Shown here: positions 1-52,103 of the stretch, one piece after another
Layout of the letters: each line of letters opens with the position of its first letter
Position numbering within the stretch: the first letter of the stretch is position 1
Assembly: GCA_039810425.1 (NCBI GenBank)
Contig: JBDHWW010000023.1
Location: 1 to 52,103 of the forward strand
From: Pseudobdellovibrionaceae bacterium
Lineage (GTDB): Bacteria; Bdellovibrionota; Bdellovibrionia; Bdellovibrionales; Bdellovibrionaceae
DNA: 52,103 bases
Direction: 5' to 3'
Position numbers and translations under genes: made by a program
Notes under the pieces: model-generated
What the model saw: the letters and a program-made list of their open reading frames with translations, nothing else
Databases searched by the model: none
What the model was told of the DNA's origin: nothing

Positions 1-18
1 ATTCTTTTTTGGGGTTTT

Positions 19-279
19 ATGCGACAGCTGGGGTTTGGGTTTACTGGGGACTATAAGAAAGAATTTGGTGGGAGCTTACTATCTGGGAAAAGGAAAATGG
101 CCCGTCCGCTTTCGCTAAGACAGCCGATTCATCTTGTCCTCAAGAGCTCAGGAAGTTCTTGTTTTGTTCCTGGCCATCGTAAGATGGAGTTATTGATAAA
201 GTCCCATGCCAAGAGGTATGGGATTCAACTTTATGAGATTTCACTGAACTGGTCGCCTATCATGAACTCAATGATTTAG
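19..279 (+). pseudogene. Truncated Y1/HUH (IS200/RAYT-like) transposase remnant
   Basis: N-terminus KKEFGGSLLSGKRKxARPLS...PIHLVLKS resembles Bdellovibrio-type Y1 transposases; reading breaks down at LNWS, where the HUH motif (HIH) is expected, and stops after 86 aa. Confidence 0.6.
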
Positions 280-397
280 AGGGGCGTGGGCTGCTGGTGA
301 GAAAGAAGAAAACTCAACGCTCGGGATAGTCATAGCTGCGAGGTCCTCCCCGGTGCGGATCACCTGCTCAGGCTATGTGCTTTATCATAACTTGGTT

Positions 398-2689
398 TTA
401 ATCAAGCAGACAGGCTTCTTGGGCAGGACGCATCGGAGCGGGTGCCTTTAAGTAACGTTTGAGCTTCGATTCAAGAGTGGAGGATTCTACCGGCTTGGTG
501 ACAAAATCATTCATGCCAGCTTCGATGCATTTTGTTTGATCTTCCTTAAACGCGTTCGCGGTGAGGGCGACAATAGGAATATCCGAAATTGGCTTGGCTA
601 ATTTCCTGATACGGCGGGTGGCCTCGTAACCGTCCATCTCGGGCATTTGACAATCCATGAAAATTAAATCGTACGAGAAAAGTTGCAGGGCCTTCAGCGC
701 CTCAATGCCGTTTGCCGCCACATCCACGTTGCAACCGATTTTTTCCAACATCAAGAGGGCTATTTTCTGATTGATCGGATTGTCCTCAACCAGTAGCACG
801 CGCGGTTTATTCACGACATACTTCGAAACATCCACAGTGGGGATTTTCATCGGCTCATCCAGGCGAATGTTGGTGATGTGAAGGACCTCAAGCAGGCATT
901 TATAGAGACTTTGCTGAAGAACTGGTTTTTTGAGATAATTAATCCTTTGAATCGGTGATAAGTGCGCCAAGTTGTGTGTGCGTTCCACCAGGTACACAAT
1001 CGGAATTTCAAAGTTGCGTGAAATGTTACGCAGAACTTTGGTTTGCTCTTCGGGCTTAAACGGCAAATTCCCCTGATCGAGGATAAGAGCGATTGTCTCT
1101 GGTGTCGCGGTCACAGCACTGATATCGCGCCCGCCCCCTGGGGTGTGAGGGTTAAGGCTGATGACTTTAAGTTGCAGCTCTAAATATTCTTGTAAGACCG
1201 GATTGCGTGTCAGAATCAAAACATCTTTGCCGAAGAAAGATTCCGGCAGTGGATTCTCGATGGGCTGTGTGTTGATGCCTTCCATTTCCACCCGGAACCA
1301 GAACGTCGAGCCCTTGCCCGGCGTGCTTGAAACCCCGACTTCGCCGCCCATGGATTCTGCGAGCTGCTTACAGATGGAAAGCCCCAATCCCGAACCACCG
1401 TAGCGGCGCGTGGTTGAAGAGTCCGCCTGGGTAAATGGCGTGAACAGGCGACTGAGCAAACGAGGCTCAATGCCGATACCGGTGTCCTTTACTTCGAAAC
1501 TCAGAGAAATATGCTTTTCATTCATATGGAGCATGGAGCATTTCACCGCAATGCTGCCACTCGGGGTAAACTTGATCGCATTATTAAGTAAGTTTAGAAG
1601 AATCTGTTTAAGACGTGCCGGGTCGCCCTTAATTAAACGTGGAATTTTCGGATCGATAAAGGTGACGAGTTCAAGCTTTTTCTGGGCCACATTATCAGCC
1701 ACGATGTTAGCGATATCCATATAGATAGAGCGGATATCAAATTCAATGGACTCTAAGACAAGTTTACCGGCTTCAATCTTGGAGACATCCAAAATATCGT
1801 TAATCAATGATAACAACGTACTGCTAGAGCTGCGAATCGATTGGACATAGTCCTTCTGGTCATAAGAAAGCTTCGTGTCGAGCAACAAAGAAGTAAAACC
1901 GACAATCGCGTTGAGGGGCGTCCGAATCTCGTGACTCATGGTTGCGAGAAACTCTGACTTTGCGCGGTTGGCGCGCTGAGTTTGATTGATGGCTTCTTTC
2001 AGGCGGGTCGATTTGTGTTTTGAAGTCTCAAGTAACAGAGCGACGTTTTTAATATTTCCATGTGAAATCATCAGCAATAAGATACTACAGACCGCAATTG
2101 CGAGCAGTGTCCAGCCGAGCATGCGGTGTGAATGGACTTGTTTGTCAAAAAGGGCCCCGCGGGCGTGCACGTCGTTCTCGTTCATGGTAAAGGCGATCTC
2201 TTGAAGCCGACCCTCATAGGGAGAAAGCGAATCATACATAAGGTCTAAATTTTGGTGATCCTTTGGGCGCGCTTTTGCCACGAGGGGGGCGAGGGCTTCC
2301 AAAGTCTGGTTTAGATCTTTGAGGCTTTTGATGGCGCCGGGAATCGCCGCCAGCTCTTTGTAAAGATCGGAGTTTTTCTCATAGACGGTCGCATGAACAC
2401 GAAGGTCATCGAAGCGGCCTTTAAAATCCAGGCGGTCAATGAGCTCGCGGTGATACAAGCCCATTCCAATCAGAAATCGGTCAAAATGATGGAGAGTTTG
2501 AGAAGCAACAAAGTAAGGATCCGCCAGATCGTTCACGGCACGTTCCACACGGCTGTCGGGAAGGGTTTTAAAATATAAAACCGAACTCCCTCCGGCAAAG
2601 ATCACTACGAACGCCATCAGAAAGATGTACGAGAGCTTTGGCGCGAAGGGTGTGTTAATAGCTGTGTTTTTGCGTAATAGTCGAAACAT
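398..2689 (-). CDS. Membrane-bound hybrid sensor histidine kinase (2 TM, HisKA, HATPase, degenerate receiver, canonical receiver)
   Basis: H-box [15 protein letters not shown]-box [15 protein letters not shown]1 DTGIGI, F-box FTPFTQAD, G2 [11 protein letters not shown]-terminal receiver LLVEDN...FMDCQMP...TKP; two hydrophobic segments flank ~150 aa. ATG 2689 preferred over TTG 2743. Confidence 0.95.
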
Positions 2690-2829
2690 ATTTAATACGC
2701 ACCATAAAACTTCTTTGAAGAAAAACAAATTTGAAGATGGCAAGATGAAGAAAAAATCATGGTTGTGAAGGTTTCTTCGAAAATATCCAATACGGGCATC
2801 GCAAAAGCTCGATGAGTTGTCGATTTTTC

Positions 2830-2846
2830 TTCATATGAATTTCACA
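2830..2846 (+). promoter_or_regulatory. Possible OmpR/PhoB-type direct-repeat box
   Basis: TTCAT (2830) and TTCAC (2841) are exactly 11 bp apart, in the divergent region between the kinase and the first operon. Confidence 0.3.
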
Positions 2847-2951
2847 CCGTTTCGACGATATTACGGAATAATAATCTGACCAATAACAAGCAACCGGGCA
2901 AAATGTACTGGTAAACGCTGCAAGAAGTACAACGAGTCATGAGGGGGGTTC

Positions 2952-3464
2952 ATGGACTTTTATAACTTACAGGAGAGCGATCATCGTCTGATTGAGCAGA
3001 CCTTGAGTCACCGTTTAGGCGGTGTCACGGGCGCTCCGGACTATAAGGAAACTCTCCGACGTCAATTCTACAACTTCGACCGCGTACTGAATAAGAAAAA
3101 TATTCTCCTGGCGGAAGAAGACCCTCGTATCCAGCGTGCCATGCAGAAAATGATTTTAGAGGCAAATCAGGACGCTCAGTGCTGGATTGTGGACTCAGTG
3201 GACGAGATTGGGGATCTGCTCGATCAAAAAGAGTGCGATTTATTAATCGCAAATTACTATTTGTCAGAGGACGAGATCGACTACGAATTTTGGGAGATGG
3301 TCCGTGGCCGCTATCCGCGGATGGAAGTCATCATTCTTTCCCATGTGAATGACCGTGAATATTATGAAGCACTAGTGAAGATGAGCCAGGAGGGCCACGA
3401 AGGCCGATACCAGCCATTTTCAACGAAACTCAAACACTTTTTTGAACACGTCTTCGGAGGTTGA
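2952..3464 (+). CDS. Atypical (pseudo-)receiver domain protein with N-terminal extension
   Basis: ILLAEEDP...CDLLIANYYLS...IILSH; phosphoacceptor Asp replaced by Asn; paralogue of 6996-7535; RBS GAGGGGG. Confidence 0.8.
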   Translation: MDFYNLQESDHRLIEQTLSHRLGGVTGAPDYKETLRRQFYNFDRVLNKKNILLAEEDPRIQRAMQKMILEANQDAQCWIVDSVDEIGDLLDQKECDLLIANYYLSEDEIDYEFWEMVRGRYPRMEVIILSHVNDREYYEALVKMSQEGHEGRYQPFSTKLKHFFEHVFGG

Positions 3465-3465
3465 T

Positions 3466-4218
3466 ATGGAGATGGTAAAAGCCTCAGGAAATCAGATGGA
3501 CATCCTTTTTGAGGGGATGCCTCCGAATCCAAAAGTTGAATTCATGATCAGAACCAAACTGGCGAAAGTAACGGACATGTGTCCGGATAATTCTTTTATA
3601 CAAACAAAGGTGAAAGACCTTGGATCCCGCTTTGCCGTGGAAATTCTGGTTCGCCATGTTTTAGGACAATTTCTAGCTTACAGCGAGGAGAGAACTTTGG
3701 GAGAAAGTGTCAACCTGTCTGCATCACAAATGTATGAGCAAATTAAGTCTTGGCGGGAAACCCGCTACCTGGATCCCGAAAAAGCGGTGGGAAATCTCAA
3801 GGCATTGATTGTCGATGACGATCCAATTTCAGTGAAACTGATTCAATCCATTCTCGGCCAAAGCGGCTGCGAAACGGTGGTGGTTGACAACGGCCAGGAC
3901 GCGGTGGACGAGCTCTTTGAGCATGCCTACGATTTGATCGTCCTCGATTGGATGATGCCGTCGATGAACGGCCTCCAGACGATTCGCATGCTCGATGAAA
4001 CCGCGGATTTAAGCGCGACCGGGATCCAGAACAAAAAGGTTCCTGTGTTGATATTCTCTGCCAGTCCGCGCTCGCAGATCGTCTTTCCAAAGAGTAAGAC
4101 CTTCCGCAAGATCGGCTATCTGCAAAAAACCAGTACTTACGACTCCATTCGTAAGACCACGGATCAGTTCTTAGAGAATCTACGGAAAATGAAAGAGACG
4201 GCCCTTGTAAATCAGTAA
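3466..4218 (+). CDS. HPF/RaiA-like N-terminal domain fused to a receiver domain
   Basis: N-terminal ~100 aa (MDILFEGMPPNPKVEFMIRTKLAKV...) fits the HPF beta-alpha-beta-beta-beta-alpha pattern; canonical receiver LIVDDD...LDWMMPSMNG...FSA...QK; GGAGG at 3456-3460 supports ATG 3466. Confidence 0.75.
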   Translation: MEMVKASGNQMDILFEGMPPNPKVEFMIRTKLAKVTDMCPDNSFIQTKVKDLGSRFAVEILVRHVLGQFLAYSEERTLGESVNLSASQMYEQIKSWRETRYLDPEKAVGNLKALIVDDDPISVKLIQSILGQSGCETVVVDNGQDAVDELFEHAYDLIVLDWMMPSMNGLQTIRMLDETADLSATGIQNKKVPVLIFSASPRSQIVFPKSKTFRKIGYLQKTSTYDSIRKTTDQFLENLRKMKETALVNQ

Positions 4219-4307
4219 CTAAGTAAGAAGTAAGAAGATTAACAATTAACAGTTTTAACAATTTGAAAGCAATTTCAAGGAAGAACATCAAGGAGAGAAG
4301 GAATATT

Positions 4308-5009
4308 ATGATGCCAACAGTTTTAGCAGTAGACGATTCAAGGGAGATTCACCCATTTTTGAAGACGGCGTTGAGTCAAACATGCTCATTGTTGCTTGCG
4401 GGATCTCTGAAGGAGGCGGAAGAAATTCTAACGAAGAATGAAGTGCACCTCATCCTGTTGGATGTGAGCCTTCCAGATGGCAGCGGTTTTGACTTTTGCA
4501 CGACATTGCAGAGTCAGGATTCCACGCAAAAAATTCCGGTGATTTTCCTCACAGGTAAAATTGGCGTGGGTGATAAAGTTCTAGGTCTCGCGCTCGGCGC
4601 TGAAGACTATGTAACGAAGCCGTTTGACGTCTTGGAGCTACGCGCCCGCGTGGAGTCCAAGCTTAAAAAATTCTTGTATTACGCCAAAGAAGAGACCTAC
4701 TTCCAGCGCGGCAGCCTGAAGTTCGAACTCTCGACGTATTCAATTTACTTGAATGAGAACAGCGGCAATCAAAAATTGAATATGACCCCGATCGAATTCA
4801 AACTTTTGCTGAAGCTGGCTCGTTCCCCAGGCTATGTCCTGAGCCGCGAACAGCTGATCGATAGTGTTTGGGGTGATTCGGTGTACATCGAAGACCGTTC
4901 TGTGGACCGTCACATCTCTTCGATTCGAAAAAAGCTCGGAACTTGTTCGTCTTATATCCGCACTGTTCCAGGATTGGGTTACCAGTTCTTAGCGGAGCAA
5001 CAGCACTAA
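4308..5009 (+). CDS. OmpR/PhoB-family response regulator
   Basis: Receiver VLAVDDS...LLDVSLPDGSG...TKPF plus winged-helix SREQLIDSVWG...DRSVDRHISSIRKKL...TVPGLGY. Confidence 0.95.
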   Translation: MMPTVLAVDDSREIHPFLKTALSQTCSLLLAGSLKEAEEILTKNEVHLILLDVSLPDGSGFDFCTTLQSQDSTQKIPVIFLTGKIGVGDKVLGLALGAEDYVTKPFDVLELRARVESKLKKFLYYAKEETYFQRGSLKFELSTYSIYLNENSGNQKLNMTPIEFKLLLKLARSPGYVLSREQLIDSVWGDSVYIEDRSVDRHISSIRKKLGTCSSYIRTVPGLGYQFLAEQQH

Positions 5010-5024
5010 TAATAAGGAGGACTC

Positions 5025-5375
5025 ATGGAAGGCCAGTTCGACGCGATTCAAAGCGTAAAGGCGATTGAGACTAACTACGGACCACAGGTAGCACGTGAAG
5101 TTGTACAGATTTTTATTGCCGATTATCCTGGCAAGATTGCGAAATTAAAAACCGCCATCGAAGAGGGTAATCAAGAACGAATCCGCTTCACCGCCCATGA
5201 TATTAAGTCTGGAACGCTCAGCATGGGGGTTACGCCCATGTCGGCGATCTGTGAAGAGATTGAACGTGATAGCGCGAAGATGAGCAAAGAAAGACTTCAA
5301 GAGTTGGCAACACAACTCGAGGAGAACTATGCTGATATCTCAAAGAGCTACGGCGAGTACCTCAATATCCATTAG
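5025..5375 (+). CDS. Stand-alone Hpt (histidine phosphotransfer) protein
   Basis: AHDIKSGTLSMG Hpt motif, predicted all-helical, 116 aa; RBS AAGGAGG. Confidence 0.9.
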   Translation: MEGQFDAIQSVKAIETNYGPQVAREVVQIFIADYPGKIAKLKTAIEEGNQERIRFTAHDIKSGTLSMGVTPMSAICEEIERDSAKMSKERLQELATQLEENYADISKSYGEYLNIH

Positions 5376-5413
5376 GAAGAAGAGCGGTGTCAGCACCGCT
5401 TCGCCAAAATGAC

Positions 5414-5448
5414 GAAAGAGCCAGTGGTGGCACTGGCTCTTTCTTTTT
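5414..5448. terminator. Intrinsic terminator between the convergent operons
   Basis: GAAAGAGCCAGTG-GTGG-CACTGGCTCTTTC followed by a T-run; a second hairpin AGCGGTG-TCAG-CACCGCT lies at 5383-5400. Confidence 0.8.
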
Positions 5449-5468
5449 GACCCCTATGTTCTTTCAAC

Positions 5469-5858
5469 TTATGCCGACGGGGAAGTCACAGGGGGTGGCG
5501 TATAATTTTCATACGCAGGCACTCGACGGCGCCGGCGGTCGTGGCGGAGGCGGTCGTGACTTTTGCCTAAGACCACTTTGAGGGCGTCGAAACTTGCAAC
5601 GATGGCTCTAAAGAGGTTCCGGTCCTGACGGGCCGTTTTATGGACTTTGTTACTCATTCCCGACTTCACGAAAATTTCGCATCGGTAGAGTCCTTGGCGG
5701 ATTTCCGTGCGGGCGCGGCTTCTTTCCAAACGAACGGTGATACGCAAATCACTGTCTGGTTGGATGAGTTTTTCGACAAGTGCGTCGATTTTATCATTGA
5801 TAAAATCCTCGGCGTACTCAGAACGGCGAATATCTTTAAATACAATTTCGGTGCGCAT
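5469..5858 (-). CDS. HPF/RaiA family ribosome-associated protein
   Basis: MRTEIVFKDIRRSEYAEDFINDKI...ITVRLE...YRCEIFV...DRNLFRAIVASFDALKVVL, with an Arg-rich C-terminus (RLRHDRRRRR); matches the S30AE/HPF pattern. Confidence 0.8.
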   Translation of the reverse strand: MRTEIVFKDIRRSEYAEDFINDKIDALVEKLIQPDSDLRITVRLERSRARTEIRQGLYRCEIFVKSGMSNKVHKTARQDRNLFRAIVASFDALKVVLGKSHDRLRHDRRRRRVPAYENYTPPPVTSPSA

Positions 5859-5861
5859 GAC

Positions 5862-6653
5862 TTACTCCATATCGATATTGAATTGGTAACCTAGACCTGG
5901 AATGGTTTTAATGTAATCGCCATAAGAACCTAATTTTTTCCTCACAGTATATATATGTTTGTCGATCGACCTTTCATTGATGTGGACCGTGCCACCCCAA
6001 ATGGAGTCAATGAGCTGATTCCGAGTGAAGATGCGGCCCGGTTTTTGGGCTAGGTGCAACAGAATGCGGTACTCAATCGGGGTCATGTTAATAAGTTCGT
6101 GCTTGTCATCTTTGATCGCATAGACCGAGTAGGTCATCGTATCAAAGCGCAAATGGCCGCGTTGCAACTGCAACTCATTACGGTCGTGTAAGAGCGATTT
6201 CTTTAGTTTAGATTCGATGCGGGCTTTCAACTCGAGGGGCACAAACGGCTTTGTAATGTAGTCGTCCGCCCCAAGGCTGAGTCCCAGAATCTTATCTGTG
6301 ACACCGGTCTTGCCGGTGAGAAAGATTACGGGAACGCGCGATGTCGCGGGATTGGTTTGCAAGTCGTTGCAGAAATCAAAACCGCTGCCATCCGGAAGCA
6401 TCACATCAAGCAGAATGAGATGAATCTCCCGGCTTTCTAAATAGTCTTTGGCCTCTTTCAGACTGGAAGCGAAAAAGAGGTGGAGATCTCTTTCGAGGGA
6501 GCCGCGGATAATGACCTGGTATTCGGCCGAGTCCTCAATCACCAGGACATTGGGAATAAATGCTTGCACATGACTTTCAGGGACCTTTTCCGCCGTTCTA
6601 TATCCGTAGTCCCTGAAGCCACTCACCAGCTGGTTGCTATCCATGTTAGTCAT
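5862..6653 (-). CDS. OmpR/PhoB-family response regulator with ~30 aa N-terminal extension
   Basis: VLVIEDS...LLDVMLPDGSGFDFC...TKPF; winged-helix TRNQLIDSIWG...IDKHIYTVRKKLG...TIPGLGY; close paralogue of 4308-5009. Confidence 0.95.
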   Translation of the reverse strand: MTNMDSNQLVSGFRDYGYRTAEKVPESHVQAFIPNVLVIEDSAEYQVIIRGSLERDLHLFFASSLKEAKDYLESREIHLILLDVMLPDGSGFDFCNDLQTNPATSRVPVIFLTGKTGVTDKILGLSLGADDYITKPFVPLELKARIESKLKKSLLHDRNELQLQRGHLRFDTMTYSVYAIKDDKHELINMTPIEYRILLHLAQKPGRIFTRNQLIDSIWGGTVHINERSIDKHIYTVRKKLGSYGDYIKTIPGLGYQFNIDME

Positions 6654-6670
6654 CTAAAATCCTCCGTGTT

Positions 6671-7009
6671 TTAAAATATCTCTAAGTCCATGCTTGTATC
6701 GTAGGAATGACTCTGGCTCCAAAAGCGCATTTGCGCCGACAGATCGCTGATGGCCGCATCCAAGGCCGCCGCAACGACTTCGTCTTCTCCGGACGCAAAG
6801 AGCAGATCCTTTTCGCTGGCGAGGTTGAGCTGCACCAAATAGCGATCATCAAGGTCGACGATTTTGGCTGTGAGGCTGCAGTTGTTTGGACATTTCTCCA
6901 GTAGAAACGTCAGTTGCCCGCTGACGAAAAGTTTCAACTCCAGATTCGGTTCCAAGTTTTGGTAAATCAAAGTCATGTTTTTATTCGGTATCATACTAGT
7001 CTTTTCCAT
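6671..7009 (-). CDS. Stand-alone divergent HPF-like domain protein (acidic)
   Basis: Aligns by eye with the N-terminal domain of 3466-4218 (PN...CPxN...K..DL..R..V...Q...W); GGAGG upstream of ATG 7009. Confidence 0.65.
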   Translation of the reverse strand: MEKTSMIPNKNMTLIYQNLEPNLELKLFVSGQLTFLLEKCPNNCSLTAKIVDLDDRYLVQLNLASEKDLLFASGEDEVVAAALDAAISDLSAQMRFWSQSHSYDTSMDLEIF

Positions 7010-7535
7010 GATGAACTCCTCCGAAGATTTCCTTGAGATAGCCATTGAATTTCTCAGGCGAGAACGGCTTATCAAAGAAGGGTGGGGGGTACTCGAAGTT
7101 CTTGACGATCTGTTGGTAGCGTTCGCTCCCGATGCCAGAGGTGATCACCATATCGACGGCTGGAAATTTTTCGCGGACGATTTCCCAAAGCTCCAGACTG
7201 TTCTCCGTCGGTGAAAGATAGTAGTCGGCGATTAATAGATCGCACTTCTCTTTTTCAAGAATGTCGAGGGCTTCATCTATGTTCGTTGCCAAAAAGCATT
7301 TAATATCTGGATTGAAATTCTTAACGATATGCCTAAGCCCCAGTAAAGAAATCGGATCGTCCTCGACGATCAGAACTTTTTTGCTGGCGCGGATCTTTTG
7401 CATTTCGAGGAAGTATTGCAGGTATTCGTTAAACTCGGAGTTAATCTGCGTTGTATCAATGAGGTTGTTTGCCGGATCTTTTCGATAAGACAAATGCTTT
7501 GAAATATTCGATTTGACTGTCGAATCTTCTTTCAT
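6996..7535 (-). CDS. Single receiver-domain response regulator with N-terminal extension
   Basis: VLIVEDDP...CDLLIADYYLS...VITSG...FDKPF; intact D/(T,S)/K residues. Confidence 0.88.
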   Translation of the reverse strand: MKEDSTVKSNISKHLSYRKDPANNLIDTTQINSEFNEYLQYFLEMQKIRASKKVLIVEDDPISLLGLRHIVKNFNPDIKCFLATNIDEALDILEKEKCDLLIADYYLSPTENSLELWEIVREKFPAVDMVITSGIGSERYQQIVKNFEYPPPFFDKPFSPEKFNGYLKEIFGGVHHGKD

Positions 7536-7641
7536 TGAATCCCCCTTTTGTTAAGTATCCATTGGGGATATCGAGATTGTATTACTATGCTATGGAGAAA
7601 TCGTCACAGAACGTCTAGTTCTTAGCACTTGCTAAATAAGA

Positions 7642-8337
7642 CTAAGTGGTAAGTGTGGTCAGTTTATAGCCTGTGCCGAAAATGGTTTCAATCTTCACAC
7701 GGGAAGGCTGGATCTTTTTACGGATATGGGCGATATGCGCATCCACGGTGCGGTCGGTGATATAGATCTTGCCGCCCCAGATGTGATTGATGATCTCATC
7801 GCGGCTGATCACTTTGTTTTTCTGCTTAGACAAAAAAGAAAAAATGCGGAACTCGAGCGACGTGAAACTGATTGCGGTCTTTTCGCTGGCTTTATCCAGA
7901 TACAGCTTTTGTTCGGCCGTGTTCACCAGGAGGTCTTCAATCTTATAGTTGGCGGACTGGTTTTGTTGTTCTGCGATCTTGCGGATCTTCGCGTCGATGC
8001 GAAGCTTAAGCTCGATCGGATCAAATGGTTTTGCGATAAAGTCATCGGCACCGTAAGTAAAGGCCATGGCTTTGTTGGCAAGTGCGGTTTTACTGCTAAT
8101 AATGAAGATGGCACCTTGGTGTTTTTGTGATTCGGGGATTTCAGTCAGAAAGCGCAGCCCATCGCCATCCGGGAGTTCAATGTCTAAGATAATTGCGGCG
8201 TAAGGACCTTGTTTCAGGGCGCGGGAGGCCTCATCAAGTGAACTGCAGCCAACGGTGGAGTAATCTTTTAAGATGTTCTGAAGAATCAATTGGCACTCAG
8301 GAGTGTCTTCTATGAAAAGAATCTTCTTGGCATCCAT
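7642..8337 (-). CDS. OmpR/PhoB-family response regulator
   Basis: ILFIEDT...ILDIELPDGDG...AKPF; winged-helix SRDEIINHIWG...DRTVDAHIAHIRKKI...TIFGTGY. Confidence 0.95.
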   Translation of the reverse strand: MDAKKILFIEDTPECQLILQNILKDYSTVGCSSLDEASRALKQGPYAAIILDIELPDGDGLRFLTEIPESQKHQGAIFIISSKTALANKAMAFTYGADDFIAKPFDPIELKLRIDAKIRKIAEQQNQSANYKIEDLLVNTAEQKLYLDKASEKTAISFTSLEFRIFSFLSKQKNKVISRDEIINHIWGGKIYITDRTVDAHIAHIRKKIQPSRVKIETIFGTGYKLTTLTT

Positions 8338-8668
8338 ACTTGCTTCCTCAGCGCGGCTTGCGCTTTGATTTGTTTGCAGCCAAGAAACACCAATTTGATT
8401 GTACTGTCAAATTTCGAACTTCAGGCGTTGCGAGGAGTGCTGGGGCGTGTAAATAGTTCGCTGTTGATCCGGTCGACATTACTTTGGAGCAGATAGGAGA
8501 TTTATTTTCCAGAGTCGAACACTTCTTGCACTTCTATGCTTGATAACTACTAAATTAAAAACTATATATCTTCTCCCTAGCTAAAAGAAAATCGACAACC
8601 TGCACGTAACCTCCCGACGACAACTTGATTCATCACTGATGGTAAATCAGGGCTAGAACGATATAAAG

Positions 8669-9643
8669 GTGAACAAAAAAATGTTTAGTCACTCACGGAA
8701 GAGTATTCGTAGGTTTCTGGCCCAAATCCAGCAGTCCTCCCAGGACAAGGCTCTGCCTTCAACCTATGAAAACGAAACTGGCACCGTTGCGGATATGCTG
8801 TCTAACCCCTATGAAAGCAGTGTTCAGGAAGTTCTTAAAATGCAAAATTTTGATAGTGAAGTTTCAGATTGTGAAGGCGGAGTGGATCTGTCCTTATTTA
8901 AAGTCCTTGTTGCTGAAGACAACGTCATCAATCAAAAAATCATTGAGAAGATGCTCCAGAAAATGGATGTTCGTTGTAAGATAGTTAATAACGGAGCCGA
9001 AGCTCTCGAGGCGCTTCGCAATGATTACTTCGACATGGTTCTGATGGATTATTATATGCCGCAGATGTCAGGTTTTGAAGTCGCGGCCCTGATCCGGGCA
9101 AGCCAAGAGCGCTTTGCTGCCATTCCGCTGATTGCCTGTTCTGCCGTGATGCTGGATGAGGACATTGTGGCCAGTCGCGAAGCCGGAATGAATGACTATC
9201 TTCTGAAGCCGGTGACCTTTGAGCAGCTGCACGGAAAAATCCGTAAGTGGGCCGAACGCATCTATGCGGCTCTCTCGGTTTTGGATACGACGTCGCTGGA
9301 TAAAATCCGGATTTTCGATGATCGCCACCAGACTTTGCTGCGATCCCTCTATCAAATCTATTCCGAAAACACCCAGGATGAGATCTATCAGTTGCGTGAC
9401 CTTATTCAAGACGGTACGCAAGACCTCATTCGAAAAAAAGCCCACATGTTAAAGTCGAGCGCCGCACAACTCGGAGCTTTCCGCTTTGAGAAGTATTGCA
9501 TTCTGATGGAGCACGAAGAGAATCTTGACGGTGAGCGGGCAAAAAAACTGTTTATCGGCCTCAGCGCCGAGTATGAAAAGTCACGAATGCGTTTCTCCGA
9601 ATACTGTCAAAAGCTTAGTCAAATTTCAAATGTGTTGATGTGA
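8669..9643 (+). CDS. Receiver-Hpt phosphotransfer protein (no kinase core)
   Basis: VLVAEDNVINQ...LMDYYMPQMSG...LKPV followed by Hpt motif AHMLKSSAAQLGA; start may be GTG 8669 or ATG 8681. Confidence 0.88.
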   Translation: MNKKMFSHSRKSIRRFLAQIQQSSQDKALPSTYENETGTVADMLSNPYESSVQEVLKMQNFDSEVSDCEGGVDLSLFKVLVAEDNVINQKIIEKMLQKMDVRCKIVNNGAEALEALRNDYFDMVLMDYYMPQMSGFEVAALIRASQERFAAIPLIACSAVMLDEDIVASREAGMNDYLLKPVTFEQLHGKIRKWAERIYAALSVLDTTSLDKIRIFDDRHQTLLRSLYQIYSENTQDEIYQLRDLIQDGTQDLIRKKAHMLKSSAAQLGAFRFEKYCILMEHEENLDGERAKKLFIGLSAEYEKSRMRFSEYCQKLSQISNVLM

Positions 9644-9805
9644 GACAGCCTAAATAAGTGAAATAACAAGATAAAAATATCTTTACCGGGAAGGCAAAAC
9701 CTACAGTCGATGGCAAGAATTGTCCAAGCTAATCTGGGTAGGTATCGACGAATATAAAACCCCAATGGATTGTGGGCGCAAGGTGAAACAACCGATTGTT
9801 TCAAG

Positions 9806-9837
9806 GGGGGAGGATGATGAGTTCTCCCCCTGTTTTT
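9806..9837 (+). terminator. Probable intrinsic terminator
   Basis: GGGGGAGGA...TTCTCCCCC stem followed by TGTTTTT, between convergent genes. Confidence 0.55.
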
Positions 9838-9839
9838 AG

Positions 9840-10541
9840 TTAAAGCCTTTCAAGTGTTTTTAAAAAGTCTGGTGGCGGCGGGCTGGTGATCGTCAACGTC
9901 TCTCGTGTGTGGGGGTGTTGAAAAACCAGCTGATAGGCATGCAACATCATTCTCGAACTGGATCTTGAACTTTTTGGTGTGTTGTAAAGGTCATCCCCAA
10001 GGATGGGGAGACCCCACTCAGCCAAATGCACGCGGATCTGATGCATGCGGCCAGTCCGCGGTTTGGCCTCAATCAAGAGGCCGTTCTTTTTTACCTCAAG
10101 TTTCCTGAAATCAGTGATCGCCGAAAGTCCTCCGGAGCGCACGCTGTGCATTTTACGGCGCTGGCTTCGGGGGGCCGGTTTTTCCGCGAGGTGGTTCTTC
10201 ACTTGCCAGGAGTCCTTGCACGGGCCGGGCTCGGTGAGTGCCCAATAAATTTTCTCAAACTCATGGCGCTTAAACATGTCACTGATCTGTTGGTTGTATT
10301 TTTGATCCTTACAAAAGAGCAGGACGCCAGAGGTGTCCTTGTCGAGGCGGTGGTGCAGGGCGAGGTAGGTATCTGGATTGCCTTTGCGAAGCTCGGCATG
10401 CAAAAGCCCATATGTGTGTGGGCGCCGTTTGTCGAGGGTGGCTTGCGTGGGAATTCCTGCGGGCTTATCCACGATCACTAAAACCTCGTCCTCGTAGAGG
10501 ATCGGGATTTTAGCGGGCGGGGCAGTTGTCGCTGTTTTCAT
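9840..10541 (-). CDS. RluA-family RNA pseudouridine synthase
   Basis: VDKPAG, HRLDKDTSG (catalytic Asp), TGRMHQIRVH, PILGDDLY, MMLHA motifs. Confidence 0.95.
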   Translation of the reverse strand: MKTATTAPPAKIPILYEDEVLVIVDKPAGIPTQATLDKRRPHTYGLLHAELRKGNPDTYLALHHRLDKDTSGVLLFCKDQKYNQQISDMFKRHEFEKIYWALTEPGPCKDSWQVKNHLAEKPAPRSQRRKMHSVRSGGLSAITDFRKLEVKKNGLLIEAKPRTGRMHQIRVHLAEWGLPILGDDLYNTPKSSRSSSRMMLHAYQLVFQHPHTRETLTITSPPPPDFLKTLERL

Positions 10542-11454
10542 AGATCAGCTGACGCTGACGTTTCAGCTCAAGGTTGGACATTCTGAACTTGCTTGCGTCG
10601 CAGCCACTATCCTGGATTGCTTGGCGGATGGCATCCACCTCGCCGCGAGCCATTTTAAGCTTCCAGATGAGTTTGATCTTAAGCCAGTTTTCCAAGTATT
10701 CGCAGCGATAGGTCTGGTTCGGCGGAATGTATCTTTCAGGAGTGCCGTCACCTTTGCTCATGTTTTCATGACCGCTGGCTGTAATGAGGTGGAACTTATT
10801 CCCCATATAGTTGGCGTATGTGCAGCGGGTTTGGAAGCTCCATTCCCACGCGCCAGAGATGTAAGCATTCTTAAGCGGCACCATGTGGTCGATCTGGATT
10901 TGCTTTGACTCGTGAAGAATGTCGCCGGCATAGGGGTCTGCCCACTGGCCGGTTGCAACCACACAATGATTTGTGTCCTTGAAAGACACCTGCGTTTCAG
11001 AGTCGCGGATCAAAACGCGGGCGCGGGTGTTGTAGCAAGTTTGGTCGTTCGGATCATTGATCCAGCGGCCAAAGTGGAACTTACGCTCGTACTTCATCAC
11101 CGGGTGTGACGCCGTTTGATCATGGTAAGTCCAATGCAGCAAACTCACGGCCATGGCGCGGGCGTATTCCATGATCTGGTGATTCGGCAGAGCCTCCAGC
11201 GGCGACATGCTTCGTGGGTCCGATTGCGGGGATTGCCCCGGAGATTGAACAACGGGTGCGAAAGCCGATTGCGCTTCATCGATGGTGTAAAAGTCGTCGA
11301 CGATGGCAGTGTCGTTAGCGGCGGTGGTATCGATGATGCTGTTGCGTGAAGTGTCTTGTTGAGCGTTTGCAAACGGAGTAGCAAGGCTGAGACCCACGAA
11401 CAACATCAGCGGAAGTGCGGATGTCTTTGACCTGTGTTTCGAACAGAATAACAT
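10510..11454 (-). CDS. Secreted HNH/DUF1524-family nuclease
   Basis: Signal peptide (...LSLATPFANA); CYNTRARVLIRD, GQWADPY, IDHMVPLKNAYISGA, NMSKGD, RCEY...W..IK motifs. Confidence 0.8.
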   Translation of the reverse strand: MLFCSKHRSKTSALPLMLFVGLSLATPFANAQQDTSRNSIIDTTAANDTAIVDDFYTIDEAQSAFAPVVQSPGQSPQSDPRSMSPLEALPNHQIMEYARAMAVSLLHWTYHDQTASHPVMKYERKFHFGRWINDPNDQTCYNTRARVLIRDSETQVSFKDTNHCVVATGQWADPYAGDILHESKQIQIDHMVPLKNAYISGAWEWSFQTRCTYANYMGNKFHLITASGHENMSKGDGTPERYIPPNQTYRCEYLENWLKIKLIWKLKMARGEVDAIRQAIQDSGCDASKFRMSNLELKRQRQLIYENSDNCPAR

Positions 11455-11754
11455 TGAACTCGTCCCCTCTTTATAGAGCTCAAAAAAACTGACTACGCTT
11501 CGGTGGCATTATTAACTTCAATTTCGCGAATAGTTTCAAGAAAAAACCAACGTGGCGCGTGTTAGTAATTCCTTAAAGGGGGAGAATGCTGAATGGCTCA
11601 GCACGCGAGGACAGCAATGGCTGTTTCTACGGTCAGCAACCTACTTCGAAATGAATATTGCGCCGCAGCGCCTAATCTATTTGCTTCAACACCTCCATGG
11701 GTGGAGCCACCGGCGTTTTTCCATCCGTGAGGTGTGCTCGGCTTGCGCGCCTTC

Positions 11755-12807
11755 TTATGGGAGCTTCAGGCGGTCTGCAGCCCAGACTGCGAGTTCACCG
11801 AGTTTGGGGTGATCTTTGAGGGCTTCGACTTCAGGAAGAAGCGCGGTGATTTTGCGATTGGCCGCCACGATCAAAGCATTGCGTTTGAGGCCGAAGCCAC
11901 CCGCCCGGGACAGTGGCGTGCCGAACAGAGCCTTTTCTAAATGCTTGCCCGAACTGGTGAGCAGCCAGCGGAGTTCCTCTTCCAACGTGGCTTTCGCATT
12001 GTCGGTTTTTATTTGCAAGGTCTCAATGCTCAACTGGTTTTTGAACGCCTTTTGATTCCACGGGCATGCCGTCTGGCAAAGATCGCAGCCAAAAAGCCAG
12101 TCGCCGATTTGTGCGCGCAGCTCTGGCGGCGGCAATTCGCGCGACTCGATAGTGAGGTACGAAATGCATTTGCGTGCATCCAGTTTGCGCTCTGCCGTGA
12201 TCGCGCGGGTTGGACAGATGTCCATGCAGCGGGTGCAGGTGCCGCAGAAGTCGTGCATCACCACGGTTTCTGCTTTCAGCGCAAGGCTTGTGTAGATTTC
12301 GCCGATAAAAAACAAGCTGCCTTTTTTGGGGTGAATCACACAGGTGTTTTTGCCGACCCAGCCAAGACCCGCGCGATGCGCGAGATCTCGTTCCAGCACG
12401 GGGCTTGAGTCCGTCATCGGGACGAATTCTTCGTCGGGAAAACAACTTTTCAGTTCCTCGCATAAAGCTTGCAGTTTTCCCTTAAACCACAAGTGGTAGT
12501 CATAGCCTTGGGCGTAGAGGCTCACACGCGCTTCTTTGAGCGGAAATTTTTCAGAAGGCATCGGGTGCGGGAAATAGGGAACCGCAAAGACGAGGGCGGA
12601 ATGGGCTCGCGGCCACTGGGCCTGGGGTCTTTCTTTTACCGGTGCGTGGGTGGCGAGATACTCCATTTTGCCATGCAGGCCTTCACTCAGCCAGTTCTGA
12701 TAGAAGACGAAACTGAGGGGGCGGGTGAGGGCGCTCATTCCAAAGTGCGAAAACCCCAGCTCTTTGGATTTTGTGTCTAAAAAATTTTGGAGTTCTTCAA
12801 GCTTCAT
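11755..12807 (-). CDS. queG: tRNA epoxyqueuosine(34) reductase
   Basis: YAQGYDYH, DSSPVLER, GLGWVGKN, CGTCTRCMDICPT, CISYLTIE, FGCDLCQTACPWN (two 4Fe-4S clusters). Confidence 0.95.
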   Translation of the reverse strand: MKLEELQNFLDTKSKELGFSHFGMSALTRPLSFVFYQNWLSEGLHGKMEYLATHAPVKERPQAQWPRAHSALVFAVPYFPHPMPSEKFPLKEARVSLYAQGYDYHLWFKGKLQALCEELKSCFPDEEFVPMTDSSPVLERDLAHRAGLGWVGKNTCVIHPKKGSLFFIGEIYTSLALKAETVVMHDFCGTCTRCMDICPTRAITAERKLDARKCISYLTIESRELPPPELRAQIGDWLFGCDLCQTACPWNQKAFKNQLSIETLQIKTDNAKATLEEELRWLLTSSGKHLEKALFGTPLSRAGGFGLKRNALIVAANRKITALLPEVEALKDHPKLGELAVWAADRLKLP

Positions 12808-12857
12808 CGTCAAAAGGAGTTCCCATTATCGAAGTTCGCGGGTTATTCTAAAAGCGA

Positions 12858-14066
12858 ATGAATATCCAATCTCACCCGCATTGGCCAGCGCTGGAAAAAA
12901 TTTATCATAAATTGGTCGACAATGGCTATAAGGCCTATTTGGCGGGCGGCTGCGTGCGGGATGCGCTTCTGAAGAGGCAAGCCAATGACTTGGATCTTGC
13001 GACCGATGCCACGCCTGAAACCATTGAAAAGCTGTTTGCTAAGACCGTGGCCGTGGGAAAGGCCTTCGGGGTCATGCTGGTTATTGAGGAGGGGGTCTCG
13101 TTTGAGGTGGCGACCTTCCGTTCGGATGGCAGTTACGCGGATGGCCGCCGTCCTGATTCGGTGGTTTTCACGACGCCGGAAGAAGATGCTCTTCGCCGTG
13201 ATTTTACGGTGAATGCGCTTTTCTATGACCTTAACCAAGGTCGAGTTTTGGATTTCGTCGGCGGTCTCAGGGACTTAGCAGAGAAAAAAATCAAAGCAGT
13301 TGGCAGTCCCGAGGCAAGATTTCGTGAAGATCATCTCCGTTTGCTCCGCGCCGTGCGTTTTGCCGCGCAATTGGATTTTGCCATAGAGGCTGAGACCTTT
13401 ATGGCCGTGAAGCAACTTGCAAGTTCGGTGAAAACCGTCAGCTCTGAGCGCATTCATGAAGAGACCTTTAAGTTATTAAAGTCTGCCAATCCGTTGCGGG
13501 GCTTGCAGCTCTTGCAGGAAAGCGGTTTGGGGAAGGCGCTCTTCCCGGGATGGCAAAACATCTATGTTAAATCTCAGAAAGAATATCAGCTTTTATTTGC
13601 AACCCCATCAAAAGATGAGGCTTTCTTGTGGCTTGCGTTCTTAACTCCATGGGCTTTGCAAAAGGATCTTGAGTGGCAATGGATCATCGACAATTACCGG
13701 TTTTCGCGTACGTTGCAAAAGACTTTGAAGAGAGCTCTTGAGCATGTTGAAAACCCAAAGCATTTCTTTCTCGCTACGCCGGGGGAGCAGCTCGCGCTCT
13801 TAGGCGAGGAGTCCGTGCGGCTCTTCATTCACGCGTGTCAGTTGTTGGGGATTGAGTCCCGTGGTGCTGATTTGATGATGAAGCAGTGGCAGGCCTGGGG
13901 TGAAAAGATGCCCGAGGCTTGGGTGAAGGGGGACGATCTTAAAGGGCATTTTGAAGGACGTGAGCTAGGTATCTGGCTTCACAAACTTTTTGTCATGCAG
14001 TTGGAGGGACGCTTTCGTTCGCGCGAAGAGCTGATGGCTCAGTTTCCGAATTTCTTAAAGACCTGA
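12858..14066 (+). CDS. cca: CCA tRNA nucleotidyltransferase (class II)
   Basis: GGCVRD, DLDLAT, EVATFR with loop DGSYADGRRP, DALRRDFTVNAL, EDHLRLLRAVRF; lacks the PAP GRRF signature. Confidence 0.85.
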   Translation: MNIQSHPHWPALEKIYHKLVDNGYKAYLAGGCVRDALLKRQANDLDLATDATPETIEKLFAKTVAVGKAFGVMLVIEEGVSFEVATFRSDGSYADGRRPDSVVFTTPEEDALRRDFTVNALFYDLNQGRVLDFVGGLRDLAEKKIKAVGSPEARFREDHLRLLRAVRFAAQLDFAIEAETFMAVKQLASSVKTVSSERIHEETFKLLKSANPLRGLQLLQESGLGKALFPGWQNIYVKSQKEYQLLFATPSKDEAFLWLAFLTPWALQKDLEWQWIIDNYRFSRTLQKTLKRALEHVENPKHFFLATPGEQLALLGEESVRLFIHACQLLGIESRGADLMMKQWQAWGEKMPEAWVKGDDLKGHFEGRELGIWLHKLFVMQLEGRFRSREELMAQFPNFLKT

Positions 14067-15418
14067 GTGATCGTCACCAAATCCACAAAAGATTTGCCGT
14101 CCAAAGACTCATCACGGATGGCAGCGACGGCCGCCTTCGGGGTCATTCCGAGTTTGTCGCCGTCCAATGCGGTTAACTCTAAAAGTCGCATTGCCAGGCG
14201 CAGGACCTTTCCCATGGGTTCAATTTTGTCGTTTGAAAGTGCATGAGGGAAGCTGGAGCCATTGGCATTTTCTTGGTGCTGCACAATGCCGGTTGAAACT
14301 TCGTGCGGAAGCGGAACTTTTTTTGATTTAATCAAAATCACCGACCGGTCCGGGTACAGCTTGTACTCGGAGACCTCGGCCGGCGTGAGATCTTTTGCGG
14401 CTTTGCCGATCGCACTTAAAGGCATTTGGGCCAGGCCCACATTGTGCAACAGGCCGGCTAAAGCAGCACTTTCAGTTTGTGCTGTATCCATACCTAAAAG
14501 CGCCGAAAAGCCAGCCGCAAAAACAGCCATGCTTAAAGCATCTTGGTAAGTGCTGCGGGGATGTCCTGTAAATTTATAGATTTCCTTAATATGCTCTTCG
14601 GGTTTTTTTTCTTTGGTGATTTCTAGTTCATTAAGAATCATGCGGCAGCGCTCAAAGATCGCTTTGCCGGATTGGAAGCCAGCGGCTTCCGAATTCAGGA
14701 ATTCAGAGATAATTTCGTGAATGAGCTGTTTTGACTTATATATGCGTTCGGTTTGTGGGATTGGATTTGGCACATCCCGCATGGTCAGAATTGTACGGGC
14801 GTATTCGAAAAAGGGTTTGATCTGTGTCTTCTTTATATAGAGGCGCTGATGAGTGGTGTCGGATTTTTCCAGTAAGCGGTCATCAATTTTACTGCCGCCT
14901 TTGCGGACGCGGAAGCTTTTGCCGTTCGAAGGCAGATGTATGTAGACGTCGAAGTTGATGTCTTCGTCCGTGTTAATGTCGGTCATTTCAATCGGCAAGA
15001 GTGACGAGACCGGGAGGTTCGCCCCGCGCATTTCAACCGGAGCTAGAGTTAGAATCATGTCGGAAACAAACTCGCGGTCATAGTTTGCGTGCATGATGAA
15101 GTTTGCGCCGTTTTTCTTTACCAGTGAAAAATCCAATTGGTCGCCGGGTCCATACAGGACAATCAGGGGGCAGTCGGGATAAGTCATCTTCACGCTCTGA
15201 ACCCACTCGGAAGTCGCTAAGGTGCCGCCTTGGCCGTCGACCAGCGCCAGCAGGGGGCGTAGATTTTCAGAAGGGTTCAAAATACTGTCAGCGTCCTTCA
15301 TGAAATGAAGTTTGTAGGGATAGTAACCCTTTAAAATAGCCTGGACGTCCTGCCAGAAGCTTTCCCGTTGGCTTGTAATAAGGACGTCCACAGTGGATTC
15401 AATCGGTTTTTCGGACAT
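14039..15418 (-). CDS. Degenerate HD-GYP domain protein with N-terminal receiver-like domain
   Basis: AALAGLLHNVG (HD to HN), IVQHQENANGSSFP (HHExxDGxGYP altered); N-terminal alpha/beta segment LALVDG...PLIVL. Confidence 0.75.
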   Translation of the reverse strand: MSEKPIESTVDVLITSQRESFWQDVQAILKGYYPYKLHFMKDADSILNPSENLRPLLALVDGQGGTLATSEWVQSVKMTYPDCPLIVLYGPGDQLDFSLVKKNGANFIMHANYDREFVSDMILTLAPVEMRGANLPVSSLLPIEMTDINTDEDINFDVYIHLPSNGKSFRVRKGGSKIDDRLLEKSDTTHQRLYIKKTQIKPFFEYARTILTMRDVPNPIPQTERIYKSKQLIHEIISEFLNSEAAGFQSGKAIFERCRMILNELEITKEKKPEEHIKEIYKFTGHPRSTYQDALSMAVFAAGFSALLGMDTAQTESAALAGLLHNVGLAQMPLSAIGKAAKDLTPAEVSEYKLYPDRSVILIKSKKVPLPHEVSTGIVQHQENANGSSFPHALSNDKIEPMGKVLRLAMRLLELTALDGDKLGMTPKAAVAAIRDESLDGKSFVDLVTITQVFKKFGN

Positions 15419-15441
15419 GAAAATACTCTTACGTGGGGCAA

Positions 15442-15948
15442 TTACATTTGCACGGTGATCTTGACGTGAAAGACAGAGTTATTCTTTAATTCAAAAGGAA
15501 TTACAAGAGTGGCGCCTTTTGATGACTTAGAAAGAATAAACTCTCCGCGAATCACCGAAGGGATGGCCATTTCGAAGTTGTAGCCCATTTGGTTTAGTGC
15601 CGTCTTTGCGGTTCCATAAATCATATTCGTTAGTTCGCCGACCGCATCGGACACTTCAGAATTGATTTCAGTGTGCTTTTCACCGAGCATGTTTTCCATG
15701 ATCTGGAAAATAGATTCTTTATTGAAGGAAATAAGGAGCGTGCCCCTTAATGGGGGAGCCACCATTCCGACCATTCCGGCGATTTCGCCTTTTTCGGTCA
15801 TTTCCGGCTCAATAAAGGGTTTGCCGACTTTTGCCTCTGTTTGGGCGATTGTCGCCAGGGTCTTTAAGACGCCGTCGACAAACGCTTGAAGGAGTTTTTT
15901 ATCAAAGAGTGGGTTCGCCTCTGGGACGATTTTAGGTGCAGCAGACAT
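15442..15948 (-). CDS. cheX: Chemotaxis phosphatase CheX
   Basis: DAVGELTNMIYG (ExxN motif), IAGMVGM, FEMAIPSVIRG. Confidence 0.92.
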   Translation of the reverse strand: MSAAPKIVPEANPLFDKKLLQAFVDGVLKTLATIAQTEAKVGKPFIEPEMTEKGEIAGMVGMVAPPLRGTLLISFNKESIFQIMENMLGEKHTEINSEVSDAVGELTNMIYGTAKTALNQMGYNFEMAIPSVIRGEFILSKSSKGATLVIPFELKNNSVFHVKITVQM

Positions 15949-15983
15949 GGTATCTATCCTTGCAGTTTAAAAGTTCAAAAATT

Positions 15984-16409
15984 TTAAGAGGCCTTGGCTG
16001 CGGGGGCGGCAGAGTGGCGCTGGTAAACCCTTTCCATTTTTGCTTTCAGAGTCGCTGCATTAAATGGTTTTACGACATAATCAGAGACGCCGGCTTTAGC
16101 CGCTTCCAAGATATGTTTTTGCTCAGATTCCGCAGTGACCAACATGAAAGGCATACTTTTCAGGTTGGGGTCGGCTTTGCAGGCTTTCAACAGATCAATC
16201 CCTGTCATCCCAGGCATATTCCAATCCGAAATTACGAAGCCATAAGGCTGGCCCGAAGTCGTTGCGGATTGAAGCATCGGCAACGCATTTTTGCCGTCGT
16301 CCGCTTCTTCCACGTTTGTGTAGCCTAGTTCGTTCAGGACCTTTTTGATAATTTTACGCATTGTTGCGAAATCATCGACTACTAAAAATTTGGTGTCGTT
16401 AGGAAACAT
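15984..16409 (-). CDS. cheY: CheY-like response regulator
   Basis: FLVVDDFATMRKII, ISDWNMPGMTG, MLVTAE, YVVKPF; ATG 16409 follows GAGGGG. Confidence 0.92.
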   Translation of the reverse strand: MFPNDTKFLVVDDFATMRKIIKKVLNELGYTNVEEADDGKNALPMLQSATTSGQPYGFVISDWNMPGMTGIDLLKACKADPNLKSMPFMLVTAESEQKHILEAAKAGVSDYVVKPFNAATLKAKMERVYQRHSAAPAAKAS

Positions 16410-16448
16410 AATATGCCCTCGCCGGTTAATTCTAGGAAATCTTCTTAC

Positions 16449-16475
16449 TTTTCGGTCTAGTTTTTTAAAACTAGA
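16449..16475 (-). promoter_or_regulatory. Putative sigma-28 (FliA) promoter of cheY-cheX
   Basis: Minus strand TCTA-N15-ACCGAAAA versus consensus TAAA-N15-GCCGATAA. Confidence 0.5.
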
Positions 16476-16645
16476 GTCCAAGTGTCTTGCTAAAAAGATA
16501 TTTTCTTGTCAGACTTGAATCTAGGTGGTGTGGCTCTTTTTGGGACGAACATAGAGGTTTATTTCAAGAGGGGCACAAAGGTCGAAAGACCTAGGGCTAA
16601 ACAAAAAAACAGAAAAAGATAAACAATAACGGGAAGGGAGCAAGG

Positions 16646-17044
16646 ATGCTCAGAGATGTCCTGATTCAAAAAGGTCTTTCTAATCGTGAGGCTGAAGTTG
16701 CTGAATTAGTAAGCAAAGGCTTGTCCAACAAGGAAGTTGCGAACCAGCTTTTTGTCACAGAAAAAACTGTGAAATTTCACCTGACAAATATTTACAAAAA
16801 AATGAACGTGAAGTCACGTGCCCAATTGATCGTTTGGTGCTTGCCTCACCTTGGTTTCGTCGAAAACGAAATTCGTACCGAGACGAATATCAATCAAGGA
16901 GTTGCAGCAGCGGCTTACAATAATCAAGCCACTCAAACAATCCCTGCAGGAAATTCAACTGTGGCGGGTGCTGCTCCGACTTTGCCAGGTGCTCAAAACG
17001 GCATCGGCCGTAATGGCAATGGCGACATCGGCGCTGGTTTCTAA
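16646..17044 (+). CDS. Stand-alone LuxR/GerE-type HTH regulator with low-complexity tail
   Basis: LSNREAEVAELVSKGLSNKEVANQLFVTEKTVKFHLTNIYKKMNVKSRAQL. Confidence 0.93.
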   Translation: MLRDVLIQKGLSNREAEVAELVSKGLSNKEVANQLFVTEKTVKFHLTNIYKKMNVKSRAQLIVWCLPHLGFVENEIRTETNINQGVAAAAYNNQATQTIPAGNSTVAGAAPTLPGAQNGIGRNGNGDIGAGF

Positions 17045-17076
17045 GAATTAGTTTCTGTTAGTGAAGGGTCATTACC

Positions 17077-17556
17077 ATGGGGAAATCTAAATCAGTTTCT
17101 TCTTCCCAAGTGGTAATGACCCAATTAGTTTTACCAACCCATATTAATGCGATGGGTTCTATTTTTGGCGGAACGATCATGTCTTGGATCGACATCGCCG
17201 CAGCGATCGCTGCTCAAAGGCATTCCAATAGAGAAGTTGTCACCGCCAGTATAGATAGTTTGAGTTTTATCGCCCCCGTTTATAAAGGTTGGGTGGTGAA
17301 CTTGAAAGCTTCTGTAAATTTCACAGCGCGCACCTCGATGGAGGTCGGCGTTCGAGTCGACGCTGAAAATCCAAAGACCGGCGAAATCTTTCACACCGCA
17401 TCGGCCTACACGACATTTGTGGCTTTAGGTTCTAACGGTAAGCCTACGGAAGTGCCGGAGTTGTTGTTGGAAAGCGCAGATGAAAAACGCCGCTTTGAGG
17501 CGGGTAAGAAACGCCGCGAGCAACGTCTGGCCCACCGTAAAAACAGTGAAGCCTGA
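17077..17556 (+). CDS. Acyl-CoA thioesterase (HotDog, YciA-like)
   Basis: NAMGSIFGGTIMSWID, VVTASID, RTSMEVGVRV, TFVAL. Confidence 0.92.
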   Translation: MGKSKSVSSSQVVMTQLVLPTHINAMGSIFGGTIMSWIDIAAAIAAQRHSNREVVTASIDSLSFIAPVYKGWVVNLKASVNFTARTSMEVGVRVDAENPKTGEIFHTASAYTTFVALGSNGKPTEVPELLLESADEKRRFEAGKKRREQRLAHRKNSEA

Positions 17557-17618
17557 TTCCTGGCAAGTAAATCAAATAAATGTTGAGTGCCCCTAATATT
17601 CTGGGTTAGCGTTCTGTT

Positions 17619-17978
17619 ATGGCAAAATATGTCGATGGGTTTGTAATTCCAATTAAAAAGAAAAATGTAAAAGCCTATAAAAAAATGGCGTCACTGGGTT
17701 GTAAAATCTGGATGGAGCATGGCGCCCTTGATTACTACGAGTGTGTTGGTGAAATGCTGAACGTGCAGTGGGGGTTAACATTTCCAAAGATGTGTAAGCT
17801 TAAAGCCGATGAAACGGTGATCTTTGCTTTTGTTGTTTATAAGTCAAAGGCTCATCGCAATCAGGTGAACAAGAAAGTTCACAGCGACCCGCGCATGGAC
17901 ATGGATGGCGTAAAAATGCCTTTTGAGATGAAACGCTTTGCGGTTGGTGGCTTCAGTGTGATGGTTACCGCGAAGTAG
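17619..17978 (+). CDS. DUF1428 (YbaA-like) protein
   Basis: YVDGFVIP...AYKKMA...WMEHGALDYYEC...YKSKAHRNQVNKKV..DPRM...MPF.MKR...GGF. Confidence 0.9.
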   Translation: MAKYVDGFVIPIKKKNVKAYKKMASLGCKIWMEHGALDYYECVGEMLNVQWGLTFPKMCKLKADETVIFAFVVYKSKAHRNQVNKKVHSDPRMDMDGVKMPFEMKRFAVGGFSVMVTAK

Positions 17979-17997
17979 TATAGCAGGTAAAAAATCC

Positions 17998-18417
17998 TTA
18001 ACTACAAAGCAGATCGATCCAAGCCGTGGCTTCTTGGGCTTCGGGCGATAGGGGCGTGTTGTCAGGAGAGGTTCCGAGATCTTCAAAACTCACACGGTGT
18101 CTGGCTTTTTTGCACTCATCTGGGGTGGGTTTTTTGGTGATGATTTCCGTCACGGGTTTCAGGCTGAGCATGAATGAATATACTTTTATTTCGGCGTCGG
18201 GGCCTTTCTCTGGATGGGCTTTTTCAGAGGCCTCAATGGTCACTTTGAGTTCTTTCTCTAATGATTGAATTTTAATTAATTTATTGGAAAAGCTCTTTTC
18301 CTGCGCAAGTTCCTTCCGTAGCTTTTGTGATTCTTTTATAAAATCATTCAGATGTTTTGGCTCCGCCAATGCCAGAGTTGAAAATAGAAAAAGACCAAGC
18401 ATGACTATTGGGCGCAT
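17998..18417 (-). CDS. Small secreted hypothetical protein
   Basis: Signal peptide MRPIVMLGLFLFSTLALA; two Cys; overlaps the end of the upstream gene. Confidence 0.75.
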   Translation of the reverse strand: MRPIVMLGLFLFSTLALAEPKHLNDFIKESQKLRKELAQEKSFSNKLIKIQSLEKELKVTIEASEKAHPEKGPDAEIKVYSFMLSLKPVTEIITKKPTPDECKKARHRVSFEDLGTSPDNTPLSPEAQEATAWIDLLCS

Positions 18418-19622
18418 AGGGCTCCCGATTCCTCTTCTGGAGTGAGCTTCATTTTTTTATCACATTCCTTGCTGCCTGGAATCAGATTTTTTTTAATACA
18501 GTACATTTCATGAAATTTGTTATTGGTTTCTCGAACGTAGGGGCTCTCTTCCGGCAAAGAAGCCATTACTTTTTTTATATCGTTTGCGTTGTTCAGGCGA
18601 AATTTTTGCATCAACTTGAAAGCTTCTTTGATGCTACCGCGGCCATAAGAAATAGTGGTGAGGATGTTAACCACGTCTTGGTTTTTGGCAAGCTCTCCGT
18701 CGCCGCGACCTTTCAGGGCCGGGATGATATAGCGGTCGCGCACGCAGCGGTTGTAGGCGGTGCTAAGCATCAGCGTTCGCGCCAGGCCATCTCCGGGGCT
18801 CACCCAGGCGCAGTAATTCTTTGGTGAAATCACCGGCATATTTTTCAGATCTTTCTGGGCGATGTGTTTAAAGGGCGCGCAGCTTTTTTTATCGCTGCTG
18901 GCGATCTCTTTAATAATATCAGTGCAGTTACCACCCCCCTGCTTATCGGTGAGTTCGCGCACAGCGAGAGTCGTGAGTTGGCCCAAGCCAATGCCGCCCT
19001 TCCAGGCGACGGTGTTATTAAAGCCTGTTTCGTTGTTGAATTTTTTAAACAATGAACGGGCATCCAGAGGTCCGTTGCTTGGAGAAATGCAATCATAGGC
19101 CGAGTCCAGCGCGAATTTCATGTAATCGACATACTGGTTGGTCACGCATTGGCCGTTTTTTTCGTCCGCCTTGCCGTATTTTATTGCCGTAGTTTGCTTG
19201 GGGTTCTCATTCTTAGTGGTTTTTTTGGGATACTCGCAAGTATAGCCAGCTTGTCCTGGGTGACGTTTCATCGCGGCGACGAGGCATTCACGGTTGAATT
19301 TCGATGGCGGAGGCGGGGAGATATTCATTTTTGCGATTTGCGGGGTGAGAGCCTGGGCCAGGGAGTCCAGTTGGTTAAACTGATTGCTGGCAGGAGATGA
19401 GATTGTGCAGGCACACGCGGCATTGTCCTGAGACTGTCCTTTGAGAGAGGACTTAAAGGCAAGAACCAGGGGGTCCCCTGACTGCTCAAAAGATTCAATC
19501 AGCTTTTGATTTTGATCAAGATTCCCGTTCAAGCAGACCGGAGCGTTGGCTTGAGCTGCTGCCAGAGCACCCCAGAGACAGATGGAAATATAAGTAAATG
19601 CAAAGTAAATGGCTCGACTCAT
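18405..19622 (-). CDS. Secreted Cys-rich protein with lytic transglycosylase/lysozyme-like motifs
   Basis: Signal peptide; KFNNETGF (putative catalytic Glu), GIGLGQLT (GLMQ-like), AYN and SYGRG segments. Confidence 0.6.
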   Translation of the reverse strand: MSRAIYFAFTYISICLWGALAAAQANAPVCLNGNLDQNQKLIESFEQSGDPLVLAFKSSLKGQSQDNAACACTISSPASNQFNQLDSLAQALTPQIAKMNISPPPPSKFNRECLVAAMKRHPGQAGYTCEYPKKTTKNENPKQTTAIKYGKADEKNGQCVTNQYVDYMKFALDSAYDCISPSNGPLDARSLFKKFNNETGFNNTVAWKGGIGLGQLTTLAVRELTDKQGGGNCTDIIKEIASSDKKSCAPFKHIAQKDLKNMPVISPKNYCAWVSPGDGLARTLMLSTAYNRCVRDRYIIPALKGRGDGELAKNQDVVNILTTISYGRGSIKEAFKLMQKFRLNNANDIKKVMASLPEESPYVRETNNKFHEMYCIKKNLIPGSKECDKKMKLTPEEESGALCAQ

Positions 19623-19629
19623 GCAGAGC

Positions 19630-19656
19630 GTATCGGTCGGTTTCTTGAGAATTTAA
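19630..19656 (-). promoter_or_regulatory. Putative sigma-28 promoter giving a probably leaderless mRNA
   Basis: Minus strand TTAA-N15-ACCGATAC, 7 nt before ATG 19622; no Shine-Dalgarno visible. Confidence 0.45.
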
Positions 19657-19689
19657 TGAAATCGGGACAATCCTAGACTGGTCTTTCGT

Positions 19690-20958
19690 CTATTTTACGA
19701 TGTAGTCTTTCCAGCGCGTAATCAGCGCCGGAGTCAGCTGTGTATAACACACAGTGCCTTCCGTGGCCGTTTCTTTACGCAGGATTTTTGTTTCACGATC
19801 TAAATCGTAGATTTTAAATTCTTCACTACGTGGAAAGTAGAGCTGTACATCAGTTTGCATGCCTTGAATACTTTCCACCATCAGTTTTTTTAACTGCTCC
19901 ATGCCCTGGCCGGTGAGCGCGCTTACAAACACGCGCGGGTAGAGGCGCACCTGAAATTGTTTTTCTATGGGCGCAACATCACTCTTATTAAACACATGGA
20001 TGATTTTCTTATCCTGCCAGTTGAATTCCTTAATCAAAGCTTCAACCACCTCGATCTGACGAAGCATGTTTGGCGAGGACAGGTCAATCACATGCAACAG
20101 CACATCAGCTTCGGCGCTTTCTTCAAGCGTCGCTTTAAAAGCTTCGATCAACTGTGGCGGAAGTTTACGGATAAATCCCACGGTGTCTGTCACAACCGCT
20201 GGCGGGCCTTCGGGAAGGAATATCTTACGCGTTGTCGGATCCAGGGTCGCGAACACCTGGTTCTTTGCCATCACTTGGGAACCAGTCAGACGATTGAGCA
20301 ATGAACTCTTTCCGGAGTTCGTGTAGCCGATCAAAGCAAAACTTGGAATCTCGTGACGGCGTCGCGAGTTTCTATGTTGTTGGCGATTCTTGCTGACGGA
20401 TTCAAGCTTCTTACGGATCAGCGCCACTTTCTCGCGGATGCGGCGGCGGTCGCTCTCGAGTGCAGTTTCCCCGGGTCCCCGAGTCCCGATACCTCCCCCT
20501 TGCCGGGACAGGGATTCCATCCACGCGCCGACCATGCGAGGCATTTGATCCAAGAGCTGTGCCAGCTCAACTTGAAGTTTTCCTTCGAAGGTCTGGGCCC
20601 GCTGAGCGAAAATATCCAAAATAAGCTGATTACGGTCGATCACCCGCGTGCCCATGGACTGGGCCAAGTTCCGGCTTTGCACGCCGGTAAGCTGGTGATC
20701 CAGAACTACAAGGTTTGCATTTGCTTCGCGCACCATCTCGCGGATTTCTTCGACTTTTCCGGAGCCGATCAGAGTCGCGGGATTCCACGCCGGCAGAGTT
20801 TGGATCACAGACCCCACGATTTCGCCGCCCGCCGCACTCACGAGTTCTTCCAGCTCTAAAAGATTTTCTTTGATTTCAGAAAGAGGTTCGGTCTTAAGAC
20901 CAACACCAACGACAATCGCACGATCACTGGCTTTGATATGGACTTGGTTTTGAGTCAA
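19690..20958 (-). CDS. hflX: Ribosome-splitting GTPase HflX
   Basis: ILDIFAQRA, EGKLQVELAQ, GGGIGTRGPGET, GYTNSGKS, FATLDPTTR, DTVGFI, NKSD. Confidence 0.97.
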   Translation of the reverse strand: MTQNQVHIKASDRAIVVGVGLKTEPLSEIKENLLELEELVSAAGGEIVGSVIQTLPAWNPATLIGSGKVEEIREMVREANANLVVLDHQLTGVQSRNLAQSMGTRVIDRNQLILDIFAQRAQTFEGKLQVELAQLLDQMPRMVGAWMESLSRQGGGIGTRGPGETALESDRRRIREKVALIRKKLESVSKNRQQHRNSRRRHEIPSFALIGYTNSGKSSLLNRLTGSQVMAKNQVFATLDPTTRKIFLPEGPPAVVTDTVGFIRKLPPQLIEAFKATLEESAEADVLLHVIDLSSPNMLRQIEVVEALIKEFNWQDKKIIHVFNKSDVAPIEKQFQVRLYPRVFVSALTGQGMEQLKKLMVESIQGMQTDVQLYFPRSEEFKIYDLDRETKILRKETATEGTVCYTQLTPALITRWKDYIVK

Positions 20959-21100
20959 ATCTCGGTATCTCCTGCTTATCTCTCAAGATCTGCATGGCGA
21001 TCATGCTCTTGTATTTATGCTAACACAGGACCCCGATGTGGCAAGACCAAAATCACGCGGAATACGAAAAAGAGACGACCCCCGGAGTTGAGCAAAACCA

Positions 21101-24100
21101 CTAGTGGTTAAGCGGGCTTGTCCGTTCGGGCGGAATTTCTGATCCCAGCAGAATCTGAATCGAGTGGTTTTTGCCGTCGTCCGCGAGGGGAATGGGTTGA
21201 CCAACGGCCAGTGTTTTCCCGTCAAGCACGATTGCCGGTCCTCCCCGGGAAACACCGGCCGGGTTTTCAACCAGGATGTTGTAGGTTGCCGTTTTATGAC
21301 GGTAGCGAATGCGGAAGCTTTTCCATTGCGGAGGAATGTGCGGATCGAGCGAAAGCTCTTCGCCGCGGAGTCGGAGCCCGAGCATGTACTCAAGGCCCGC
21401 GCGGTAAAGCCATCCCGCGGAGCCCGTGTACCAGCTCCAGCCGCCGCGGCCCAGATGCTGTTTTTGCGAATAAACGTCACCGGCCACAACATAGGGTTCG
21501 ATCTTGTAGCGCGCCACTTGTTCCGGGGAGTCGCCATGAAGGATCGGGTTGATGAGTTGAAACATCTCATGCGCCTTTGCGCCGTTCCCGAGCAGGGCAT
21601 AGGCGATGATCACCCAAGCCGCCGCGTGGGTGTACTGACCGCCGTTTTCTCGGACTCCCGGCAGATAGCCTTTGATGTACCCGGGATCGTGATCGGTTTT
21701 ATCAAACGCCGGAGTGAAGAGCTGAATGATTCGCGCGTCCTTGTTCACAAGATATTTTTCCAATGCCTGCATCGCATGGCGTGCGCGGGAAGGTTCCGCG
21801 GCCTCGGAGATCACCGCCCAAGTCTGCGCCAGGGAATCGATTTGACATTCCTGATTCTGGATCGAGCCGAGAGGCGTGCCATCGTCGTAGTAGGCGCGGC
21901 GGTACCAATCACCATCCCAGCCTTTATCTTCAAGGGCTATTTTTAATTGAGCGGCATGGTTGCGCCAGTTCTGCGCGCGCGGTGTTTCGCCGCGAGCCTC
22001 GGCGATGGCGGCGAACTGAATCAGATTTTGGTGCAGGAACCAGCCGAGCCAAATGCTTTCACCTTTGCCGTCTTTGCCGACCCGGTTCATGCCATCGTTC
22101 CAGTCGCCACTGCCCATAAGGGGGAGTCCCTGCGCGCCGGTTTTGAGACTGCGATCTAAAGCGCGCGCGCAGTGTTCAAACAGGCTCGCGCTTTCTTGCG
22201 AAATGGCCGGAGTGAAGTACGAATCTTCCTGCTCTTGAGTCAAGAGGGGACCTTCGAGGAAGCTTGTTTCTTGATCCAGGATCGAAAAGTCTTTTGTGAC
22301 TTGCAAATAGTGAAAAGTCGCAAACGCCAGCCACAAGAGGTCGTCTGAGAAATGCGTGCGAACCCCCCGGCCCAGAGGGGGGTGCCACCAGTGCTGAACG
22401 TCACCCTCAAGAAACTGGCGGCTGGAGGCGCGCAAAATGTGTTCACGCGCGGTTTCAGGCATGGAAATAGTGAGCGCCATCACATCTTGCAGCTGATCGC
22501 GGAAACCAAAGGCGCCGCCGGCTTGATAAAACCCGGCGCGCGCCCAGTAGCGGCAACTGATGTTTTGATAAAGCAGCCAGCGGTTTAATAACAAGTCAAA
22601 AGATTTGTCTGGGGTTTCCACTTGAACCTTGTCCAGCCAATCATTCCATTGGGCGATGACCTTGGCGAGAATATTTTCAGTGAATTGATTGCGAAGCTCC
22701 AGAATGGTTTCGCGGGCCTCTTCCCGGCTTGCCGCTTGACCGAGGATAAACGGGATTTTCACCGCGGCTCCGGGGCCGATCACAATATCCGTCTGAAAGG
22801 CGCCACAGGGATCAAAGGCGGCTCCGGTCCGGTTTGAAAGCTGTTCGCTGCGAAGAATTCCAAGCGGGCGGCGAAGACTGCTGTTTCTACCGATAAACTC
22901 GCGGCGGTCCCCGGTCATAGTTTGTTTGTGGTTGAGGAATCCGGCAAAGGCGATACGGGTTCCATACTCGTTGTGACGGGCGTTGAACGCAAACATCGCG
23001 CCGGTGTCGCTATCCATCTCAGTCACTGTGGTCGGTGCCATTGTCGCCCGCGAAAATCCCAGGAGCCATTCGACGTACGCATAAATAGACAAACGCCGCC
23101 ATTGACTGGAACGGTTTTCAAGCCGGATCTCTGAAATCTTCACCGGCAGGTCCATCGGTACAAACTGAGTGAGTGTGCTATGAATGCCGTGCGAGAAATG
23201 TTCAAAGCGCGAATACCCTTGGCCGTGGCGGGCGATGTAGGTGGCGTCTTTCACCCGGATCGGAAGGGCGGTGGGGCTCCACAAACAACGTGAATCCAAA
23301 TCAAAGAGGTAAAAGCTTTCACCGCAAGGGTCGCTGACCGGATCATTCGACCAGGGCGTGATTTGATTTTCACGGCTATTCATCGCCCAGGTGTAACCAG
23401 AACCACTTTCGGAAACCTGAAAGCCGAACTTGCCGTTTGAGATGACGTTGATCCAGGGCGCGGGCGTGACATCGTTTTCATTTTTAAACACGATGACGTA
23501 CTCACGGCCATCCGGAGTAAAGCCACCCACGCCGTTAAAGTATTCGAGCTCTGGAGTTTCAAGCGGTGGCGCTTTATCGTGACATTGAAACTCCCGGCCC
23601 TCCGCGGGCGGGCTTAGCGGGTGAAGCGTGCGGTTGACCTGCTCGGACAGGCTTCCTTGGCTGGCAAAAAGTACGACGCGTGCCTCGGTGTAAAGGGCCA
23701 GGCGATCTTCACGCGTCAGCAGATCTTCGCGGAGAATGAACACTTTTCCGCGGGACTGCGGCACCGCCGCCGGTGGCGGCGGAGTGTGAACCATGGCTTC
23801 AAGCATTTGCTGAAGTTCTTGCCCGTAGGAATGTTCTTTGCCGTTCATAATGACAAGATCCACAGTGAAGCACTTCATCGCGAAAGACTCTTGCGCCTTG
23901 AGAAGCTGGCGGATGATGGTGCGGTCTTCCTGTTCTTCAACGCGCACAAGAATGATCGGGAAGTCGCCGGAAATACCATGGGCCCAGAGCTGTGTCAGGT
24001 CGCGTTTGTTATGTTTTAGGATTGAGCTTGAAGGACGTAGGGAAGAATCCAAATAAAAAAGTCTCGAGGCCAGGCGCTGATAAAGATGGGCTTCGTCGGG

Positions 24101-27100
24101 CTCGATATTGAGGTAGTGCATTTTTACTTGGGCTTGGGCCCAGGCCAGAGAAGAAACCCGCTCGTAACTGCCGGTTTCATGATAGCTTTCGGCTAGCCGT
24201 AAGATTTCATCGCGGGAAGGGGCCACCGCCGTCGTGAACTGAAGGGTGGTGCTTGCTCCCGGCTCTAGATGCACGCGGGTGCGGAGGCTAAAAACCGGAT
24301 CCAGAACCGCACCGACGGACTGGGTGAGTTTTTCGCCGGTCTTCAGAGCTCGTGCATTGCGAATGTCGCGTCCGCGGCCCAGGAATTTCATGCGGTCTGT
24401 TTCATACTCGGTTTCAAAGTTCGTGGGATTTTGTAAAGAAAGGATATGCGCGGCCCATAGCTCGGTTTCATTTCCTGAGCGGGGGCGGCGGCGGGCCATC
24501 AGAGCCTGGTGTTCGGCAACGTAATCGGTTTCCATGAAAAGGTTTGAGAACGCCGGATGAGCCACGTCCGCGGCTTGCGTGTTCAACACGATTTCAGAAT
24601 ACGAAGTCACCTCAAGTTCGCGAGGTGCATCGGATTCATTGGTCAGAGTTAAGTGGCGGATTTCCGCATTGGACTCGGGTGAAATTAAGATCTCAAGCTT
24701 TGAGTGAATCTCGTCCTCTTGGCGTTCAAATAAAACCCGGTCTTCGGCAAACGTGACTTCATAACTTTCCGCGGCTTGGCCCAGGGGCTGATAAGTCGCT
24801 GACCATGTGAGGTTTTTATCCCGGTCCCTAATAAAGAGATAACTCCCCCAATGATCTTGAGTGACGTCTTCGCGCCAGCGGGTCACCGCAAAATTCTGGA
24901 AGCGGCTAAAGCCTGAGCCCGCAGAGGTGAGCATGATAGAGTAGTTTCCATTTGACAGCAGTTGCGTGCGCGGAGTCGGGCGGTCGGTGCTGTGATAGCG
25001 GCGGGAAACAGTCGCAATCTCGGCGCGAACAATCGCGTGGTTGTGGTCCCCCGCCGCGGGAATCACGCCCACGGCTCGCGGAGTGCGTTCTTGCAGCAGG
25101 ATTTCAGTTGCCTGCACCAGCGGCTCGGCATGAAAAAGCCGGCACATGTAATTGTCAAAGAAGTAGTTCGTCAGGGAAACCAGTGACATCCCCTGATGAT
25201 GAGCCATATAGGCTTTCACGATCGAAAAACGCTGGCCGGTCGGCAGGCGTGAACTTGTATAGTCAATCGCCTCGTAGAAACCATAGGGCCCATTGGCGCC
25301 CAGACTTTGAAGCCGCCGCAAATTCGCGGCAGCTTCCGCAGGGTCGTACATTGCCGCCAGCAATGTTGCGTATGGCGCAATGACCAGGTTCGCTCCAAGG
25401 CCGCGTTTAAGGGCCAAGTCTGGAATTCCAAAGTTCGAGTACTGGTACGTCATATGGAGATCGCGCTTATTGTACGCGGATTCTGAAATGCCCCAAGGGA
25501 CGCCCTTTTCCTGGCCGTAGGAGACCTGCCGCTGAATCACGAGGTCGCAGGTGTTTTTAATGAGACTGCCTTCCGGAGTGTTCATAACCAGCGAGGGCAT
25601 CAGGTATTCAAACATCGACCCCGACCACGAGATCAGAGCTGAGCCATTTTCCACTTGCGCAAGACTCCGCCCCAGGCAGAACCAGTGACCCGCCGGGACG
25701 TCGCCTTTGGCAATAGCGATAAAGCTGAGCAGCCGCGACTCAGAAGCCAAGAGATCATAGTAACTGACGTCAAGGGCATTTTCAAAGACCCTTAAACCAA
25801 TCGAAAAAAGTTTGCGGTTCTTGTCGAAAAGAACACTGAAGTTCATGTTTTTAAAAAGGCTATAAGAGATTTTTTGCGCGTGTTTGATTTTACCGGAAAG
25901 GGTTTGCGCGGCGTGGATTGAGCTTTTGAGACACTCTGTGAGTTGTTCCATTGTCTCGGCGGCTTCAGGGGGCAGCGGCGCATGGAGAGCTTTAAAGCTC
26001 TCAAGCCTTTCAAGAATTTGCCCGCCGTGGCCGGCGATTTTTTCAAGCGCCGTGGTTTTAGAAAGATCTTTTTGAATCTCTTTCCAGCTTTTTTGCATTT
26101 CATCCGGACCGGCAATCGGTTGGACCGCATACTCCGTCCAAGCAAGAAGCGAATGATAATCAACGGCAAGATTAATAATGTCGCCGTGGATATTCAGCGC
26201 CCAACTGGCGATTTCTTGATGCGCGGGAGCCGGATAAAGCTGCCCGGCCTCTTGCTGAAGTTGCGAGGCCTGGGCCTTGAGGTCCCGCCAAGTGAAATCA
26301 TTTAACTGCTTTTCGGACGCTTGCAAAAGGCCGTGCTCGAGATTCTGGGTTCGCGTGATCAGGTTTTTTTCCGCAAGAGTCAGATCTTTGCTCTTCGTCT
26401 TTTTATGCAAAGCTTGCTTGAAAAGGCGTAAGCTCTCTAACGGACCCAGCGTCAGGGAAGACGCGGTCATGGGGTGAGTCAGCATTTCTTCCAAACCGCG
26501 GGCAACGGCGATCAAATGTCCCGCGAGATTGCCACTGTCGACGGCAGAAATGTATTTCGGATCGAGCGGCCGCAAGCTTGTGGTCTCATACCAGTTATAG
26601 AAGTGCCCGTGATGCTTTGGCAGGCGTTCCAGGCTTTCGAGGGTTCTGTCAAGACGATGGACGGCATCCGAGAGGCCGATCCAACCAAACATTTTCGCGG
26701 AAATCACCGAGAGCAAGTAAAGGCCGAAATTCGTCGGCGAGCTTCGATGAGCGACGACCGGCTGGGGTTCTTCTTGAAAATTATCCGGCGGTAGGAAGTG
26801 ATCTTCGGCAGTGACGAAGGTGGCAAAGAAGTGCCAGATCTGACGAGCCGCCAAGTACAGAGCTTCGCGCCCTGCGGAGTCCACGGGATTTCGCTCTTCC
26901 TCTGCAAACGGTCGGCTGACGGCTTGGGCATAAAAAGGCGAGAGCAGCCAGACAAAGAAAAGCACCGTTGCCAGCACCATTTGAAACGGTTTGGTGGAGG
27001 CAACAACGACGACGGCGCTGAAGGTTAGGAAAAGACCGCCGCGCATGCCGATGAAAAAACTGCGCAGCCTTAAGTCCGCATTGGATTTTACTTGAGCCGC

Positions 27101-29869
27101 AGTGGTCCACTCCAAAAGATGTTTATGGCTCACCGTCAGCCGGTACAGAGTTCTAAAGATTGCATCCAGATTCATCCACGCGTGATAGGGTAAAAGCAAA
27201 AGTTGAAGCATCGCCCGCTGCGCGCCCTTTGTGAGGTCGTCTAAACTGAACTGAAGATGCTCTTTGAAATGCACGCTGCGCTTTTTGCTCCAGATATCGG
27301 CAATAAAAGTAATCAGGACGGGCACAAAAAGAGATCCTAGGGAGAAGCCCGCCCAGATCCAGGCAACGGATAAAAAACTTGTCAGCGCAAATACCACCAA
27401 AAGAAAAACCGCCGGCGCGACAAGCGAGCGGCGGAGGTTGTCGATCATTTTCCAGCGGCTGAGGGCTGAAATAGATGAGCCGCCACGGCCTAAGATCCAT
27501 GGCAAAAGTTGCCAGTCGCCGCGCACCCAGCGATGGCTGCGAAGCGCTGCGACCATAGTGTGTGCCGGGAATTCTTCGAAAAACTCAACGTCACTGAGAA
27601 ACCCCGCGCGGGCATAGCTTCCTTCAAAAAGATCGTGACTGAGGAGGGAGTTCTCAGGAATACGCCCCCTCAGCGCTTGATCAAAGACGCGAAGATTGTA
27701 AATGCCTTTTCCGGTGAACGAGCCTTCATCAAAAAGATCCTGATACACATCAGAAACGGCCGAAGCATAGGGGTCGACCCCAGAGGGTCCAGACGAGAAA
27801 ACCTGAAACAGAGAGCCTTCATGCAGACCAGGGAGTGTCGGTGTAATCCGCGGCTGCAATATGCCGTAGCCTTCCGTCACCCGTTGTTTTTCGCGGTCGT
27901 AGCGGGCTTCGTTCAAAGGATGCATCATTGTTCCGACCAACTGAGCTACACAGCCCTTCGGAAGACGCGTATCCGCATCAAGAGTAATCACATAGCGAAT
28001 ATTTTCCGGGATTTGCTGAGGATAGTCCGGGAGGGGAATAAATGTCGTGTCTGATTCCCCGAGCAAAAGACGATTGAATTCGCAGAGTTTTCCGCGCTTT
28101 CGTTCCCAGGCAATCCACTTTTCTTCGCTTTCGTTATAAAGACGGCGGCGGTGAAAGAGAAAGAATCTCGTGCCGCTTCCGGGGACGGGGCCATATTTCT
28201 CATTCAGTTTTTTAAGCCCTTTTGTCGCATATTCCAAAAGCGGCAGGTCCGTTGGCGTGCTCTGGCTGGTGGCATCCCCCCAGTCGGAAAGAATGGCATA
28301 GTGCAAGAATCCCGCCGGATTCGCAAGATAGTGAATCTCCAACTGTTCAAGCTGCGTATCAATTCCCCGGCGGGAAGATAGAAATGTCGGCACGACAACA
28401 AAGGTTTTTCCTTCTGCGGGAATGCCGTCTTCAAGATTTAAGCGCGGCAGGTGTGTCGGGCCTAAAAGAGCCACGGTCAGGCGATTGAGGATACTCATCC
28501 CCACTTCGGAAGCAACCACGCCTCCTAAAAGGACGAACGTCAGGATTTGCCACTGGCTCAGAGCGCTTGTGTGGGTGGCAGAGAGGGGGGCGAGTAACAA
28601 CAACAAGGTCACAGCGGCAAGGCCGCCAAGATAGAGTTCTAGTGCGCTCCGGGTATAAGCACGCGCCAGTTTTTCACGGAACGTCGGGCGAAAAGCAATG
28701 CGTTTTTCAAGCTCCCGGCGCCCTTGGGAAATCAGGTAAAAGCCCAGTTCACTTTTGCGCGGATCGGTTTGGTTTGCAGGAGCCTGGGTGATTTCCAGAA
28801 GTGTTTGCGAAATCTCAATTTGCGTGAGCGGCGAATGACGGTGCAGATGTTCAAGGACGTGGCGATAGCGGTCACGGGTGGCAAAATCCAGCCCGGGATA
28901 AAGGGGATGCCGGCGTAAGAGTTGATCAACGAGAGAGACTTCTTCAAAAAAGGCCTGCCAGTTGTAGGCTGAGATCCAGCGGCAACTGGTAATAATATTC
29001 CGGACCGTGCTATTGGCGGCGGCCTGGGCGCCATGCTCCAGCGCCGCGGCTTGGTCGGCGTTCAGTTGGCAGGTGCTGAGTTTGCGGTCATTCCAGTTTA
29101 AAATCGGATCAACCTGTGAATCCTGAAAACGCAAACGCTGTAAAAGCTGAACCGCGAACCACACCGAAAAGTTGATTTGCTCAAGGCTCTCAATGATGTC
29201 TTCATTTGTGCGCGCGGGGGCCTCGCCGAGACCCAACACTTCATCTGCAATACGATCGGCGGCTTTGCGCGCGGTTTGTGAACCGACGATCCGCACGGCA
29301 AGACGGCGCAGGTTTTCGATCATCACCACTCGCAAGGTGATAGGCACGGCCCAGAGCTCGCCAATCGTCAGGGGTTGTGTGGTTTGATACGCCAGCAAGA
29401 ACCGACGGAGGGCTTCCGGTTCAAAGTGGCTATCGGTGTGGCTCACATAGTGCCACATGATTGCGTAAACCCGCGGGAGTCCTTGGTGCTGGCCTTCGGC
29501 GAGCTTTGGCAGCTCTCGGTAATATTCCGGTGGAAGATGATCGTTAATATCTTTCAACTGGGCCCGGACGATGTGAAAATTATCAATGAGCCATTCCGCG
29601 GCGGGGGTGATGGCCTGCCACTCGTCGACGGCTTGGACAACCTGCTCGTAGGATTTTTCCAAGACGAGGCTATTTTCATAAATGCGTTGGGCGAGATTCA
29701 AGCCGCGCCGGGGGGCTTTGAGGAGTTTGTGGGATTCGGCGAGAGAGGCTGCCTGGGATTCAAGGCGGCTTATGCTAAACACTTCACTGCGAACAGGATC
29801 TTCGAAGTGGCTGAATTGTTTTTTCAGAAACTGGCTCTTGCGAAAATGGCGACGGAAATACTCCTTCAA
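21101..29869 (-). CDS. ndvB: Cyclic beta-1,2-glucan synthase (Cgs/NdvB/ChvB type; GT84 + glucoamylase-like cyclisation domain + GH94)
   Basis: 2922 aa; WERKRGKL, ITLDADT, LLSHDLFEG, RxxRWVRGDWQ (GT84), TM segments, SWSGSMFEYLMP/PWGISES/YMAHHQGM, FGFRDQLQD/GDWNDGMN/RENGGQYTH/WYTGSAGW (GH94); TTG start. Confidence 0.92.
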   Translation of the reverse strand: MKEYFRRHFRKSQFLKKQFSHFEDPVRSEVFSISRLESQAASLAESHKLLKAPRRGLNLAQRIYENSLVLEKSYEQVVQAVDEWQAITPAAEWLIDNFHIVRAQLKDINDHLPPEYYRELPKLAEGQHQGLPRVYAIMWHYVSHTDSHFEPEALRRFLLAYQTTQPLTIGELWAVPITLRVVMIENLRRLAVRIVGSQTARKAADRIADEVLGLGEAPARTNEDIIESLEQINFSVWFAVQLLQRLRFQDSQVDPILNWNDRKLSTCQLNADQAAALEHGAQAAANSTVRNIITSCRWISAYNWQAFFEEVSLVDQLLRRHPLYPGLDFATRDRYRHVLEHLHRHSPLTQIEISQTLLEITQAPANQTDPRKSELGFYLISQGRRELEKRIAFRPTFREKLARAYTRSALELYLGGLAAVTLLLLLAPLSATHTSALSQWQILTFVLLGGVVASEVGMSILNRLTVALLGPTHLPRLNLEDGIPAEGKTFVVVPTFLSSRRGIDTQLEQLEIHYLANPAGFLHYAILSDWGDATSQSTPTDLPLLEYATKGLKKLNEKYGPVPGSGTRFFLFHRRRLYNESEEKWIAWERKRGKLCEFNRLLLGESDTTFIPLPDYPQQIPENIRYVITLDADTRLPKGCVAQLVGTMMHPLNEARYDREKQRVTEGYGILQPRITPTLPGLHEGSLFQVFSSGPSGVDPYASAVSDVYQDLFDEGSFTGKGIYNLRVFDQALRGRIPENSLLSHDLFEGSYARAGFLSDVEFFEEFPAHTMVAALRSHRWVRGDWQLLPWILGRGGSSISALSRWKMIDNLRRSLVAPAVFLLVVFALTSFLSVAWIWAGFSLGSLFVPVLITFIADIWSKKRSVHFKEHLQFSLDDLTKGAQRAMLQLLLLPYHAWMNLDAIFRTLYRLTVSHKHLLEWTTAAQVKSNADLRLRSFFIGMRGGLFLTFSAVVVVASTKPFQMVLATVLFFVWLLSPFYAQAVSRPFAEEERNPVDSAGREALYLAARQIWHFFATFVTAEDHFLPPDNFQEEPQPVVAHRSSPTNFGLYLLSVISAKMFGWIGLSDAVHRLDRTLESLERLPKHHGHFYNWYETTSLRPLDPKYISAVDSGNLAGHLIAVARGLEEMLTHPMTASSLTLGPLESLRLFKQALHKKTKSKDLTLAEKNLITRTQNLEHGLLQASEKQLNDFTWRDLKAQASQLQQEAGQLYPAPAHQEIASWALNIHGDIINLAVDYHSLLAWTEYAVQPIAGPDEMQKSWKEIQKDLSKTTALEKIAGHGGQILERLESFKALHAPLPPEAAETMEQLTECLKSSIHAAQTLSGKIKHAQKISYSLFKNMNFSVLFDKNRKLFSIGLRVFENALDVSYYDLLASESRLLSFIAIAKGDVPAGHWFCLGRSLAQVENGSALISWSGSMFEYLMPSLVMNTPEGSLIKNTCDLVIQRQVSYGQEKGVPWGISESAYNKRDLHMTYQYSNFGIPDLALKRGLGANLVIAPYATLLAAMYDPAEAAANLRRLQSLGANGPYGFYEAIDYTSSRLPTGQRFSIVKAYMAHHQGMSLVSLTNYFFDNYMCRLFHAEPLVQATEILLQERTPRAVGVIPAAGDHNHAIVRAEIATVSRRYHSTDRPTPRTQLLSNGNYSIMLTSAGSGFSRFQNFAVTRWREDVTQDHWGSYLFIRDRDKNLTWSATYQPLGQAAESYEVTFAEDRVLFERQEDEIHSKLEILISPESNAEIRHLTLTNESDAPRELEVTSYSEIVLNTQAADVAHPAFSNLFMETDYVAEHQALMARRRPRSGNETELWAAHILSLQNPTNFETEYETDRMKFLGRGRDIRNARALKTGEKLTQSVGAVLDPVFSLRTRVHLEPGASTTLQFTTAVAPSRDEILRLAESYHETGSYERVSSLAWAQAQVKMHYLNIEPDEAHLYQRLASRLFYLDSSLRPSSSILKHNKRDLTQLWAHGISGDFPIILVRVEEQEDRTIIRQLLKAQESFAMKCFTVDLVIMNGKEHSYGQELQQMLEAMVHTPPPPAAVPQSRGKVFILREDLLTREDRLALYTEARVVLFASQGSLSEQVNRTLHPLSPPAEGREFQCHDKAPPLETPELEYFNGVGGFTPDGREYVIVFKNENDVTPAPWINVISNGKFGFQVSESGSGYTWAMNSRENQITPWSNDPVSDPCGESFYLFDLDSRCLWSPTALPIRVKDATYIARHGQGYSRFEHFSHGIHSTLTQFVPMDLPVKISEIRLENRSSQWRRLSIYAYVEWLLGFSRATMAPTTVTEMDSDTGAMFAFNARHNEYGTRIAFAGFLNHKQTMTGDRREFIGRNSSLRRPLGILRSEQLSNRTGAAFDPCGAFQTDIVIGPGAAVKIPFILGQAASREEARETILELRNQFTENILAKVIAQWNDWLDKVQVETPDKSFDLLLNRWLLYQNISCRYWARAGFYQAGGAFGFRDQLQDVMALTISMPETAREHILRASSRQFLEGDVQHWWHPPLGRGVRTHFSDDLLWLAFATFHYLQVTKDFSILDQETSFLEGPLLTQEQEDSYFTPAISQESASLFEHCARALDRSLKTGAQGLPLMGSGDWNDGMNRVGKDGKGESIWLGWFLHQNLIQFAAIAEARGETPRAQNWRNHAAQLKIALEDKGWDGDWYRRAYYDDGTPLGSIQNQECQIDSLAQTWAVISEAAEPSRARHAMQALEKYLVNKDARIIQLFTPAFDKTDHDPGYIKGYLPGVRENGGQYTHAAAWVIIAYALLGNGAKAHEMFQLINPILHGDSPEQVARYKIEPYVVAGDVYSQKQHLGRGGWSWYTGSAGWLYRAGLEYMLGLRLRGEELSLDPHIPPQWKSFRIRYRHKTATYNILVENPAGVSRGGPAIVLDGKTLAVGQPIPLADDGKNHSIQILLGSEIPPERTSPLNH

Positions 29870-30079
29870 AATAGCCCTTTCTCAAACGCTATGCAGACGT
29901 TTAAAAGGGAATCGTATTTCACTATGTATTTGGGTCAATTTGGGCCCGTCTCTTTGTGGTAAAACACAGGCTCATTGGTATTTTTTATTTTGTTTCGGTG
30001 ACGGAAATTTCTTGTCTGCGGGGTTGCTGGGATTGGGCCCCCTTATCAACATTTAAAGGAGCCAGTGTTCATGTGTTAA

Positions 30080-30125
30080 GACCAAAAAGGGCGATCCTTT
30101 TCGGACCGCCCTTTTTGGTCTTTTC
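30080..30125. terminator. Intrinsic terminator downstream of maeB
   Basis: GACCAAAAAGGGCG...CGCCCTTTTTGGTC inverted repeat. Confidence 0.8.
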
Positions 30126-30139
30126 TCCTATTAAGAAAA

Positions 30140-32467
30140 CTAATTTTTCTTTTTCAAAGCGTCTTTGATGAATTGCGCTTCAAGTGTTGTCAGTACCACG
30201 GAGTTGATGATGCCATCAACCGTTGTTGTTCTTTGCAGAACGTTCGCGCTTCTTCTGACGCCCATGAGGAAGGGGCCGATCACTTCCACCTTGCCGATTT
30301 GCTGCAGAAGTTTGTAGCAGATATTGCTGGACTCAAGATTTGGGAAGATCAAAATATTGGCGCCGGCATCTTTCAGATTCGAGAAGGGGAAGATCCTCTG
30401 CATGATATCCGCATTGACGGCGGTATCCGCCTGCATGTCCCCATCCACCGGCAGGTCCGGGCGGTACGCCGCCACCAACTCAGCCGCCTTCTTCATTTTT
30501 GCCGGAGTGCCGGCATCACCGGAGAAGTTTGAGTAGCTGAGCATGGCGATACGAGGAGCGACACCAAAGTATTCAGAAATGCGTGCGGCTTGCAAGGCAA
30601 TCAGCGCGCATTGCTCGGCCGTTGGATTGATATTCACCGTGGTGTCCGCGAGCAACAAGAAACGGTCTTCCAGTAACACGATATTTAAACCTGCCGGCAC
30701 GGATTCTTTCGACACGCCGATGGTTTGCAAGATCGGGCGAACAGACTCCGCGTAGTGCTGGGCTGCGCCCGTGACCATGCCGTCAGCATCACCCATTTGC
30801 ACCATCATCGATGCAAAATAGTTAGGATCCGCCATCAGACGTTCGGCCTCGCGGTGGTTGACGCCTTTACGGTTGCGACGGTTGTAAAGTCCCATGGCGT
30901 AAGTTTTGTATTTTGCGTGAGTCGCTGGATGGATGATTTGAATGTGCTTCAATGAATCCGTGAGATCCATGTTGTGCATTTTTTCTCTAATTCGCTCGGG
31001 GTAACCCAACAAGATCGGTTCACAGATGCGTTCTTCCACCAAGGTGCGGAGTGCTTTTAAAATTTTAGTGCTATGGCCTTCCGGAAAAACAATTTTCGGT
31101 AAAATGCCGTTGTTGGCCTCTACGTTCTGGCGGACCTTATGGATTGCGGAGCGGATGAAAACTTTTGAAGGGCCTTGAATGCCCTCAAGCCTGTCGCGAT
31201 ACTTATCCCAGTCCGTGATTTGTTTTGTCGCCACGCCGGAGTCCATCGCCGCCTTGGCGACCGCAGGCGCCACCATCAAAAGAACCCGTGGATCGAAAGG
31301 CTTTGGAATCAAATAGTCACGGCCGAACTTAAAGCTCTGGCCGCCGTAAGAGTCCGACACGCGCTCAGGAACGTCCTCCCGTGCCAGCATCGCCAGCGCA
31401 TGAACCGCGGCGAGTTTCATTTCCTCGGTGATTTGTGTTGAGCGGGTGTCCAAAGCGCCTCGGAAAATACTTGGGAAGCCGAGAACGTTATTCACTTGAT
31501 TCGGGAAGTCCGAACGGCCAGTTGCAACGATTGCATCAGGACGGATCGCGCGGGCCTTTCCAGGCTCGATCTCCGGATCTGGATTTGCCATCGCAAAGAT
31601 GATGGGATCCTTCGCCATTTCTTTGAGCATATCAGGTGTCAATGCGCCGGCCGCAGAAAGGCCGACAAACACATCGGCACCACGAAGGGCTTCTTGCAAA
31701 TTGCGGGCTTCCGTTGCGACCGCAAACGTTTCTTTGTATTTATTCATGCCGTTCGTACGGCCTTTGTAAATCGCTCCCGAGGTGTCGCACATAATGAGAT
31801 TTTCACGGCGAACACCGAGGGAAATAAAAATATTCGAACAAGCAATTGCCGAGGCTCCCGCGCCATTGACGACCAAACGAACATCTTCGATTTTGCGTTT
31901 GGTAACGTGGAGGGCGTTTAAAAGAGCCGCTCCCGAAACAATCGCGGTTCCGTGCTGGTCGTCGTGGAAGACGGGAATGTTCATCTCTTTTTTCAGCGTT
32001 TCTTCAATTTCAAAACACTCCGGGGCCTTGATGTCCTCAAGGTTGATTCCGCCGAACGTGGGTTCAAGCGCCTTGACCGCGGCAATCACTTCCGCCGGCG
32101 TGGTGGCTTTGAGCTCGATATCGAAAACGTCGATGCCGGCGAATTGTTTAAACAGAATGCCTTTGCCTTCCATCACGGGCTTTGACGCCAAAGGGCCGAT
32201 GTTGCCGAGACCTAAAACCGCGGTTCCGTTTGAAACCACGGCAACGAGATTCCCTTTGCTCGTATAGTCGTAGGCTTTCGCGGAATCCTTTGCAATCACC
32301 TTGCAGGGCACTGCGACGCCTGGCGAGTAGGCAAGAGAGAGGGCTTTTTCAGTGTTGCAAGGCTTGCTTGAGGTGATTTCAATTTTTCCTGGTTTACCCT
32401 TGGTGTGATAATCGAGGGCTTCTTGTTCCAACGTGGTCAATGTCTGACCGCTAAGCTTTTCGCTCAT
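30140..32467 (-). CDS. maeB: NADP-dependent malic enzyme with PTA-like regulatory domain
   Basis: LSLAYSPGVA, GTAVLGLGNIG, KPVMEGK, NLEDIKAPECF, FHDDQHGTAIV, ATGRSDFPNQVNN; C-terminal IVFPEG...AMLSYSNF...DGDMQAD. Confidence 0.97.
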   Translation of the reverse strand: MSEKLSGQTLTTLEQEALDYHTKGKPGKIEITSSKPCNTEKALSLAYSPGVAVPCKVIAKDSAKAYDYTSKGNLVAVVSNGTAVLGLGNIGPLASKPVMEGKGILFKQFAGIDVFDIELKATTPAEVIAAVKALEPTFGGINLEDIKAPECFEIEETLKKEMNIPVFHDDQHGTAIVSGAALLNALHVTKRKIEDVRLVVNGAGASAIACSNIFISLGVRRENLIMCDTSGAIYKGRTNGMNKYKETFAVATEARNLQEALRGADVFVGLSAAGALTPDMLKEMAKDPIIFAMANPDPEIEPGKARAIRPDAIVATGRSDFPNQVNNVLGFPSIFRGALDTRSTQITEEMKLAAVHALAMLAREDVPERVSDSYGGQSFKFGRDYLIPKPFDPRVLLMVAPAVAKAAMDSGVATKQITDWDKYRDRLEGIQGPSKVFIRSAIHKVRQNVEANNGILPKIVFPEGHSTKILKALRTLVEERICEPILLGYPERIREKMHNMDLTDSLKHIQIIHPATHAKYKTYAMGLYNRRNRKGVNHREAERLMADPNYFASMMVQMGDADGMVTGAAQHYAESVRPILQTIGVSKESVPAGLNIVLLEDRFLLLADTTVNINPTAEQCALIALQAARISEYFGVAPRIAMLSYSNFSGDAGTPAKMKKAAELVAAYRPDLPVDGDMQADTAVNADIMQRIFPFSNLKDAGANILIFPNLESSNICYKLLQQIGKVEVIGPFLMGVRRSANVLQRTTTVDGIINSVVLTTLEAQFIKDALKKKN

Positions 32468-32742
32468 TGTGACTCCTCAAAAGTCTTTTTAGAGAGACGG
32501 CCTTCAGGCTCACATGAAATTGCTTACAAATCCGGCACTTTCTCTCAATGTAAAACGAGACAACAATGTACAAAGGTCTGTAGTGAGGGTCAATGAATGG
32601 GCGGCCCGGCAGGCGCAATGCTGCAATGAGGAAAATTCATAATTTCAGCATTTAAAAGAGCTTGGAGGGGAGGTGAAAAATCTGTAAGATTTTAGCTACT
32701 TAAATAAATCTATCACTCGTGACACACAAGGAAGGTGTAAGA

Positions 32743-34089
32743 ATGAGTTTGCAGAAAAACCCACGGGACGTGGTCATTGTTGAGGGCGTGAGAACTCCTT
32801 TCGCTAAATCGGGAACAAAATTCAAGTCTCTCCATCCTGCGGAGCTCGGCAAAGTGGCTCTGAAAGAGTTGATCGCGAGAAGCAATTTGGATGTGAATAC
32901 TATTGATGAAGTGATCATCGGTAACACCGGAAATCCCGTCGACGCCGTGAATATTTCGCGCGTTGTGGCTTTGAATGCGGGCGTGCCGCTGAAGACCTCC
33001 GCGTACACGGTTCACAGGAACTGTGCCTCTGCGCTTGAAAGCATCTCGAATGGTTACGAGAAAATTAAATCCGGCACGATGGATGTTGTGGTCGCCGGTG
33101 GGGTCGAGAACATGTCGCAAATGCCGACCTTGTTGCCGCCAAAAATCCAAAGTCTGTTTGATAAGCTGTTCGCCGCCAAAGGCCCGGGGCAAGCGTTGCC
33201 TCTTCTGTGGAAGCTCTTCAAGGCCGATGTGAAGCAGCTAAAAGCCCTGCTTCAAGGCAATATGCGTGATGAATACTTTCCGGTGATTTCTGTGATGCAA
33301 GGTCTGACAGATCCATTTGTCGGCATTAACATGGGCCAGACGGCGGAGATCCTGGCGAAGGAGTGGGGGCTTTCTCGGCAAATGCAGGATGAGTTTGCCC
33401 TGCGGTCCCATAAACTGGCTTCGGGAAACAAAGCAAAATTGGCTGAAGAGATTTCGCCGGTTTTCTTGCCTCCTGAATACAAAGAAGTGGTCGGCGAAGA
33501 TATCGGCCCGCGCGAAACCCAGACGATGGAAGCTTTGGCAAAGCTAAGGCCGTTCTTTGACAAACAAACAGGAACCATCACTGCCGGAAACTCATGCCCA
33601 ATCACAGATGGCGCGGCGATGGTGCTTTTGATGTCCCGGGAAAGGGCAGAGAGCCTTGGTTACAAGCCGGTTGCCAGAATCCTGTCTTACGGCTTTGCGG
33701 GACTGGAGCCTGAGCGCATGGGGCTTGGACCTGCGTACGCGACCCCCCTGGCGCTCAAACGGGCAAGGCTCAATCTGAAAGACATGGGCCTTGTTGAATT
33801 GAATGAAGCGTTCGCGGCGCAAGTTTTGGCCTGCGTGAAAGCCATGGATTCTGACAAATTCGCTCAGGAAAAGCTCGGCCTTTCCCAAAAAATAGGCGAG
33901 ATTAACATGGACTGCTTGAATGTGAACGGCGGCGCGATTGCTTTGGGCCATCCCGTGGGGGCCACCGGTACGCGTCTGGTGCTCACGCTCATGAAAGAAA
34001 TGAAGCGAAGGGACGTTCAGTATGGCCTTGCCACTTTGTGTATTGGCGGCGGTCAAGGTGGGTCAATGATTCTTGAGAGAGAAGGATAA
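32743..34089 (+). CDS. fadI: Acetyl-CoA C-acyltransferase (thiolase, FadI/FadA)
   Basis: RTPF, NCASA, TAGNSCPITDGA, NEAFA, NGGAIALGHPVGATG, CIGGGQG; directly upstream of a fadJ-like gene. Confidence 0.9.
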   Translation: MSLQKNPRDVVIVEGVRTPFAKSGTKFKSLHPAELGKVALKELIARSNLDVNTIDEVIIGNTGNPVDAVNISRVVALNAGVPLKTSAYTVHRNCASALESISNGYEKIKSGTMDVVVAGGVENMSQMPTLLPPKIQSLFDKLFAAKGPGQALPLLWKLFKADVKQLKALLQGNMRDEYFPVISVMQGLTDPFVGINMGQTAEILAKEWGLSRQMQDEFALRSHKLASGNKAKLAEEISPVFLPPEYKEVVGEDIGPRETQTMEALAKLRPFFDKQTGTITAGNSCPITDGAAMVLLMSRERAESLGYKPVARILSYGFAGLEPERMGLGPAYATPLALKRARLNLKDMGLVELNEAFAAQVLACVKAMDSDKFAQEKLGLSQKIGEINMDCLNVNGGAIALGHPVGATGTRLVLTLMKEMKRRDVQYGLATLCIGGGQGGSMILEREG

Positions 34090-34095
34090 GACATC

Positions 34096-36252
34096 ATGAG
34101 TATGCAAGACAGTATCAGAATTGTTCCCCAGGGTGATATCGCAGTCGTAGAGTTGGATCTTGCGGGTGAAAAGGTGAATAAATTCTCAACCCCGGTGATG
34201 GGGCGGATGAAAGAAGTCGTCGCGGAACTTGGCAAGTCTTCCTACAAGGCGGTGATCTTTGTTTCTAAAAAGAACAAGATCTTCATCGCGGGGGCCGACA
34301 TTGAAGAAATTAAAAACATGACGACGAAAGAGCAATACGAAGCGGCCGTGGGCGGGGGTCAAGAGATCATGAATATGATCGAAGACCTTCCGATGCCGAC
34401 GATGGCGGCGGTGAACGGGGCCTGTATGGGCGGAGGTTGCGAATTTATTCTTGCGTGTGATTATAGAATCGCGTCTGAAGATCCCTCCACAAAGATCGGC
34501 CTTCCGGAAATCCAATTGGGCATTTTGCCGGGCTTTGGTGGTTGTGTGCGCATGCCGAAACTTTTGGGTCTTCAGGCGTCCTTGGATATCATTCTTGCCG
34601 GTAAATCTGTGAACGCGAAGAAAGCGTCTAAGATTGGCCTTGTCGACCGTGTGGTGCACCCGGCAATCTTGATGGAAGAAGCGGTGAAATGGGCGAAGGA
34701 GATTATTGCCAAAGGGGAAGGTAAAGCGAATAAGAAGTATCATCCGAAAGGGGCGATGAACAACGTTCTTGAGAGCTTCCTTGGCCGTGGCCTGGTTTTC
34801 AAAAAAGCCAAAGAAGGCGTGATGAAAGCAACCAGTGGTCACTACCCCGCGCCGCTCAAAGCTCTGGAGGTGATCCAAAGCACTTACGGCTGGAGTGATC
34901 GCTCTGAAGCGCTGGCGGTGGAACGTGCCGGGTTCTGTGAATTGGCAGTGACTGACATCAGCAAAAACTTGATCCATGTGTTCTACTTGACGGAGATGGT
35001 GAAAAAATCATCAGGTGTTCCAGGCAAAGAGGCGAAGGGGCGTGACGTCAAATCTATCGGTGTTTTGGGGGCAGGAACCATGGGGGGCGGTATCGCTTAC
35101 GTCGCTGCTGACAAAGGCATTGATGTTCGCATGAAAGATCTCAATGCCGAAGCTCTCGGCAAGGGCTTGAAACATGCGAGTGATTTGTGGATGAAACTAC
35201 TAAAGCGTAAATCCATCGACAAGTATCAATATCGTCAGAAAATGGATCGTGTGACGGCGACGACGGATTACTCTGGTTTCGGTATGTTGGATGTTGTTGT
35301 TGAAGCGATTGTTGAAGATATGGGGATCAAGCAGAAAGTCATCGGCGAGTGTGCGACGAAGATGCGCCCGGATGCGATTATCGCCACGAACACCAGTTCG
35401 CTCAGTGTGACTGAAATGGCCAAAGGCCATCCACGTCCTGAGTATTTTGCCGGTATGCACTTCTTCAATCCGGTGAACAAGATGCCGTTGATTGAAGTCA
35501 TTCGCGGCGATAAGTCCAGCGATGAAACGGTTGCTACAATTTTTGAATTGTCGAAGAAAATGGGGAAGATGCCGGTCGTAGTTAAAGACGGACCTGGATT
35601 TTTGGTCAATCGCTTGTTGTTGCCATATATGGCAGAAGCCGCGTTCCTCTTGCAGGAAGGCATGGAAATCAAAACCGTGGATACGGCTTATGTCAAAGAA
35701 TTCGGTATGCCGATGGGGCCGTTTGCCTTGATGGACGAAGTGGGTCTGGACGTTTGTATTAAAGTCTTGAAGATCTTTAAGAAAGCATTCGGGGATCGCG
35801 TCGAGATGGCGCCTTGCATGGAGGCACTTGAGAAGAGTGGTCGATTGGGCAAAAAGAACGGTAAAGGCTTCTATAAGTACTCGGAAGATGGCAGCAAGCG
35901 CTTGGAAGTCGACGAAACAATCTATGAATCCTTGGGCCTAAAAGCTCCCACGAGTCCACTGGGTTCGAAAGAGTGTATTGAGCGCGGTGTCTTTGCCATG
36001 GTGAACGAGTGTTCACGGGCCCTGATCGAAGACCGTATTGTTGAAACCCCGCACGAGGTGGATTTGGCAATGATCATGGGGACGGGGTTCCCGCCTTTCC
36101 GCGGGGGCTTGTTAAAGTATGCCGACAGCATTGGTTTGACTTACATCGAGACCCAATTGGCCGAGTACGCGGTGCAGAGAAATGCCGCTAGACTCCGGCC
36201 TGCAAATCCATTAAAGGACTTGGCGAAAGCAAATAAAAAGTTTTATACTTGA
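34096..36252 (+). CDS. fadJ: Fatty-acid oxidation multifunctional alpha subunit (enoyl-CoA hydratase/3-hydroxyacyl-CoA dehydrogenase)
   Basis: FIAGADI, GGGCE, GLPEIQLGILPGFGG; GAGTMGGGI, ATNTSSL, GMHFFNPV, PGFLVNR, GFPPFRGG. Confidence 0.92.
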   Translation: MSMQDSIRIVPQGDIAVVELDLAGEKVNKFSTPVMGRMKEVVAELGKSSYKAVIFVSKKNKIFIAGADIEEIKNMTTKEQYEAAVGGGQEIMNMIEDLPMPTMAAVNGACMGGGCEFILACDYRIASEDPSTKIGLPEIQLGILPGFGGCVRMPKLLGLQASLDIILAGKSVNAKKASKIGLVDRVVHPAILMEEAVKWAKEIIAKGEGKANKKYHPKGAMNNVLESFLGRGLVFKKAKEGVMKATSGHYPAPLKALEVIQSTYGWSDRSEALAVERAGFCELAVTDISKNLIHVFYLTEMVKKSSGVPGKEAKGRDVKSIGVLGAGTMGGGIAYVAADKGIDVRMKDLNAEALGKGLKHASDLWMKLLKRKSIDKYQYRQKMDRVTATTDYSGFGMLDVVVEAIVEDMGIKQKVIGECATKMRPDAIIATNTSSLSVTEMAKGHPRPEYFAGMHFFNPVNKMPLIEVIRGDKSSDETVATIFELSKKMGKMPVVVKDGPGFLVNRLLLPYMAEAAFLLQEGMEIKTVDTAYVKEFGMPMGPFALMDEVGLDVCIKVLKIFKKAFGDRVEMAPCMEALEKSGRLGKKNGKGFYKYSEDGSKRLEVDETIYESLGLKAPTSPLGSKECIERGVFAMVNECSRALIEDRIVETPHEVDLAMIMGTGFPPFRGGLLKYADSIGLTYIETQLAEYAVQRNAARLRPANPLKDLAKANKKFYT

Positions 36253-36289
36253 TTTGTGCCCGGATGAATCTTGTTGTTTACTTCGGAAG

Positions 36290-36317
36290 AGGGAGATTGA
36301 AAAATCTCCCTTTTTTT
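36290..36317 (+). terminator. Intrinsic terminator after fadJ
   Basis: AGGGAGATT-GAAA-AATCTCCCT followed by a T-run. Confidence 0.85.
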
Positions 36318-36396
36318 ATTCTCTGCTCTGGCGGTGCCCCGTGGGCACGGCTGAAACCGGGTGACAGGCCAGGGGATTTTTGGATAAAGTTCGTCC

Positions 36397-37608
36397 ATGA
36401 AAATCACCCAAGTCAGCCACCCAACTCAAGAAGCGGTCTTAGGCAAATGCCGTGAGGCCTATCAGAAATTTCTGCAAAGATCCGAGATTGGCTTTCCCCG
36501 ACTGCCGGAGCGCAGTGAATTGTGGGTGAAGTCCGAGCGCCTTGGCTCGGCGAAAGCCGAAGAATTCGAGTCCCTTGTGATTGTGGGCCTGGGCGGAAGC
36601 TCTTTGGGGGCGCGGGTGATTCAAGAAGTGTTTCATGCAAAGAATATGTTCTTTGTCGACAACGTCGATGCGATTGAGTTTGAAAACCTGCTCGCGGATT
36701 TGCCGGATTTTTCAAAGGTTTGCTGGGCGTTTGTGTCTAAGAGCGGTACGACGATTGAGTCTCTGTGTGCGCTGGAAATTCTTGAACAGGTTTACAATGG
36801 CCAGGGGCTAAAGCTGGCGAAAAATTCGGTGGTGATTTCTGAAACTAAAGAAAGCTCGCTCACAAAATGGGCGCGAGCCCAAGGTGTTTCAGAGCTTGAA
36901 ATTCCCCTCGATGTCGGGGGCCGCTTCTCAGTTTTATCAGCGGTGGGTTTGATGCCGGCCGCCTTCATCGGCGCGGACTTGAATGAGATTCGCACAGGGG
37001 CCCTGAAGGCGCTGAAAGATGAAGCGGCGGTGACGGAATTGATGGCCCAGTTTGTTCAAAGCTTTGCCCGTGGGGAGTGGATTTCGCTCATGTGGTCTTA
37101 CAACTCGCGCATGAAGAACTTCGGTCTGTGGTTTCAGCAACTGTGGGCTGAGTCCCTTGGCAAAGCGAAAACCCGTGACGGGCTTCAGGCGCCCCGCGTG
37201 AGCACACCGATGGCCGCCATTGGGGCTTCAGATCAGCACTCTATCTTGCAGCAAGTGATGGAGGGGGCCCGTGACAAGTTTGTTTTTTTTCAGCGCTATG
37301 GCGATTCTGAAGGCGGCACTCTGAAAGTGAAAAAAACCCAGTTTCCTGAAACTCAAGATTTACGCGACCGCACGATGGGCGCGCTCCTGGGGATTGAAGC
37401 GCAATCAACGCAAGAAGCGCTTCATCACAATGGCGTGTCGACGATGACTTTGCGCTATGAAAAGCTCGATGGCGAAAGTCTCGGTTACCAGTTCATGCTT
37501 TGGGAGTTGGTGACGGCGGGCCTTGGCGAGATTCTTGGGATCAATGCCTTTGATCAGCCGGGGGTTGAGCTGGGCAAAGTGCTGGCGAAGAAAAAGCTAA
37601 AGTCTTGA
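36397..37608 (+). CDS. pgi: Glucose-6-phosphate isomerase
   Basis: GLGGSSLG, SKSGTTIE, VGGRFSVLS, QQLWAESLGK, DQHS, FDQPGVELGK. Confidence 0.93.
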   Translation: MKITQVSHPTQEAVLGKCREAYQKFLQRSEIGFPRLPERSELWVKSERLGSAKAEEFESLVIVGLGGSSLGARVIQEVFHAKNMFFVDNVDAIEFENLLADLPDFSKVCWAFVSKSGTTIESLCALEILEQVYNGQGLKLAKNSVVISETKESSLTKWARAQGVSELEIPLDVGGRFSVLSAVGLMPAAFIGADLNEIRTGALKALKDEAAVTELMAQFVQSFARGEWISLMWSYNSRMKNFGLWFQQLWAESLGKAKTRDGLQAPRVSTPMAAIGASDQHSILQQVMEGARDKFVFFQRYGDSEGGTLKVKKTQFPETQDLRDRTMGALLGIEAQSTQEALHHNGVSTMTLRYEKLDGESLGYQFMLWELVTAGLGEILGINAFDQPGVELGKVLAKKKLKS

Positions 37609-37760
37609 CATCTGCGCCCCGGAATTGTCACTGGGGCTTGTTGTCTCAAACTGGGATGGATGTTCTCGCCTATACGGGCTTAGGGGGTGCGGAAAGTGGT
37701 ACAACCCTTGCGATAACTCTTGGTAGATCTTGATAGGCCATTAGCAATGGTGAGGTATTT

Positions 37761-38429
37761 ATGTTCACCCGATGGATGAAAATCATGTTGAGCGTGGTGG
37801 TGTTTGGAACCATGGTGGCGTGTTCTCAGAACACCAACTTCCGTTCTGCGCGCGGCATGGGTGGCGTTACGGGTGACACAGGTGTGACAGGCAGTGGTTC
37901 TTCCAACTGCGGTAATACCACGCAAGCAACCGGCCGAGTCTATGATGGGGGCGGTAGCGCTTCCAGTGAGACTTTTGAGCAACGGGTGAAGGGTCTTTTG
38001 TCCGCGTCGATTGATCCCTCATACTTTGGCACTATTAGTGGCGATAATTCCAACGCCAGCACGGGTGTTTCGATGGAAGGCCGCATTTCTTACGACAGCT
38101 CCGGCAACTTGAATGTCAGCCAGACAAATCTCAAATTAACGGTGACGGACTCTTACGTTGGCCAAACAGATTCCACGGGAGCTGTTGTCCAGGCCTATCC
38201 AATGGGTTTTTCAACGGCAAGTTCAGGCGCCGTGAACTTGGCAGCAAAGACTTTTTCTGTTGTGTTCAAAGACAACTATGGTGAAATCACTGTCACTGGC
38301 AGCTTCTCAGGCTCCATCGCTACGGGAACCATCAGCTATGCGAACTACCAAACAGCGGTTGCGGGCAAGAATCCCAGCTCCGGCAACTTGGGTTCTTTTC
38401 AAATCTCCACCTGCTCTTTCGTTTACTAG
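37761..38429 (+). CDS. Ser/Gly/Thr-rich lipoprotein of unknown function
   Basis: Lipobox-like MVAC after a hydrophobic stretch; Gly-rich linker; beta-rich body; RBS GAGG. Confidence 0.8.
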   Translation: MFTRWMKIMLSVVVFGTMVACSQNTNFRSARGMGGVTGDTGVTGSGSSNCGNTTQATGRVYDGGGSASSETFEQRVKGLLSASIDPSYFGTISGDNSNASTGVSMEGRISYDSSGNLNVSQTNLKLTVTDSYVGQTDSTGAVVQAYPMGFSTASSGAVNLAAKTFSVVFKDNYGEITVTGSFSGSIATGTISYANYQTAVAGKNPSSGNLGSFQISTCSFVY

Positions 38430-38510
38430 TCCTGCACCCAATTTAAGCAATCCAAGAAGCCCTGCGTTTTTACTTGCCACATGACGCGCAGCTTGTGATT
38501 AATCACAGTA

Positions 38511-39614
38511 ATGTCTAAGAAGTTTTTGTTTGATTCAGATATGTTGCATTCTGTTGCAGGTGGCCGCTCCGCGATCGATACGCCAAGGCTCAATATTAAA
38601 TCTCTCGACCAGGCCACCTCTTTTATTCAATGTTATGGTTTTGATTTCTCAAACCCCCAGGACGTCGAGCGCATTTGGTACTATCACCGCCGCGCCTTGG
38701 TTTTGATGACCGATAAGTTGGGCTTTGAGTTGCAAGAAGTCCCGGAGCTTTTGCGTGAGCGCAAAACCCTGGGCGACATCCGCCGTTTGTTGTTGTTAGC
38801 AAGCTCCAGCGAGGATTCTGAAAAACGTCTACAGCACTGGTCGTGCGCAATCCTTCGTTGCATGCACGTTTATGTTCATGCGGAAAATGATCTCTTTTCA
38901 AGTTTCAGTGAAGAAATTCAAAGTCAGATTCTGACGCCTTTCCAAAAGACGATCTATCATGACGGCACAACCCACAAGGCGTATTTGAAAAGCCAGCGTG
39001 AAGACGGGCAGCAGCCGGTGGAATTGCTGGGCTTTGAAGTTAAGCCGTTTAAGACGTCTTCAAGCACGGTGATCAAGCTTCTTGCGAAGCCCGATGCCTT
39101 GGCGATGAAGATCTTTGATAAACTGGGCGTGCGTTTTGTGACGCGTTCTTTGTTTGATTCCTTCCAGGTGATTCGTTTCTTAGTCGAAGAAAATATCATG
39201 AGCTTCCCGCACATCATGCCGGATCAGTCGTCGAATAACTTGTACCCAGTGGATTTATTTTTGACAATTTGTCAGGAACTTTTTCAAAGTGGAAAAGACT
39301 ATTCGGAGCCGGAGTTGAAGCAAGTCTTCGAGGGGCGCTTGGCTGATATTGGTGGCGATGCCCAGATGTTCCGTAAAGAGAACTTTTTCTCGGGCGTGGA
39401 TTATCGTTTTATTAAATTTATCACGCGCAAGCTGATTCATGTTCAGCCGGCCGGTGGGAAGGAATCTTTTAGTTTTTTTTACCCGTTTGAAGTCCAAATT
39501 ATGGACCAGTCCGCTCATCAGGCGATTCTGTCGGGCCCTTCTGAGCATGAGGCTTACAAAGAGCGCCAGCGTTTGGCTGCCCGTAAGCGCCTTTTTTCAG
39601 AAAGTGGAGTATGA
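38511..39614 (+). CDS. TIGR04552-like protein with RelA/SpoT-like nucleotidyltransferase motifs
   Basis: FKTSSSTVIKLLAK, IFDKLGVRFVT, FEVQI resemble RSH synthetase motifs. Confidence 0.75.
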   Translation: MSKKFLFDSDMLHSVAGGRSAIDTPRLNIKSLDQATSFIQCYGFDFSNPQDVERIWYYHRRALVLMTDKLGFELQEVPELLRERKTLGDIRRLLLLASSSEDSEKRLQHWSCAILRCMHVYVHAENDLFSSFSEEIQSQILTPFQKTIYHDGTTHKAYLKSQREDGQQPVELLGFEVKPFKTSSSTVIKLLAKPDALAMKIFDKLGVRFVTRSLFDSFQVIRFLVEENIMSFPHIMPDQSSNNLYPVDLFLTICQELFQSGKDYSEPELKQVFEGRLADIGGDAQMFRKENFFSGVDYRFIKFITRKLIHVQPAGGKESFSFFYPFEVQIMDQSAHQAILSGPSEHEAYKERQRLAARKRLFSESGV

Positions 39615-40351
39615 GATTGATCGCAAGCCTTCGTAGTATTGTTATGACGGTGGCATATCCATTTGTGCTGCTTTTTTTCTCGGTCCTGGTGATGACGGTG
39701 AATCTGCTTTTCAATAACAAGAAATGGGATGATGGCGTTGTCCAGCTTTGGGGCCGTGTTTCTTGCTGGATGTTCGGGGTAAAAATCAAAATCAGCGGCC
39801 TGGAGCATGTGCCCGCCGGCGGCTGCGTTTTCTTATTCAATCACACGAGTTTTTTTGATGTGTTTGCGATGCAAGGGGCTTTGAACGGGTTTCGCTTCGG
39901 CGCAAAGATTGAGCTCTTTAAGATCCCGGTGTTTGGGCTGGCGATGCGCAGGCTTGGAGCGTTACCGATTGCGCGTCAGAAGCGCGATGAGGTTTTTAGG
40001 GTCTATGAGGCAGCCCAAGGACGTTTGCAGCGGGGAGAGCGTTTTGCGCTCGCTCCAGAGGGCACACGCCAGGAAGAGGAAAAGCTCGGCGCATTTAAAG
40101 CCGGGCCTTTTGTGTTTGCGATCAACGCACGTGCGCCACTTGTGCCGGTGGTCATCCGCGGCGCCGCGAAGATTTTGCCAAAGGGCCATTGGGTTCCGAA
40201 CAGTGATGTCTGGACCCGTGAAATCACAATTGATGTTCTTGAGTCGGTTTCAACCGAAGGTTACGACATCAAAGACCGTCCGGCTTTACAGGAAAAAGTG
40301 CGTAACGAAATGCTTCCTTACTTCCCGGCAAATCTGCAATCAACACTCTGA
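39611..40351 (+). CDS. plsC: 1-acyl-sn-glycerol-3-phosphate acyltransferase
   Basis: NHTSFFD (HxxxxD), AKIELFKIPVFG, APEGTR, FKAGPF, VPVVI. Confidence 0.9.
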   Translation: MRLIASLRSIVMTVAYPFVLLFFSVLVMTVNLLFNNKKWDDGVVQLWGRVSCWMFGVKIKISGLEHVPAGGCVFLFNHTSFFDVFAMQGALNGFRFGAKIELFKIPVFGLAMRRLGALPIARQKRDEVFRVYEAAQGRLQRGERFALAPEGTRQEEEKLGAFKAGPFVFAINARAPLVPVVIRGAAKILPKGHWVPNSDVWTREITIDVLESVSTEGYDIKDRPALQEKVRNEMLPYFPANLQSTL

Positions 40352-40443
40352 GCCCCCACGCTGTCCTCGAGACGCCTCATTTTTTTGATTTGGATTTCAG
40401 GATTTCACGGATGGCCCGCTCCGTCCGCGCGGCTTCGCGATAA

Positions 40444-41787
40444 CTACTTAACCATCATCCATTCTTGGCTGAGGATGTGGGCTTGCATCTTTACTTTTTG
40501 CGCGCCGGTGTCTACGAGGATGCGGATGCGGGAGTTGGGGAGTGGCTCGATCTGGGCGATGCGCAGGTGGCGCGGGGCTTTGTGAATACCACCTTGGATG
40601 CGCTCCGCAAGTTTGTCCCACTTAATGTAGGGCTCAAACGTTTTTCCTTCATCGAAACTGCGATAGTTGCCGACATACCAGATCCCATCCGGATGAACCG
40701 CGACGGGATAATTTTTGCCTTCAAAAAGTGGAACTTCTTTCCAAGTTTTACCGTCTTCGGTGCGGAAAATGCCGTTTGCGGAGGCCAGGCCTTTGGAAGT
40801 CTTGCTGGCCAGGGCAAACGCCGAAACTTCGCGCTTCATCAATTGCTCAGTGGTGATTTGATGGGTGGCTTCGTTCACAGCTGCGATTTCCGGCTCCTCC
40901 AGGCGCCACCAAACGGTGCCGTGGCCCTCAAGGACGCTAAGGGCCCAGCGATGAGCCTTGTGGTCGCCAATTTCAACCCGTGAACGGATCGAGGGGGCGT
41001 CGTCCCTCAGTTTTTGGCAGGTCACACCGCGATTCACGTAGGGATTGAACGCGATGAATTTCTCGAGGGGAATTTTCTGTTTGTCCACCGTGAAAAGGAA
41101 GCCGTTTTCCCGATGGGAAATACCAAGCCAGCCCTTGGTTTTATTGTAGGCCCACATCGCAAAATCAGCGCGGCCCACCAGATTTGCAAGATCCAAATAC
41201 CCCACGTGACCTTGGTAAGAAACTTTTAAAAACGTCTTTTCTATTCCCAGCGAGGTCAGACGTTGCAGGCGCGGCACCGTCGTAATGATCGAAGAGGAAT
41301 TTTGCGGCGTCTTTTTTAAAAAACTGTCGATGAGAGTAATGAAAACGCCTTCGTCGTCAATCGGAGACTCCAGCAGGTGTAGCGGTGCCCAGCCTTGGAT
41401 CTTCTGCTTGCTGTCGCCCACCTCCGCCCAGGAGCTGTTCGTGCGTAGCACTTTGAGAGAGGTCTTTGCGTTCACCAGGCCCACGTTCTTTGCGCCCTCT
41501 TGAGGCTCTTTCACAAGCGTCAGGGACTCTTTGGCAATGAGGTTTCGGGTCACTTGCACATCGCGAATCACGGTTTCGCCGGGAACCTCGTAGGATTTCT
41601 TATTCCACGTCACCCGCAGCCACGGTTCAAAATCGCGACGGATCATTTTAGCTTCCAGATCGTCGCGGCTGGCTTGGCCAGAGGGGAAAAGGCTTTGTTG
41701 ATTGCGGTAAAACGAGACGGCTTGAGTCTCGGCCGCAAAACCGATCTGTGAAAAGAACGTGAGTATAAGAAAAAAGCCACGCCGCAT
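40444..41787 (-). CDS. Secreted protein with SH3b-like domains and Asp-box/BNR repeats
   Basis: Signal peptide (...QIGFA); LKVLRTNSSWAEV...QGWAP and FLKVSYQGHVGYL SH3b-like segments; FRTEDGKTW and RSFDEGKTF Asp-boxes. Confidence 0.65.
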   Translation of the reverse strand: MRRGFFLILTFFSQIGFAAETQAVSFYRNQQSLFPSGQASRDDLEAKMIRRDFEPWLRVTWNKKSYEVPGETVIRDVQVTRNLIAKESLTLVKEPQEGAKNVGLVNAKTSLKVLRTNSSWAEVGDSKQKIQGWAPLHLLESPIDDEGVFITLIDSFLKKTPQNSSSIITTVPRLQRLTSLGIEKTFLKVSYQGHVGYLDLANLVGRADFAMWAYNKTKGWLGISHRENGFLFTVDKQKIPLEKFIAFNPYVNRGVTCQKLRDDAPSIRSRVEIGDHKAHRWALSVLEGHGTVWWRLEEPEIAAVNEATHQITTEQLMKREVSAFALASKTSKGLASANGIFRTEDGKTWKEVPLFEGKNYPVAVHPDGIWYVGNYRSFDEGKTFEPYIKWDKLAERIQGGIHKAPRHLRIAQIEPLPNSRIRILVDTGAQKVKMQAHILSQEWMMVK

Positions 41788-41858
41788 GCTTGGATATTGT
41801 CGCAAGACTTTGGAGAGCCTCCAAGACCAGGATGTGAGAGCCGGACTAAGAGAGGGCT

Positions 41859-42380
41859 CTAGAGCGGGGTCATGCCTGTGGTCGACATTTCAATTTCCAC
41901 GGCCATGTCTGGATTGTCAGGATCGGTGAGCGTTTTACTGACCGTCGTTTCACCGACTTGATCCAATGTGCCGAGCGGAATTTTAACGGTGTCATAGTAT
42001 GAATCATCGAAATAGCGTTTGATAATGCCTTGGGCGACGGTGAACTCATCATCATGGGTGACTAGGTCGTCGAGGATTTGCTGGAAATTTTTGGCTTCGA
42101 ATTCGCAGGAATAGTCGCCGTCGTAAAGGTCGTTCGCATAGTCGCAATTGTAGGTGGTTCGGCGAATCGTGACTTGCGCTTTGAGCGTGCGATAGGCGGC
42201 ATCGTTTTCTTCGGTCCACATCGCGGTCCCTTTGAGATCAAAGATCGGGACTGTGGTGTTTGTCGCGGAGTTTTTGATCGTGCCTTTGAGGTGGATTTGA
42301 GACTGTTTGAAAGAGTAATCGGTGGCTGATGCCATGTTCGAAACGGCACACAAAGCGAAGGTCATCAAAAAAGCTTTCAC
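41859..42380 (-). CDS. Secreted acidic hypothetical protein
   Basis: GTG start after GAGG; signal peptide MKAFLMTFALCAVSNMASA; Cys pair. Confidence 0.75.
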   Translation of the reverse strand: MKAFLMTFALCAVSNMASATDYSFKQSQIHLKGTIKNSATNTTVPIFDLKGTAMWTEENDAAYRTLKAQVTIRRTTYNCDYANDLYDGDYSCEFEAKNFQQILDDLVTHDDEFTVAQGIIKRYFDDSYYDTVKIPLGTLDQVGETTVSKTLTDPDNPDMAVEIEMSTTGMTPL

Positions 42381-42629
42381 GGGGCACCTCTTGCTGTTGT
42401 AGCCACAGCACATCACGAAAACGAGGCCCTCGCAAGTCTTCTGCCCCCGAAGGGGAGGAGGGTGCTCAAAATCAGGGCAAAAGTCAGCGGGGACCTAAGG
42501 CTCACAGAACAAGGGGCCTTAGGTCTGTCATGGAAGCAGCACTATGTTTTTGACCACTCTCTTTGGTCGCGGTAGGACTGTGGGGTTCAGTGGATGGCAT
42601 ATTGTGCTTTGCGCAAAAAAGGAGAGTTT

Positions 42630-43499
42630 ATGGGTATTTCTGACGTTCGTTCCATCGGTGTTGTGGGTGCAGGTCAAATGGGAAACGGGATTGCACAAGT
42701 CGCGGCGCAATTTGGTTTTCAAGCCGTGATGGTTGACGTCGCATCAGCGGCTCTCGAAAAAGGTCTGGCGACAATTTCTGGTTCTTGCGACCGCCTGATC
42801 AAAAAAACAACGATGACGGAGGCCCAGAAAGCAGACCTCCTCGGCCGTATCAAAATTTCCCAAGATATGTCAGCCCTCAAAGACTGCGATGTCATTGTCG
42901 AAGCCGCGACCGAGAACGTGGATCTTAAATTAAAGATATTCAAACAACTCGATGAGGTGGCAAAGCCTGCGGCCATCTTGGCGTCTAACACATCTTCAAT
43001 CTCCATCACGAAAATTGCCGCCGTGACCAAGCGCCCAACGCAAGTGGCGGGGATGCACTTTATGAATCCGGTTCCATTGATGAAACTGGTTGAGGGGATC
43101 AAAGGTTTGCAGACTTCTGATGAGACTTTCAAAACTGTGAAAGCGCTCTCCGGGAAAATGGATAAGGTGTTTGTTGAGTCCGTGAAAGACATGCCGGGTT
43201 TTATCGTCAACCGCATTCTTATGCCGATGATCAACGAAGCGGTTTACACCCTTCATGAAGGTATTGCGAACGTTGAAGCCATCGACAATGCGATGAAGCT
43301 CGGAACAAACCAGCCGATGGGGCCACTGACTTTGGCGGACTTCATCGGTCTTGATACGTGTTTGGCAATCATGGACGTGCTTCACGACGGTTTGGGTGAT
43401 TCCAAATACCGTCCGTGCCCATTGCTGGTGAAATACGTTGAAGCGGGCTGGTTGGGTCGCAAGACCGGCCGTGGCTTTTATGACTACTCTCAGAAATAA
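42630..43499 (+). CDS. hbd: 3-hydroxybutyryl-CoA dehydrogenase
   Basis: [66 protein letters not shown]. Confidence 0.93.
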
Positions 43500-43576
43500 G
43501 GCGATGGAAGCGGGTCCTGCGGGGCCTGGCGGGCCATCGCCCAAGCCGTGCTCAATTTTTTAAAAGGATTAAAAAA

Positions 43577-44380
43577 ATGTCTTCTCAATTTTCATATAAA
43601 GCGATTCATCTGGAACTCAAAGACAATGGTGTTTGGGTTCTGACGATTCAGCGTCCGGAGGCCTTAAACGCTCTTAATCAACAAGTTTTAAATGAGATGG
43701 CGGATGCTCTTCGCCAGATCGGCGAGATGCCTTACGAAAGTTCCCGCGCTTTGATCATCACGGGCGCTGGCGAAAAAGCTTTCGTCGCGGGTGCTGATAT
43801 CAAAGAAATGTCCGACCTCAATGTGGAGCAGGCAAAATTGTTTGCTCTTCGTGGCCAGTCGATCTTCCACGAACTCAACCTTCTAAAGATTCCGGTGATC
43901 GCGGCGGTCAATGGTTTTGCGTTGGGCGGCGGCTTGGAACTCGCGCTGGGCTGTGACTTCATCTTCGCCGCTGAAAATGCGAAATTCGGTTTGCCTGAAG
44001 TCAGCCTCGGCTTGATCCCGGGTTTTGGCGGCACGGTCCGCCTTGCACGGGCCGTGGGCATCCGCAAAGCCCGGGAGTTGACTTACACCGGCGACATGAT
44101 TACGGCGGCGGAAGCCTTGCAGTTGGGCCTGGCCAACAAGGTTGTGCCGCAAGCAGAACTCATGAATACTGTTATGAAGACCGTGGGCACGATCCTTTCC
44201 CGCGGACCGATTGCCGTTGCGGCGGCAAAGAAATCCATCAATCAATCTTATGAACTCGACGTTGAAGAAGCACAAAAAATCGAGGCGAGCCATTTCGGTG
44301 AACTCTTTGCAACTGAAGATGTGCGTGAAGGAACCCGTGCTTTCGTTGAAAAACGCAAACCTGCTTTTAAAGGAATTTAG
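43577..44380 (+). CDS. crt: Enoyl-CoA hydratase (crotonase)
   Basis: [59 protein letters not shown]. Confidence 0.92.
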
Positions 44381-44385
44381 TTTTT

Positions 44386-47300
44386 ATGTACACGCCGAAG
44401 AATCCTGTTCGTATTGTCACTGCGGCTGCTTTGTTTGACGGCCACGACGCCAGCATCAATATCATGCGAAGAATTTTGCAAGAAATGGGTGCTGAAGTTA
44501 TTCACTTGGGTCACAACCGCTCCGTCAGCGATGTGGTCAAGGCCGTTTTACAAGAGGGCGCGCAAGGCGTGTGTATCAGCTCTTACCAGGGCGGTCACAT
44601 GGAGTACTTCAAATACATGAAGGATCTTCTTGATATGAATGGTGCAAGCCACGTGAAAATCTACGGCGGTGGCGGCGGCGTGATCGTTCACGATGAAAAA
44701 CGTGAGCTCGAAGCTTACGGCATTGCTCAGATCTTTCACCCGGATGACGGCCGCCGTTTGGGCCTTGAAGGCATGATCGAAATGATCGTGCGGGGCTGTG
44801 ACTTTGATATGGTGGCGGTCGCCGAGGAGGCGCAAGCCCGGGGCCTCGGAGGGGGCTTGGTTTCCAAAGACAAAGTTGAAAACCCTTTTGCTAAAGACAC
44901 AATTCCGTCTTTCGATTTGGGCCGTGCGCTTTCGATGATTGAGAACGGTGTAGATGAAGCAAAAGTTCATATGTTGATGAAGGGCTGTGGCCTTGATAAG
45001 TTTAAAGCGGCTAAAGGTGTGCCACCGGTTCTCGGGATCACCGGAACCGGTGGCGCCGGTAAGTCGAGTTTGATCGACGAAATCGTTCAGCGCTTCTTGA
45101 ATGCTTATCCGGATAAGAACATTGCCGTGGTGTGCGTGGACCCGTCAAAACGCAAAACCGGTGGCTCTCTTTTGGGGGACCGTATCCGCATGAATTCGTT
45201 AAGCCGGGGGCATGCTTACATGCGCTCCGTGGCTTCACGCGGCTCCGGCCGCGAGATTGCCTCAAGTCTTCCTTCGATTTTGAAATATTTGAAAAATTTT
45301 AATTTTGATCTGATTATCGCGGAAACTTCAGGTATCGGTCAGGGCAATATGGCGATCACGGAAGTGAGCGACATGTCCATGTACGTCATGACGTCTGATT
45401 TCGGGGCGCAATCGCAGCTTGAAAAGATCGACATGATCGACTTCGCGGATTTAATTGCCGTAAATAAGGCGGACCGCCGTGGTGCCATGGATGCCCTTCG
45501 TGACGTCACAAAGCAGTACAAGCGCTCACGCAAGATCTTCGATGAAAAAGTCAAAGTGCCGGTATTCCTCACGCAAGCATCGCAATTCAACGATGGCGGC
45601 GTGAATAAGTTGTTCTTTAAAATGACAGAGTTGCTCGCTGAGAAAAATACAGCAAACACTTGGGCGATGAATGAAGAGTTTAAGAAAAACGTTCTTTCGG
45701 CGGAAGAGCACGCTATCATCCCCGCGGAGAGACAAAACTATCTGGCGGAAATTGTTTCATCGATCCACAAATACAAAGAGCGGACGGAGAAATTGTCAGA
45801 AAAAGCGTCCACTCTGGGTGCGTTACATAATGTTGCAAGTCTTTTGGGGGCCGAGGCTGCGAACGTTGAAAAAGTTCAGAAGAACCTTGAGCTTGAGTTC
45901 ACTGCGGAAGAGCTTGATTCTTTGAAAAATTGGCGGGAGTTGCAAGAACGCTATGCGGGTGATGAGCTGATTTTCAATATCCGCGGTAAAGAAATCCGCC
46001 AGCAACTCACCGTTGAAAGCTTGAGCGGAACTAAAATCCGCCGCGTGGTTTTGCCGAGGTTTAAAGATTGGGGCGACCGCTTTAAGTTTTTGAAGCTCGA
46101 AAACGTTCCCGGCGAATTCCCATTCACCGGCGGCGTGTTTCCTTTGAAACGGGCCGATGAAGATCCTAAGCGCATGTTCGCGGGGGAAGGTACGCCGGAG
46201 CGGACCAACCGTCGGTTCCATTACCTGACAAAAGGGGAAGGGGCGCCGCGGTTATCGACGGCCTTCGACTCCGTGACTTTGTACGGCCAGGATCCAGATC
46301 CTCGTCCGGATATCTTCGGTAAGGTCGGAGAGTCGGGTGTGAGCATCTGCACCTTGAACGATATGAAAAAGCTCTACGCGGGCTACGATCTTTGCTCGCC
46401 AAACACCAGCGTGAGCATGACAATCAATGGTCCCGCGCCGATGATCCTCGCCTTTTACTTCAACACCGCGATCGACCAGCAGATTGAGAAAAGAGAAAAA
46501 GAACGCGGCCGCAAATTGACGGATTCGGAGTGGCTAGAGACTGCGGATTGGACCGTGCAACAGGTGCGCGGAACGGTCCAAGCGGACATTTTGAAAGAAG
46601 ACCAAGGCCAAAACACGTGCATCTTCTCCATCAATTTCGCGCTCAAGATGATGGGTGATATTCAAGAGTTCTTCGTTCAGAAGAACGTGAAGAACTTCTA
46701 TTCCGTCAGCATCTCGGGTTACCACATTGCGGAGGCGGGCGCGAATCCGATCAGTCAGCTGGCTTTCACGCTTTCAAATGGCTTCACGTTCGTTGAGTAC
46801 TATTTGGCCAGAGGTCTTAATATCGACGATTTTGCTCCGAACTTGTCGTTCTTCTTTAGCAATGGTCTTGATCCAGAGTATGCGGTTTTGGGACGGGTGG
46901 CTCGTCGTATCTGGTCCGTGGCAATGCGTGATCTTTATAAGGCGAATGACCGTTCTCAGAAGCTTAAATATCACATTCAGACTTCGGGACGTTCCCTGCA
47001 TGCCCAGGAAATTGATTTCAACGATATCCGGACGACATTGCAGGCCTTGATTGCGCTTTATGACAATTGCAATAGCTTGCACACGAATGCTTATGATGAA
47101 GCGATTACGACACCCACGGAGGAATCCGTGCGTCGGGCCATGGCGATTCAGCTCATCATCAACCGTGAGTTCGGTGTTTCTAAGAATGAAAATCCAAACC
47201 AAGGAAGTTTCTTCATGGAAGAACTCACGGACTTGGTTGAAGAAGCCGTGTTGAGCGAATTCAAACGCATCAATGAGCGCGGCGGCGTTCTCGGGGCGAT

Positions 47301-47676
47301 GGAAACCCAGTACCAGCGTTCGAAGATCCAGGAAGAGAGCTTATACTACGAGCGTCTTAAACACGACGGCAGTTTACCAATTATCGGTGTCAACACGTTC
47401 ATTGATCCAAAGACAATGCAAGCGGACTATGTGCCGCCGAAAATTGAACTCGCGCGGGCCTCCTATGAAGAAAAGAACCAGCAGCTCACTAACGTCAAGG
47501 CCTTCCAGAAGTCTGAAGCCGGCCAAAGCGAACAGGAACTGCAGAACCTGAAAGCGGCGGTTTTAAAAGGCGAAAATATTTTTGCCGCCCTCATGAAAGC
47601 CGCAAGACACTGCAGCCTGTACCAAATGACTGAAGCCTTGTACGAAGTCGGCGGTCAGTACCGTAGAAATTTATAG
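44386..47676 (+). CDS. icmF: Fused isobutyryl-CoA mutase/GTPase IcmF
   Basis: B12-binding FDGHDASIN...HLGHNRS, MeaB-like G domain [20 protein letters not shown], mutase domain [44 protein letters not shown]. Confidence 0.95.
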
Positions 47677-47858
47677 GCCGGTTTTGAGGTAAAAAGGCTG
47701 TAAACACTTGTTTGCTTGACAAAAATTACCCGGTTTGAGGGTTTTTGCGTTTGCATATAGACTCGATTTTAAGTGCTCTTTTGCTTTTTGGAGCAAGCTT
47801 GTCTATATTTCGACCGTTTTTAAATAGCACGGATAGACCGTAAAAAGGTGCCTTTCCC

Positions 47859-50800
47859 ATGGTTGAACTTTCAATTAAACGCCCCGTTTTTATTACCTGC
47901 CTCTTTGTTCTGATTATTATTGCGGGATTGATTTCCTTAAAGAAACTTTCCGTCGACCTGTTTCCGGATGTGACTTTTCCCATCGTGATGGTGCAAACAC
48001 CTTACTCCGGTGCCGGCCCATCTGAGATCGAGACTCTTGTCACGAAACCGATTGAGGACGAACTTGCATCTGTTTCCGGTATTAAGACTTTGAGTTCCAT
48101 CTCTCAAGAGGGCGTGAGCACCGTTGTTGTGGAATTCAATTTGGCCGTGGATATCAAGTACGCGGAACAGCAGGTCCGGGACCGCGTCGCGAAAGTTAAA
48201 AACAAACTTCCTGAAGACGCGGATGAAGCCATCATCCGCCGCGTGGATCCGGCCGATCAGCCCATCATGATGGTGGCGATTGAGTCCGACCTTCCGCCTG
48301 CGCAGCTCTATGATTTGGCCGACCAGGTGGTGAAGCCACGTTTTGAGCAGGTGGATCAAGTGGGTCTCGTTGATATCCTTGGCGGCCGGAAGCGTGAAAT
48401 TCGTGTCGAACTGGATCTTAAGAAAATCTCGGACCATGAGATTTCGGCCTCCTCGATCCGTGGCAGCCTCGGGACGACGGGTAAGAACACGCCTGCCGGT
48501 AAAATCGATAAAGGTGATAAGACCAGCGTCGTTCGTACGCTCGGTGAGTTCCGCACGATTGACGAGATCAAGCAGATTCCCGTGAACTACCAGAACGTCC
48601 TTCATCCGGTAAAGATCGGCGAGATCGCGCAAGTCACGGATACTTTGCAGGATGAAACTTCTCGCACGTACGTGAATGGCAAGTCGGGAATTTTATTGCA
48701 AATTTACCGTCAGTCGGGTGCGAACACGATTGCGGTTGCGGACAACATTGTTAAGAAGATGGGCCAGATTAATAAAGAAATCGCCGGCCAAGGGACGTTG
48801 AAGCTGGTGCAAGATGGGGCAAAGCCCATCCGGGCAAACGTGTATGACGTGAACGAGACGATCATCATCGGTATTATTCTCACAATCGTGGTGGTGTTCT
48901 TCTTTCTTTCATCTTTGCGTTCAACACTTATTACAAGCCTAGCGCTTCCGAACTCGCTCCTCGGGGCTTTTATTTTAATGGCGGTCGCCGGTTTCTCGAT
49001 CAACATCATGAGTCTTTTGGCACTTTCTCTCGCCGTGGGTCTTTTGGTGGATGACGCCATCGTTGTGCGTGAGAATATTTTCCGCCACATCGAAATGGGT
49101 AAGACGGCAAAGCAGGCATCGCTCGATGGAACAAAAGAAGTACTGCTCGCGGTGATCGCGACCACGATGACGGTTATTGCTGTGTTCGGTCCGATTGGGT
49201 TTTTAAGCGGTGTGGTAGGCCAGTTCTTTAAAGAGTTCGGTCTGACGATCTGTTTTGCGATGATGATTTCCCTGGCTGATGCGATCACCATGGCGCCGAT
49301 GATGTCCGCCTACTTTGCCGGTAAGGGGCACCAAAATATCGCGGATAAGAAAATCTCTTCGAATAAGTTCTTGGCCCTCATTGATTTGACGCTGAAAAAG
49401 TTCGATCGCTTCCAAACCTGGCTTGAGGACGTTTATGTCAAAGTTCTCGAGATCACGATGAAACGCCCAAAATTGATTTTGTTCTCCGCAGTGGGTATTT
49501 TCATCGTCTCTTTGATGCTTGCGAAGTTTATCCCTAAAACTTTCTTGCCACCGCAGGACAACGGGGAGTTCATGGTGGCCTTGGATCTTCCTCCGGGCAC
49601 AAGCCTTGAGCGCATGGACACCGTGGCGAAACAGATCGATGTGGTTTTGCGCCAGCAGAAAGAAATTAAGCAAACCGTTTTGAGCGTAGGGAATGCTCAA
49701 GGTGAGTCGAATAAAGCAAGCGCTTTCGTGGAGATGGTACCCTCCAGAGATCGTAAAGTGAATACGAGTGATTTTAAGGCGCAAATCCGCGAGCTTCTAA
49801 AACCATTCGCCTACGCCAATCCGGTTGTAAAAGACCAAGATAAAACAGGCGGCAGCGCGCGTCCGTTTACCTTGAATATCGTGGGCAGCGATCAAGCCCA
49901 GCTTGAAAAAGAAGCGACTTTCGTTCTTGAAAAACTAAAGCATCATCCGGCGTTGCTGGACGTGGACACCAGCTTCCGCCCAGGTAAGCCTGAAATCCAA
50001 ATCGACATCAATCCCGCACGGGCGGCGGCCGTGGGAGTGTTAAACACTCAGGTGGGTAACGAGTTGCGCGCGCTTGTGGAGGGGGTGACTCCGGCGGTTT
50101 TCCGTGAAGGTGGCAAAGAGTACGATGTGCGTGTGCGTTTGCAAGAAAATCAGCGTGACATTAAGCAATACTTGGAGCATGTGAGAATCCCTGCAATGAA
50201 TGGGCGTCTCACCTACTTACGTCTTTTTGCCGACGTGAAAGAAGCGCAAGGTCCGACGACGATCAATCGTCAGGACCGTATCCGTTACATCCAGATCACA
50301 GGTGACATCGCGCCGAAGGGGCCTGGGATGGGGGCGGCAATTGCTGACGTGAAACAGCTTCTCGAGAAAGATCACCCGCTCCCGGCGGGCATGAGCTACA
50401 AATTCGTGGGTCAGGCCGAGAACTTCCAAGAGCTGCTCGTGAACATCGTCGTTGCCATGGGTCTGGGTGTTTTATTCATCTACATGGTTTTGGCGTCACT
50501 CTATGAGTCTTTCGTGACTCCGCTCACGATCATGCTCGTGTTACCACTGGCTGCCTGTGGTGCCTTCTATGCGCTTTTGATCACTCAGAGTTCGCTCGAT
50601 TTGTTCTCGATGATCGGGTGTGTGATGCTCTTGGGTATTGCGACAAAGAATTCCATCATCTTGGTGGATTACATCAATCAATCAATGCAGGCCGGACTCA
50701 ACATGCATGATGCGATCTTGAAGGCCGGTAAAAACCGTCTTCGTCCGATCTTGATGACATCGTTTGCGTTGATCGCGGGGATGTTGCCGGTTGCCATTGG

Positions 50801-51077
50801 CCTGAATGAAGCCTCCAAGCAACGAACAAGCATGGGGGTTGCGATCATCGGTGGTCTGATCAGCTCGACGCTGCTAACGCTTGTGGTGATTCCAGCGGCT
50901 TACGGTTACGTCGAACGCAGCCGTCGCTGGGGTAATAAATTCTTCGGTAAGCTTGTGACAAAGGACGAGGATTTTGCTCTTCACAACGAAGCCGCGAATG
51001 CAGCTCCGGCTGTTTTACAAAGCAAGGGCGCCGCGGAAGCGACGACAATCACTCCGGACCTTGAACCTCAGGTGTAA
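47859..51077 (+). CDS. RND efflux transporter permease (AcrB/HAE1 family)
   Basis: LSIKRPV, GLLVDDAIVVRENI, KNSIILVD, RLRPILMT; 1072 aa with two TM blocks. Confidence 0.96.
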   Translation: MVELSIKRPVFITCLFVLIIIAGLISLKKLSVDLFPDVTFPIVMVQTPYSGAGPSEIETLVTKPIEDELASVSGIKTLSSISQEGVSTVVVEFNLAVDIKYAEQQVRDRVAKVKNKLPEDADEAIIRRVDPADQPIMMVAIESDLPPAQLYDLADQVVKPRFEQVDQVGLVDILGGRKREIRVELDLKKISDHEISASSIRGSLGTTGKNTPAGKIDKGDKTSVVRTLGEFRTIDEIKQIPVNYQNVLHPVKIGEIAQVTDTLQDETSRTYVNGKSGILLQIYRQSGANTIAVADNIVKKMGQINKEIAGQGTLKLVQDGAKPIRANVYDVNETIIIGIILTIVVVFFFLSSLRSTLITSLALPNSLLGAFILMAVAGFSINIMSLLALSLAVGLLVDDAIVVRENIFRHIEMGKTAKQASLDGTKEVLLAVIATTMTVIAVFGPIGFLSGVVGQFFKEFGLTICFAMMISLADAITMAPMMSAYFAGKGHQNIADKKISSNKFLALIDLTLKKFDRFQTWLEDVYVKVLEITMKRPKLILFSAVGIFIVSLMLAKFIPKTFLPPQDNGEFMVALDLPPGTSLERMDTVAKQIDVVLRQQKEIKQTVLSVGNAQGESNKASAFVEMVPSRDRKVNTSDFKAQIRELLKPFAYANPVVKDQDKTGGSARPFTLNIVGSDQAQLEKEATFVLEKLKHHPALLDVDTSFRPGKPEIQIDINPARAAAVGVLNTQVGNELRALVEGVTPAVFREGGKEYDVRVRLQENQRDIKQYLEHVRIPAMNGRLTYLRLFADVKEAQGPTTINRQDRIRYIQITGDIAPKGPGMGAAIADVKQLLEKDHPLPAGMSYKFVGQAENFQELLVNIVVAMGLGVLFIYMVLASLYESFVTPLTIMLVLPLAACGAFYALLITQSSLDLFSMIGCVMLLGIATKNSIILVDYINQSMQAGLNMHDAILKAGKNRLRPILMTSFALIAGMLPVAIGLNEASKQRTSMGVAIIGGLISSTLLTLVVIPAAYGYVERSRRWGNKFFGKLVTKDEDFALHNEAANAAPAVLQSKGAAEATTITPDLEPQV

Positions 51078-51157
51078 CCACGCTAGGCTTGTTAAAGGTG
51101 GGGTGCTGCTTTGGTTCCGGAAGACCGGCTTTCCGCTCTGTTCTTTGGAGGCGATCA

Positions 51158-51736
51158 ATGAAATCTCTTCTGGCATTTACAGCCGTTCTTTTAGGGCTCA
51201 GCAGTTCTTGCTGGGCTACGACTCCTGAATATATTGAAATCAAAGAAACTCCGCCGCTAAGACTAGAAGTTACAGCTTCGGGTGGCGTGGCTTTGCAAAC
51301 GGGCTATTTGACATCGAAAGGCTCAGTGGGGAGTTACATCCTCGGCGTTAATTTCGTGATGCCGGGGGGGCTGTTCTCGTTTGAATGGCAGGGCTTTGAG
51401 GCAGATCACGACACCGGCGAGTTTGCGCTTAATAACAATAAAGCCGCGTCGGTCTTGACGATGTCTTTCATTCCACATGTGCTAGTCTATAGACGCGACG
51501 CTTGGAATGTCTATCTTGGAATTGGTTTTGCCAATGTGGGTCTTTATCAGACGAGTCCTGATTACGCGATCAATTACGGAAGTTTTATTATGGCGGGGTT
51601 GCTCCGTTATGAAATCACACCGAAGTGGGCCATTCATTACAAAACTCAGTGGTACAATGTTGTTCAGGCCTTCAACGACCAAAAAACAAGTTTTGAGGTC
51701 TGGAATCACATGATAGGCACTGGGTATAGCTTCTAA
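51158..51736 (+). CDS. Outer-membrane beta-barrel protein (putative)
   Basis: Signal peptide after GGAGG RBS, alternating aromatic beta-strands, C-terminal GTGYSF beta-signal. Confidence 0.75.
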   Translation: MKSLLAFTAVLLGLSSSCWATTPEYIEIKETPPLRLEVTASGGVALQTGYLTSKGSVGSYILGVNFVMPGGLFSFEWQGFEADHDTGEFALNNNKAASVLTMSFIPHVLVYRRDAWNVYLGIGFANVGLYQTSPDYAINYGSFIMAGLLRYEITPKWAIHYKTQWYNVVQAFNDQKTSFEVWNHMIGTGYSF

Positions 51737-51962
51737 AACTGCCCCCTTACGCTGTCTCGTTGTTATAAACAAAAGAAAAGACACCTTAATCCGCAAATAT
51801 ATCTCCAACTCGTAGAAGGACCTTCTTCCTCAATGAAACCATGTCTACATGCAAACCCTTATCCGGCCCGCGTTGCTGTGAGTGCTTGGTGATAATGTGT
51901 CGATGTGAAATCAAGGCTTTGGTGGAGAATACAGAGTTTTTTATTGCCGCAGAGTCACTGCA

Positions 51963-52083
51963 AACAGACATCCTGTCTGTTGAGGGCTCTCCCCTCAAAC
52001 TCCCGCTACTCCTGATGCCTCCCGCATCAGGAGTTCCAGGCTTAATTGAGATAATAAAGACGGACCCGGATGGTCCGTCTTTT
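51963..52083. ncRNA. Candidate multi-hairpin small RNA
   Basis: Hairpins at 51963-51981, 51980-51998 and 52008-52034, plus a terminator-like hairpin at 52056-52083. Confidence 0.35.
52056..52083. terminator. Terminator-like hairpin, possibly bidirectional
   Basis: AAAGACGGACC-CGGAT-GGTCCGTCTTTT. Confidence 0.7.
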
Positions 52084-52103
52084 CCCGGGGAATGGGGGCG
52101 GAC

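Follow-up and report, generated by a model that had tools for sequence, protein, structure and literature searches.

An apparently undescribed fusion of a divergent HPF-fold domain and a receiver in a Bdellovibrionales signalling gene cluster

The window analysed here is the whole 52,103 nucleotide stretch of contig JBDHWW010000023.1 (assembly GCA_039810425.1, positions 1 to 52,103, forward strand) from a Pseudobdellovibrionaceae bacterium. It carries a gene in which an N-terminal domain of the HPF/RaiA fold is joined to a receiver domain, placed among genes of two-component signalling. The features of the locus are as follows.

398..2743, minus strand: hybrid histidine kinase (HisKA, HATPase_c and REC by Pfam), divergent, candidate phosphodonor
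2952..3464, plus strand: pseudo-receiver with the acceptor Asp changed to Asn (LIANYY), first gene of the predicted operon (Pfam, alignment)
3456..3460, plus strand: Shine-Dalgarno-like GGAGG within the 3' end of the upstream gene, 5 nt ahead of the ATG
3466..4218, plus strand: HPF-fold and receiver fusion gene, 250 aa, P0001 (ORF list, homolog alignment)
3493..3768, plus strand: HPF/RaiA-fold domain, residues 10-101 (model, structure matches, family alignment)
3769..3795, plus strand: variable linker, residues 102-110 (alignment, model)
3796..4209, plus strand: receiver domain of a lineage-specific subfamily, residues 111-248 (Pfam, alignment, model)
3946..3948, plus strand: codon of D161, the predicted phospho-acceptor (alignment)
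4263..5009, plus strand: OmpR-type response regulator in the predicted operon of the fusion gene (Pfam)
5025..5375, plus strand: stand-alone Hpt protein in the predicted operon of the fusion gene (Pfam)
5414..5443, no strand assigned: 13-bp hairpin, terminator-like on both strands, between two convergent operons (hairpin scan)
5469..5858, minus strand: basic HPF paralog (net +6) that closes the convergent operon; it exceeds the PF02482 cut-off with 28.4 bits
5862..6653, minus strand: second OmpR-type regulator, paralog of 4263-5009 (Pfam)
6671..7009, minus strand: acidic paralog (net charge -7) of the HPF-fold domain, encoded as a stand-alone gene and basic at 0 of the 6 helix sites (alignment)
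6996..7535, minus strand: receiver, paralogous to 2952-3464, that has Asp and Lys and overlaps the start of the 6671-7009 gene (Pfam, alignment)

The predicted operon runs in the order pseudo-receiver, fusion gene, OmpR-type regulator and Hpt. The ATG of the fusion gene, at 3466, lies one base past the stop codon of the upstream gene, and its placement together with the GGAGG suggests that translation of the two genes may be coupled. The convergent operon encodes, in order, the receiver, the acidic stand-alone HPF-fold domain, the second OmpR-type regulator and the basic HPF paralog. The two segments (2952-5375 on the plus strand, 5469-7535 on the minus strand) resemble inverted copies of one module made of receiver, HPF-fold and OmpR genes. 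Asp is kept at the acceptor site of the 6996-7535 paralog of the pseudo-receiver and of its orthologs at three other loci (L090-L092). The cluster is conserved in all three congeners, one of which gave no match to the pseudo-receiver. Elsewhere in the window, an ORF of 2922 aa lies at 21101-29869 on the minus strand. No sigma-54 promoter was found upstream of either operon; sigma-54-type sites across the whole window equal the number expected by chance, and 2 of 33 family loci had such a site, against 3.4% of random windows. A sigma-70 scan gave 5 sites where 8.0 were expected.

The fusion is not an assembly artefact: 31 full-length homologs share it (68-94% identity), and the junction of the two domains is spanned with zero mismatches by a public-run contig. 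The close homologs start at the equivalent Met, a search for longer homologs returned the close clade alone, and no plasmid match was found for the locus. A full-length model (pTM 0.56) contains both domains. The linker between them has a mean identity of 22% among close homologs and a pLDDT below 50 at residues 102-108. The C-terminal dimerisation domain of long HPF, which forms 100S dimers, is absent; the C-terminal part is the receiver, and no other Pfam domain exceeded its cut-off.

Neither Pfam nor NCBIfam matches residues 1-110, PF02482 and TIGR00741 included, and the N-terminal domain as a single-sequence query gave no match in the PDB. In a Foldseek search with the full-length model the matches were dominated by receivers, and the N-terminal domain was therefore folded alone; VIA-align with the full-length model placed PSRP1 at rank 44. 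An earlier note on this DNA, made from the letters and the open reading frames, had read the N-terminal domain as HPF-like and proposed structure prediction as a check. The prediction bears this out for residues 10-101: the isolated domain came out as an HPF/RaiA fold (pLDDT 88.6). Among 48,161 representative chains, the top 16 VIA-align matches of this model are all HPF, RaiA, PSRP1, MPY or RafH (Z 10.3-14.4), the best with an rmsd of 1.4 A across 97 residues. Foldseek with the isolated domain agrees, and the next class in VIA-align is that of the dsRBDs, from Z 8.5 downwards. Profiles point the same way. PF02482 gave weak matches in 14 of the 32 close homologs at a lenient limit of E<=5 (best E 1e-4), a 35-row domain profile against PDB sequences placed HPF/RaiA chains in the first 13 positions (best E 2.3e-4), and hhalign aligned the profile with E. 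coli HPF at a probability of 81%. These homolog matches, the profile ranking, the model and the fold matches together establish the HPF ancestry of the domain. Matches of NDUFA5 to a thin domain profile were dropped after a deeper profile and the fold search favoured HPF. ESM Atlas gave leads below 0.9 with the N-terminal domain, and receiver clusters alone with a full-length homolog.

PF00072 matches the receiver over residues 114-230 with E 2.6e-18 and a score of 66.6 bits (cut-off 30.2), and the receiver is CheY-like in the model, with Z 15.5 to receiver structures. The key residues noted earlier from the sequence are all in place, namely D117/D118, D161 in LDWMMP, S198 and K221. An alignment of 60 fusions spanning 17-90% identity shows no variation at D118, D161 and K221 and an acidic residue (D or E) throughout at position 117; at position 198, 57 fusions have S and 3 have T. 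Receivers usually signal through a face made of a regular helix 4 and a Lys-Pro turn. Here a Pro follows K221 in 8 of the 60 fusions, and in the predicted model helix 4 is a 3-residue turn at 202-204 together with a conserved I-x-F-P loop. The receiver belongs to a distinct, lineage-specific subfamily. It also occurs in stand-alone form, as in tandem beside the fused gene at seven loci (L159, L178, L180, L181, L182, L184 and L185).

The two domains are also found as separate neighbouring genes. A member of the receiver subfamily lies directly upstream of a stand-alone HPF-fold domain gene at L009, L020 and L103, and this side-by-side placement links the two parts functionally; L020 and L103 are near-identical, so that these amount to about two independent cases. 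The earlier note had described an output domain placed N-terminal to its receiver, the reverse of the usual order. The order stands, and the label of output is unproven, because domains associated with receivers can be inputs, and an HTH-REC order is known from archaea (PMC5847659, in the part of that text available). One alternative takes the HPF-fold domain as an input or tether, sensing a ligand or setting location, with the receiver acting as a phosphate sink or a CheY-like effector and the domain free of phosphorylation control. It would fit a receiver subfamily that can work on its own, as it does in all 32 genomes of one genus (g4), and a linker that is variable and modelled with low confidence. 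A quick tree of 112 columns, in which fused and stand-alone copies of the domain are interleaved, agrees with it as well. The tree has long branches and many open forks and is poorly resolved. Against this reading, fusion or two-gene adjacency recurs across several families of the order, and we regard it as very unlikely.

A two-domain search, with 41 loci examined, gave 29 fused ORFs spread over at least 27 genomes out of the order's 251; this is a lower bound, as 10 candidates were scored per genome, and the count becomes 25 genomes if three weak N-terminal matches (E about 0.01) are dropped. The domain family as such is present in 168 of the 251 genomes, mostly as short stand-alone frames. 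In a sample of the phylum the domain profile matched 60 of 201 genomes, with canonical HPFs accounting for some of the weak matches. In genomes of that sample from beyond the order, the matched frames reach 198 aa at most, too short for a fusion of an HPF-fold domain with a receiver. A domain search of 50% representatives gave 19 matches: 1 close and 12 distant fusions, 5 copies that are stand-alone or partial, and P0086 (3466 aa), set aside as a repeat artefact on account of its 8 short, repeated matches. A collection scan with the full alignment matched the receiver pattern and mostly returned unrelated receivers, and 8 Bdellovibrionales loci from it were used. Five genomes reached via unrelated loci gave two weak matches. 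In the quick tree the canonical HPFs form one group (SH-aLRT 92), with the tryptophan-bearing family of the fusion outside it. The family has its own signature, P40 and W-[KR]-x-x-R (here W96-R97-x-x-R100), in which P40, W96 and R100 are fixed. The domain of the fusion thus belongs to a separate HPF-fold family whose members are mostly stand-alone.

Could the domain be a decaying remnant or an accidental fusion? It has no Pfam match and sits on long tree branches, as a remnant might. Yet its pN/pS is 0.02-0.17, like that of the receiver (six pairs from four genomes), and for this reason the domain is under purifying selection and not decaying. Mean identity among close homologs is 83% for the domain and 85% for the receiver, and the fusion recurs in the genomes counted above. 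The pN/pS and identity values largely refute this reading, to which we assign a near-negligible probability.

The earlier note had further proposed that phosphorylation gates ribosome binding. In such a scheme the protein would be a ribosome hibernation or translation-inhibition factor, and a two-component system would have a ribosome-binding domain as its output. The mRNA/tRNA channel of the 30S subunit would be bound via K31 and K34 of helix 1 and, where helix 2 ends, via K94, R97 and R100, with a weak affinity switched on or off by the phosphorylation state or dimerisation of the receiver. The fold matches ribosome-bound HPF structures (Z 12-14), and K31, K34, Q92, K94 and R97 stand at conserved HPF positions. 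HPF chimeras are reported to bind ribosomes in the cases of HPFcold, HibA and AHA (PMC13392368, PMC13324472 and PMC13728122, in the parts available). Three HPF-fold genes share one signalling cluster, kept in all four genomes of the genus.

The residues that grip the ribosome speak against it. In S. aureus HPF the conserved basic residues of HPF/YfiA are K27, R30, K84 and R87; double mutants of either pair keep ribosome binding and the quadruple mutant loses it (Basu and Yap, PMC4889938, as given in the available sections). Basic residues are likewise described as making the rRNA contacts of T. thermophilus HPF (PMC6177447, available part). The S. aureus numbering was taken from the PDB alignment and transferred to E. 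coli HPF and then to the fusion, with the same register in hhalign. The four residues correspond to K26, Q29, K80 and R83 of E. coli and to K34, D37, Q88 and E91 of the fusion protein. One of the four is therefore kept (K34), two are charge-reversed (D37 and E91), and the remaining one is Q88. Taking in the neighbouring positions, the HPF basic sites of the domain read K31, K34 and D37 in helix 1 and Q88, E91 and S95 in helix 2.

This loss is a property of the whole close clade. In the order given, the four sites are basic in 32, 0, 0 and 0 of 32 close homologs and in 12, 1, 2 and 4 of 18 distant fusions. In 30 canonical HPFs of the phylum the counts are 24, 26, 23 and 12; these are the 30 best PF02482 scorers, so that the set leans to consensus, and even so the R83 site is basic in 12 of them. 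All 32 close homologs have D or E at site 29 and Q at site 80, and 31 of them have D or E at site 83. At the site of E. coli K87 (S95 here) all 30 canonical HPFs have a basic residue, and the 32 close fusions all lack one. Counted over the three helix-2 sites, close homologs have no basic residue in 32 of 32 cases and distant fusions have none in 11 of 18 and one in 7 of 18, whereas 26 of the 30 canonical HPFs have two or three. In the Y-x-[AS]-I-D motif of helix 2, Tyr and Asp are replaced by G79 and N83 in all 32 close homologs. Of the 30 canonical HPFs, 28 keep Y71, against 0 of 32 close fusions and 0 of the 12 distant fusions of the protein search; the D75 site is D or E in 30 of 30 canonical HPFs and is lost, like Y71 and K87, in all 32 close homologs. 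The distant archaeal AHA, by comparison, still uses structurally equivalent rRNA-contact residues (PMC13728122, available text). A basic residue equivalent to K31 is kept in 5 of 18 distant fusions only, and the genome already has a canonical HPF.

It should be noted that a partial loss of these residues need not abolish ribosome binding, because either double mutant of the S. aureus protein still binds. Judged by its residues, the domain would not qualify as a hibernation factor, although it is HPF by fold and ancestry. Gating of ribosome binding by phosphorylation is thus unsupported by sequence, with three of the four basic residues lost and two of them charge-reversed. The proposal is lowered and not refuted, and we consider it unlikely. 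Most of the charged residues that grip the ribosome are lost, and the domain is therefore better explained as a binding module repurposed for a signalling relay; a role as a direct translation switch is the less likely of the two.

HPF-fold genes number at least six in this genome, on contigs C31, C2, C58 and C23 (three genes), with a weak seventh candidate on C5 (26242-26583). The canonical HPF, on C31, keeps 5 of 6 basic sites. In the cluster itself, the best candidate for a true ribosome binder is the basic paralog at 5469-5858. Its strand 2 is followed by a long insertion and its tail is rich in Arg; the genome search, which gave 4 matches, did not recover it. Stand-alone family members adjoin Hsp20 at 3 of 20 loci (L105, L107, L109), which would suit a role in hibernation. 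They are divergent from a dihydrouridine synthase gene at another 3 of the 20 (L110, L111, L114), and at L095 one lies upstream of a DEAD-box helicase gene with a perfect sigma-54-type site ahead.

The domain might instead bind some other RNA, such as an mRNA leader, a small RNA or tRNA, via a relocated basic surface, and would then make the protein a phosphorylation-controlled post-transcriptional regulator. ANTAR-type regulators, and not HPF, are the model for how this would work. The dsRBDs are the next structural neighbours of the domain (Z 6-8.5), and eleven basic positions are invariant or nearly so in the close clade (K23, R29, K31, K34, K48, R55, R63, R76, K94, R97 and R100). Nearly every family member has basic residues at the R97 and R100 sites, the latter being basic in 26 of 26 stand-alone copies and 17 of 18 distant fusions. 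In several Bdellovibrio loci a stand-alone receiver of the subfamily directly follows an RNase Y-type gene (L171:1447-1908, L005, L006 and L007), an adjacency that may be plain synteny. Most of the clade's basic positions, however, are gone in the distant fusions, and W96, R100 and P40 may have a structural role, as their helix register suggests. The fused domains are neutral to acidic, with a mean net charge of -0.9 in close and -2.8 in distant fusions against +1.8 in canonical HPFs; E. coli HPF itself is at -1, and many stand-alone family members are strongly basic, up to +12. We regard binding of another RNA as unlikely too, a little more so than gated ribosome binding.

The reading that we prefer, and to which we give an even chance, is that the fusion protein is a response regulator of a multi-step phosphorelay of the Bdellovibrionales, in which a repurposed or pseudo-HPF domain serves as a protein-binding module switched by phosphorylation. 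In brief, phosphate would pass from the hybrid kinase (398-2743) via Hpt (5025-5375) to D161, and phosphorylation there would remodel the unusual beta4-loop-beta5-helix5 face of the receiver. The remodelled face might alter the dimer state or the access to the HPF-fold domain, which would bind a protein partner and not the 30S decoding channel. The likeliest partners would be members of the same relay, for example the coupled pseudo-receiver or the OmpR regulators, so that the protein would tune the timing at which the relay fires. An effect on the ribosome would then be indirect, for instance through expression of the basic HPF paralog.

What argues for such a repurposed module is that the rRNA-binding basic patch is lost and yet the domain is under purifying selection. 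The acidic stand-alone paralog is nonetheless kept in all three congeners, despite its charge and lack of basic sites, and a canonical HPF is encoded elsewhere in the genome. Two-component genes lie within 1.5 kb of the fused gene in 7 of 7 loci scanned, and a homolog of the hybrid kinase is found in 8 of 10 wider loci, five of which are shared with the 7-locus scan; one locus has no relay gene. The split-gene loci fit as well. Five of the 29 fusions (L177, L179, L181, L182 and L187) carry an extra 85-110 N-terminal residues with a hydrophobic segment, suggesting that their products may be membrane-anchored proteins of the same two domains. Other observations weigh against this reading. The eleven basic residues of the close clade could serve nucleic-acid binding, the S. 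aureus double mutants indicate that partial loss may be tolerated, and helix 2 retains two or three basic residues in 3 of the 24 fusions taken from genomes. The basic stand-alone members, the consensus-leaning canonical set and the negative net charge of E. coli HPF all soften the contrast with canonical HPFs. Finally, with a basic HPF paralog among its genes, the cluster is plausibly concerned with ribosome dormancy.

The life cycle of Bdellovibrio-type predators switches between hunting, during which the cells do not grow, and growth within the prey. If the fusion protein does bind ribosomes, Asp phosphorylation would be tied straight to ribosome hibernation, a link that our literature searches did not find in print. 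A phosphorelay would then switch translation directly in a predatory bacterium through a changed contact made of helix 1 and the W-R-x-x-R end of helix 2, and the fusion would belong to an unrecognised HPF paralog family present in about two thirds of the genomes searched in the order. If it does not bind ribosomes, the HPF fold would have been turned to signalling, and the fold alone would not imply hibernation. Either way, a divergent HPF-fold family is exposed.

The architecture is real, conserved and apparently undescribed. Full-text literature searches, within the papers and main texts that they covered, gave no description of an HPF-fold and receiver fusion, and no paper was found whose full text has S30AE together with receiver. 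Judged by titles and the opening of abstracts, the hibernation and HPF literature on Bdellovibrio held nothing on the topic. Bacterial HPF chimeras have been described, namely HPFcold (HPF with a cold-shock domain), HPF-SigE and HPF-CBS (Chan et al., 10.1101/2025.11.04.686544), and in archaeal HibA/AHA (4xCBS-HPF) the HPF is joined to an AMP-binding module (PMC13324472, PMC13728122). The words receiver and response regulator do not occur in the main texts of these three papers, nor does receiver in the HPFcold paper (PMC13392368). As far as its available text goes, the architecture census of Chan et al. begins from PF02482, a profile that misses the HPF-fold domain of the fusion protein.

The fusion protein shares with the HPF chimeras an HPF fold with an accessory stress or signalling domain and, going by the available text of Chan et al. 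(10.1101/2025.11.04.686544), a coexisting canonical HPF. The accessory domain here is a phospho-acceptor receiver, whereas the chimeras in the texts available have a CSD, an ECF sigma or CBS. HPFcold, HibA and AHA have been shown on ribosomes according to the same texts, whereas the main contact residues are absent from the domain studied here. With HPF/RaiA (YfiA)/PSRP1 (PF02482 Ribosomal_S30AE; PDB 6eri_BV, 8rd8_D, 4v8h_AX and 2ywq) the domain has the fold in common. Unlike them, it has no PF02482 or TIGR00741 match and lacks the helix-2 basic patch, Y71 and D75, and it has the P40 and W-[KR]-x-x-R signature and an attached receiver.

C-terminal receivers and lineage-specific domains associated with receivers are known from LtrR HTH-REC, FilR1 and HalOD/MetOD (PMC5847659, available part). 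Like these, the fusion protein has an intact receiver after another domain and a narrow phyletic range; unlike them, its associated domain is of HPF ancestry and its receiver, of a distinct subfamily, has a helix-4 region that is remodelled in the model.

Some non-canonical dsRBDs, such as Staufen dsRBD5, Loquacious dsRBD3 and that of TRBP, serve in protein binding. Their alpha/beta fold is related to that of the fusion domain (Z 6.4-7.7; a likeness of fold, with no sequence homology shown). By analogy only, we suggest that the fusion domain may follow the same pattern, in which an RNA-binding fold is turned to protein binding after the loss of its basic residues.
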